From positions 1-46,775 of the forward strand of contig JBHLMP010000030.1 in the NCBI GenBank assembly GCA_048938025.1: a DNA stretch of 46,775 nt. The letters are read 5' to 3'. Source of the stretch: Promethearchaeota archaeon. GTDB lineage: Archaea > Asgardarchaeota > Lokiarchaeia > Sigyniarchaeales > SOKP01. The first letter of the stretch is position 1. Every line of letters begins with the position of its first letter. Of this stretch, positions 1 to 46,775 are shown in pieces. The position numbers and the translations under genes were made by a program. The notes beneath the pieces are model-generated. The model was not told the DNA's origin. It searched no databases and saw nothing but the letters and a program-made list of their open reading frames with translations.

Positions 1-872
1 TCGGAAATGGAGCCTACAATTACGTCGTCCAATGGTTCAAGCTCTTTTCCAATAACCGAGGGATTGAAAAGACACTCAGGACCTAAAAATCGCTCCACGC
101 CAACCATAATCGTCTCTCCATCGGGGAGCATGTAGCTTTTCTCCATTCCGGCGACTTTTTTACTCAACATCATTTCCTTCTCCGGATCAATGGCCACATA
201 ACATAATTTCTCCTTTATATCTCTCACAATCTCTTTTTCGGCAGAGGTTGTGAATGAATATCCTTTCTGTCTAAGTAATCTTTGCAAATAGTTGGTGATA
301 TCTCGTCCAGCTAGATCAATTCTTTGGATGGCATGGCTTAAAGCAAAGCCCTCGAAAATTGGCACAACGTGGGAAACCCCATCACCAATATCTATAACAC
401 ATCCTGTGGTACGACCTGAAGCGTAGAGGGATAATACTGCTTGCATTGCTACATAAAGTGCCGGAGTGTTAAAGGTTTCAAACATAATTTCTGCCATTTT
501 TTCCCGATTTGGTCTTGGATTTAAGGGAGCTTCAGTTAAAAGTACTGGGTGTTCACTTGGATCAATTCTGAGGTCTGTATAAAAGGTATAATGCCAGATC
601 TTTTCCATAGCTGTCCAATCTTCTATGATACCATGCTCAACTGGAAACATTAATTTGAGTACACCTTTTAGTTGCATTGCTTCTTCTCCGATGTAATACT
701 CCCTTGTATAGTGCTCAACATCTGTCATTATAGATTCATACTTTGGATAACCTATGAGGGTTGGGAATACTGATCGCGGTTGATCTTCTCCGGCGAAGCC
801 ATTTTTTGAAATGCCAGTACCATTATCGACCACAAGTGCCTTTGCGCTTAAAAAGCTTTCTTCTTCTGCCAT
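1..872 (-). CDS. Asgard actin (Lokiactin), 3'-truncated by the window edge
   Basis: Manual minus-strand translation from ATG at 872: [36 protein letters not shown]...[11 protein letters not shown]...[69 protein letters not shown]...DLAGRDIT...[20 protein letters not shown]...YMLPDG. These are actin signature motifs, and the frame stays open to position 1. Confidence 0.98.
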
Positions 873-1373
873 AATTCTTTTTCAGCCTATATTTTTAATT
901 TTAATTTTTATAGATATTATTTTTAGATGTATTTTTATATTGCTTAAGGTAATATTAATTTTTATATTTTTATCAAATAATTGCTTTTTTTATAAACAAT
1001 TAATGCGCAAAATAAAAAATTTAATAATCTAATAAATTTCATCTTTATAAATTTTTTTAATACAGAAATAAAACGTACCATATACAAGTAAGTTTTAAAT
1101 AAAATATTTAAAAGTAACTAATATTTTGGATTTCTAAAAAAGCTTGTACTAGCTTGGTTTTATATCTCTTCTATGTTTGGATTATAAAAAATTGGTGTAA
1201 AAATAAACACTCCTGATGAAATTGTTGTAAAAAAATAGTAACTAGAAATATCTGTTATCTTATCAATAATTCATTTCAATAATAACGACAAAAATATAAA
1301 TAAAAAGAATATAATAAAAAATTCATTAAATTATTTGTTAATTCCCAGTATTTAAAATTTTAAGACTTTAAAA

Positions 1374-2819
1374 ATGGAATTGAACCTTAGTTATATAGAA
1401 GAAAATATTGACCAAATAGGCATTAAAGAGGCATCGGCTTTATTAAAAGAATTGATTGTAAATTCAAAAGATTCTTTTATTCGGAATAAAGCTTTAAAGA
1501 TCTTTAGTTCAATTGATAATGGCAAAAACTTCAAATTTTTTGAGCAGTTATTTCTTTCTGATGAAAATTTTAATATCAGGCTAGAAACAGGATACGTTTT
1601 AAGGGATAAATATCTTAGATATAAGAGATTTATACCTCTTTTAGAATTTACTTTAAATAAACTTGATAATGTACAGCTGAAAATTCTTGCCGTAGATATA
1701 CTAAATCTAATAAATACAACAAATTCAAGAAAAATTATATTTGATTATCTAAAGAGATTGATAAAAACAGAGTTTAAAAGTAAATTTGAAAAATTTTTCA
1801 ATAAAATATTAACATATGAACTTGTAAATCCAATTCCAAGTACGATTATAGATACTTGTACTAATTTAATTCTATACGATTATTACTCTAATAAATGTAG
1901 ATATTATATTACAACGAGAGAAGGAAAAATTATATCATTAAACTGTGAAGGATCCAATTTGAAAAAGATCTCAGAGATTCTAGAATTTAATAGATTAACA
2001 TATTTAGAACATCTTTTACTCCAAAGAAATAAAATTAAAAATATTGAGGGTTTTACACATTTAAATAGATTAAAGACTCTAAATCTTAGTAATAATCAGT
2101 TAGGAAGAATAGAAAACTTAGAAGTTTTAAAAGAAACTTTAGAAGAATTAGATTTATCAAATAATAAGATTGAAAAGATAGAAAATCTAGAATCATTAAG
2201 AAATTTAAGGAAGTTATCATTAGAATCTAATTTGATTAATGAAATTGAAGGACTAGGGAATTTAGTAAATTTAGAAGAGTTAAACTTAAGTAGTAATAAC
2301 ATTAAAGTTATTAAGACTCTAAATTGTTTATTAAAATTAAGAAAGCTAAATCTCTCTTTCAATAAATTAGAGAAGATCTCAAGCTTAAATAAATTAACAA
2401 ATTTATTATGGCTGTATTTAAATAACAATTTAATTAAAGGTATTGAAAATCTTGATACTTTAAAAGATCTAAAGGGACTGTATCTTTCAAATAATTGTAT
2501 TGAGACAATAAAAAATTTAACAAGTTTAACAAATCTAAGAAAATTAGAATTATCAAATAATAATATCCAGAGAATTCAGGGATTAGAAAATCTCAGAAAA
2601 CTTCAAGAATTATTCTTAGATAAAAATAACATACGTAAATTAGAAGGTTTAGAGAATTTAGAGAATTTAATAATTCTTTTTCTTGAAAATAATGAAATTT
2701 CAGAGTTTAGTAATGAGAGTATTGAGAATTTAAAGAATCTTAATTTTATATTCTTAAATGAAAATCCATTAACGCCAAAAAGTAGGGAAATTTATAGGAA
2801 AAAGACTAAATATCCATAA
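1374..2819 (+). CDS. Leucine-rich repeat protein (SDS22-like 22-aa repeats) with N-terminal HEAT-like helical region
   Basis: About 12 repeats of LxxLxLsxNxIxxIEgLxxLxn in the C-terminal 60%, ending in an LNENPL cap; helical N-terminus (IRNKALKIF, IRLETGYVL). Confidence 0.92.
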   Translation: MELNLSYIEENIDQIGIKEASALLKELIVNSKDSFIRNKALKIFSSIDNGKNFKFFEQLFLSDENFNIRLETGYVLRDKYLRYKRFIPLLEFTLNKLDNVQLKILAVDILNLINTTNSRKIIFDYLKRLIKTEFKSKFEKFFNKILTYELVNPIPSTIIDTCTNLILYDYYSNKCRYYITTREGKIISLNCEGSNLKKISEILEFNRLTYLEHLLLQRNKIKNIEGFTHLNRLKTLNLSNNQLGRIENLEVLKETLEELDLSNNKIEKIENLESLRNLRKLSLESNLINEIEGLGNLVNLEELNLSSNNIKVIKTLNCLLKLRKLNLSFNKLEKISSLNKLTNLLWLYLNNNLIKGIENLDTLKDLKGLYLSNNCIETIKNLTSLTNLRKLELSNNNIQRIQGLENLRKLQELFLDKNNIRKLEGLENLENLIILFLENNEISEFSNESIENLKNLNFIFLNENPLTPKSREIYRKKTKYP

Positions 2820-3396
2820 GAAAAATCTCTAATTCTTTGTTTTTTAGATAATCATCAATCCATATTTCCATTAATATCTCATCATAGTATGTTGAATCAA
2901 TATAAAATTGATTTTTTCTAATCCCAATAATTCTAAAACCTAATTTCGTATAAAGAAATTTTGCTCTTTCATTGGTTGAGAAACAACTTAAGATAATTTT
3001 TTCTTTATGATTTAACTTTTTAGACTCTTTTATTGATATGTCAATTAAATTTCTACCTATACCTAAATCGCGATATTTACTTTTAACTATAATACCTAAC
3101 AATCCAACATGAGAAGAAGCATCCCATTCTGAGTTTGAAATCTCACAATGTCCAATAATATTATCTGGAGGATTATGTTCTGGGTTTTCAGCAATAATAC
3201 ATATCTCATTTTCTTTTTTAATGTTATGATACCAAGATTCTTTCTCTAATTGAGTTCTTACTGGATAAAAAACAGGAAGGTATATTCCTTCTTCTATGAC
3301 TTCATTGAAATTGTTCCAAACACCTTCTACATCAGATTTTTTTATATGTCTAAAGATAATTTTTTCTCTGTTTTTTAACTCTAAGACCTTTTTCAT
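2806..3396 (-). CDS. GNAT family N-acetyltransferase
   Basis: Acetyl-CoA motif YRDLGIG; NERAKFLYTKLGF; YYDEILM tail. Confidence 0.9.
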   Translation of the reverse strand: MKKVLELKNREKIIFRHIKKSDVEGVWNNFNEVIEEGIYLPVFYPVRTQLEKESWYHNIKKENEICIIAENPEHNPPDNIIGHCEISNSEWDASSHVGLLGIIVKSKYRDLGIGRNLIDISIKESKKLNHKEKIILSCFSTNERAKFLYTKLGFRIIGIRKNQFYIDSTYYDEILMEIWIDDYLKNKELEIFLMDI

Positions 3397-3441
3397 TATT
3401 TAAATATAAATTTTTATAATTAAATTCCTTATGGTAATATT

Positions 3442-3900
3442 ATGGAAAAAGAAAATGATGAGCGAGTAAAAAAACAGATCAAAGAAAAAGAAAAAACTAA
3501 AGCTTATATTGACGATATCTCTCGACGTAAAAAGCAACCAATAGCAAAAGACTTAGTTAATTTGAAACATGTTGAGGTAAAGAAGCAAGAAGTTAGCCAA
3601 GAAACAATGGACCTTGCCCAAACTTTAAAAGAACAATACCTAGAACATGACCAGTTTGAGAGGCTTTCAAATGATGAAATAACCTTACTTGAATCTATTA
3701 TGGATAAAAGATTATTCTTAACGCGTATTGCGATAATTGCAAATCAAAGTAGAATACCATTAGGGATAGAACCTTTTAAAAAAGCAGATTTAGAAAAACT
3801 ATTAGATCGTCTCATCTCTAAGGGATATATTAATATAGAAAAAGTAGAGGATAAAATAGTCTATTATCTTACAGAAAGAGGTAAATATCGCGTTCAATAG
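3442..3900 (+). CDS. Hypothetical protein, charged N-terminus plus C-terminal winged helix
   Basis: C-terminal LLDRLISKGYI...VYYLTERGK is a typical wHTH recognition helix and wing. Confidence 0.7.
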   Translation: MEKENDERVKKQIKEKEKTKAYIDDISRRKKQPIAKDLVNLKHVEVKKQEVSQETMDLAQTLKEQYLEHDQFERLSNDEITLLESIMDKRLFLTRIAIIANQSRIPLGIEPFKKADLEKLLDRLISKGYINIEKVEDKIVYYLTERGKYRVQ

Positions 3901-4033
3901 ATCATAAAGGACTAATTAATTCTTCTTTAAAAATTTAATATTTTACAATCATCTTTTTAACATTTTACTAATTCTTAAATTATTAATTTCTTTAAGGTAA
4001 ATTATCAAAAATTATTAGGATAGTTAAGAGAAA

Positions 4034-4567
4034 ATGCTTGAAGGTAAGAATGTGAATTTGAGGATTTGTGAGAAAGAGGACTTACCACTAGTTACTGAAT
4101 GGGTTAATGATCCCGAGTTCTTTGGTGAATTTTTTTCTCCAATACAGAGATCCAGAATAGATATAGAAAACGTACAGGATAATAATCCTTTTGATTTTGA
4201 GAGGTTTATTATTGAGAAGAAAGATGGAATCAAAATTGGTCTTATATATCATTTTTGCATGTTGCATCCTATGGAGAAATTATTGGAAATCGGATATGCT
4301 CTAGTTCAAAATGAAAGGAGCAAAGGCTATTGCACTGAAGCTGCCAAGATTATGGTTGACTATTTGTTTCTTTCAAAAGATATAGTATGTATACAAGCCC
4401 TTACTGATGTTGATAATATAGCTTCTCAGAAGGTTTTAGAAAATGCTGGTTTTAAAAAGGAAGGAGTGATTCGTAAACGTTTTTTCACAAGAGGAGAATG
4501 GAGAGATAGTTGGTTTCATAGTATTCTAAGAGAAGAATGGAAAGAACCAAAAATTTTAAAAAAATAA
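4034..4567 (+). CDS. RimJ/RimL-type GNAT acetyltransferase
   Basis: EIGYAL...RSKGYCTEA; NIASQKVLENAGFKKEG; SILREEW. Confidence 0.92.
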   Translation: MLEGKNVNLRICEKEDLPLVTEWVNDPEFFGEFFSPIQRSRIDIENVQDNNPFDFERFIIEKKDGIKIGLIYHFCMLHPMEKLLEIGYALVQNERSKGYCTEAAKIMVDYLFLSKDIVCIQALTDVDNIASQKVLENAGFKKEGVIRKRFFTRGEWRDSWFHSILREEWKEPKILKK

Positions 4568-4588
4568 TTAATAGAAAATTATTACTTA

Positions 4589-4906
4589 TTAATCTTTTTT
4601 CAAAATCAGTTTGTTTATAGGTATATCTTGATATTCTTCACTTGGATTCTCACGTCTAATAGTTAACGGCAGGATTTTAGATTTTAATTCTAATTGTGCG
4701 ATCTTTATAGGATCTATCAGGTTTCTGGGTTTCTCAATTAGAATAGGTGCACCAAAGCTTAACTGCAGTGCTCTTGCACCAACGATTCTAGCTTTCTCAT
4801 ATCTAGTTAAAAAGATTGGCCCAATCTTAACATACTTCCTGACTTCCTTATAAAGTTTTCTTAATTCCCGAGATTCTAAGAAACTAGACATGGTTTGATA
4901 AACCAT
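4589..4906 (-). CDS. rpoK: DNA-directed RNA polymerase subunit K (Rpo6/RPB6)
   Basis: LTRYEKARIVGARALQLSFGAP and ELKSKILPLTIRR motifs. Confidence 0.97.
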   Translation of the reverse strand: MVYQTMSSFLESRELRKLYKEVRKYVKIGPIFLTRYEKARIVGARALQLSFGAPILIEKPRNLIDPIKIAQLELKSKILPLTIRRENPSEEYQDIPINKLILKKD

Positions 4907-5010
4907 AAAAATAAGTAATTAGATTTGTAAAAGTATGATATCATATAATCTTTTCGATTTTAAAAGTAATTAATGTAAATGTATAAGATATTATAGCTAA
5001 ATATAATAAA

Positions 5011-5112
5011 TGGGCCAAGGGAGAATCGAACTCCCGATCTCCCGCATGTGAGGCGGGTATCTTTGGCGCTATAAAATTAGCAAATTATCCTATACCACTA
5101 GATCATTGGCCC
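5011..5112 (-). tRNA. tRNA-Val(CAC) with a ~30-nt intron in the D-arm (intron about 5062-5091)
   Basis: The reverse complement folds as: acceptor GGGCCAA/TTGGCCC plus A73; anticodon arm CCCGC-CTCACAT-GCGGG; T arm GGGAG-TTCGATT-CTCCC. The D-arm is interrupted by extra sequence. CCA is not encoded. Confidence 0.93.
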
Positions 5113-5307
5113 GGTGTTGTATATATTTGAAATAATAAATAATATGAATTAAATTTTACTTAATGATATAATTGAAATCGACTTATTAATTTATTAGTAA
5201 ATTAATTTAAGAATTTAAGAATTATTTAATGATCCTATAAAGTCTATTAGTTTAAATAATTTTTTTAAATTTTTCTATTATAAACCGAATTGGAATAAAA
5301 TTCTCTG

Positions 5308-7698
5308 GTGATTTTAGTATCAGATAGTAAAGAATACATATCACATCCTTTAATAAAACAAAATCAAATTTTACGAAGAGATTACCAAGAAAACATCTTT
5401 ATAAATTGCTTAAATCGTAATTGTTTAGTTGTTATTCCCACTGGGCTTGGTAAAACAATTATTGCGCTAATGCTTGCCGTGCAAAAATTATCGGAAAATC
5501 CTAATTCAAAGGTTATATTTTTAGCTCCTACAAAACCATTAGTGGAGCAACACTATAAATCATTTTTAGATCTAACCACTCTTCCTGAAGAATCATTAAA
5601 AACGTTTACTGGTACAACATCTCCAGAGAAAAGAAAGGACCTATGGCAGGATATTATGGTCGGTTTTATGACACCTCAAGTACTTCAAAATGATTTAATT
5701 TCAAAGTTGTATTCAATTACGGATGTTTCATTAATAATCTTTGATGAATGTCATAGAGCTGTAGGAGATTATGCTTATTGTTTTATAGCAAAGAAATATG
5801 TCAGTCTCGCAAACAAATCTCAGATCTTAGGTCTTACAGCTAGTCCAGGATCTACTCGAGAAAAAGTTAATGAGATTAAAGATAACCTATTAATTGAACA
5901 TATTGAAATTAGAACTGATAAGGATTTAGATGTAAAACCATATATCCATAAAGTTGATAATGAATGGATAAAAATTAAATTACCAGATGAGTTTTTAGAG
6001 ATAAAAGGGATACTAACAGAAAAGTTAAAATCTAGTTATAAGTGGTTAAAGCAGAATGAATTAATAAATACTTATGATATAAATAAAATCACTAGAAAAG
6101 ATCTGCTCCAATTAAATAATAAAGTTAACCAAATGATATCCACTACTAGAGAAGATGTAGAAAAATTCATCTTATTTGACGCTAAAAAAATTCTTGCTAA
6201 TGCAATTAGATTATCTCACATGACTGAATTAATTGAAACTCAAGGTATTAATGCATTACAAGAATACATAATGAAAAATGAAGATAAAATCCTTAAAAAT
6301 GTAGCAAATAAGTCTCTAAAAGAATTATTCCATGATAAGGATATAAAGAGAGTAAAAAATCTGACTTTATCAATACTATCAAGGGGTATTGTTCATCCAA
6401 AGTTAGAAAAGTTAAAGGAAATTTTACAATTTCAACTTATTGGTAATAAACTTTCAAGAATTTTAGTTTTTTGTCACTTCCGAGATTCAGTTAATAATAT
6501 CGTAAGATTTTTTGAAAATGATGAGTTAATAAAAGCTCATAAATTTGTAGGACAACAATCAAAAGGATCTGATAAAGGATTAACTCAGAAAGAACAGATA
6601 AAATTGCTTGAATATTTCAAGGAAGGAGTATATAATACTTTAATAGGGACTAGTGTTGCAGAGGAAGGACTAGATATAGCTGAATGCGATTTAGTTGTTT
6701 TTTACGACGTTGTTCCAAGTGCTATTCGCCATATTCAACGTAGAGGACGTACAGGAAGAAAAAAAGAGGGAAAGGTTTTTGTGTTAATGGCAGAGGATAC
6801 TAGGGATGAGGGTTATTATTGGGCAGAAAAAGTTAAAGAAAAAAATATGTTAGAGAGTTTAAAAAAACTAAAAAGCTCAGAAAAAAATTATGAAAAAGAA
6901 AATGATAATTCAAAAGCCCAGCAATCCTTATTAAGTTATATTTATCAGAAAGAAAATCATATAAAAGAAGAAAAGAATTTAGAATCAAAAAATACAAAGA
7001 TAGTACAGGAACCTATAAATAAAGCTCAATTGGATTCAATAGAAGAAAAAAATGATTTAATAATAATATGTGATAATCGTGAAACTGCCTCTCCAGTTGT
7101 TCGAATACTATCTTTATTGGATATTGATATAAAATTACGACAACTAATAGTTGCTGATTATATAATTTCTAATCGTGTTGGGATTGAAAGAAAAAGTGCT
7201 CAAGATTTTATTAATTCATTAAAAGATGGAAGACTTTTTAATGAGCTATTCGAATTAAAAAAGAAATTTGAGATACCCATATTAGTTTTAGAAGGAGATC
7301 CATTTTTAGAATCTAACATAAATCAAAACGCTTTATATGGAGCAATAACTTCAATCATACTGAATATAGGGATAAATATTTATAGAACAACCAATTCTGA
7401 AGAAACTGCTAATTTTTTGTATCAATTAGCTAAAAAAGAACAATCAAAATTAGTAAGTTCAATTAAATTACGATTTGAAAAAAAACCAATTGAGACCTCT
7501 CGTTTATTAGAATATATAATCGCTGGATTACCCGGTGTAAATGCATTAAGAGCTAAAAATTTATTAAAAGAATTAAAAACCTTACAAAATATCTTTCTAG
7601 CAGATATACCTGAATTAACTAAAATTGATAATATTGGTAAAAAAATAGCGCAACAAATTTTTAAAATAAGTAGGTATAAGTACAAAAATTATAATTAA
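5308..7698 (+). CDS. hef: Hef helicase/nuclease (FANCM/Mph1-type SF2 helicase fused to ERCC4 nuclease and HhH2)
   Basis: PTGLGKT, DECHRA, TASPG, QRRGRTGR; ERCC4 DNRE...DY...ERKSAQD; C-terminal HhH (LPGVN, IDNIGKK). Confidence 0.96.
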   Translation: MILVSDSKEYISHPLIKQNQILRRDYQENIFINCLNRNCLVVIPTGLGKTIIALMLAVQKLSENPNSKVIFLAPTKPLVEQHYKSFLDLTTLPEESLKTFTGTTSPEKRKDLWQDIMVGFMTPQVLQNDLISKLYSITDVSLIIFDECHRAVGDYAYCFIAKKYVSLANKSQILGLTASPGSTREKVNEIKDNLLIEHIEIRTDKDLDVKPYIHKVDNEWIKIKLPDEFLEIKGILTEKLKSSYKWLKQNELINTYDINKITRKDLLQLNNKVNQMISTTREDVEKFILFDAKKILANAIRLSHMTELIETQGINALQEYIMKNEDKILKNVANKSLKELFHDKDIKRVKNLTLSILSRGIVHPKLEKLKEILQFQLIGNKLSRILVFCHFRDSVNNIVRFFENDELIKAHKFVGQQSKGSDKGLTQKEQIKLLEYFKEGVYNTLIGTSVAEEGLDIAECDLVVFYDVVPSAIRHIQRRGRTGRKKEGKVFVLMAEDTRDEGYYWAEKVKEKNMLESLKKLKSSEKNYEKENDNSKAQQSLLSYIYQKENHIKEEKNLESKNTKIVQEPINKAQLDSIEEKNDLIIICDNRETASPVVRILSLLDIDIKLRQLIVADYIISNRVGIERKSAQDFINSLKDGRLFNELFELKKKFEIPILVLEGDPFLESNINQNALYGAITSIILNIGINIYRTTNSEETANFLYQLAKKEQSKLVSSIKLRFEKKPIETSRLLEYIIAGLPGVNALRAKNLLKELKTLQNIFLADIPELTKIDNIGKKIAQQIFKISRYKYKNYN

Positions 7699-7837
7699 TT
7701 TTGAGTTATAAAGATTAATTTAGGTTATTAAAACTATAAAAAAGTTTTTTATTCTTTTCAATAATAATTAATAATATTATTGAATTTAATTCAGTTGTAT
7801 TATATTTTTTAGAATGATTATTTGAGCGAGAAAAGAT

Positions 7838-8422
7838 ATGATAAAGTTTAAAGTTGTTGTTGCTGGGGCCAAAAATGTTGGAAAAACAAGCTTGATTCGT
7901 AGGTATGCGACAGGGAAATTTGATAAATCAACATTATCTACAATTGGTGTTGATTTTGAGACAAAAAAAGTTGTAGTTGATAATACAGAAATTTTATTGA
8001 ATATTTGGGATTTTGCAGGTGAAGAACGATTTCGGGTCTTATTTCCTTCTTATATATCTGGAGCTTCTGGAGCTTTGATGCTATATGATGTTACAAATAA
8101 GGATTCATTAAATGATCTTTATGATTGGATAAATGTCATCGCATCTGTTCCAAATGCACCTAAAACAAAAATTTTGATTGAAGCAAAGATTGATTTAGAA
8201 CGCAAGGTAAAAAGAGAGGATGGATTGAAGGTGTTTGAAAAGTTTAAGTTTCAGGGGGATTTAATTAGTACTTCTTCTAAAACGGGAGATAATGTTGAAA
8301 AAGCTTTCGAAATGCTTGGAAGAGAAATAATAAAAAATTCTTTAAGAAAATGTACTAAATGTGGAGAATTATATCCCTTAGAAATGAAGTTTTGTCAATA
8401 TTGTGGAACTAAAACCATATAA
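7838..8422 (+). CDS. Rab/Ras-like small GTPase with C-terminal zinc ribbon
   Basis: G1 GAKNVGKTS, G2 STIGVDF, G3 WDFAGEERF, G4 variant AKID, G5 TSSK; tail CTKC...CQYCG. Confidence 0.95.
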   Translation: MIKFKVVVAGAKNVGKTSLIRRYATGKFDKSTLSTIGVDFETKKVVVDNTEILLNIWDFAGEERFRVLFPSYISGASGALMLYDVTNKDSLNDLYDWINVIASVPNAPKTKILIEAKIDLERKVKREDGLKVFEKFKFQGDLISTSSKTGDNVEKAFEMLGREIIKNSLRKCTKCGELYPLEMKFCQYCGTKTI

Positions 8423-8595
8423 AGCTCTTGCTCTTTATATTTGCTTGATTATTTTTCTCTTTTTATAGAACAAAGAATTTTAGCATTAAATATAATTTTT
8501 ATTTCTTAAAAATGCTTTAATCTTAAAGAAAAATTTATTTACCAGAATAAATAAAAAAAAGTATATTAAAGGTTATTGAAGAATAGTAAAGGTTA

Positions 8596-9678
8596 TTGAA
8601 GTTGTATTACAATTTTAATGAAGATATTCAAGAGATAATTAACCGATTAAAAAAGGAAAATATTACTTTTGAGAATAAAGTAATTTTAGTAACTGGTGGA
8701 GCAGGTTTTCTCGGCTCATGGGTGTGTGATGTGCTGGTAGAACAGGGTGCGTATTGCATCTGTTTAGATAATTTAACCTCAGGGCAACCTGAAAATATAA
8801 TGCATCTTATGTTGAAAGACAATTTTCGCTTTGTTAATCACGATATTTCTTATCCTATATACTTTGGCTTTTCATACCATCCATTAGGAATCTGTATTGA
8901 TGATATTAAAAGAATTGACATTGTTATGCATATGGCAAGTCGAGCTTCCCCTTTTGAATTTACAGAAGAACCCATATCTATTTTGAGAAGTAATACATTA
9001 GGGACATTGAACACTTTAGGCATTGCAAAATTCCATAATGCTATTTTCTTTTATACAAGTACCTCTGAAGTCTATGGAAATCCACCAAAAGAAGCAGTTC
9101 CTACACCAGAAAGTTATTTTGGACATGTAAACCCTGTTGGACCTAGAAGCTGTTATGATGAGTCCAAAAGAGCAGGAGAAGCATTTATTAAAGCATATGA
9201 ACTTCAACATCAAATGAGAACAAAAATCGTAAGAATTTTTAACACATCAGGACCTAGAATACGACATGGACCTGAATTTGGAAGAGTTGTTCCCAATTTC
9301 ATACACCAAGCCATACATGATGAAGATATTATTGTTTTTGGAGATGGATCACAAACTAGATCTTTTATCTATGTAGTCGATGAGATTGAAGGGATACTTA
9401 AAATGGTTCAAAAAGATGAAGCCATTGGAGATGTTATTAATTTAGGTAATAATAAGGAATATACCATTCTCGAATTAGCTAATATCATAAAAGATTTAAC
9501 GAATTCTAACTCAAAAATTATATTTAAACCATTGCCTATTGATGATCCAGTCCGTAGGTGTCCTGATATACAAAAAGCAAAGGAAATTCTCAATTGGGAA
9601 CCAACAACGTCTCTAAAGGACGGTTTGAAAAAAACTATTGCTTGGTTTAAAGATAATGAGCGTAAAAGGCAAGAATAA
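8596..9678 (+). CDS. UDP-glucuronate decarboxylase (UDP-xylose synthase)-like extended SDR
   Basis: TGGAGFLG, ASRASP, TSTSEVYG, GPRSCYDESKR, GDGSQTRSF, DDPVRRCPDI. Confidence 0.9.
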   Translation: MKLYYNFNEDIQEIINRLKKENITFENKVILVTGGAGFLGSWVCDVLVEQGAYCICLDNLTSGQPENIMHLMLKDNFRFVNHDISYPIYFGFSYHPLGICIDDIKRIDIVMHMASRASPFEFTEEPISILRSNTLGTLNTLGIAKFHNAIFFYTSTSEVYGNPPKEAVPTPESYFGHVNPVGPRSCYDESKRAGEAFIKAYELQHQMRTKIVRIFNTSGPRIRHGPEFGRVVPNFIHQAIHDEDIIVFGDGSQTRSFIYVVDEIEGILKMVQKDEAIGDVINLGNNKEYTILELANIIKDLTNSNSKIIFKPLPIDDPVRRCPDIQKAKEILNWEPTTSLKDGLKKTIAWFKDNERKRQE

Positions 9679-10180
9679 TGAAAAAATAAACCTAAAGATC
9701 AGTAATAAACAGTTTGAGATTATCTTAAAAATCTGTTTAATTATTGGAATTATCATAATTTCAGGGTTTATAATCTATTACATTTTCACTCCTGAGCCCG
9801 GATATGTTACTTTCGGAATTCTAAATGAAGATCAGGAAGCTGAAGATTATCCAACCGAGGCGACTGTTAATGAGAGTATTCACTTTTACCTCACTGTCGA
9901 AAATTACTTAAATAAAAAATTTAACTTTCGAGTTAAAATAAAGAAAGGGGATAATTTTACGGTATTTAGTACTGTAAAGGGAACAAATGGAACTCTTGAC
10001 TTTATAAGTGATAATTTTACTTTAAAAAGTAATGAGAAGTGGATTTCTGAAAAATTGAATGTTTCATTCTCAGAAGTAGGAACAAATCAAATAATTTTTA
10101 CTGAATTGTGGCAAATCATTAACGATTTTGAAGAAAAATTTTATAGTATCCTGTGGCTCAGATTGAACGTAACCGCTTAA
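9656..10180 (+). CDS. DUF1616-like membrane-anchored protein
   Basis: One N-terminal TM helix, then FGILN...AEDYPT...LWLRLNVT beta-rich domain. ATG at 9656 preferred over TTG at 9638. Confidence 0.65.
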   Translation: MSVKGKNNEKINLKISNKQFEIILKICLIIGIIIISGFIIYYIFTPEPGYVTFGILNEDQEAEDYPTEATVNESIHFYLTVENYLNKKFNFRVKIKKGDNFTVFSTVKGTNGTLDFISDNFTLKSNEKWISEKLNVSFSEVGTNQIIFTELWQIINDFEEKFYSILWLRLNVTA

Positions 10181-10182
10181 TT

Positions 10183-11553
10183 TTATCCCCCTATTACTCG
10201 AAAATTCCCCACTTTTACATAGGGGGCCTGGAAAGAACCATAAATTTTAAATTCTTTCGATACAGCCTCTATATTTTTAAATAGGTCTAAAAGGTTAATA
10301 CCAAACATAGTTTCATTTAATGGCTCCTTAATTTCTCCATTTTTAATTAAATTTCCATGTAGAATTAGACCTGAAAAGTCTCCGGTTGAAATATTAGGAG
10401 AATCTCCAGTATAATCTAAAAGAATTCCTTCTTTGATTTCATTTATTATCTCATCTTTAGAGAGATCTCCTGGTTTCAGAAGAAAATTAGAAGCACCTAT
10501 AGAAGGTATTGAACTATAGGAATTTCGAGATGCATTGCCTGTACTTTCAATGTTATCTTTTCCAGCAGTATAACTGTTATGCAATAATCCTGTTTTAAGA
10601 AATTTTCCTCTTTCAAATATCTTTTTATTTTTACAAGGGACACCTTCACCATCAAAAGATGTAGAACCAGTAGCACCATCAATTAAAGCATTGTCTTCAA
10701 TATTTAAATAATTGGGCCCTATTATTTCTCCTCTCTTATCGATCAGAAAACTTCTTTTATATTGGAAAGATTCTGCATTAACAGCTAACGCTATTGGATT
10801 TAAAATTAAATTAATTGTACCGAAAGGTGTTAACATTAAAGTAGTTTTCATACTTTTTATTTTTATACGATTTAAGTTTCGTTTTGCTTTTTCTAAAGCA
10901 TTAATTGCTATATTTCTTGCACTTATATTCTTCAACATCCTTTCAGATTGCCAATCATAGCCAAAAGAAGTTTCATTACTAACTTTATCTTTAACAATTA
11001 TATTTGAAGATATTGAACAACTGGTCTCTTTTCCCGTTATAAATAAACCATTTGAGTTAAAAATGTGAGTTTTAGTATAATTGGATAGAAAATTACCAGA
11101 TTGAGAAATCGCTAATTCATCTTTACTGCATACGTGAATTAAATCTTCAACATATTTTAGAGATTCGTCAATTTCTAAATTTTTTAAATTATTATCGTAT
11201 AAATTCTTCACATCTGGGTACTTATTATATTGATTAGGTAAGTTCTTAAAATCAAGGTCTATAGTACCGGCATTCATCATCTTAAGAGCTATAACTATCA
11301 TCTTTTCAATTGATTTTTTTTCTACTCTATTAGTAAAAGCAAACCCTAGGGAACCTTTTTTATTAATTACTCTAATAGCGGTCCCATAATCATCTCCTAC
11401 CTCACTATTTTTTACAGAATTTTCTTCAATTTCAATATTAACATAATTATTTTTCCCAAAGAATATTTCAGCACATTTCAGATCAGAGTTACTTCGCTCG
11501 GCTAATTTTAATCCATAATTTGCCAAGCTATAAACATCAGAATTATGCTCCAT
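10183..11553 (-). CDS. pmbA: TldE/PmbA family protein
   Basis: FDGEGVP, STGNASR, STGDFSG, NGEIKEP; no HExxxH; abuts tldD. Confidence 0.92.
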   Translation of the reverse strand: MEHNSDVYSLANYGLKLAERSNSDLKCAEIFFGKNNYVNIEIEENSVKNSEVGDDYGTAIRVINKKGSLGFAFTNRVEKKSIEKMIVIALKMMNAGTIDLDFKNLPNQYNKYPDVKNLYDNNLKNLEIDESLKYVEDLIHVCSKDELAISQSGNFLSNYTKTHIFNSNGLFITGKETSCSISSNIIVKDKVSNETSFGYDWQSERMLKNISARNIAINALEKAKRNLNRIKIKSMKTTLMLTPFGTINLILNPIALAVNAESFQYKRSFLIDKRGEIIGPNYLNIEDNALIDGATGSTSFDGEGVPCKNKKIFERGKFLKTGLLHNSYTAGKDNIESTGNASRNSYSSIPSIGASNFLLKPGDLSKDEIINEIKEGILLDYTGDSPNISTGDFSGLILHGNLIKNGEIKEPLNETMFGINLLDLFKNIEAVSKEFKIYGSFQAPYVKVGNFRVIGG

Positions 11554-12999
11554 TTAATTTAAACCCCCAACCGTTATATCTTCAGTTCTTATATATGGTC
11601 CACCATCACATACTCTAATACTTTGACCACCTTTTCCACAGATTCCATCTGAATAATTCATAGTTTTTCCGATAGCAGAAATTTTATTAAGTACTTCAAG
11701 TGTTAAGCCAGAGAGAGATACATCTCGCATTAACTCTCCTTTTTCTCCATGTTCGATTTTATATGAGAGCTTACACTTAAATTGAAAATTTCCTGTCGTA
11801 GGATCTGTGTATCCATATTGAAAATCTTCACATAATACTCCATTTTTTGTATCCTCAATTATTTCTTCATATTCCCAATCTTTTGGTAATAAATAAGTAA
11901 AACCCATCCTAACTTGTGGTCTTGAACTACATGAATTTGCTCTACCATGCCCATTAGATGGAACTGCCATTCTTGAAGATGTTTCTAAGCTATGTAAATA
12001 GTTTATTAATATGCCATTTTCAATAATAATTGTTTTTTGCGAAGGAGTTCCCTCCTCATCGATAAAATAACTGCCAAATAATTCATATGGTAAATTAAAT
12101 TTTTTGCCTTGATTCATAGTCGGATCATCGATAATTTTTATATCATCCATAGCCACTTTTAATCCAATTTTTCCTTCTAATATACTTTCCTTATTTAAAA
12201 CTAAATCTGCTTCACAAGCATGTCCAAAAGCTTCATGTATGAAAGTTCCTGTTAATTTTGGATCCATTATAACTGTAAATTTACCACCAACAGGAGATTT
12301 TGCATTTAGTAAGTCTACTGCTTCCTTAGCTGTTTTTTCACTTAAGTTATTTGCTGTTTCTGTTTCAATTATCTCAAAACCTCCAATTCCTCCAATAGAA
12401 TTTATGGATCTTTGAAGGATACCTTTCTCTTTGGCATAAATTAAACTAAATAACCTTAAAAATGATAAATCTTGAACAATATGGTGCCCAAAAGAACTAA
12501 AAATCAAATCTTGGGAGTGCCCATCTAAATATAAAGTATGTGTATTTTTTATTTTTGGTGAACATTCTGAGGCGATTTTCTCATGACGCTTTACTATTTG
12601 TATTTTTTCATCAATGCCAATATCCCCTAATCTTTTTTTACAAGTAATTTTAAAATTTTTAATTAAGGGGTCTCTATTTCTAATTTTAAATTTATTTTTA
12701 CATAAAGATTCTGATAATTTAGCTAATTTTACTGCTTTTAAAAATCCGTTAATAATAGTGTTCCTATTTGGATTTTTTAGAACATTAAAACCCCAACCTC
12801 CATTAATAAAAGTTCTAATTCCACATTCGATAATTTCATATGATGATATTTCCTTGCTTTTTTGGTCAGTAAAGTCTAGATTAGTTCCCGTTTTCACTCC
12901 AATTCGAATATCCCAGTATTCAATTTTGTCTTTCGCTATTCTTTGTAATTCTTTATTTAATTTTTCATCTACTATTTTCAAATCTTCTGCGAGTTCCAA
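11554..12999 (-). CDS. tldD: TldD metalloprotease
   Basis: HEAFGHACEAD zinc motif; NGHGRA...PQVRM; CGKGGQ...GGPY. Confidence 0.94.
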   Translation of the reverse strand: MELAEDLKIVDEKLNKELQRIAKDKIEYWDIRIGVKTGTNLDFTDQKSKEISSYEIIECGIRTFINGGWGFNVLKNPNRNTIINGFLKAVKLAKLSESLCKNKFKIRNRDPLIKNFKITCKKRLGDIGIDEKIQIVKRHEKIASECSPKIKNTHTLYLDGHSQDLIFSSFGHHIVQDLSFLRLFSLIYAKEKGILQRSINSIGGIGGFEIIETETANNLSEKTAKEAVDLLNAKSPVGGKFTVIMDPKLTGTFIHEAFGHACEADLVLNKESILEGKIGLKVAMDDIKIIDDPTMNQGKKFNLPYELFGSYFIDEEGTPSQKTIIIENGILINYLHSLETSSRMAVPSNGHGRANSCSSRPQVRMGFTYLLPKDWEYEEIIEDTKNGVLCEDFQYGYTDPTTGNFQFKCKLSYKIEHGEKGELMRDVSLSGLTLEVLNKISAIGKTMNYSDGICGKGGQSIRVCDGGPYIRTEDITVGGLN

Positions 13000-13099
13000 G
13001 ATAATCTTTTTGTGTGATTATTCTATTAATTTATAGAAGAATTAATAATTAAACAAAATCTTTACGAAGTTTATTAGAAAAAATTATTATTATAAACTT

Positions 13100-13330
13100 T
13101 TAAATTTGGGTTTTTAACTCATAAAAATCCTTCTTTTCCATGTTATTCTTCAATTCCTTAATAATTGTTATTGCATTTTTAGTAGAACAAGTTCTAGAAA
13201 ATTTTAGGGAATTTTTAATAAGAAAAGATCGATTGCATTTCCAGCATTTCTTAATCCTAATCAGTCTTGCTGAATAGAACCATTCACCGCAATGATAACA
13301 ACGAAAAAAATAGAATTTATGATTAGACAT
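13100..13330 (-). CDS. Small zinc-ribbon protein (DUF1922-like)
   Basis: FRCYHCG...KKCWKCNR, two CxxC pairs. Confidence 0.7.
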   Translation of the reverse strand: MSNHKFYFFRCYHCGEWFYSARLIRIKKCWKCNRSFLIKNSLKFSRTCSTKNAITIIKELKNNMEKKDFYELKTQI

Positions 13331-13521
13331 TGTAAATTATAATTAAAAGTATGATTTATAATAGATTAAAGATAACTAGTTTTTAGGTTTTTTAAACTGA
13401 TTAATAAGAAGCATTTTATATTATTTTTTACCTCAAATACAACAATAAGAGTTAATAAATATCTAATAAAAAAGATAATATTACTATCCTTCATTTTTTC
13501 AATTAGGGAAATTAATTTTAG

Positions 13522-14892
13522 ATGAAAAAAGAAATGAGTGAGAAATTTATCCACCCAATTGAGACACGCTATCGAACTGAGATAGCAGCTCTTTTCATGG
13601 AGGAAAAAAAATTAGAATACTGGCTAAAAGTAGAAGCCGCACTAGCTAAAGTTCATGCGAATTTAGGTAATATTCCAAAAACAGCCGCTGAAGAGATAAT
13701 TAAAAAGGCTAATAATAAATATGTAAAAATTGACAGAGTTAAAGAAATAGATAGTCAAATCCACCATGATTTAATGGCAATGGTTAAGGGTTTAGCTGAA
13801 CAGTGTGAAGGTGATGCAGGAAATTATGTTCATTTAGGAGCTACTAGTTATGATATTGAGGATTGTGCTTTAGGTTTACAATTAAAAGAGGCATTAATCT
13901 ATATTGATGATGCATTAAAAAAATTATTAAAAGAATTATTAAGAATTATCTCCGATAAAAAAGATTTAGTTTGTATTGGACGAACACATGGCCAACATGC
14001 AGTGCCAACTACATATGGAATGCGATTTGGAGTATGGGCATATGAAATTGATAGACATTTGGATCGTATCTTAGAAGTTTTAGATCGTATTTCATATGGG
14101 AAAATGTCTGGTGCTGTGGGTACAATGGCGAGTTTTGGGAATAAAGGCATAGAGATCCAAAGTGGAGTGATGAAAGAATTAAACTTAAATCCTGTACTTT
14201 TAGCTAATCAAATTGTACAAAGAGATAGACATGCAGAAGTAATATTTATTACTGCCTTAATTGGGCAAACTCTTGCAAAAATAGCCCGAGAAAATCGTAT
14301 TTTACAGCGAAATGAGATAGCTGAAATGTTTGAACCATTTATACAAAATCAAGTTGGAAGTTCCACAATGCCTCATAAGAGAAATCCTCATAAATCAGAA
14401 AGAATCTGTAGTTTAGCAAGAGTCATTAAATCTAATGTTATTACGGCATTAGATAACATAGAGTTAGAAGATGAGAGAGATCTAACAAATTCTGCCTCTG
14501 AAAGAGTTATTTTTGCAGAAAATTTCATATTACTAGACTATATAATCAAACAATTAACCCGTAATCTTGAGGGAATTGAATTCAATGAAAAAAAAATAGA
14601 AGAAAACCTAAATCTTACTAAAGGTGCTTGTTTATCAGAAAAACTTATGGTAGAATTAGTTAATAGGGGAATAGGACGACAAGAAGGACATGAAATTTTG
14701 AGAAAAGCTGCAATTGTAGCCAGGCGTGAAGATAAATTTATGAAAGATATTTTGTATGAAAATCAAGTGGTCAATAAACACTTCTCTAAGGATGAATTAG
14801 ATAATTTATTGGATCCACACCAATATATAGGGAAAGCAGTTGAAATAACCGAAAATCTTTTAAAAATTTTGAAGAACAAATATAATTGGTAA
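13522..14892 (+). CDS. purB: Adenylosuccinate lyase
   Basis: HLGATSYD, GRTHGQHA, GSSTMPHKRNP. Confidence 0.97.
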   Translation: MKKEMSEKFIHPIETRYRTEIAALFMEEKKLEYWLKVEAALAKVHANLGNIPKTAAEEIIKKANNKYVKIDRVKEIDSQIHHDLMAMVKGLAEQCEGDAGNYVHLGATSYDIEDCALGLQLKEALIYIDDALKKLLKELLRIISDKKDLVCIGRTHGQHAVPTTYGMRFGVWAYEIDRHLDRILEVLDRISYGKMSGAVGTMASFGNKGIEIQSGVMKELNLNPVLLANQIVQRDRHAEVIFITALIGQTLAKIARENRILQRNEIAEMFEPFIQNQVGSSTMPHKRNPHKSERICSLARVIKSNVITALDNIELEDERDLTNSASERVIFAENFILLDYIIKQLTRNLEGIEFNEKKIEENLNLTKGACLSEKLMVELVNRGIGRQEGHEILRKAAIVARREDKFMKDILYENQVVNKHFSKDELDNLLDPHQYIGKAVEITENLLKILKNKYNW

Positions 14893-14901
14893 AAAAAAAT
14901 A

Positions 14902-16083
14902 ATGGCAGAAAATAATAATTTATACTCAAAATTGGGGGTCTCATCCAAAAAAGAAGATGTACATAAAGCAATAAAAGACGCTGATAAAGGACTTTTTCCC
15001 GGAGCTTTTTGCAAAATTGTTGAAGATGTTGCAGGTGATAAAGATTATTGTTCAATATTCCATGAAGATGGAGCAGGTACAAAATCAAGTTTAGCATATA
15101 TGTATTATAAAGAGACTGGTGAATTATCAGTCTTTAAGGGGATAGTTCAAGATGCAATTGTTATGAATATTGATGATATTTTTTGTGTAGGAGCAACAGG
15201 AGATATTTTTTTATCTAACACAATTGCAAGAAATTCTAAATTTATTACTGGAAAGATAGTTTCAACTATTATTAAGGAATATGAATCCTATAGTAAAAAA
15301 TTGTCCTCACTTGGTTTAAAAGTAAAAACATGTGGTGGAGAAACAGAAGATATAGGAGATCTAATTAAAACATTATCAATTTTTGCTTCAATTTTTACCA
15401 GAATGAAAAGAGAAGATGTAATTGATGCTAATTATATCAATAAATCCGATATAATAATAGGTTTAACTAGTTTTGGAAAAGCATCATATGAAGATGAATA
15501 CAATTCTGGGATTGGAAGTAATGGATTAACATTAGCCAGGCATGGAACACTTAGTCATGAATATTATAAGAAACATCCAGAATGCTATGATCAAAATACC
15601 GATGAAAAATTTATTTTTTTTGGCAAGTATAAGTTAACTGATATGATAAAGGAGATTAACTTAACAGTAGGAAAGGCTCTCTTATCTCCAACCAGAACAT
15701 ATGCCCCCGTATTAATTGATATATTAAAGAACTATAGAAAAGATATTCATGGTATAATTCATAATACTGGTGGAGGACAAACTAAAAATCTAAATTTTGG
15801 TAAAAATATAAAATATATTAAGAATAATCTCTTTCCTCTTCCAAAAATCTTTCAAATAATTCAGCAATCCTCTGGTACTAATTGGAAAGAAATGTATAGT
15901 GTGTTTAATATGGGCCATAGATTGGAATTGTATTGCGATGAATCGATAGCAAAAGAAATTATTAATATTGCTAAAAAGTATAATATTGAAGGGAAGATTA
16001 TCGGACTATGTGAAAAATCCCCTATTACGGATAAAAATATTATTGAAATACAATCAGAATATGGGTCTTTTAATTACAGTTAA
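14902..16083 (+). CDS. purM: Phosphoribosylformylglycinamidine cyclo-ligase (long AIR synthase type)
   Basis: DGAGTKSSLAY, GGETEDIGD, GSNGLTLARH, LSPTRTY, VFNMGHRLE; directly after purB. Confidence 0.9.
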   Translation: MAENNNLYSKLGVSSKKEDVHKAIKDADKGLFPGAFCKIVEDVAGDKDYCSIFHEDGAGTKSSLAYMYYKETGELSVFKGIVQDAIVMNIDDIFCVGATGDIFLSNTIARNSKFITGKIVSTIIKEYESYSKKLSSLGLKVKTCGGETEDIGDLIKTLSIFASIFTRMKREDVIDANYINKSDIIIGLTSFGKASYEDEYNSGIGSNGLTLARHGTLSHEYYKKHPECYDQNTDEKFIFFGKYKLTDMIKEINLTVGKALLSPTRTYAPVLIDILKNYRKDIHGIIHNTGGGQTKNLNFGKNIKYIKNNLFPLPKIFQIIQQSSGTNWKEMYSVFNMGHRLELYCDESIAKEIINIAKKYNIEGKIIGLCEKSPITDKNIIEIQSEYGSFNYS

Positions 16084-16095
16084 TATAGTTATTTT

Positions 16096-17058
16096 ATGAC
16101 CGAATTATATGATGTAATCTGTATAGGGGCTGCTCTAGTAGATATGGTTGCTAGAGTTGATAGATATCCAGTTGATGATGATGAAGTCTTTGTGTCTGAT
16201 TTAAAATTATTATCTGGAGGAGCTGCTGCAAATACAGCGTATGCATGTGCTAAATTAGGTTTAGCAACAGCTTTTCTTGGAAAGATAGGTCTTAATGATA
16301 CATTTAGTAACAAAATTATAAATGACTTTAACGAAGTTAAAGTTTCAACTAAATTAATTAAATATTCAAATGAATATGGCACTGGAACTGCTTATGTAGC
16401 TCTATCTAGAGAAGGTATTAGGAGAATATATACATATAGTGGAGCAGCTAATTACTTATCTAGAGATAACATCATAGAAATAGAAATTTCTTCAACAAAA
16501 GTAATTTTTTTAAGCAGTTTAAAAAATTTGGAGCCATTTATTGAAGCTGCAAAGATTGGCAGGAAAAATGAGATACCTGTAATTCTAAATCCAGGTATGT
16601 TAATAATTGACCAAGGCCTTGAAAATATAAAAATATTACTTGAACATATTGATATTCTTATTTTATCTCAGAAAGAGTTTTTTACTCTTATGAACATCCA
16701 AGAACTTCAGTTAAACTTAAAAATTATTAAGGAAACCATGAAAAAACTTATCGAATTAGGCATTAAAGTAATCATAGTTACGAGGGGTGAGATTGGAGCT
16801 CTATTATATACAAATCTTGGTTTTGAGTTAATACCTTCTATTAAAGTTAGACACGTAGTAGATACTACTGGGGCTGGTGATGCTTTTTCTGCTGGTTTTA
16901 TTTATGGTTTTGTTCAGAATTTAAGTTTTGAATTTGAGGTCCTTAAAAAAAATGTAAAAATTGGAAATTTCATTGCTGGAAAATGTATACAAAAATTAGG
17001 AGCAAGAAATGGAATCCCTTTTAAAGAAGATTTGAAATTAGTTTTTCCCAAAATATAA
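16096..17058 (+). CDS. PfkB/ribokinase family carbohydrate or nucleoside kinase
   Basis: GGAAANTA and VDTTGAGDAFSAGF signatures. Confidence 0.93.
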   Translation: MTELYDVICIGAALVDMVARVDRYPVDDDEVFVSDLKLLSGGAAANTAYACAKLGLATAFLGKIGLNDTFSNKIINDFNEVKVSTKLIKYSNEYGTGTAYVALSREGIRRIYTYSGAANYLSRDNIIEIEISSTKVIFLSSLKNLEPFIEAAKIGRKNEIPVILNPGMLIIDQGLENIKILLEHIDILILSQKEFFTLMNIQELQLNLKIIKETMKKLIELGIKVIIVTRGEIGALLYTNLGFELIPSIKVRHVVDTTGAGDAFSAGFIYGFVQNLSFEFEVLKKNVKIGNFIAGKCIQKLGARNGIPFKEDLKLVFPKI

Positions 17059-17127
17059 ATAATAAAGTTTTTAATTTTATAATTTAATAATTTTTTATTC
17101 AATTAAAATACGTTAAAATGATAATTA

Positions 17128-18198
17128 ATGGGGAAACCAGTATATAAAAAAAAGATCACTATTCTTAAAGAAAGATTTAGATTTTTTTTTGTAGAAGTTA
17201 TTTGGTATTATATGATTATTTTTGCATTAATCTTTCTTTCTTTAGCTTCATTAGAATTTTTTGTAGATAAAAATTCCGTCTCTTATGGAATAATATTTTA
17301 TATTGAACGCGCTATATTGATATTTATAGCAGTACCGATTGCTTTTTTTATTTCTAAATTTATATCACCACCTCATAAAAGAGAGATTATTATTGAAGAG
17401 GATATATCTCCATTTAAAGGATTTCTTAAACTTTATAAAGTAACTAAAAAGAATTATAAATATCAATTTTTATATGGATTTTTAATATTTTTCTTAGTAT
17501 TTTTACCCTTAGACTTTTTTACTTACCTTTTATTACCTGATATGATTAGCTATCAAGCTTTTTCTTTAGGTTCTAACGCAACCAACTCTTATTTATTTAG
17601 AGATTATTTTACATTTTTAATATCTGTCATTATAATTCAAATTTGTGTTTCTTTTTCAGAAGAAACAATTTTTAGAGGTTATATTACTAAATCGGGTAGT
17701 GAACATATAAATAGAATATCTGCTGTTATTATAGCTTCTCTTGCATGGGGATTAAATCATTTTGCTTATTATTTTGATCCTATAAGTAAAGCTTACCCCT
17801 CTTGGTTTCCCCTCATTTGGTTTACACAAGCATTCATAATAGGAATAATTCTTTCCCTTCTAGTTTTGAGAAGGAAATGGATATTTCCAGTAATTCTGGC
17901 ACATGCTTTAAATAATATAATTTCAGCACACACTTTGTGGAATTTTTTAGATGGAAATGATTTTACTACTATTGCTTTATTTCTTTATTATCCCTTGCTA
18001 ATTATAGGTATTATACTATTTATTTGGCAATTTCCTAGAATTAAAGAAGCTTTATCAATAGGATTCAAATTATTAAAAAATTATTTCAAAAGTGAGACGG
18101 AATATGTTGAATCCATTGGTGATAAGTTATTTATGATCTTCATAGATTTATTGATAGGGATAATCGCTTTTCTCTTGGGTTTTATGATTTTGATTTAA
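17128..18198 (+). CDS. CPBP (Rce1/Abi-like) intramembrane glutamic endopeptidase
   Basis: Multiple TM helices; EETIFRG, WGLNHF and HALNN motifs are intact. Confidence 0.9.
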   Translation: MGKPVYKKKITILKERFRFFFVEVIWYYMIIFALIFLSLASLEFFVDKNSVSYGIIFYIERAILIFIAVPIAFFISKFISPPHKREIIIEEDISPFKGFLKLYKVTKKNYKYQFLYGFLIFFLVFLPLDFFTYLLLPDMISYQAFSLGSNATNSYLFRDYFTFLISVIIIQICVSFSEETIFRGYITKSGSEHINRISAVIIASLAWGLNHFAYYFDPISKAYPSWFPLIWFTQAFIIGIILSLLVLRRKWIFPVILAHALNNIISAHTLWNFLDGNDFTTIALFLYYPLLIIGIILFIWQFPRIKEALSIGFKLLKNYFKSETEYVESIGDKLFMIFIDLLIGIIAFLLGFMILI

Positions 18199-18213
18199 AG
18201 GAGTTATATTTCT

Positions 18214-18750
18214 ATGAAAATTGGGATTATAGCTGACACTCATATAACAAATGAAGATGATCAAAAAATAATAGAGGTATTAGTATCCCAATTAAAGCAG
18301 ATTTTTAAGGATGTTGATGAAATAATCCATGTTGGTGATGTATGTGAAGAATTTTTATTAGATGAACTTAATAAAATTGCTCCTACTAAATGTGTTAAGG
18401 GAAATTTGGACAAAATTAAGGATTTAGAAGATTTTATTAAATTTTCAGTTGGTCGTTATAATATAGGAGTAATTCATCAGTTACCCCAAAATCTTGAAAA
18501 TTTTGTAAGAAAGCATAATTTACATATATTAGTTCATGGTCATAGTCATCAACCGATCATAGAAGCTACATCCTATAATATACTTCTATTAAATCCAGGT
18601 TCACCAACAAAACCAAAAGCACCTCCTCCAAAGCTTGGTTTTAAAACACCAATTGCAAGACCAAGTGTATTAATTTTAAATATCGATGAGAATGATATTA
18701 TATCAACATTTATTATAAATTTGGATAGTATAAAAAAACAAATAAGTTAA
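18214..18750 (+). CDS. YfcE/MJ0936/Vps29-type metallophosphoesterase
   Basis: ADTH, HVGD, KGNLD, HGHSH, NPGS. Confidence 0.92.
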   Translation: MKIGIIADTHITNEDDQKIIEVLVSQLKQIFKDVDEIIHVGDVCEEFLLDELNKIAPTKCVKGNLDKIKDLEDFIKFSVGRYNIGVIHQLPQNLENFVRKHNLHILVHGHSHQPIIEATSYNILLLNPGSPTKPKAPPPKLGFKTPIARPSVLILNIDENDIISTFIINLDSIKKQIS

Positions 18751-18889
18751 AATTAAATATAAAATAGTTCATATTATTTATACAAAGATACTTTAAGAAA
18801 GAGAATCTTGATAAAAATAAATCTTAGTAAAATTCTTAGTTTTTATTATAAAATAATTTCAAATTCAATATAAAAAAGAGTGTATTAAT

Positions 18890-19288
18890 TTGGTTAGTAG
18901 ATTGGAAATGGTTCTGAAGGAACTTAATGAAAATGGTAATTTTCGAGCATCTTTATTCTCCACATCTACAGGATTAGTTTTAGCATCTCAAAAAGCTGAA
19001 GATATTGATGAAAGAGTAATAGCTGCTATGGGTTCCCTATTAAGCGATGCAGCTTATAAAGCTGCTGAAGAAATGAATTTATCAGAAGTCCAAAGTATGA
19101 AAATTAAATATAAAGATGATTATATTATCTGTCGAAATATTATTATTGAAGACAGCAACACACAGTTTATATTAGCGGTATTAAGTGGATTACCAGATTC
19201 TGATGATGTTGAGAAATATTACGATCAATTGCTCGATTGGGCTGTGGATAACAGTTCCTCAGACCTTGAAAAGTTATCGACAATCTAA
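18890..19288 (+). CDS. Roadblock/LC7 domain protein
   Basis: LEMVLKEL...STSTGLVLAS...DERVIAAMGSLL...FILAVL pattern. Confidence 0.87.
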   Translation: MVSRLEMVLKELNENGNFRASLFSTSTGLVLASQKAEDIDERVIAAMGSLLSDAAYKAAEEMNLSEVQSMKIKYKDDYIICRNIIIEDSNTQFILAVLSGLPDSDDVEKYYDQLLDWAVDNSSSDLEKLSTI

Positions 19289-19324
19289 TAATTAAATTAT
19301 ATGATATATAGGATTTTATTATTT

Positions 19325-19963
19325 TTATTTTATTGATTGATAAAATTTAAAAACTTTCTCAGAAATTTGGTCCTCATAACCCCAATAAAAATGGTCCGCT
19401 CCTGAAATAATCTCATATTGTTTAGGTTCAATGTAATATTGATAATGGGTTAAAAATTTATCAATGGAGGCAATAGTGTCATTGTCTCCTTGAAGAAAAT
19501 ATTTAGGTTTTTCTGATTGGGAGAGTTCTTTATATTTAATTCCCATAAAATCCCAAGGAAAAGAGATAGCAATATAACCAATTACTTTATCTGAATGATT
19601 TACAGCAGAACATCCTATTGCGGCACCATAAGAATAACCACAAATAATAATTTTATTAAATTGTTTCTCATTTACTAAAAAATCGATACAAGCTTTAACA
19701 TCACTTAATTCTCCTCTCCCGCTAGAGTGAGTACCGGTAGATCTTCCAACAGCTCGGAAATTAAACCTGAGACATGAAATATCATTTTTGATTAAAATGT
19801 TAAAGATTGCAGATACAACATTATTAAAAAAATTCCCCCCAAATTGAGGATGGGGGTGACAAATTAAAACTACAGACTTATCTTTATTCAATTTTGATTG
19901 AAAGTATTCTGCTTCAAGTTTTATCTCATTATTTGAGATAAATCTTTTTTCAATTTCTACCAT
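19325..19963 (-). CDS. Alpha/beta hydrolase
   Basis: CHPHPQFGG, RFNFRAVG, GYSYG nucleophile elbow, QGDND, GADHF. Confidence 0.92.
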   Translation of the reverse strand: MVEIEKRFISNNEIKLEAEYFQSKLNKDKSVVLICHPHPQFGGNFFNNVVSAIFNILIKNDISCLRFNFRAVGRSTGTHSSGRGELSDVKACIDFLVNEKQFNKIIICGYSYGAAIGCSAVNHSDKVIGYIAISFPWDFMGIKYKELSQSEKPKYFLQGDNDTIASIDKFLTHYQYYIEPKQYEIISGADHFYWGYEDQISEKVFKFYQSIK

Positions 19964-20020
19964 AATTTTATTTAATTTTTTATCTATAATAATAATACTA
20001 CTTATAATTCTGCGATAAAA

Positions 20021-20875
20021 ATGACTTATAACAAAATTGTAATAGAAAAGAAAATTAGGGAATTTCTAATAGAAGACTGTAATTATATTGACGTAAGTTC
20101 TAAATTTATTGATAAAGAAGCTCAAATTTCTTCAAAAATTAGAGTGAAAAGTGATGGATATATTTCGGGCTTAGAAGAATTAAAAATTTTATATGATCTT
20201 TTAAAAGTATCTACAAATTTTTTAAAAAAAGATGCAGATGAGGTTAAGAAAGGAGATGTCATTGTATTATTAAAAGGAAAAATAAAAGATATTCTTTTTG
20301 GAGAGAGAGTAGGCTTAAATCTTATTACACATATGAGTTCTATAACATCAACAGTAAGAGATTTTGTTAAAAAAATCAAAGATTCTGGAAAAAATGTTAA
20401 AATAGCATGTACTCGTAAAACAATTCCAGGAATGAGGATTTTTGAGAAAAAGGCAGCTGAATATGGACAAGCGGATCCACATAGATTTTCCCTAGATGAT
20501 ATGATTTTGTTAAAGGATACTCATTTGAGATATTATAACGGAAATGTTGAAAAACTTTTAAAAGATGTAAAAAGATTAGCCAGTTTTACTAAAAAAATTG
20601 AGATAGAAGTTGAAAGAGTAAATGATGTTCTTATTGCGGCAGAGAATGGAGCAAATATAATTATGTTAGATAATATGAACCCTGATATGGTTGAAGATGC
20701 TATAAATATGCTAAAAAAAAATAATTTACGAGAGAGTGTAATTATAGAAATTTCAGGGGGTATAACTTTAGAAAATATTATTGATTATTTAATATCAGAA
20801 CCAGATATAATAAGCATAGGTGAATTAACACAATTTCCATCACATAAAATGGATTTTTCCCTTCGATTTGATTAA
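20021..20875 (+). CDS. nadC: Quinolinate phosphoribosyltransferase
   Basis: CTRKTIPG, HRFSLDDMILLKDTH, EIEVE, IMLDNM, SGGIT. Confidence 0.95.
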   Translation: MTYNKIVIEKKIREFLIEDCNYIDVSSKFIDKEAQISSKIRVKSDGYISGLEELKILYDLLKVSTNFLKKDADEVKKGDVIVLLKGKIKDILFGERVGLNLITHMSSITSTVRDFVKKIKDSGKNVKIACTRKTIPGMRIFEKKAAEYGQADPHRFSLDDMILLKDTHLRYYNGNVEKLLKDVKRLASFTKKIEIEVERVNDVLIAAENGANIIMLDNMNPDMVEDAINMLKKNNLRESVIIEISGGITLENIIDYLISEPDIISIGELTQFPSHKMDFSLRFD

Positions 20876-20882
20876 AAAAATT

Positions 20883-21275
20883 TTAATCTATGATAATTTC
20901 ACGGATAGAGCAGATAACATCTTTTATTTTAGCTAATTGATTATACAAATCCTTAATTAACTCAATTTCTCCTACGAGTAAGATTAATTCTATCTTCTTT
21001 TCTGCGATTCGCCAATCTGTTATTGTTTTAATAATTTGATGGAATTTTGAGCATAAATCAGAAATCTGATCGACAATTACACTTTTAAAAGGATAGACTA
21101 GATTTATAGCCATAATTTTATATCCCTTTAAACTTTCAAATTTTTCATGCTTTTCAATAAAGTTTATTATTGAATCTCTTAATGCTTCACTTTTAGAATT
21201 AAATCCACTTAAGTTTCGAACTTTTTCAAATCTATCTAATAAATCATCACTAATTTGTAATGATATTATTGGCAT
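20883..21275 (-). CDS. NikR-like ribbon-helix-helix regulator lacking nickel ligands
   Basis: MPIISLQISDDLL...SKSEALRDSI RHH domain plus an ACT-like C-domain. Confidence 0.8.
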   Translation of the reverse strand: MPIISLQISDDLLDRFEKVRNLSGFNSKSEALRDSIINFIEKHEKFESLKGYKIMAINLVYPFKSVIVDQISDLCSKFHQIIKTITDWRIAEKKIELILLVGEIELIKDLYNQLAKIKDVICSIREIIID

Positions 21276-21343
21276 TATAATATTTATTAAAGAAGAGTGT
21301 ATAAAAAAATTTATTTTAGATTTTAGAAAATTTATTACGCATT

Positions 21344-22177
21344 TTAGAAAAAGTTATTTATAAACTCTATACTTTGAGTCAATTCTTTTGCTGAGGATAA
21401 TTCAATAATTAATGCCCCTGTATAATTATAACTCTTTATTGTTTCAAAAATTTCATCAAAATTGACCTTTCCTGTTCCTAGTGGTGGATGTGTATCTGAT
21501 TTTTTACTAAAATTGTCTACAAGATGAATATTTTTTATTTTACTATGAAATTTTTCCCATAGTAGTTTTACATTCCCATCACAGGTGTAAAAATGGCTTG
21601 TGTCATAAGTAAGAAATAGATTAGATTGATGGATCTTAGAAAATATATCTTCAATGTTGTTTTCATCCAACATTATATAACAATTCTTTGGCATATTTTC
21701 AATACAAACAGTTATATCAATTCCATTTGTGAATTCTAATAAGCTTTTTACTGATTGAACTAGTTGCATTTTATTAAATTCTCTTATAGAATTTATTAGA
21801 AAATTAGCTAGACCTGGATGAATTGTCATTATTTTTGCTCTAATTTTTTTACAGATTTTTGCAGTATTGCAATAAGATTCTATAGATGCTTTAGAGATAT
21901 CATAATTATGTGAGCATAAATTTACATCAATGAAAGGTCCATGGATTTGCTTTTTTATTGAATAAGAATTGATTATATCAATATACTTTTGTTGGTTTGT
22001 ACTATTAAATATTTCAGGAGGATCTAATACCAATTCTACAACTTTAATGTTATTTTCTTCAGCAAATTTAAGACAATCCTCGGAAGCTTTAAGTAATAAG
22101 TCAAACAAGTTCTCAAACTTACCTAAAAGTCCATATTCGATTATGTGCCCTAATGAACTTATACCTAATTCTTGCAT
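21344..22177 (-). CDS. Sugar phosphate isomerase/epimerase (xylose isomerase-like TIM barrel)
   Basis: HGPFIDVNL, HPG, IENMP, DTSH, HLVDN...DTHPPLGTG, IIEL. Confidence 0.9.
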   Translation of the reverse strand: MQELGISSLGHIIEYGLLGKFENLFDLLLKASEDCLKFAEENNIKVVELVLDPPEIFNSTNQQKYIDIINSYSIKKQIHGPFIDVNLCSHNYDISKASIESYCNTAKICKKIRAKIMTIHPGLANFLINSIREFNKMQLVQSVKSLLEFTNGIDITVCIENMPKNCYIMLDENNIEDIFSKIHQSNLFLTYDTSHFYTCDGNVKLLWEKFHSKIKNIHLVDNFSKKSDTHPPLGTGKVNFDEIFETIKSYNYTGALIIELSSAKELTQSIEFINNFF

Positions 22178-22199
22178 TCCTAATCAATTTCATAAATTT

Positions 22200-22883
22200 T
22201 TAAGATTTTTTATTTCGCATACTACGAGGATAATTCGCAAATAAACTCTCAAAGTGCTTTTGGAACCTCTCGGCATGTTCTTTGGAAATAATTTTGGGTT
22301 CCCCTATTTGTAATGCACCCCAATACATTTTTGCAAGTTTTTCCACCAATTCAGCAAATTTTACTGCATGTCCTAAAGATTTACCACAAATAATTACTCC
22401 ATGATTAGCTAATAATGCAGCATTTTTAATACCTAATGCTTGGAGTGCTGTTTCTCCTATCTCATCTGTGTGCGCTTTTCCAAATGGAGCAACATCAACA
22501 GAACCTCCTAAGAAGACAACCTGCTCTTCCATTATGATTGGTATATTTTTTCTTACAATAGATAATATTGTAGCAAAAGTCGAATGCGTATGAATTACAC
22601 ATTGAACTTTTGGTCGAGATTCATAAATAGCTATATGGAGCTTTACTTCTGTTGATGGGAGTTTTTTAGCACTTATTGTTGTACCATCAAGACTCATATG
22701 AACGATATCTTCTATCTTTAAAGATTCATATTGATTAAAAGATGGAGTGATGAAAAATTCATCTTTTTTTACATTTCTCACGCTTATATTTCCTTCTCCA
22801 GCCTCAACTAACCCTTTGGCAAAAATAGCTTTTGCTCCTTCAACTAATTCAGACCTAAGTTGTTCTTCCTTACTTATTACCAT
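22200..22883 (-). CDS. Class II aldolase/adducin family (FucA-like)
   Basis: EGNISVR, ITPS, PSTEVKLH, HTHS, LANHG. Confidence 0.93.
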   Translation of the reverse strand: MVISKEEQLRSELVEGAKAIFAKGLVEAGEGNISVRNVKKDEFFITPSFNQYESLKIEDIVHMSLDGTTISAKKLPSTEVKLHIAIYESRPKVQCVIHTHSTFATILSIVRKNIPIIMEEQVVFLGGSVDVAPFGKAHTDEIGETALQALGIKNAALLANHGVIICGKSLGHAVKFAELVEKLAKMYWGALQIGEPKIISKEHAERFQKHFESLFANYPRSMRNKKS

Positions 22884-23074
22884 AAATATTATAATTAAAA
22901 CTGAGTTAAAAATATATTTTGAAATTTTAAAGAGGATTGTTTGTAATGGTTTGGATTATTAGATATACTTTAAAAATTTTCAATAGTCTTTATTTTTAAA
23001 TCTTTTCTGATAATACCTAAATTGTCATATATTTTTTAGATGCTTGAAAGATTTTAATTTTTTAATATAAAATA

Positions 23075-24166
23075 ATGACTCGTATAATTTTACATTGCGA
23101 TTTAGATTGCTTTTTTGCTGCTGTGGAGATTAGAGACAATCCAGAATATAGAGGAAAGCCAGTGATTATCGGAGCAGATCCAAAGGAAGGAAAAGGAAGA
23201 GGTGTAGTATCTACATGTTCATATGAAGCCCGTGAATTTGGACTTCATTCTGCTATGCCAATTTCTCAAGCATTTAAATTATGTCCACATGGGATATATT
23301 TAAGGCCTAATTTCATTAAATACAAAGCATCTTCGGACAGTATACATACTATTTTGAAAGGTTATGCTCCTGATCGTTATCAAAAAATAGGACTAGATGA
23401 GGCATATTTAGAGGTTACAGATAGTTGTGCTAATTTTCAGGAAGCTAGAGATTTAGCTGATGAAATTCGAGAAGAAATACATAAAAAAGTTGGAATTACA
23501 ATTTCAATTGGTTGTGCTCATACAAAATCTCTAGCAAAAATCGCTTCAGATTATAATAAACCTAACGGTACAACTGTGGTTACTCCTGAAAATATGTTAG
23601 AATTCCTCAAATCAATGGATATAACAAGAATTCCGGGTATAGGGAAAAAATCTAAGAAATATTTTAATATTAAAGGTATTAAAACGATTGGTGATATAAT
23701 TAGAACACCCTTAAATAAAATGATTGAAATTTTTGGAAAACATGGGAAGTGGGTTTGGAATATAGCTCATGGAATTGATAATAGAGAAGTAAAAGAATTT
23801 GATGAAGAAAGAAAATCAATCAGTAAAGAAAGGACTTTTTATGAGGATACAGATAACTTCCAAGTCATTTTAAAAAAAATGGAAGAGATAAATAACAAAA
23901 TTCACAAAACTCTAGAAAATAATGATATTTATTACCGTACCATAACATTAAAAATAAGATTTGAAGGATTTTTAACATACACTAGAGCAAAAACCCTTCC
24001 AATTCCGATTAGAGATAAAAATAAAGCATTAAACATTGTTTTAGCTTTATATAAGGAATTTAAAGATAATGAAAGGAAAGTAAGGTTAATAGGAATAAGA
24101 TTTTCGAATTTTGAACAAAATTCAAAGATTAAACAAATGCGCCTAATTAACTTTGCAGTTTCTTGA
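23075..24166 (+). CDS. dinB: DNA polymerase IV (Y-family)
   Basis: HCDLDCFFAAVE, STCSYEAR, LDEAYL, AKIASDYNKPNG, VRLIGIR. Confidence 0.96.
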   Translation: MTRIILHCDLDCFFAAVEIRDNPEYRGKPVIIGADPKEGKGRGVVSTCSYEAREFGLHSAMPISQAFKLCPHGIYLRPNFIKYKASSDSIHTILKGYAPDRYQKIGLDEAYLEVTDSCANFQEARDLADEIREEIHKKVGITISIGCAHTKSLAKIASDYNKPNGTTVVTPENMLEFLKSMDITRIPGIGKKSKKYFNIKGIKTIGDIIRTPLNKMIEIFGKHGKWVWNIAHGIDNREVKEFDEERKSISKERTFYEDTDNFQVILKKMEEINNKIHKTLENNDIYYRTITLKIRFEGFLTYTRAKTLPIPIRDKNKALNIVLALYKEFKDNERKVRLIGIRFSNFEQNSKIKQMRLINFAVS

Positions 24167-25061
24167 GATGATCTATAACTTTATCATGAATGACACCATT
24201 AGAAGCTATAACTGCTGGTTCACTCCACATTAAAGTATCACTCTTAAACCAAATTGGTCGATTACTTGAATCAGTTACTTTTCCTCCTGCTTCTGTTACT
24301 ATCAAATATCCAGGTAAAAAGTCCCATGAAAAAGAATGTTTTCGGTCAATTGGTTTAATGTATAAATCAGCACTACCATCAGCAATCTTACAGAACTTCA
24401 ACATACTATCAATTCTAATTAATTTATTAATTCCTACTTTTTTCGCAAATTCTAAAACCCATGGTTTATCGTAATGCAATGAATGACATAATACAGCATC
24501 TTTTAACGAATCTTGATTACTTACTTTTATTTCTTTAAATTCTTTTCCTCCATATGATGCATAAACACCTATATTTTTTACCGCAGAAAACACTCCTAAT
24601 CCTTCTTCATTATAATTTGGAACCGAAATAGCAGATATTTTAGGGTCAGATTCTACCATTAACCCAATACCAACTGCATACGATAATCCTTCGACATATC
24701 CTTGAGTTCCATCGATAGGATCAACAGTCCATTCTCTTTTAGAAAATCTACCTCGATAATTTATTGTTTCTTTAATTTCTCCAACTTTAATTTTTAAATC
24801 ATCAAAACATTCATAGATTAACTTTTCAGAATTTATATCTATTAAGGAGCCTTCCTCTTCAGCTAAAATATGATCTTCCGGGAATTTTGCTCGCAAATTA
24901 TCTACAATGTAAATTTGGGTAGCTAAATCTGCTAAAGTTACTGGCGATTGATCTCGTTTTTCAAATGATTTAAATCCTTTTTCTTTGAACCATTCTGGAA
25001 TTTTATGAGCTTTTTTGACTAGACTAATAGCTAACTCAGATTCTTTATTATATATATTCAT
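24147..25061 (-). CDS. Inositol monophosphatase superfamily, 3'(2'),5'-bisphosphate nucleotidase-like
   Basis: DQSPVTLAD, AEEE, DPIDGT, WD...EAGGKVTD. Confidence 0.88.
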   Translation of the reverse strand: MNIYNKESELAISLVKKAHKIPEWFKEKGFKSFEKRDQSPVTLADLATQIYIVDNLRAKFPEDHILAEEEGSLIDINSEKLIYECFDDLKIKVGEIKETINYRGRFSKREWTVDPIDGTQGYVEGLSYAVGIGLMVESDPKISAISVPNYNEEGLGVFSAVKNIGVYASYGGKEFKEIKVSNQDSLKDAVLCHSLHYDKPWVLEFAKKVGINKLIRIDSMLKFCKIADGSADLYIKPIDRKHSFSWDFLPGYLIVTEAGGKVTDSSNRPIWFKSDTLMWSEPAVIASNGVIHDKVIDHLKKLQS

Positions 25062-25131
25062 ATTTCAAATAATGCAAAATTCTAAAAATTTATACCGATT
25101 ATAATTATAAATTATTATTTGTTCTCAATTT

Positions 25132-25980
25132 TCAATCTTCTTTATTCACCTTAAATCTTCTAAAATTCATCGTTTCCAAATCTATAATTACATATATTAA
25201 ATGATTTTCATGTTGATGAGACTGACCTGGTTGTACACATATTGTCTTTCCTAGTTTCGAGTTCCATCTTCCTGAAACTTCTGGACTCTCATGAATATGC
25301 CCATGAAAAGAGAGAAGCGGTTGATTTCTTTTTAAAAATTCATAAACGGCAATAGATCCTACTTTTCGACCATCATGACATACATCAAGTCCCAAATTAC
25401 TAGGTGGCACGTGAATTATATAAATTGCTTTTTTTATATTATCTGGTTTGATCAATTGATTCATTTCTTCCTCAATTGTAGGAAGAGTTTTTATATATGA
25501 TGACCAATCTTCAATTTTTATCCATCCATTTGGATTGGAGATGTATTGCTTCCCAATCTGTTTTGGTAATGTGAAATCTCTGTTATCCATCCTTGCCCTA
25601 TCTTTAAGTCCAAAAGGAAGATCTGTCACCCAGTTCATCCCAATAAATTCATAACCATGATCTTTTATCTGGAATCTTCTCTGGGCAACATTAAATACAT
25701 GGGAGTATTTATCGCAAATCTCTTGAAATAGTTCATCAAATATTATACAATCATCATTACCAAGTTGACATGCTAAATACAATCCTGATGAATTGCATTT
25801 GGAAAAATAATCATCAAGAAACCCTGTTATAAATTTATCTTGATATAACAAATTCCCTTTAAAGGGAAGCATATCTCCTCCATTTATTATCATATCAATG
25901 TTTAAGGAAATAGCTTCATGAAAAACTCTTTCATATTTCCATTTTATTCCGTGTATATCTGTGACTAGAAGGAGCTTCAA
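25132..25980 (-). CDS. Metallophosphoesterase (Icc-related)
   Basis: TDIHG, GGD, GNDD, HVPP, HGHIHE. Confidence 0.9.
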   Translation of the reverse strand: MKLLLVTDIHGIKWKYERVFHEAISLNIDMIINGGDMLPFKGNLLYQDKFITGFLDDYFSKCNSSGLYLACQLGNDDCIIFDELFQEICDKYSHVFNVAQRRFQIKDHGYEFIGMNWVTDLPFGLKDRARMDNRDFTLPKQIGKQYISNPNGWIKIEDWSSYIKTLPTIEEEMNQLIKPDNIKKAIYIIHVPPSNLGLDVCHDGRKVGSIAVYEFLKRNQPLLSFHGHIHESPEVSGRWNSKLGKTICVQPGQSHQHENHLIYVIIDLETMNFRRFKVNKED

Positions 25981-26139
25981 TTTTGGTAGCTTTATAATTT
26001 ATATTATAATTTAATCATATTTTCATTTAGAAACACTGAATAAGGAAATTTTCAATAATATAAAATTCTCTCTCTTTTTAAAGACCTAATAATTTAAAAG
26101 AATTAACTTAGAAATTAATAAGAAATTTTTCATTTCATT

Positions 26140-28218
26140 TTAAAATAGCAATCTTCTTATCTCTTTTTCATAATCAATCGTTAAAGGAAAAGTATGCTTT
26201 AATTTAAGTTGTTCATTTCTACTTTTTATATCAAATTCATTATTAAGTTCTTTCAAAAGCCATAGTAACTTATACAGTTCAATTTTTTTCATAAAATCTT
26301 TGTCAATTTTATAATATTGTGAGTAACCTTCATAAAAAGCATCTTTAAAATTATATCTCTCCAAGTTTTTTAGTGTTAAATATTCTATTTTAACAAAATC
26401 TTGTGCTCTACAACCAACACACCAATCATCAAAATCTATTAATCCATTTATTAAAAAATTGGCAGATTCTTCTTTCACAATAATATTTTGACCTTGAAAA
26501 TCATTATGTATTAGGGCAAAATCAATTTGATCTTCAATTAATGCCTCATTATCTCTAATGTAATCATTTATCTCTTTTATGAATTCAAATTTGTGCCTTT
26601 TAGCTTCTTGAATTTCAACTTCTAATTTTTTATTAAATATCTCTGAATAGGCATCTTTTTTCTTACCAATATCTTTTACATTTTCATAAGAAGAGTTAAA
26701 ATTTATTTTATGTAGTTTTCCTAAAATTATTCCTAAGTTCTTAAATAAATTTGGAAATTTTATCTTCCTTAAATTAATTTCTTCATTTAAAGATTGTCTT
26801 AAATACCAAATTAATGGTTTTCCATGAATATAATCTTGTACTGTGAAGATATATGGAACAGTCTCTTTAGTTTCGTCGTAATAAATCAAATTTCCTACAG
26901 GAACAGTAGGAGGATTATCTTTATGGAAAATATAAGCCCCCATTTTACTTGATACAATACTATTTACCTGACCTGTGAGATTGTCTATATCCCCGCTTAA
27001 GGTTCCATCTAAAAATGGATATAATAATTTTTCTTTAACGATATTTTCAAATGGAAAGTTTTCACAAGTTCTAAATCTAAAAATTAAATGACTATTTTCA
27101 AAATTTACTCTATAAATTGTATTTATTGTGGCATCAAATGGACCTATTATTTTTTTTAACTTTCCTTGTTCAATTAGAACATCTACATTAGAGAATGTTT
27201 TAATAATCTCCTTAAATTGATAGAGTTCTCTTTTTCCTAAGAAATATAACTTGTAAATTTGCTTTTGGTTAATTAAATAATTCACAGTTGCTTCTATTCT
27301 TCCTTTTGTTATTTCATCTAAATCTATTTGACGTTTAGGAGAAATTATACTAATCTCTTTAATAGGAGTTTTCAATTGTTCTTTATAGAGATGAAGAAAC
27401 GCGTACTTTAATCCACGTCTTTCTTTTCCTTCATTTATTTTAATGTCATATATCTTATTTCTTATATCATTTATTTGATCTTGTAATTGATGAACTTCTA
27501 ATATTTTATCTTCAAGAGCAAAATAGTATAATTTTGAGCTGAGATTTACTAAATTGCCAATACTAGATACTATTCCACTAAATCTTCTTTCTTCTAATGA
27601 AATTAATTGGAAGAAGTTTTGAAAACTGTCTTCCATCCCGCAATGAACTGAAAAATCATCATTTAATAGTTGAATATAGGATTTACAGTTTTTTATATTG
27701 TAAAAAGAATCATTTAATCCTTTCAGATTTGGGAAATCTCTTAAATAATTTAATATTTCGGGTTCTATCTCATTTCCAGCAAATTGATCTGGATTGTTGT
27801 GCAAATAAATCTGGTTTTTAAAATTAATTGCCCCTAATATGTTTTCAAAATATAATTTTAGACTCTCATTAGAAATTTTTTCTGAAATTGGGGGACTAAT
27901 CATAAAATTGATATCATTAAATCTTTTCGCCAAATCTTCCATTTGATCTATTGAATTCTCGACTTCATTGCTATAAACTCCAACCATAATAGGATTTTTA
28001 CCTCCTGAGGCTTCAAGTGCTAAATTAATAAGCTTAATCTTCTTGTTTAATTTATCTGAAAAAAGTATTCCCTCTCCCGTATTTCCAAAAAGAATAAGTG
28101 AATCTGCTCCATTTGTTAATATGTGACGAATTAAAAGAGAATTTAATTCTTCATTAATTTCAAAATCTTTTTCATAGAAAGTAACAGTATCGCAGATAGC
28201 ACCACTAATAGTTTGCAT
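26140..28218 (-). CDS. Fusion of a DHDPS/NAL-family TIM barrel (catalytic residues substituted) and an APH/choline-kinase-like phosphotransferase
   Basis: N-half: GADSLILFGNTGEG, LHNNP, KGLNDS. C-half: QDYIHGKPL, LGKLH, IHNDFQGQNI, LIDFDD. Confidence 0.85.
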   Translation of the reverse strand: MQTISGAICDTVTFYEKDFEINEELNSLLIRHILTNGADSLILFGNTGEGILFSDKLNKKIKLINLALEASGGKNPIMVGVYSNEVENSIDQMEDLAKRFNDINFMISPPISEKISNESLKLYFENILGAINFKNQIYLHNNPDQFAGNEIEPEILNYLRDFPNLKGLNDSFYNIKNCKSYIQLLNDDFSVHCGMEDSFQNFFQLISLEERRFSGIVSSIGNLVNLSSKLYYFALEDKILEVHQLQDQINDIRNKIYDIKINEGKERRGLKYAFLHLYKEQLKTPIKEISIISPKRQIDLDEITKGRIEATVNYLINQKQIYKLYFLGKRELYQFKEIIKTFSNVDVLIEQGKLKKIIGPFDATINTIYRVNFENSHLIFRFRTCENFPFENIVKEKLLYPFLDGTLSGDIDNLTGQVNSIVSSKMGAYIFHKDNPPTVPVGNLIYYDETKETVPYIFTVQDYIHGKPLIWYLRQSLNEEINLRKIKFPNLFKNLGIILGKLHKINFNSSYENVKDIGKKKDAYSEIFNKKLEVEIQEAKRHKFEFIKEINDYIRDNEALIEDQIDFALIHNDFQGQNIIVKEESANFLINGLIDFDDWCVGCRAQDFVKIEYLTLKNLERYNFKDAFYEGYSQYYKIDKDFMKKIELYKLLWLLKELNNEFDIKSRNEQLKLKHTFPLTIDYEKEIRRLLF

Positions 28219-28410
28219 TTCTAATCCCTTCAGTTGCTTATACTAAAAAAGAAACCTTGATCAGTTTTAAAATTTAGAATTAGGAGTTTTCAATCAATAT
28301 AATTTAGTATATTTTAGAATAATAATATTTTATTTTATAAAATTAAAATATAATTAATTTTCTTAATAATAATCATTTATTGGATTTAAATAAATTTGAA
28401 TTTCTGATTT

Positions 28411-29148
28411 TTGGGGTCTAAAATTTTTTGTAAAATCGATGGTAAAGATATTCCTCTTGTTACTACTGGAACTAGCCCATTCATAGGAGCAGATCAATTT
28501 GGATTTAAAGGACTTGAGTGGCGTCAAAGATTTTTAAATAACCCGGATAAAATGCTGGAAATTTTAGAAACAAGTTATCAAGCTGGTGCACGAGGGATTG
28601 AAGCTATCCCAACAGGGAAAATATTAGATGCTGCAAAAGTTATGATAGATACTTATAGTGATTATGTTATTACAGGATCAACTTATCCAGGAATAGATCC
28701 TAAAATTGATGTACTTATAGAAAATGGTGCCAAATTAATATTTGTTCACGCAGTTATTTCAGATAGAAAAGACAGAATAATGACTAAACTTTTAGATGCT
28801 ATTTCGAATCGCGGAATAATTCCTGGGATTGCCACACATGAACCAGTATCAATGATAAGATATGTAATAGAAAATAATTTAAATGTAAGAGTGTTTTTAA
28901 TACCTTTTAATGCAAACCGAATATTTATGGGTAATGCTAAGGAATTAGAAGAAATTGTTGACAATACAAAAAAATATCATTTTATAGGAATGAAGACTTT
29001 AGCTGCTGGAGCAATTATCCCTAAAATTGCATTCAATTATGTTTCTAGGCATAATATAACTGCTGTTACTATTGGAATGGTAACAAAACAACAAGCAGAA
29101 GAATCAACTAAAATTGCTTTAAAAGCATTAAGTAGTAAAAAAGTATAA
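28411..29148 (+). CDS. Conserved archaeal TIM-barrel protein (aldo-keto reductase-like fold)
   Basis: GTSPFIGADQFG, GIATHEP, LIPFN, GMKTLAAG. Confidence 0.65.
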   Translation: MGSKIFCKIDGKDIPLVTTGTSPFIGADQFGFKGLEWRQRFLNNPDKMLEILETSYQAGARGIEAIPTGKILDAAKVMIDTYSDYVITGSTYPGIDPKIDVLIENGAKLIFVHAVISDRKDRIMTKLLDAISNRGIIPGIATHEPVSMIRYVIENNLNVRVFLIPFNANRIFMGNAKELEEIVDNTKKYHFIGMKTLAAGAIIPKIAFNYVSRHNITAVTIGMVTKQQAEESTKIALKALSSKKV

Positions 29149-30831
29149 TTAGATTTTTTTAGATTCTTTAAATACATCAAATATATCCATTTCATAATCC
29201 ACAGTATCTTCTGGTAATAAATTAGGATCTTTTACTAGCCTTGCTAAATAATATATTTTTGCACCTCGTTCAAGATATTGTAGAACCGTATATGAACCAG
29301 CTAAATGGCTCCCACAACAAATATTTCCGTGATTTGCTAATAGAACGGCATTTTTTTCCCCTAAAGCATTAAGAACTCCTTTTGCTAACTCTTCAGAGCC
29401 AGCTTCTCCATATTTTGCACATAAAACTTCTCCTCCTATGTAAGGCACTAATTCTTCCATAATAGGAGGGAGAGAAAGATTCAAAGTACTAAGAACTGTA
29501 GAATATATACTATGCGCATGGATTATCGCATTAATATCGCTTCGTTCTTTATAAATTGCTAAATGCATTTTTTTTTCTACAGAAGGATTTCTATCTCCTT
29601 CAACGACTTTGCCTTCCATATCTATAATAAGTATATCCTCTGGTTCTATTACATCATACCTTACGGTACTTGGGGTAATCAGAACCAATTCTTTTTCCTC
29701 GTTTTTAATTCTAGCGCTAATATTCCCTGCTGACCCGATTACATGTCCATCATTCAGTAATGTCTTGCAGAGATCTACAATATCATTCCTTAATCTATTT
29801 ATCTCTTCATTAGAAATTTTCTTTTTAATCCCCTTATCTTTGAAAACTTCTGGGTTTAAAACATGTTTAGGTACATCACCGTTTAACCAAGATTTTATAT
29901 CTTCCAAGAGTATTTTAGAATGTCGATCGTTTACTTCAATTGTATCCCCTCCTATATGAGGGGTAACAATTGTATTATCTAATTCAATGAATTTATTATC
30001 TTCATCAATCGGTTCAAGAGGAAATACATCTAAAGCCGCACCAGCAATTTTTTTTTCTTTTAAAGCATTATATAATGCTTCATAATCTATAATACTTCCT
30101 TTGGCGAGATTTAATAGAAATGCTGAATTCTTCATCATATTTATTCTTTCTTCGTTAATCAGATTATAATTATCATCTGTTGCGACGGCATGGATAGTGA
30201 TGAAATCTGAGTTTCTCATTAGTAAATCAATATCAACTTTTTTTCCATATTTTTCAATAGTTGCTTTTGATACGTATGGATCATATATCAAAAATTTAAC
30301 TTTATAAGACTTTAATCGATCCGCTACTCTCCTTCCAATCTGCCCTAATCCTATTATTCCAACTGTTTTTCCTTTTAACTCAATACCTTGGAATTTATTA
30401 AAATAGCTTATATAATCTTCGAAATCTGTTATTTCAAATTTATCAGAATGTATAATTCTCTCAACTTGCTGTAATTTTCTTGCCAACATTAACAGGAGGC
30501 CAATAGTCAACTCTGCTACAGCATCAACATTCCTTAGTGGTGTGTTTAATACTGGAATATTATTTTTAGTCGCAGTATCTAAGTCAACATTGAAAGGATC
30601 ACCTCGACAGGAGACAATCAATTTTAATTTCGATTCTTCAAAAATTTCAGGTTTCTTAATATCATCTGCTTCTGTTATAAAAATATCATATCCTTTTAAC
30701 TTTTCAATAAGTTCTTTAACATCAAAATATATTATACCTGTTTCTCTCCATGGTTCGTATTTAATATCAAATACATTCTTTAATTCTTTTAGAACTTCTT
30801 TTGATAAAGTTGCTGTTATTAGTGCCTTCAT
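29149..30831 (-). CDS. Fusion of a D-2-hydroxyacid dehydrogenase (YoaD/SerA2-like) and a class II aldolase
   Basis: CRGDPFNVD, GLGQIG, ALDVFPLEP, TPHIGG; then AGNISAR, ITPS, PSVEKKMH, HAHS, LANHG. Confidence 0.92.
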   Translation of the reverse strand: MKALITATLSKEVLKELKNVFDIKYEPWRETGIIYFDVKELIEKLKGYDIFITEADDIKKPEIFEESKLKLIVSCRGDPFNVDLDTATKNNIPVLNTPLRNVDAVAELTIGLLLMLARKLQQVERIIHSDKFEITDFEDYISYFNKFQGIELKGKTVGIIGLGQIGRRVADRLKSYKVKFLIYDPYVSKATIEKYGKKVDIDLLMRNSDFITIHAVATDDNYNLINEERINMMKNSAFLLNLAKGSIIDYEALYNALKEKKIAGAALDVFPLEPIDEDNKFIELDNTIVTPHIGGDTIEVNDRHSKILLEDIKSWLNGDVPKHVLNPEVFKDKGIKKKISNEEINRLRNDIVDLCKTLLNDGHVIGSAGNISARIKNEEKELVLITPSTVRYDVIEPEDILIIDMEGKVVEGDRNPSVEKKMHLAIYKERSDINAIIHAHSIYSTVLSTLNLSLPPIMEELVPYIGGEVLCAKYGEAGSEELAKGVLNALGEKNAVLLANHGNICCGSHLAGSYTVLQYLERGAKIYYLARLVKDPNLLPEDTVDYEMDIFDVFKESKKI

Positions 30832-30923
30832 TATTCTTGAATTAATATTGAATTATTTTTAGTTTTTTTATTCATTTTATTTTCAAACAATAAATATTAA
30901 TAAAGTAAAAGAAAAAAATTTAG

Positions 30924-31283
30924 TTAAAACATTAAACTTCGAAGTTTCATTAGATTTCTCATATTTCCTTCGATTATTTTTATTTTCCCATCAGAGTATG
31001 CTTTAATAGCTCCAAGATCCTTATTAAAGAGATCAATCATAACTTGTTCAGCTGTAAATTCAATTTTTACAGGTGCATTCTCATCTGTTGTGTTGTCTTT
31101 TACTTCAATTCCTTGATCTTTGTTAACCAATACTAAAACTTTTCTATTTGTATCTAAAAATGTCATTTGAATGGGTTCCTCATATTTAGCTAATTTCTTT
31201 CTAACGTTTTCATTGTTAACATATCGATTTTTAATTTCTTCTAAACAATCTCCAATATTTTTAAATTCTTGCATTTTTTTCAC
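30924..31283 (-). CDS. SCP2 sterol/lipid-binding domain protein
   Basis: C-terminal DLFNKDLGAIKAYSDGKIKIIEGNMRNLMKL matches the SCP2 consensus. Confidence 0.78.
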   Translation of the reverse strand: MKKMQEFKNIGDCLEEIKNRYVNNENVRKKLAKYEEPIQMTFLDTNRKVLVLVNKDQGIEVKDNTTDENAPVKIEFTAEQVMIDLFNKDLGAIKAYSDGKIKIIEGNMRNLMKLRSLMF

Positions 31284-31379
31284 ATATATAGTGGTTTGAT
31301 TCAGATCTTACTTAAGTTTTATATATCATTTATAAAGAAAATTTAGAACTTCTTACAAGAAGTTAACATATTTTTAATT

Positions 31380-32888
31380 TCATAATTCATCAACTTTTTT
31401 CTTTAAATTCTTCCATTCTAGATAGATTTGCTCATAATCATTTGAGACATCGAGATCAATAGAGAATTTATCAAAATTAATTAGTTCTTTTATCATATTC
31501 TTGTAATCTGTATATTTTTTTAAACCAATTAGTGAATTCATAGCACATCCGATAAAAGCAGAATCTCTACAAACAGGTATATTTAAATCTTTTTTTAGAA
31601 TATTTGATAAAATTTTTAAAAATTCATTAGATTTTGCCATTCCACCAGCGCAAAAGGTTGTGATTTTTGATTTAGTAAATTTGGTTAGGACTTTAAAATT
31701 TTCAAGGATTCCATAACAAATGTTTTCAATACTACTTCTAATAAAATTTTCAATTTTAGGATGATCTTCAGATACTAGAGTTGGAGGAGGAAAGACAAAC
31801 ACCCCTCTCTTAAGTGTAGTTTGATCTTTTATATTCATAATATCAGGTCCTAAGAAGGCGAAAGTTGAATCTGAACCGTGTTTTACTTTTTTTAAAAATT
31901 CTTCAACGATAGAATTTTTATCTCCACTTAAATCTTCTAATAAGCAATCTTTCAGCCAATCATAAACAATTCCAGTATTACCCGGATTACCTTCGATTAA
32001 CCATTTTCGTTTAAGGGAATGAAATAATGTCCAATGATTGTATTTTGGATCTAAAATAGGTTCATTTACTACTAAGTGAAGTGGTCCTGTAGAACCTAAA
32101 CTAATTCCTACATTTCCTTCTTCAATAACGCCCATCCCTAATAGAGTCGCCTGGGTATCTCCTCCCGTTTTAATGACAGGAGTTGAGTTCTTTTTAATTT
32201 CAAAATATTTAACTAACTCTGATTTTAATTCTCCAATAATAGTCCCTGAATCTACAAATTCAGGAAAAAAATCAGGATCAAAATTGAAAGCATCAATTAT
32301 TTCAGAACTCCATTTTCCTTTTTTAATATCAAGAATTTGAGATTCCGAAGCAGAAGACAAATCTGAACAGAATTCTCCCGTGAGTTTATATACAATCCAA
32401 TCATCTAACATCAGAACCTTATTTATTTTTTTATATAATTCTTCTTCCTCTTCTTTAAACCATAATAAACGTGATAAGCAGAATAATATTGAAGGGCTAT
32501 GACCTGTAATATTAAATAATTCTTCTTCTGAAAATTCATCTTCAATTAAATAAGCACTATCAATCCCACGAACATCTATATTTGGACCTCCATATATTAC
32601 TTCTCCTTGTTTGTCTAAAAAAACAACTGCCATTCTTTGAGCACATGAGGATATGCCAATTATATTTTTATTTTTATTTTTTCTTAATAATTCATGAATG
32701 CAATGTTGGATTTTATTCCATAAATCTTTCATATCAAACCGTTTTGCAAATCCATCAATATCCTCGTCAACTATGATCAATTCTTGGTTAGTAGTTGATT
32801 CTAATTTTAGTTGATCAGAAACTAGGCCCACTTTAACACTATGAGAAGATATATCTATCGCTAAAATTTTATTATTAGAATGTTCCAT
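31380..32888 (-). CDS. FGGY carbohydrate kinase (YoaC/LsrK-like)
   Basis: AIDISSHSVK, AQRMAVVFLDKQG...GPNIDVRG, GGDTQ, AGGMAKS. Confidence 0.9.
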   Translation of the reverse strand: MEHSNNKILAIDISSHSVKVGLVSDQLKLESTTNQELIIVDEDIDGFAKRFDMKDLWNKIQHCIHELLRKNKNKNIIGISSCAQRMAVVFLDKQGEVIYGGPNIDVRGIDSAYLIEDEFSEEELFNITGHSPSILFCLSRLLWFKEEEEELYKKINKVLMLDDWIVYKLTGEFCSDLSSASESQILDIKKGKWSSEIIDAFNFDPDFFPEFVDSGTIIGELKSELVKYFEIKKNSTPVIKTGGDTQATLLGMGVIEEGNVGISLGSTGPLHLVVNEPILDPKYNHWTLFHSLKRKWLIEGNPGNTGIVYDWLKDCLLEDLSGDKNSIVEEFLKKVKHGSDSTFAFLGPDIMNIKDQTTLKRGVFVFPPPTLVSEDHPKIENFIRSSIENICYGILENFKVLTKFTKSKITTFCAGGMAKSNEFLKILSNILKKDLNIPVCRDSAFIGCAMNSLIGLKKYTDYKNMIKELINFDKFSIDLDVSNDYEQIYLEWKNLKKKVDEL

Positions 32889-32945
32889 TTTTTAATTTTT
32901 TAAGAAACTTATTAATTATTTCTTTTTTAAAATTAGGTTAATTTA

Positions 32946-33578
32946 TTAAATCAAATACTTCCTAACTATCTCTCCCCTTGGTTCTTTTTCCTCAAACAAT
33001 ATTGCTTGAAAAGAATATATTTTTGTTTCCTTTATTTTCCATGCATCTTCAGGTAACCATGCTTTCATACATGTATGTGAAAGAAATGTTTCAACATCCC
33101 AATTTCTGTCATGATCTACTGGGACTTGAGGAAGTAGTAACCCTCTTCTCATCCCTCTTTCAGCTATAAGACCATCTCTACCTATTACAATTTTATCAAG
33201 ATATTCTTGTGGATCATTTACATCTAATAATTTAGGGGGTGTTAATATAGATAATTCAATTATTATATCATCCATTTCTTCAATAGTTACAGAAGGAAAT
33301 CGTGGATCCTCTATAGCTGAACTAATTGAAACCTTATGAATCACATCATATAAAGGATATGTTGGTTCTATGTAACCGATACACCCTCTTAAGGTATTTC
33401 CACTAGTATCAAATCTATTTAAGGTCACAAATGCTCCATACATTTCTCCAAATTTATCCTTCATTTCTAGAGGAATGGGGATTCTTCTATTATTTTTCAA
33501 AAAATATTCGATATTTTCACGAGCAAATCTGATAAGTAGCTTACCATCTTCAATACTAAATTTTTCATCATTAGTCAT
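32946..33578 (-). CDS. AMMECR1 domain protein
   Basis: GAFVTL, LRGCIG, EDPRFP, GRDGLI, GLLLPQV. Confidence 0.95.
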   Translation of the reverse strand: MTNDEKFSIEDGKLLIRFARENIEYFLKNNRRIPIPLEMKDKFGEMYGAFVTLNRFDTSGNTLRGCIGYIEPTYPLYDVIHKVSISSAIEDPRFPSVTIEEMDDIIIELSILTPPKLLDVNDPQEYLDKIVIGRDGLIAERGMRRGLLLPQVPVDHDRNWDVETFLSHTCMKAWLPEDAWKIKETKIYSFQAILFEEKEPRGEIVRKYLI

Positions 33579-33637
33579 TTTCTTGCCACCAATATTCTTT
33601 ATTCTATGTTTTATTATGTTATTTATACATTTATATT

Positions 33638-35032
33638 TTATAACGATCTTTTTATTACTTTTCCTATTGGTTCAATAGCTTCAACATTTATTTCAATTCC
33701 ACTTAGAAATACTTTCCAAATTTGAACTGATGTTTTTAAACTTTCGAATGGGGAATATTTAGCTTTACTTTTGAACTTTTTAGAATTTATGATATATTCG
33801 GGAATTTTCCCTACAATAATCAAATCAGCGTCGTATCCTTCTTTTATTGACCCTTTATTTGTTAAATTGAATTTTTTAGCGGGATTTTCTGATGCACATT
33901 TTACAAAATTCTCTAACGGAAGTTGGTTTTGAAAAACTTTATTAAGTAATAATAGTGGATATGTTTCAAAACCTGGAAAACCAGATGGTGCACTAGCATA
34001 TTGCTGAGATTTTTCCTCTAAAGTATGTGGTGCGTGATCTGTTCCAATCAATTCGATATTTCCATTTTCAAGTTCATTAAATAAGAATTTAGGATGTTTC
34101 TCATCTCTTAAAGGTGGTAGTACTTTACCAAAATTGTCATTTTCTAGATTTAAATTATTTGATAAAAGTAAATGATGAGGAGTAATTTCAAAAGAAATTT
34201 TAAATTTCCTTTCAGAACCTAATGTTTCTTTTATTACACGATAACTATTTTTACAACTTATATGACAAAAATGAATAATTGGATAATTTTCTGGAGTTAA
34301 TTTATTATCACTAATAGTTTTTTTATATTGATTTATAATAAATTTAACATATTTTTCCTCCATATTAACAGAATGTAATTTATTATGAAAATCTAAAACA
34401 TTTTTTCCTTTATTTTTAAATTCTTCAACTTTTTTCTCTTTTTCAGAATCAGAGATCGGCCAATCTGAATGTATAAATATTGGAATCTTAAATCTAGAGG
34501 AAATAATTAAGATAGATTGAATATTACATGGATCTTTCCAATCTATTTCGTTCAATGAGTCAAGTGGATAAATTTTAAATCCAATAACACCTAAATCTAT
34601 AATTCTTTTTATTTCATCCTCATCAATTCCTTTAGGAACCCCTGCAATAAATCCGACATTAACATAAATATTGTTTTCTGCTCTTTTCATCCACTTTTTA
34701 ATTTGTTCTGTATTGATAGCAGGAGGTTTTGTATTTGGCATATTGAACACAGTTGTTATACCAGAGAAAGCTGCTGCTTTTGTTCCAGTTATAAAAGTCT
34801 CCTTTTCGCTTTGTCCCATATCTCGTAAATGAGAATGAATGTCTATTATTCCTGGTAAAAGCAATTTATTTTGGCAATCAATTTCTTTTTTATCTTCATT
34901 TTTTTCAACTAAATCTTTGTAATCTTTATCGCTCAAGTTAAATTTAATTGAATGTATTAAGCCGTTATTAATGAGAAGAGCTCCCTTTCGTTTTAAGCCA
35001 TCAGAATAAATTTTTACATTTTTAAGAATCAT
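33638..35032 (-). CDS. pyrC: Dihydroorotase family amidohydrolase
   Basis: PGIIDIHSHLR, MPNTKP, CHIS, EITPHHL, GTDHAPH. Start moved to ATG 35032 (MILKNVKI) so it does not overlap the upstream gene. Confidence 0.88.
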   Translation of the reverse strand: MILKNVKIYSDGLKRKGALLINNGLIHSIKFNLSDKDYKDLVEKNEDKKEIDCQNKLLLPGIIDIHSHLRDMGQSEKETFITGTKAAAFSGITTVFNMPNTKPPAINTEQIKKWMKRAENNIYVNVGFIAGVPKGIDEDEIKRIIDLGVIGFKIYPLDSLNEIDWKDPCNIQSILIISSRFKIPIFIHSDWPISDSEKEKKVEEFKNKGKNVLDFHNKLHSVNMEEKYVKFIINQYKKTISDNKLTPENYPIIHFCHISCKNSYRVIKETLGSERKFKISFEITPHHLLLSNNLNLENDNFGKVLPPLRDEKHPKFLFNELENGNIELIGTDHAPHTLEEKSQQYASAPSGFPGFETYPLLLLNKVFQNQLPLENFVKCASENPAKKFNLTNKGSIKEGYDADLIIVGKIPEYIINSKKFKSKAKYSPFESLKTSVQIWKVFLSGIEINVEAIEPIGKVIKRSL

Positions 35033-35039
35033 ACGATTT

Positions 35040-35696
35040 TTAAATATAGATTTGTTGATCAATTTGAAAATTAATATATAAAATTTTATTTTCTGCTCCT
35101 TCAATTTTTGAAAGATTTCCATATTTAATATTTTTAAACTTCTCAAATAGTTCGATAACATCAGAATTATCTTTTGATATCGCATAAGTTGGCATAATAA
35201 ATAATAACTCACTTAGCTTACCTAAAGTCTCATTACTGAAGATTAGAAAATCATATTCTTCTCTAGAATATTGATTATTATCCACTATTAAATAATAGAT
35301 TCCCGTTAAAATTGATTTTAAAAAAGCGTAAAAAATGTTATAATCTTTAAACCCTCTAACAAAAATTCCAGGGGTCGATTTTATCCATTCTTTATATATA
35401 AGACTTTTATATTGGTTAGCTATGTCAATTGCCTTTTTTAGAAGTAATGCTTGAGATCTTTCATCTGGTCCTAAATATTTTAATTTTTCTCCTTTAAATT
35501 GTATTAACAAATGTTCATTTTGAAAATATAAATAGAGATTATTGTAATTCCTAATTGAATAAGATAAACAAAATGTTTCTCTAATACATGAACAGAGTTT
35601 ATATATTTCTAAAGGTGTCTTTCCTTTATCAATATCTCTTTTTGAGTAAGTAGTTATATTTTTGACAAATAATAGGAAATTAACCAATTTTATCAA
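35040..35696 (-). CDS. Divergent TrmY-like (tRNA pseudouridine-54 N1-methyltransferase) SPOUT protein
   Basis: LCSCIRETFCLSYSIR, LKYLGPDERSQALLLKKA and STPGIFV match the TrmY N-half; lies directly after srp54. Confidence 0.72.
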   Translation of the reverse strand: MIKLVNFLLFVKNITTYSKRDIDKGKTPLEIYKLCSCIRETFCLSYSIRNYNNLYLYFQNEHLLIQFKGEKLKYLGPDERSQALLLKKAIDIANQYKSLIYKEWIKSTPGIFVRGFKDYNIFYAFLKSILTGIYYLIVDNNQYSREEYDFLIFSNETLGKLSELLFIMPTYAISKDNSDVIELFEKFKNIKYGNLSKIEGAENKILYINFQIDQQIYI

Positions 35697-35718
35697 GAGA
35701 GCATATTAATATATAAAT

Positions 35719-37080
35719 TTATAAACCTCCAAATTGTTTGAATAATTGATCAAAACCTGGAGGGAGTTTAGGACCTCCTTTTCCACCTTTTTTCCTCATT
35801 TGCATGAATCTTTTCATAAACTTTTTCATCTGATTATATTGGTCAAGCATCTTGTTTATTATAGTATATTCCGTCCCACTTCCTATCGCTATTCGTCTTT
35901 TCCGCGTTTTTTTAATAATTTTTGGATTTTCTTTTTCTACTTGTGTCATAGAATTAAGTACTATTTCCCATTTTTCTAGACCTTTTTCCATGTCGTCTTT
36001 CAGAACATCTGGAATATTTCCTGCACCCATCATTGTAAGTATTTGTTTCATTTTCCCAACTTTCTTAATACCTTTCAATTGGATATAGAGATCTTCGAGT
36101 GTGAATTTTCCATGCATTAAACGCTTTACAGTTTCCTGATCTGGCATAACTTCTGCTTCTTGCACTTTTTGAATTAGCCCTTCAATATCTGGTACTCCCA
36201 ATAAGGTTCCTACAAATTTTGTTGGTTCAAATTCCTCAAATTCATCAATTTTCTCACCAATACCGATAAATCGAATACCAACTCCAGTGGCTGCACAAGC
36301 AGATAAAGCACCACCACCTTTAGCTGTACCATCCAATTTTGTAATTATGATACTTCCTAGATTCGTAGCCTTAGCAAATTCTTCTGCTTGAGAATAAGCT
36401 TGTTGTCCTAAAGTACCATCAATGACTAAAATTACTTCATTTGGCTTTAGAGATTGTTCTATTTTGGTCATTTCTTCCATTAATTCCTTTTCTTCCTTAT
36501 GTCTTCCAGCAGTATCAACAATAACAATATCAAATCCTTCTAAGATCGCTTTTTTAGTTTCTTTAACAGCGATTTTTATAGAATTTTTTTCATTTGGATT
36601 CCCAAAACAGCGTACTCCAATTTTTTCAGTTAACTGCACAAGTTGTTCATATGCACCAGGACGCCATGTATCAGAAGTAACTGTGGCAGCTTTAAAACCC
36701 TTAGCTAAATAGTATTTTGCTAATTTAGCAACTGTTGTTGTTTTTCCCGATCCTTGAATTCCAACTAGTAATACAACATTTTTTTTTCCTGGTTTTATCC
36801 TTATAGGAGCTGGTTTTCCACCTAAGATTTTTATTAATTCATCGTGAATTAACTTAACTATAAAATCTTTTCGCCTTGCTTTCTGCAGTTTAGTGTTCAT
36901 TGCTTCCTTTTTAATATTCTCAGTCATTTCAAACACTAATTCAACTTTCACATCAGCGGAAAGCAAAGCTCTCTGTAGATCTTGTATTAAAGCATTAATT
37001 GCATCTTTGTCAACTTGGGGTAATCGTCTAATCTTTCTAATTGCATTATCTAAACTCCGGCCTAATTTCTCTAAAACCAT
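35719..37080 (-). CDS. srp54: Signal recognition particle protein SRP54
   Basis: [26 protein letters not shown], Met-rich M domain. Confidence 0.98.
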
Positions 37081-37230
37081 AGTTAAACTAAATCAGATTT
37101 AATCTCAATTATTAATAATTTTCAAAAAATAATATTTTTTTTAAAATAAAAATAATATTATATAAAAGAATAGAATTGTCTTAATTAAAAGTATTTTGAT
37201 AAAAAAAACAAACCTAAGATGTGAAAATAA

Positions 37231-37659
37231 TTGTCAATTAGAAGAACAGAGATACAGAAACTAAAGACGGGACAATACATTATGATTGAAGGTGAACCTT
37301 GTCAAATTAAGTCAACTGAGCGCTCAAAAAGTGGTAAACATGGTCATGCGAAGGTTCGCGTTGTTTGTGTAGGTATATTTGATAATAATAAGAGATCTTT
37401 AACCTTTCCAAGTGGTTCAATGGTTGATATTCCAGAAATTGTCAAAGGTAATGCTCAAATCAATTTTATAGAAGATAATTTAATTAATATCATGGATCTA
37501 GAAACTTATGAATCATTAGATGTAGAGTGGCCTAAAGACGAAGAATTAGTTAATAAACTTAAAGAATTGCAAGCAGATCCAAATAAAATGTCTGCTTCTC
37601 AAATTGAATTTTGGCAACTTGCCGGTAAAACTCTGATCAATAGAGTTTTTCAAAATTAA
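37231..37659 (+). CDS. eif5a: Translation factor aIF5A/eIF5A
   Basis: Hypusination loop SKSGKHGHAK; IMDLETYE. Confidence 0.97.
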   Translation: MSIRRTEIQKLKTGQYIMIEGEPCQIKSTERSKSGKHGHAKVRVVCVGIFDNNKRSLTFPSGSMVDIPEIVKGNAQINFIEDNLINIMDLETYESLDVEWPKDEELVNKLKELQADPNKMSASQIEFWQLAGKTLINRVFQN

Positions 37660-37663
37660 TTAA

Positions 37664-37682
37664 ATTTTTTTTAATTTTTTTC
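37664..37682 (+). terminator. Putative oligo-T terminator after eif5a
   Basis: Two long T runs immediately after the stop codon. Weak evidence in such AT-rich DNA. Confidence 0.4.
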
Positions 37683-37779
37683 TAAATAGATCAAAAGTTT
37701 TATTTTCTTTAAAACCATAATTTTTTTGAGAATTAAACAATAAGATAATATAATCACTTTTAGAAATTCTAAGAGACAC

Positions 37780-38688
37780 ATGGAAAAAAAAGCAATAGCA
37801 TTAGCAAGCAGATTAGATTCTGAACGTGCAATGAAATTAGTTAAGAGAATTTTTGAATTTTTAATTAGGAAAGGTGAAGTTGTTTACTTAGAAACTCGGA
37901 TTGCTCCTAGAATTTTACCACATAGTGCTAAGGATTTAATTCAAATGACTTCTGATAATATAAAATTTGTAATATCTATTGGTGGTGATGGAACACTTCT
38001 ACGTGTAGCAAATAGCTTACCACAAGATGATCCTCCTCCAATTATAGGTGTAAATATTAGATCTTTAGGATTTTTAGACGAATCTAATGAAAGAACTGTA
38101 TTTAAGGATTTAAATCAACTATTAAAAGGTAATTATTATATTGAAAAATGTTCAAAAATAACACCTTACATTGTGAAGAATGATTCTGAGGAAATCAAGC
38201 TAAATAATGCTTTAAATGAAATTTTAATTGTATCATCTAAGAGTTCTAAAGTATTACAAATATCTGTGAAAATTAATGGAGTTTTTTTAAATCGAAGTTA
38301 TTTAGATGGATTAATCATTTCCACCTCTACGGGTTCTACCGCATATAACTTGAGTGCTGGTGGAGCTATTGTTAGTCCAATCTTAGAAGTCATGCAAATA
38401 ACACCATTAAATAGTTTCGCTCGTTCTGGATTAAAGTCAATAATTCTTCCAATTGATAGTGAAATAGAGGTTCAGATTTTAAGACCACGTTTAAGTGCAA
38501 AATTAGTTATTGATGGTCAATATACTGTAAAAAGAATACAACCAAATACTAGAATTAGAATAAGAAAGGCATCCTCATACACAAAATTTATTCGATTTAC
38601 TGAAAATAAGGTTAATTATTATAGGCGTTTAAGGAAGAAAATTATTGGAACATTAAGGGTACCCTTAGATGACAGTCCTGAAGAATAA
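37780..38688 (+). CDS. nadK: NAD kinase
   Basis: GGDGTLL, ALNE, DGLIISTSTGSTAYNLSAGG. Confidence 0.95.
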   Translation: MEKKAIALASRLDSERAMKLVKRIFEFLIRKGEVVYLETRIAPRILPHSAKDLIQMTSDNIKFVISIGGDGTLLRVANSLPQDDPPPIIGVNIRSLGFLDESNERTVFKDLNQLLKGNYYIEKCSKITPYIVKNDSEEIKLNNALNEILIVSSKSSKVLQISVKINGVFLNRSYLDGLIISTSTGSTAYNLSAGGAIVSPILEVMQITPLNSFARSGLKSIILPIDSEIEVQILRPRLSAKLVIDGQYTVKRIQPNTRIRIRKASSYTKFIRFTENKVNYYRRLRKKIIGTLRVPLDDSPEE

Positions 38689-39229
38689 TAATAGAGATAA
38701 TAAAGAAGATATTTCTATTTTTGATACAAATATTTTTCTAACTGGGATAGATTTCAACATTTTTAATGAAATAATATATACTACCCCAAGCATTATTAAT
38801 GAAATTAAAATAAACAAGACTCATAGAAATATTTTAAATAAAATTCAAGTAGCTATTGAGACTAAAAAATTACGATTAAAGATTCCAAAAAAAAAATATA
38901 TCCAAGAGATAGAGAGAAAATCTATGATAACAGGGGATTTTAATGCGCTTTCAAGGGAAGATAAGGAATTATTAGCTTTAACTTTAGAGTTATTAAAAGA
39001 ATCAGGTCACCTTGTAAGAATATATACTAATGATTATTCTATGGAAAATGTATGTTCTAAATTGAATATCCCTTTTTCACCAATATTTAAAGAAGGGATT
39101 AAAAAAATGATAATTTGGGAAATATATTGTCCTTTTTGTAAGCAAATTTACAATACAGATGATTTAAGTAAAAATTGTGAACGATGTGGATCACCGCTGA
39201 AAAGAAGACCCAATCGTAATAAACATTAG
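38669..39229 (+). CDS. nob1: Nob1 rRNA-processing endonuclease (PIN plus zinc ribbon)
   Basis: FDTN, TTPSIINE, LSREDKELLAL, TNDYSMENV, CPFC...CERCGSPL. Confidence 0.92.
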   Translation: MTVLKNNNRDNKEDISIFDTNIFLTGIDFNIFNEIIYTTPSIINEIKINKTHRNILNKIQVAIETKKLRLKIPKKKYIQEIERKSMITGDFNALSREDKELLALTLELLKESGHLVRIYTNDYSMENVCSKLNIPFSPIFKEGIKKMIIWEIYCPFCKQIYNTDDLSKNCERCGSPLKRRPNRNKH

Positions 39230-39291
39230 TAGTGGTAATTATATAAATAAATATCTATATATTTATTGAAAAAGAGATTAATAAACGAGGA

Positions 39292-40353
39292 ATGGCAATG
39301 GGTGTTAAAATAAATGAATTAGTTAAAGAAGTTAAAAGAACAATTACTTTTGAAAATCTCTTTCAAAAATGTATAGCAATTGACGCTTTTAACACAATTT
39401 ATCAATTTTTAGCGATAATTCGTCAAAGAGATGGAACACCATTGAAGGATTTTCAAGGAAGTGTGACCTCACATCTTTCTGGTCTTTTTTATAGGACTAT
39501 TAATTTTTTAGAGCATAATGTCAAACCGATTTATGTGTTCGATGGTGAACCCTCTGTTTTAAAATTAGATACTATTAAGGAAAGGCAAAAAATAAAAGAA
39601 GAAGCTAGAGAGAAGATGATCGAAGCTCAGGAGGCTGAAGATTTTAGAGAAGCTAAAAAATTTGCTCAGTTTACATCTAAACTTGATTCTAATATGATAG
39701 ATGAAAGTAAAAAATTAATTAAGTATATGGGAATACCGATAATTCAAGCTAGTTCTGAGGGAGAAGCTCAAATAGCATATTTAGTTGAAGTAGGTGATGC
39801 TTGGGCCTGTGCTTCTCAAGATTATGATACTTTATTATTTGGAGGAGATAGATTAGTTAGAAATTTTGCTATAAGTAGGAGCAGAAAGGTTAAAGATACT
39901 ACTATAACGCTTGATATAGAATATATCTCTTTATCAAAGTTTTTAAAAAATTTTGGAATTACCCGTGAACAATTAATAGAGATGGGGATCTTAATAGGAA
40001 CTGATTTTTATCCTGGTATAAAAGGAATTGGTCAAAAAATAGCCCTAGATTTAATAAAAAAATACGATTCTTTAGAGAATGTGATTAAAAATAAGGTTGC
40101 TATAGGAGGAAAAGAGATTCAAATAGATTTCGAATTGATTAAACAAGTAAAAAATATCTTCTTAGATCCAAATATTAAAACAGATTATCAAATACCAAAA
40201 CAGAAGGGTATAGATTATGAAAAATTAGAAGAACTACTCATTGAACAACACAATTTTTCTCATCAAAGAGTTGAAAATGCTTTAGATCGCCTAAGGAAAA
40301 TAGATTCTTCTAAGGTTCAAGTTTCTTTAGATAATTTTCTTAAAAGAAACTAA
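39292..40353 (+). CDS. fen: Flap endonuclease 1
   Basis: MGV, YQFLAIIRQRDG, EGEAQ, SQDYD, GTDF, PIP box QVSLDNFL. Confidence 0.98.
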   Translation: MAMGVKINELVKEVKRTITFENLFQKCIAIDAFNTIYQFLAIIRQRDGTPLKDFQGSVTSHLSGLFYRTINFLEHNVKPIYVFDGEPSVLKLDTIKERQKIKEEAREKMIEAQEAEDFREAKKFAQFTSKLDSNMIDESKKLIKYMGIPIIQASSEGEAQIAYLVEVGDAWACASQDYDTLLFGGDRLVRNFAISRSRKVKDTTITLDIEYISLSKFLKNFGITREQLIEMGILIGTDFYPGIKGIGQKIALDLIKKYDSLENVIKNKVAIGGKEIQIDFELIKQVKNIFLDPNIKTDYQIPKQKGIDYEKLEELLIEQHNFSHQRVENALDRLRKIDSSKVQVSLDNFLKRN

Positions 40354-40426
40354 AAAAGCAAAAATTTTTACAAAATTAATATTTCATTTATTTAATTAAA
40401 TTAAATTTTCTTAAAATCAAGATAAG

Positions 40427-42670
40427 ATGTCATCAAAAGATCCCAATAATAAGGACAATGATAGTAAAAAAGGAGTCAATACCCCCGGTGTTACTTTAAG
40501 GGTTCAAAAAGCTAAAAAAAGAGATATTGGACGTAATATTATAAGGATTGATCAAGAGACAATGGAAAAGCTTAACATACAAACCGGAGATGTTATTGCA
40601 CTTAATGGTAAGAAAAAAAGTGCTGGTATTGCATGGCCCAGTTATCCTCAAGATAATGGTTTAGGAATAGTTCGTATAGATTCAAGGTTACAACAAAATA
40701 CAGGAACAAGAATTGATGATACATTAGAAATTTGTAAAATTAATGCAGAGGTTGCTCAATTTGTTGTTCTAGCACCATCAAATATTCCTATTAGGAACGA
40801 TCCTAGATTCGAAAGTTTCGTAAAAAGAAAGTTAAATAATTATCCTGTAACGATTGATGATTTTATTCCCATATCTATTGGAATAAGTAGAGAAATACAA
40901 TTTAAAGTAATAAATTTAAGACCTAATGATGTTTGCATTATAAAACAAGAAACTGTTGTTAATATAAGCGATCGTGTAACTGAAGATATTGAGAGAGGCC
41001 CTGATTATTTAACCTATGAAGATATTGGCGGATTAGATAGAGAGATACAAAGAGTAAGAGAAATGGTTGAATTACCATTGCGACATCCATCTTTGTTCAA
41101 ACGATTAGGAATAGAACCTCCTAAGGGTGTATTATTAAGGGGACCACCTGGTTGTGGAAAAACATTATTAGCCAGAGCTGTCGCTAATGAAAGTGAAGCA
41201 CATTTTATATCTATCAATGGACCTGAAATCATGAGTAAATTCTATGGGGAATCTGAAAAAAAGTTACGTAAACTCTTTATAGAGGCAGAAGAAAAAAGTC
41301 CTTCAATTATATTCATTGATGAGATTGATGCTATTGCCCCAAAGAGAGAAACAGTGACGGGAGAAGTAGAACGGAGAGTCGTTGCTCAACTTCTAGCATT
41401 AATGGATGGACTTCATGGTAGAGGTAAAGTCATTGTTATAGGTGCTACTAATAGACCAAATAGTTTAGATACGGCATTAAGAAGACCCGGTAGGTTTGAT
41501 CGTGAAATTGAAATAAAAGTTCCTAATGAAAAAGGGAGAAGAGAAATTTTTCAAATACATACTCGAAATATGCCACTGGATAAGAAAATTTCATTAAAAG
41601 AATTTTCCCAAATTACTCATGGATTCGTTGGAGCAGACATTTCAGCAGTTTGTACTGAAGCTGCGATGTCAGCATTGCGAAGATATTTACCAAAAATCGA
41701 TTTAGAATCGGAGATTATTGAACCAGAACTATTAGAACAAATTGAAGTCACGAAAAGTGATTTTGATGAAGCATTAAAAGAAGTATTACCTTCTGGAATA
41801 AGAGAAGTATTTGTAGAAGTCCCTAATGTTACATGGGATCAGGTAGGTGGATTAGAAGATTTAAAGCAAAAATTAATTGAAGCAGTAGAATGGCCTTTAT
41901 CACATCCAAATATATTCAATCGTATGGGCATAACTCCACCAAGAGGAATCTTGCTCTATGGACCCCCAGGATGTGGTAAAACTCTATTAGCAAGAGCAAT
42001 AGCTACTGAAAGCAAAGCTAATTTCATATCTATAAAAGGACCTGAGCTCTTATCTAAATGGGTAGGAGAAAGTGAAAAAGCTATAAGAGAAATTTTTCGT
42101 AAAGCCAAAATGGCGGCGCCTTGTATCATATTTTTTGATGAATTCGACTCAATAGCACCAAGTAGGGGACGACATACTTCTGATTCTGGAGTGAGTGAAA
42201 AAGTATTATCTCAATTTTTAACAGAATTAGATGGATTAGAAATTAAAAAAGATATTGTAGTAATAGCAGCTACGAATCGACCTGATATATTAGACCCTGC
42301 GCTGATTAGGCCTGGTAGAATTGATAGAATATTACTTGTTCCTGTTCCTGATAAAAAAGGAAGGTTGGAGATCTTAAAGATATTTACAAAGGAGATGCCT
42401 TTAGTAAATAATATTAAAATAGAAGAATTAAATGAATTAATCGATGGGTTTTCTGGAGCTGATATAGAAACCTGGTGTCGTGAGGCTGCTATGATAGCTC
42501 TTAGAGAAAATATTAGAGCAAGAAAAGTTTCTATAGAACACTTTAAGGAAGCAAGAGAATTTGTTAGTCCAACATTAACAGAAGAAATAATAGAATGGTA
42601 TAAAAAGTTTGGAGAAAAGCTTAAGAGTAGAAGAATTAAAGAATCAAAAGAGGATCGTTTGTTTGTATAA
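40427..42670 (+). CDS. cdc48: CDC48/VCP/p97 AAA+ ATPase
   Basis: N-domain plus two AAA modules (GPPGCGKT twice; FIDEID and FFDEFD; RPGRFDR and RPGRIDR). Confidence 0.98.
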
Positions 42671-42756
42671 AATTCGTAATATTAATTTAAAAACAAAAAT
42701 TAATTACCACAATTTCCAATTTTCTATTTTTAAATTTATAATAATGGTGAAATATT

Positions 42757-43029
42757 ATCGAAACGCATAGATGGAATCAGAAGCCGCTAATAAATTCAAT
42801 ATTAGATATACTTATTAAAAATAAGGGAGAAATTTTAGATAAAAGGCTTGAGGAACTCTTGAAAAAAGAATTCCCTTATATTAATTCTTTAATGTTAGAA
42901 GAATTATTCATGAAATTAGAGAGTATGAATGTAGTAAATGTTTTTCGAGTTTCAAAAAATAAAAAAATGATAGTTCTCAATAAACATAATACATCAATTA
43001 AGAATAATATAATGAATGATTTATTGTAA
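42757..43029 (+). CDS. Small winged-helix-like protein downstream of cdc48; start uncertain (ATC/ATT)
   Basis: Open frame 42751-43029, translated by hand: (NI)IETHRWNQKPLINSILDILIKNKGEILDKRLEELLKKEFPYINSLMLEELFMKLESMNVVNVFRVSKNKKMIVLNKHNTSIKNNIMNDLL*. It fills the gap exactly to the herA stop. Absent from the ORF track. Confidence 0.72.
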   Translation: METHRWNQKPLINSILDILIKNKGEILDKRLEELLKKEFPYINSLMLEELFMKLESMNVVNVFRVSKNKKMIVLNKHNTSIKNNIMNDLL

Positions 43030-44547
43030 TTATTTATTCTGCCACTTTAAGCAAACTTGAGCTAATGAATTATCTTCAGATTGCGGTTTATATTTTCTTT
43101 CCCTAATATCAATAAAAGCCGGGTAATTCACAGCATTTCCCATCAACAACATTTCTCCCACACCCAAACTAGAAATCATACTAGCGTATTCCTGAGTAAT
43201 TGCTTCTGAACTATCCATCAGATGTTTCAAATCATATGGATTTTTAATATTTAAAACCATCTTAGAATTACATTGAGAAAGAGCAGTAGTACTCAACTTT
43301 TTTGGTCTTTGGCTTATTAAACATAAACATGCCATGAATTTTCTTCCCTCTCTAGCAATCATTTCAATGATTGGTTTGGAAATAGCTTTAGAATGAGCTG
43401 CTTCAGGGCAAAATTGATGAGCCTCTTCTACAATTAACAAAAAAGGAGGAATCCTGTTCATCCTTCGAAGATAAAATAAGCGACTACAGATATAATCAAC
43501 AATAATTTGCTTTTTTCTTATACTAATTTCTTTTTGAAGGTTAAAAATCAAAATCTCTTGTTCATGTATGATTTTATTTAATAAAGGATTTTCTTGTGAT
43601 CCAAAGAGTGTTAAACGGTCCAATTCTGATAACCAACCTATTAATGCTTGCTTTGTGCTTTTATTTCCGTCAGATTCATTCTCTATTACATCTATGACAT
43701 CAGAGAGTGTAAATTTTCCTTTTTTTATATCATCTTTTTTTAATTTTTTGATATATTTTGCTAGCTCTCTTATTTGTACATTAGAAATTTGTTCTTGATA
43801 TTTTTTGAAAGAATATTCATTTAAATTCGGAACAGCAATTTGAAAGTAAGAAATATCTTGAACTTTAACCTTGTCTTTTAATTCAACAATATTCTTTAAA
43901 TATAAGTATTCTCCATGAACGTCTATTAATATAATAGCTGGAGTTCCAAATGAACTATCCCTGGTCAGAAGTTCTTCAATAAGAATCGAAGTTAAATAAC
44001 TTTTACCCGCCCCTGAAATTGCTAGAATAGAAAAATGTTTATTCAATAACCTATTCATGCTAATTTTTGTTTCGAAATTTGAAACCTTAACTTTTCCTAC
44101 ATTTAATCCATGATCAATATCAAATCCTAAGAAATTATTTAAGAGTTCCTCTTCCACAAGATAAACATCTGTTCCAGGACTAGCAGGATAAGTCATTCTC
44201 TGTATTTTTGCTATCTCATTTTCTTTATCATCTTTAAAATTAATTATGCCCAAACATTTAACGATAGCTATAGCAAACTCAAAATCTTCGCTTGGAAAAA
44301 GCCCTTTTAAAATGTTAGGATTATTATTGTTATTATAAGCTTTAATCGTTAAAGCGTCAGAGAAATATTCATTTAATAAAACAATTTTTTCAATGATACC
44401 AATTAAAATTCCTTCATTAGATTTTGTATAGACAAACAATCCTTTTCTAATAAAAACTCCATCTCTTCTTTTATTTATGACAAATGGGAATTTTGATACA
44501 TCTGGTAATTGTAAATAATTAAAAACAATACCAACTTTAATCGTCAT
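43030..44547 (-). CDS. herA: HerA-family ATPase/helicase
   Basis: N-terminal HAS-barrel-like region, ISGAGKS, IDVHGEY, VEEAHQF, AREGRKF, ISQRP. Confidence 0.9.
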   Translation of the reverse strand: MTIKVGIVFNYLQLPDVSKFPFVINKRRDGVFIRKGLFVYTKSNEGILIGIIEKIVLLNEYFSDALTIKAYNNNNNPNILKGLFPSEDFEFAIAIVKCLGIINFKDDKENEIAKIQRMTYPASPGTDVYLVEEELLNNFLGFDIDHGLNVGKVKVSNFETKISMNRLLNKHFSILAISGAGKSYLTSILIEELLTRDSSFGTPAIILIDVHGEYLYLKNIVELKDKVKVQDISYFQIAVPNLNEYSFKKYQEQISNVQIRELAKYIKKLKKDDIKKGKFTLSDVIDVIENESDGNKSTKQALIGWLSELDRLTLFGSQENPLLNKIIHEQEILIFNLQKEISIRKKQIIVDYICSRLFYLRRMNRIPPFLLIVEEAHQFCPEAAHSKAISKPIIEMIAREGRKFMACLCLISQRPKKLSTTALSQCNSKMVLNIKNPYDLKHLMDSSEAITQEYASMISSLGVGEMLLMGNAVNYPAFIDIRERKYKPQSEDNSLAQVCLKWQNK

Positions 44548-44706
44548 TTTTTCAAATTGCTGTGGGTATAATGAGAAAAGTATACTTTGATTTTAATTAA
44601 GATTTGAAATCAATAAAAAGAAGATAAGAGCAAAAATTTTCTAATTTAAATTAAAGGATTAAAAATAAAATAATAAATTAGATGAAAATTTCTTAGAAAA
44701 AATTCA

Positions 44707-45324
44707 TTATTTCTTTTCTTCTTTTTCCAAAGCTCCCATAATTTTCAGAATTATATAATACCCATTTTTCCAAAAGTAGATCATGAAAAGGACTATACCT
44801 ACAAGCAAGAACAGTCCTATTCCTGATGCTAATATTGCAGGTCCCCAAGTATTTAGGATTCCTATAAGAGAAAATGCTCCATCTTCAGATCCGGTTAGAA
44901 AATCAACAACTATAGCAAAAATAATTCCTATTATTATACCTATTAAGCTTATTAATAGTCCTCCAGCAGCAATTTTCACACCAATTCTATTTTTATACTT
45001 TTCCTCAAGTTCTCTAACCTTATAGATAAAATTTATTAAAGAACGTGAGGTTTTTTTAAACAATCCAAAAAAGAAAACTAATAGAAAAAATAAACCTGCT
45101 AAAAGTCCACCAATTATCGCTATTTGGAAACCGGGGTTAAGAGCTAAAAACATCTCAAGTTTTCCTGTATATCCTATAAAGATTTCTGCAAGTGTTAAAA
45201 CAGCTCCTCCTATGGTAATTAAACTTGCTAGTACTATAATGCTATAAAAAACTAATGCTACACTTTTCTGTTTTTTATTATACTCAATAGGGCGAATTGG
45301 GACAGAACTTACCATTTTGTTCAC
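44707..45324 (-). CDS. Hypothetical 4-TM membrane protein with an internal two-fold repeat
   Basis: Four hydrophobic segments in two hairpins separated by a basic linker. Confidence 0.75.
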   Translation of the reverse strand: MNKMVSSVPIRPIEYNKKQKSVALVFYSIIVLASLITIGGAVLTLAEIFIGYTGKLEMFLALNPGFQIAIIGGLLAGLFFLLVFFFGLFKKTSRSLINFIYKVRELEEKYKNRIGVKIAAGGLLISLIGIIIGIIFAIVVDFLTGSEDGAFSLIGILNTWGPAILASGIGLFLLVGIVLFMIYFWKNGYYIILKIMGALEKEEKK

Positions 45325-45518
45325 ATCAAATTTTTAAGAGATTATTATATAAGTTATAAGTAAAGTTGAACATGAAAGATTTTTTTGTCCAAACAATTAC
45401 TTAAATATACTTAACTATGCAATTATAATTAAAAAAACAATATCAATAAACATATATAAAATTGATTATTATCAATTCGATTATTTAGTAATTACAAAGA
45501 AAATAGCTATTTTGGACT

Positions 45519-46775
45519 CTAAATCTGATTTAAATTGCTAAATTTTTTATAGAAATCATTACCCTCTAAATAATTATACAAATCATATGAATATTTATAG
45601 ATTTTTTCATAAATTTCATGATTTTCATTATTAGGTATCCATTTCTTATCAACCTTACATAAATTTTCTGCTGCTTTAGATATATCAGGATATAATCCTG
45701 CTCCTGAAGCTGCTAATATGGCTGCACCCAATGATGTGGATTCTTCAATTATATTTCTTACACATGTAATACCTAAAACATCAGCATATATCTGATTCCA
45801 GAAATCTGAACGAGAACCGCCTCCAGTTAACATCAATTCTTTAGGTTCAATTCCTAATTCTTTGAAAACTTCCACATTTTTTCTTACTTCAAACGCCACA
45901 CCTTCAAGAACAGCCCGATAGAGATCTTTTCGTTCATGACCTAAAGATAGCCCGAAGAGTATTCCCTTTGCAAAGGGATTCCAATGAGGAGCTCCTGCTC
46001 CCACTAAATGTGGAATCAATATTAATCCATTTGCGCCAATTGGAGACTGCTTTGCTTCCGAGATCATAATTTCATATGGATCTAGACCTTTCTCTTCTGA
46101 TACTAAGCATTCAGCTCTGCCCACTTGATCTCTAAACCATCTTAGTGTGGCTCCAGATGTAAAAATGCTAGCTTCTTGCACCCAAGATCCTGGTACTGCA
46201 TGACAGCTACATATTACTCTCTTCTCTGGATCGAATTTTGGTTTGTCTAAATACGCTAAAATAAAACTTCCTGTTCCTGTTGTACATTTAATATTACCAA
46301 GAGAAACTACTCCTACTCCTAAAGCTGCAGATTGTTGATCTCCTGCGCCTGTAACCACTAAAGTTTTCTTATCGAATAATGTCTCATCTGTTACAATTTC
46401 TCCAATATCTACCCCACTTTCTATTGCTTCTGGCATTTTATCCAAATCTATTTCAAGTTCGGAAGCGATATCTTCTGAATATTGAAGGTTATTAATATCA
46501 AATAACATTGTTCTAGAAGCATTTGAAAAATCGGTATAAAACTTACCTGTTAATTTGTGTATTATGAAATCTGAAACTAGTAAAAATTTATGAGTTTTTT
46601 GATAAATATCTGGTTTCTCATCCTTGAACCATAATATTTTAGTAGCCGAAAAATATGGATCTATTGTCAATCCTGTAATCCCGTAAATTTTATCTAATCC
46701 TAACTTAGATTTAATTGTTTCCACTTGATTTATAGTGCGTCGATCTTGCCAAACTAATGCATTATGAAGAGGATT
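45519..46775 (-). CDS. FGGY carbohydrate kinase (glycerol kinase/xylulokinase-like), 5'-truncated by the window edge
   Basis: The frame continues past GTG 46724 to the edge (NPLHNALVWQDRRT); DPYFSATK, NASRTMLFD, GDQQ, GAPHW, TGGG. Confidence 0.93.
   Translation of the reverse strand, partial: NPLHNALVWQDRRTINQVETIKSKLGLDKIYGITGLTIDPYFSATKILWFKDEKPDIYQKTHKFLLVSDFIIHKLTGKFYTDFSNASRTMLFDINNLQYSEDIASELEIDLDKMPEAIESGVDIGEIVTDETLFDKKTLVVTGAGDQQSAALGVGVVSLGNIKCTTGTGSFILAYLDKPKFDPEKRVICSCHAVPGSWVQEASIFTSGATLRWFRDQVGRAECLVSEEKGLDPYEIMISEAKQSPIGANGLILIPHLVGAGAPHWNPFAKGILFGLSLGHERKDLYRAVLEGVAFEVRKNVEVFKELGIEPKELMLTGGGSRSDFWNQIYADVLGITCVRNIIEESTSLGAAILAASGAGLYPDISKAAENLCKVDKKWIPNNENHEIYEKIYKYSYDLYNYLEGNDFYKKFSNLNQI

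Follow-up and report, generated by a model that had tools for sequence, protein, structure and literature searches.

The window analysed here, i.e. the whole stretch of 46,775 nucleotides, encodes a protein in which a DHDPS/NAL-family barrel that lacks its Schiff-base lysine is fused to an APH-fold kinase. We think it probable that a pathway pair, a 2-keto-3-deoxy-acid-type aldolase and a small-molecule kinase, became fused, that the aldolase later turned non-catalytic, and that the protein is now a putative ATP-dependent kinase with a scaffold-like N-domain. Searches of the full-text literature outside subscription journals returned neither a DHDPS–APH fusion nor a Lys-less DHDPS-like domain from Asgard archaea.

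The gene is a single open reading frame that starts with ATG and contains no internal stops (Table 1). The boundary between its halves is placed where stand-alone relatives of the N-domain stop, at about residue 325. An earlier, sequence-only reading of the same DNA had described one frame of 692 residues without a stop or frameshift at the junction. Re-reading of the frame agrees with this, and contigs from three other studies (X4, X5 and X8) span the junction with no indels listed. Together with 129 full-length fused homologues, these contigs rule out that the fusion arose during assembly. The concern that it might exist only in this assembly is dispelled by the same data, the fused gene being present at 69 genomic loci. 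The motifs named at the time (GNTGE, H140, NLKGLNDS with N169, HNDFQGQN and IDF) were each found in place. The AF2 model of the full-length protein has a pTM of 0.56, with low confidence for residues 330–465, and the orientation and interface of the domains are therefore not readable from it. Prediction of a complex between the N-half (residues 1–325) and the kinase half gave a score of 0.00, a value that says nothing about binding.

Table 1. Positions in the window of the fused gene, its domains and motifs, and of neighbouring genes.
Feature	Position	Strand	Basis or remark
Whole ORF, 692 aa	26140..28218	-	stop codon 26140-26142; 129 full-length fused homologues; junction bridged by independent contigs
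N-domain, residues 1-325, DHDPS/NAL-family TIM barrel plus C-terminal helices	27244..28218	-	PF00701, AF2, Foldseek, stand-alone relatives
GNTGE, residues 45-49, corresponding to the carboxylate-binding GTTGE loop but with Asn for its first Thr	28072..28086	-	HMMER alignment
His140, catalytic Tyr position, beta5	27799..27801	-	HMMER alignment
Asn169, Schiff-base Lys position, end of beta6, in NLKGLNDS	27712..27714	-	HMMER alignment, AF2
Residues 264-271, GKERRGLK, a decayed version of the subfamily basic motif GKAQRGxK	27406..27429	-	column conservation
Domain junction, residues 326-334, FLGKRELYQ	27217..27243	-	without low-complexity linker; contig-bridged
C-domain, residues 335-692, APH-fold (eukaryotic-like) small-molecule kinase	26143..27216	-	PF01636, AF2, Foldseek, VIA
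Arg381, beta3 "FRFR" strand, place of the usual ATP-binding Lys	27076..27078	-	position inferred, by inspection
Catalytic loop HNDFQGQN, residues 571-578 (His571, Asp573, Asn578)	26485..26508	-	motif and homologue columns
IDFD, residues 594-597, Mg-binding Asp region	26428..26439	-	aligned to IDF of 3csv
FGGY kinase gene	31380-32888		
Class II aldolase domains	22200-22883 and 29149-30831		

By profile score and predicted fold, the N-domain is a DHDPS/NAL-family (beta/alpha)8 barrel. The Pfam model DHDPS (PF00701) matches residues 5–257 with 81.1 bits against a cut-off of 22.1 (E 7e-23), and a whole-genome search with the DHDPS family model likewise recovered the gene (83.6 bits), two ordinary DHDPS-family genes being encoded elsewhere in the genome. 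AF2 predicts eight beta/alpha repeats with a pLDDT of about 90, for which Foldseek returned 5c54 (E 1.6e-16, TMt 0.87, rmsd 2.9). Active-site positions were set by HMMER alignments to the solved KDG aldolase 4uxd and to C. jejuni DapA. These alignments pair Asn169 with the Lys of (S)VKGVKDS / NIYGVKEA, His140 with the Tyr of L(I)YN(I/V)P, Asn46 with the first Thr of GTTGE, and Pro109-Pro110 with both Tyr of PYY; we take the E. coli DapA equivalents to be K161, Y133, T44 and Y107. Neither the Schiff-base Lys (GxK, end of beta6) nor the proton-relay Tyr with its partner Thr/Tyr is thus present in the window protein. The assignment of N169 and H140 to the Lys and Tyr positions in the sequence-only reading is borne out, as is its view of the N-half as a DHDPS fold devoid of Schiff-base machinery; given Asn46 and Pro109-Pro110, the missing catalytic residues outnumber those it had listed. 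No equivalog cut-off of the DHDPS-family models for DapA, KD(P)G aldolase, NanA, KdgD or HpaI was reached by the N-domain (NCBIfam bits versus cut-off: dapA 77.7/206, HpaI-NOT-DapA 45.9/397, Arch_KDGaldase 39.5/390, KdgD 33/374, nanA 18.5/382). Judged from these alignments, the domain is predicted to be catalytically dead as a Schiff-base aldolase.

The same columns were scored in the 129 full-length fused homologues, with 52 N-only rows, generic DHDPS proteins among them, for comparison. Among the matches listed, PF00701 and PF01636 occurred together in 120/120 homologues. The Schiff-base Lys is absent from 117/129 fused proteins (N75 I37 K12 V2 S1 D1 M1) and is kept in the more distant relatives, i.e. 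in the 12 remaining fused proteins and in 50 of the 52 N-only rows (K50 I2). The objection that homologues keep the Lys therefore holds for those distant relatives and fails for the bulk of the fused family. The Tyr column is highly variable (Y49 I34 H16 S8 N7 L6 M3 F2 V2 E2), so that K to N and Y to H, whose fixation had been proposed as a check, are not fixed in the family. The Lys-less clade is relaxed at 14 positions in the N-domain versus two in the kinase, where the catalytic positions are conserved in Lys-less and Lys-retaining groups alike. Relaxation affects loop 46–49, the Tyr, the Lys, the beta8 end (219–220) and the basic motif at 264–268, and the residues at the relaxed pocket positions vary even from genus to genus. 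In Lys-retaining relatives, the basic motif GKAQRGxK is nearly uniform (G 0.95, K 0.90, Q 0.95, R 1.00). Conversely, Gly167, Asp170, Asn141, Pro143 and Asn222 around the old pocket are (nearly) invariant in homologues, and some N-domain positions are newly fixed in the Lys-less clade. The latter comprise F44, L63, I64, K74, K98, N174, I175, Q204, S228-Y231, L240, E241 and D251.

These columns also bear on whether the N-domain might still be an enzyme, using another nucleophile such as K166 or chemistry that is independent of a Schiff base. Its fold is predicted intact with high confidence, dN/dS is low (see below), and the window protein does carry a Lys three residues upstream of Asn169. Yet K166 is a Lys in only 76 of the 129 fused homologues (K76 R22 S12 N6 I5 M3 C2 A2 Y1), by which it is ruled out as the substitute nucleophile that the sequence-only reading had allowed for. 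Homologue alignment A1 contains no alternative invariant Lys in the barrel strands, and five separate active-site elements are relaxed together. We regard residual enzymatic activity of the barrel as highly improbable.

The C-domain retains the catalytic Asp, the Asn and the Mg-binding Asp of a kinase, and its fold is of the small-molecule-kinase type. Pfam APH (PF01636) matches residues 465–643 with 41 bits against a cut-off of 23.2 (E 2e-10), and AF2 predicts a bilobal kinase fold (pLDDT 88, pTM 0.88). The intact kinase loop and Mg-binding IDF of the sequence-only reading are in place and conserved across 115 Lys-less fused homologues, with D573 in 107/115, N578 in 115/115, D595 in 97/115 and D597 in 113/115. 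In the remaining eight of these proteins, Asp573 is replaced (N7, G1), a sequence pattern that hints that kinase catalysis may not be indispensable everywhere. The site assigned by inspection as the beta3 position holds Arg381, with R107/K8 in the 115 Lys-less and R in 10/10 Lys-retaining fused proteins; choline kinases have an Arg at the place of the beta3 ATP-binding Lys.

Structural comparison places the C-domain among kinases of small molecules. Foldseek returned APH(2'')-IVa (E 2.8e-10), the rest of the matches being APH, FN3K, ethanolamine and homoserine kinases. The best VIA match is 3tdv (Z 20.4, 287 aligned residues, rmsd 4.0), with Z above 16 to 37 entries, and the range between 16 and 20 spans APH, FN3K, homoserine kinase, NahK and maltokinase. 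By sequence profile, the best match to a solved chain is E 3e-5, and a search of the ESM Atlas with the kinase half returned generic APH clusters only. Fructosamine kinase (PF03881) stays below its cut-off at 21.1 of 22.4 bits; some homologues carry a precomputed PF03881 match. That the C-domain is instead a protein kinase like SrkA/RdoA/YihE or Bud32, with the barrel as its docking or substrate domain, is improbable in our view. This reading would account for the NCBIfam match to PRK11768 (Ser/Thr protein kinase SrkA, E 4.4e-09), for Bud32 model matches of E 6e-4 to 4e-3, for the VIA scores of YihE (Z 16.6) and Bud32 (Z 14.7), and for the name "RdoA" that one source gives to one homologue. 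The scores are nonetheless far under the curated cut-offs (SrkA/RdoA NF008738 36.2/194 bits, Bud32 TIGR03724 16.8/125 bits). YihE ranks only 33rd in the VIA list, behind 32 neighbours with Z 16.6–20.4 that are small-molecule, antibiotic or sugar kinases or unassigned APH-family entries, Foldseek giving a similar picture, and the partner conserved beside the kinase gene encodes a metabolic aldolase.

The partnership with an aldolase is seen in relatives in which the two halves are separate. In sister families (L070–L073), they are encoded by adjacent genes, aldolase then kinase, which overlap or lie one nucleotide apart. In metagenomes, the kinase gene is directly downstream in 7/7 subfamily-level loci examined, of 49 loci returned. 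The split aldolases from both sources keep the Lys, the Tyr and the TGE loop, and Lys-retaining relatives carry GxTGE, LYNxP and GIKDS. The closest solved structures of these Lys-retaining aldolases are YagE (1.2e-28) and KDG aldolase 4uxd (2.7e-25), with 4xky and C. glutamicum NAL also among the best solved matches. At two loci (L075 and L076), the N-domain is encoded by a gene of its own and retains the Lys, the fused gene being present in the same genomes as well. A 792-aa protein at locus L078 (genome G279) has only the kinase C-lobe in common with the window protein, and a divergent 245-aa ORF had no match in a sequence search of the PDB.

In the genome-taxonomy search, the gene family did not extend beyond one order, nor the fused form beyond one family. 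Strong full-length matches were found only in the window's own family (f1, 90/134 genomes), including 51/53 genomes of its own genus. The impression of an "Asgard-wide, extraordinarily conserved" gene, created by submitter names (Hod-, Hermod-, Thor- and Odinarchaeota), was dropped after this search. The co-occurrence of DHDPS and APH domains that was to be looked for across Asgard genomes thus does recur, within this family and not beyond it. Complete genomes of three sister genera lack the gene (g2, 0/5; g6, 0/4; g7, 0/2), and it is therefore not essential. Gene neighbourhood was rejected as a clue to function. The sugar kinase and aldolase genes that the sequence-only reading saw beside the fusion are real (Table 1), but synteny over the 69 loci reflects shared ancestry within one family, as the neighbours of the fused locus never recur beside the split pairs of sister families. 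The split locus L070 adjoins a BNR sialidase-like gene and GH2; L072 adjoins a phosphorylase-like gene and an unknown ORF of 224 aa that is also present at L071. The N-domain genes at L075 and L076 adjoin MFS transporters, the former also a Zn-dehydrogenase. These split and stand-alone neighbourhoods, each seen at single loci, hint at carbohydrate metabolism.

Trees were built by quick search from related sequences, and the count of Lys losses derived from them is a minimum estimate. In the N-domain tree, the subfamily forms a clade with support of 100 (starred), its basal branches retain the Lys, the Tyr and TGE, and early Lys-less members still have the Tyr and TTGE. The full-length tree of 51 fused proteins shows four changes of the Lys state, of which the starred branches require at least three; with moderate certainty, the Lys would thus have been lost at least three times within the fused family. 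For 40 of 49 computed pairs, dN/dS was 0.125–0.353 in the N-domain and 0.100–0.318 in the kinase. Going by these rates, purifying selection appears to act on the dead barrel as strongly as on the kinase. A gene drifting towards a pseudogene with no selected function would fit its patchy presence within the family, the stop codons that interrupt the frame in two relatives (G170 and G252) and the loss of the kinase catalytic Asp in 8/115 homologues. It is very hard to reconcile with the intact 692-aa frame, with dN/dS of 0.10–0.35 in both halves, or with the presence of the gene in nearly every genome of the genus, and we consider it scarcely credible.

The favoured history would begin with a two-gene module in which a gene for a class I (Schiff-base) DHDPS/NAL aldolase, probably closest to 2-keto-3-deoxy-sugar-acid aldolases, preceded a gene for an APH-fold small-molecule kinase that was translationally coupled to it, as in the genome loci. 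The two genes would have been joined in the window's Lokiarchaeia-type family, and aldolase chemistry may have become dispensable once they were fused. The Schiff-base Lys would then have been lost several times independently, to Ile first and to Asn in the window's clade, and the Tyr, the TGE loop, the beta8 end and the basic GKAQRGxK motif would have decayed after it. The present protein would be an ATP-dependent small-molecule kinase, probably acting on a sugar or sugar-derived substrate. Its N-domain would be non-catalytic, most likely an assembly or stability platform rather than a conserved 2-oxo-acid sensor. DHDPS-family enzymes are obligate oligomers, and a scaffold role of the N-domain is plausible.

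The sequence-only reading, which also allowed for an oligomerisation scaffold, had proposed a metabolite-gated kinase: a 2-oxo acid or sugar acid, bound non-covalently by the Lys-less barrel, would switch the kinase allosterically. Retention of GNTGE in the window protein, the (near) invariance of Gly167, Asp170, Asn141, Pro143 and Asn222, purifying selection on the N-domain and the newly fixed positions in the Lys-less clade all speak for it. However, the carboxylate loop, kept in the window protein, is degenerate in its close homologues, and this variation of the proposed binding loop weakens the sensor idea. The other relaxed elements listed above include further pocket positions, pocket residues differ even between genera, and a conserved ligand site would not accept N, I, S, V, D or M at its centre. 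Metabolite gating is clearly unlikely. Some ligand binding by the N-domain of the window protein itself could still occur, considering that it keeps GNTGE and that Gly167, Asp170, Asn141 and Asn222 are (nearly) invariant. An extension of the favoured history, which we offer as speculation that is on balance unlikely, treats the fusion as a ratchet. The Lys, lost at least three times and so far in fused forms only, would give way while the barrel is retained, and the barrel would gain a new selected role, e.g. ligand- or oligomerisation-dependent control of the kinase in the window's clade. If so, each intermediate would be preserved in living lineages: active split pairs, active fusions, fusions that have lost the Lys but keep an intact pocket, and fusions with a decayed pocket.

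Pseudoenzymes are well known, and so are gene fusions that join pathway partners; a whole path that can be read from living lineages is rare. Here, the series lies within one archaeal order and leads from separate coupled genes over fusion and repeated Lys loss to stepwise decay of the active site, and purifying selection on the dead domain appears to continue through it. The findings define an uncharacterised aldolase–kinase module, and the database label "dihydrodipicolinate synthase family protein" would be functionally wrong for most fused members. The wider significance is moderate, as the analyses of the window protein and its relatives revealed no link to eukaryote-like biology and sister genera can do without the protein.

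Comparison with known systems shows what is shared and what differs. The N-domain has the homologous (beta/alpha)8 barrel of the 2-keto-3-deoxy-sugar-acid aldolases (YagE, archaeal KD(P)G aldolase, N-acetylneuraminate lyase and DapA), whereas the window protein lacks their Schiff-base Lys, the Tyr, the first loop Thr and the PYY tyrosines and scores far under every NCBIfam equivalog cut-off. Its subfamily differs from them further by PP in place of PYY, by its own GKAQRGxK motif, and by the kinase to which it is either fused or genetically linked. The C-domain shares the bilobal fold of APH(2''), APH(9), fructosamine-3-kinase, type II homoserine kinase, N-acetylhexosamine 1-kinase, maltokinase and choline/ethanolamine kinases (VIA Z 16–20.4 over 267–306 residues), together with the HxDxxxxN loop and the IDF(D) Mg site. 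It is only 9–21% identical to the solved chains listed (VIA, Foldseek), and the window protein differs in the Arg in beta3 (site assigned by inspection) and in the dead aldolase domain at its N-terminus. As no APH kinase stands out as the specific nearest one, a substrate is not transferable to the window kinase.

Two systems offer parallels to the architecture as a whole. In TreS-Pep2 (trehalose synthase-maltokinase), an APH-fold sugar kinase is physically linked to a TIM-barrel enzyme that acts on carbohydrates in the same pathway, and VIA lists the solved complex 5jy7 as one of the structural neighbours of the C-domain (Z 19.0). TreS and maltokinase are fused in many bacteria. The TreS barrel is an unrelated GH13 enzyme and catalytically active, while that of the window protein is a DHDPS-family barrel that no longer has its catalytic residues. 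The trypanosomatid AdoMetDC "prozyme" is a pseudoenzyme partner of an active enzyme and, similar to the barrel described here, a dead enzyme homologue under selection; it supports its active partner, a role that is only a candidate for the window protein. The prozyme is a paralogue of its partner, whereas the barrel in the window protein is an unrelated former pathway neighbour that has become covalently fused to the kinase.

The gene at 26140-28218 joins a DHDPS/NAL-type barrel to an APH-fold kinase in one uninterrupted reading frame (see table), as the sequence-only reading had described it, and the motifs quoted there all lie at the positions given for them. HMMER alignments to the solved KDG aldolase 4uxd and to C. 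jejuni DapA place Asn169 at the position of the Schiff-base Lys, His140 at the Tyr of LYNxP, Asn46 at the first Thr of GTTGE and Pro109-Pro110 at both Tyr of PYY; for Asn169 and His140 we take the E. coli DapA equivalents to be Lys161 and Tyr133. In the AF2 model these sites lie where expected (beta2, 40-43; beta5, 137-141; beta6, 165-170), and solved structures of the DHDPS/NAL family can be superposed on the N-domain (Foldseek E 1.6e-16, TMt 0.87). The loss of catalytic residues claimed for Lys and Tyr is borne out and wider than noted, extending to Asn46 and Pro109-Pro110. The database name of the fused protein is "dihydrodipicolinate synthase family protein". As two ordinary DHDPS-family genes (290 and 267 bits) occur elsewhere in the source genome, the window gene is not the lysine-pathway enzyme.

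Coordinates of the features discussed (L, locus; X, contig from another study's run; G, genome)
Feature	Sequence	Position	Strand	Remark
Fused gene	window	26140-28218	-	ATG start, 692 codons, zero internal stops
DHDPS (PF00701)	window protein	residues 5-257		E 7.3e-23, 81.1 bits vs Pfam cut-off 22.1
APH (PF01636)	window protein	residues 465-643		E 2.4e-10, 41 bits vs Pfam cut-off 23.2
Second class II aldolase	window	22200-22883		stand-alone
DinB-type polymerase	window	23075-24166	+	convergent with next, 3' ends overlap 20 nt
IMPase-family gene	window	24147-25061	-	
Metallophosphoesterase	window	25132-25980	-	between fused and IMPase-family genes
245-aa ORF	window	28411-29148	+	divergent from fused gene, 192-nt AT-rich spacer
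D-2-hydroxyacid dehydrogenase (PF02826/PF00389) + class II aldolase/adducin (PF00596) fusion	window	29149-30831	-	560 aa
Junction-bridging contig	X4	27131-28400		
Junction-bridging contig	X5	27133-27860		
Junction-bridging contig	X8	27095-27840		
Fused homologue, one in-frame TAA	G170:C2	167077-169131		
Fused homologue, one in-frame TAA	G252:C18	14724-16787		
N-half-only paralogue, Lys kept	L075 (G170)	7865-8842		
Split pair (N, C)	L070	8226-9239, 9191-10570		
Split pair (N, C)	L071	5131-6312, 3938-5134		
Split pair (N, C)	L072	7387-8415, 8403-9605		Candidatus Sigynarchaeum springense record
Split pair (N, C)	L073	7918-9039, 6687-7916		contig shared with L066, L081
BNR_2 sialidase-like gene	L070	7072-8208	+	18 nt upstream of split pair
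GH2 beta-galactosidase	L070	10690-13692	-	converges on split pair
224-aa ORF	L071	6257-6931	-	no Pfam match
224-aa ORF	L072	6676-7350	+	no Pfam match
224-aa ORF	L074	9660-10334	-	no Pfam match

In three runs from other studies, contigs span the domain junction (~27217-27243), with no indel listed there. In a word-index search with the window protein, 190 of 7999 scored candidates matched at E <= 1e-3; the 120 listed of these 190 all carry both Pfam domains at a length of ~620-710 aa. Scanning one genome per species yielded 69 loci, each in a MAG record labelled Asgard (Promethearchaeota/Promethearchaeati is the present NCBI name). The concern that the fusion might exist in this assembly alone is thereby removed: it is real and recurrent. 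Among 400 searched genomes of the phylum, classed by their genome taxonomy, strong full-length matches occurred only in the window's own family (90/134 genomes), namely in 51/53 genomes of its own genus, 10/10 of genus g11 and 21/42 of g12; complete genomes of the sister genera g2, g6 and g7 gave none (0/5, 0/4 and 0/2). Beyond the order, the matches were weak DHDPS-type ones alone (23-29% identity, residues ~4-250, E 1e-11 to 1e-17). A range over many Asgard phyla, taken from submitter names, was rejected on this search in favour of one family. The MAG labels of 62 related loci (L001-L062, 51-94% best-segment identity) read Promethearchaeota, Hod-, Hermod-, Thor- and Odinarchaeota; given the one-family placement, these submitter labels look inconsistent. 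Two otherwise full-length fused homologues each contain one in-frame TAA, and the genome of one, G170, also carries a separate Lys-retaining N-half.

An exhaustive profile-free search (1011 matches at E <= 1e-3, 34 at E <= 1e-30) included half-proteins, N-half-only at ~325 aa and C-half-only at ~385-400 aa. Sister families within the order have the halves as neighbouring genes, N then C, overlapping or 1 nt apart. A metagenome check with the Lys-retaining N-half alignment returned 49 loci, 42 of them generic DHDPS-like; in all seven at subfamily-level similarity, which were inspected, the kinase gene lies directly downstream, so that what is conserved is the pair of aldolase and kinase. The pair type that forms two ORFs 1 nt apart at L073 is a single 728-aa fused protein in another source (P0124), reflecting a second fusion that arose independently or else a frameshift that differs between the assemblies.

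An N-domain HMM alignment covered 181 of 299 proteins (score > 60, coverage >= 230 positions). The Schiff-base Lys column reads N75 I37 K12 V2 S1 D1 M1 in 129 fused proteins and K50 I2 in 52 N-only ones, and the catalytic Tyr column Y49 I34 H16 S8 N7 L6 M3 F2 V2 E2 and Y50 H1 S1, respectively. One N-only Ile row, P0126, falls within the fused proteins in the tree; it is probably a fragmentary sequence. The Lys-to-Asn and Tyr-to-His changes, proposed earlier for a check of fixation, are not fixed. Nor does Lys166, once considered a substitute for the lost Lys, serve family-wide: its column is variable in the fused proteins (K76 R22 S12 N6 I5 M3 C2 A2 Y1) and not conserved in the N-only ones. 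A tree of 71 N-domain representatives at 72% identity (two fragmentary rows dropped, six trait columns removed) sets the subfamily apart from generic DHDPS proteins (support 100*). Lys, Tyr and (S/T)TGE are kept on its basal branches, split and fused alike, and Tyr and TTGE persist in early members without Lys, for example P0117. In the tree built from 51 full-length fused proteins, trait columns removed, the Lys state needs four changes, and starred branches force at least three. Genus-level states match: Lys in g5, Ile with an otherwise intact pocket in g10, mixed in g11, Ile with decayed loops in g12 and Asn in the window's own sequence. Both trees are quick searches on related sequences, and the ancestral Schiff-base Lys was lost repeatedly, with at least three losses as a moderately certain minimum.

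Nei-Gojobori dN/dS was calculated for 49 pairs of >= 78% identity among 54 full-length genes; over the 40 listed of these 49, the range is 0.125-0.353 for the N-domain and 0.100-0.318 for the kinase half. Against the related loci L001, L002, L003 and L024, the window gene gave 0.128, 0.166, 0.131 and 0.217 (N-domain) and 0.191, 0.199, 0.191 and 0.318 (kinase). Pairwise identity averages 0.574 for the N-half and 0.564 for the C-half. Pseudogenisation of the fused gene is contradicted by the dN/dS values and is extremely improbable. Among 28 Lys-less, 20 Lys-retaining and 22 generic N-domains, relaxed positions (conserved to >= 85% among Lys-retaining relatives but to < 60% within the Lys-less clade) number 14: 10, 37, 47, 49, 106, 140, 169, 203, 219, 220, 264, 265, 267 and 268. 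Besides the Lys and Tyr positions, they include the TGE loop, the end of beta8 and a basic motif specific to the subfamily, GKAQRGxK, which would line the pocket and perhaps bind an anionic substrate group. Applied to the kinase half (21 vs 18 sequences), this comparison gave only two relaxed positions, neither catalytic; among the 28 positions that both groups conserve are G359, P360, R381, E396, H571, N572, D573, N578, D597 and D607. The dead N-domain remains under selection, its decay being limited to the former active site. That the barrel keeps residual catalysis is highly unlikely, as five active-site elements are relaxed jointly and Lys166 is not conserved. The sequence-only reading saw a non-catalytic barrel acting as sensor or scaffold; the non-catalytic part is supported by the loss of Lys and Tyr, whereas a 2-oxo-acid/sugar-acid sensor gating the kinase is weakened by the variability of its proposed binding loop and appears unlikely.

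The 115 Lys-less fused proteins largely retain the kinase motifs (D573 in 107, N578 in 115, D597 in 113, D595 in 97, R381 in 107 with Lys in eight). The catalytic Asp is replaced in eight of them (HNNF for HNDF; seven Asn, one Gly; e.g. L040 and P0127), and some of these may have lost both activities. A model of the kinase half by itself, built with 22 fused and split sequences, reached pLDDT 88 and pTM 0.88. The top Foldseek match of this half is APH(2'')-IVa (E 2.8e-10, TM 0.52-0.67), followed by APH(9), fructosamine-3-kinase, ethanolamine kinase and homoserine kinase. An all-against-representatives structural search produced a broad plateau (Z 20.4 to ~16) of aminoglycoside, macrolide, steroid, fructosamine, homoserine, N-acetylhexosamine, glucosamine, methylthioribose and choline kinases and maltokinase. 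Further down the ranking come YihE (Z 16.6) and Bud32 (Z 14.7); that this half acts as a protein kinase is distinctly unlikely. Because the plateau is broad and the best solved relative by sequence (3csv) reaches E 3e-5 only, the half is a divergent member of the small-molecule-kinase fold, and no substrate can be transferred to it. The most likely reading, held with some confidence, is that the window protein is a predicted ATP-dependent small-molecule kinase whose N-terminal barrel, devoid of Schiff-base chemistry, would be kept for some task other than catalysis, plausibly assembly or stability. Enzymes of the DHDPS family are known as obligate oligomers. The Lys is kept in 50/52 unfused rows (generic DHDPS proteins included) and absent in 117/129 fused ones, which fits survival of only a covalently tethered domain after loss of its chemistry, as a pattern and not a test, the rows being phylogenetically dependent.

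Beside the fused gene, DinB recurs in 64/70 cases (69 loci and the window), a class II aldolase in 64/69 loci and an FGGY kinase in 39/69; the IMPase-family gene lies just downstream in 52/69. The 245-aa ORF, with homologues in 37/69 loci, has no Pfam match at E <= 0.001 and no PDB sequence match at E <= 1. The dehydrogenase-aldolase fusion has a homologue of >= 480 aa in 44/69 loci. The metallophosphoesterase looks like a lineage-specific insertion, with homologues in only 8/69 loci; elsewhere the IMPase-family gene follows directly (median gap 144 nt). The sugar kinase/aldolase neighbours described earlier as an operon do recur, but no operon-level functional link is read from them, because the block also holds housekeeping genes (SRP54, aIF5A, NadC) and comes from genomes of one family, and none of the window neighbours was found beside the split pairs.

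The context of split and stand-alone genes differs between lineages, yet is carbohydrate-flavoured. At L070 the flanking genes are suggestive, for this single locus, of glycan or sialic-acid-type catabolism; a phosphorylase-like gene neighbours the L072 pair. Two MFS sugar transporters flank the stand-alone Lys-retaining N-domain genes of L075 and L076, loci in genomes that have the fused gene as well; L075 additionally holds a Zn-dehydrogenase. The 224-aa ORF, 60-93% identical between loci, is directly upstream of the split pair in L071 and L072, in a sister family. The best solved matches of the Lys-retaining aldolases are YagE, a 2-keto-3-deoxygalactonate aldolase (1.2e-28), C. glutamicum NAL (1.9e-25) and 4uxd (2.7e-25); these Lys-retaining aldolases reached no NCBIfam equivalog cut-off. 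Weakly, this points to an ancestral aldolase that cleaved or formed a 2-keto-3-deoxy sugar acid, with the kinase perhaps acting on its substrate or product.

Nothing on a DHDPS+APH architecture was found in the full-text literature searched. The family is evolutionarily instructive and well documented, but narrow taxonomically and dispensable in sister genera. We read the case as the fusion of two pathway partners, one of which later turned into a pseudoenzyme, both steps being of kinds already known.
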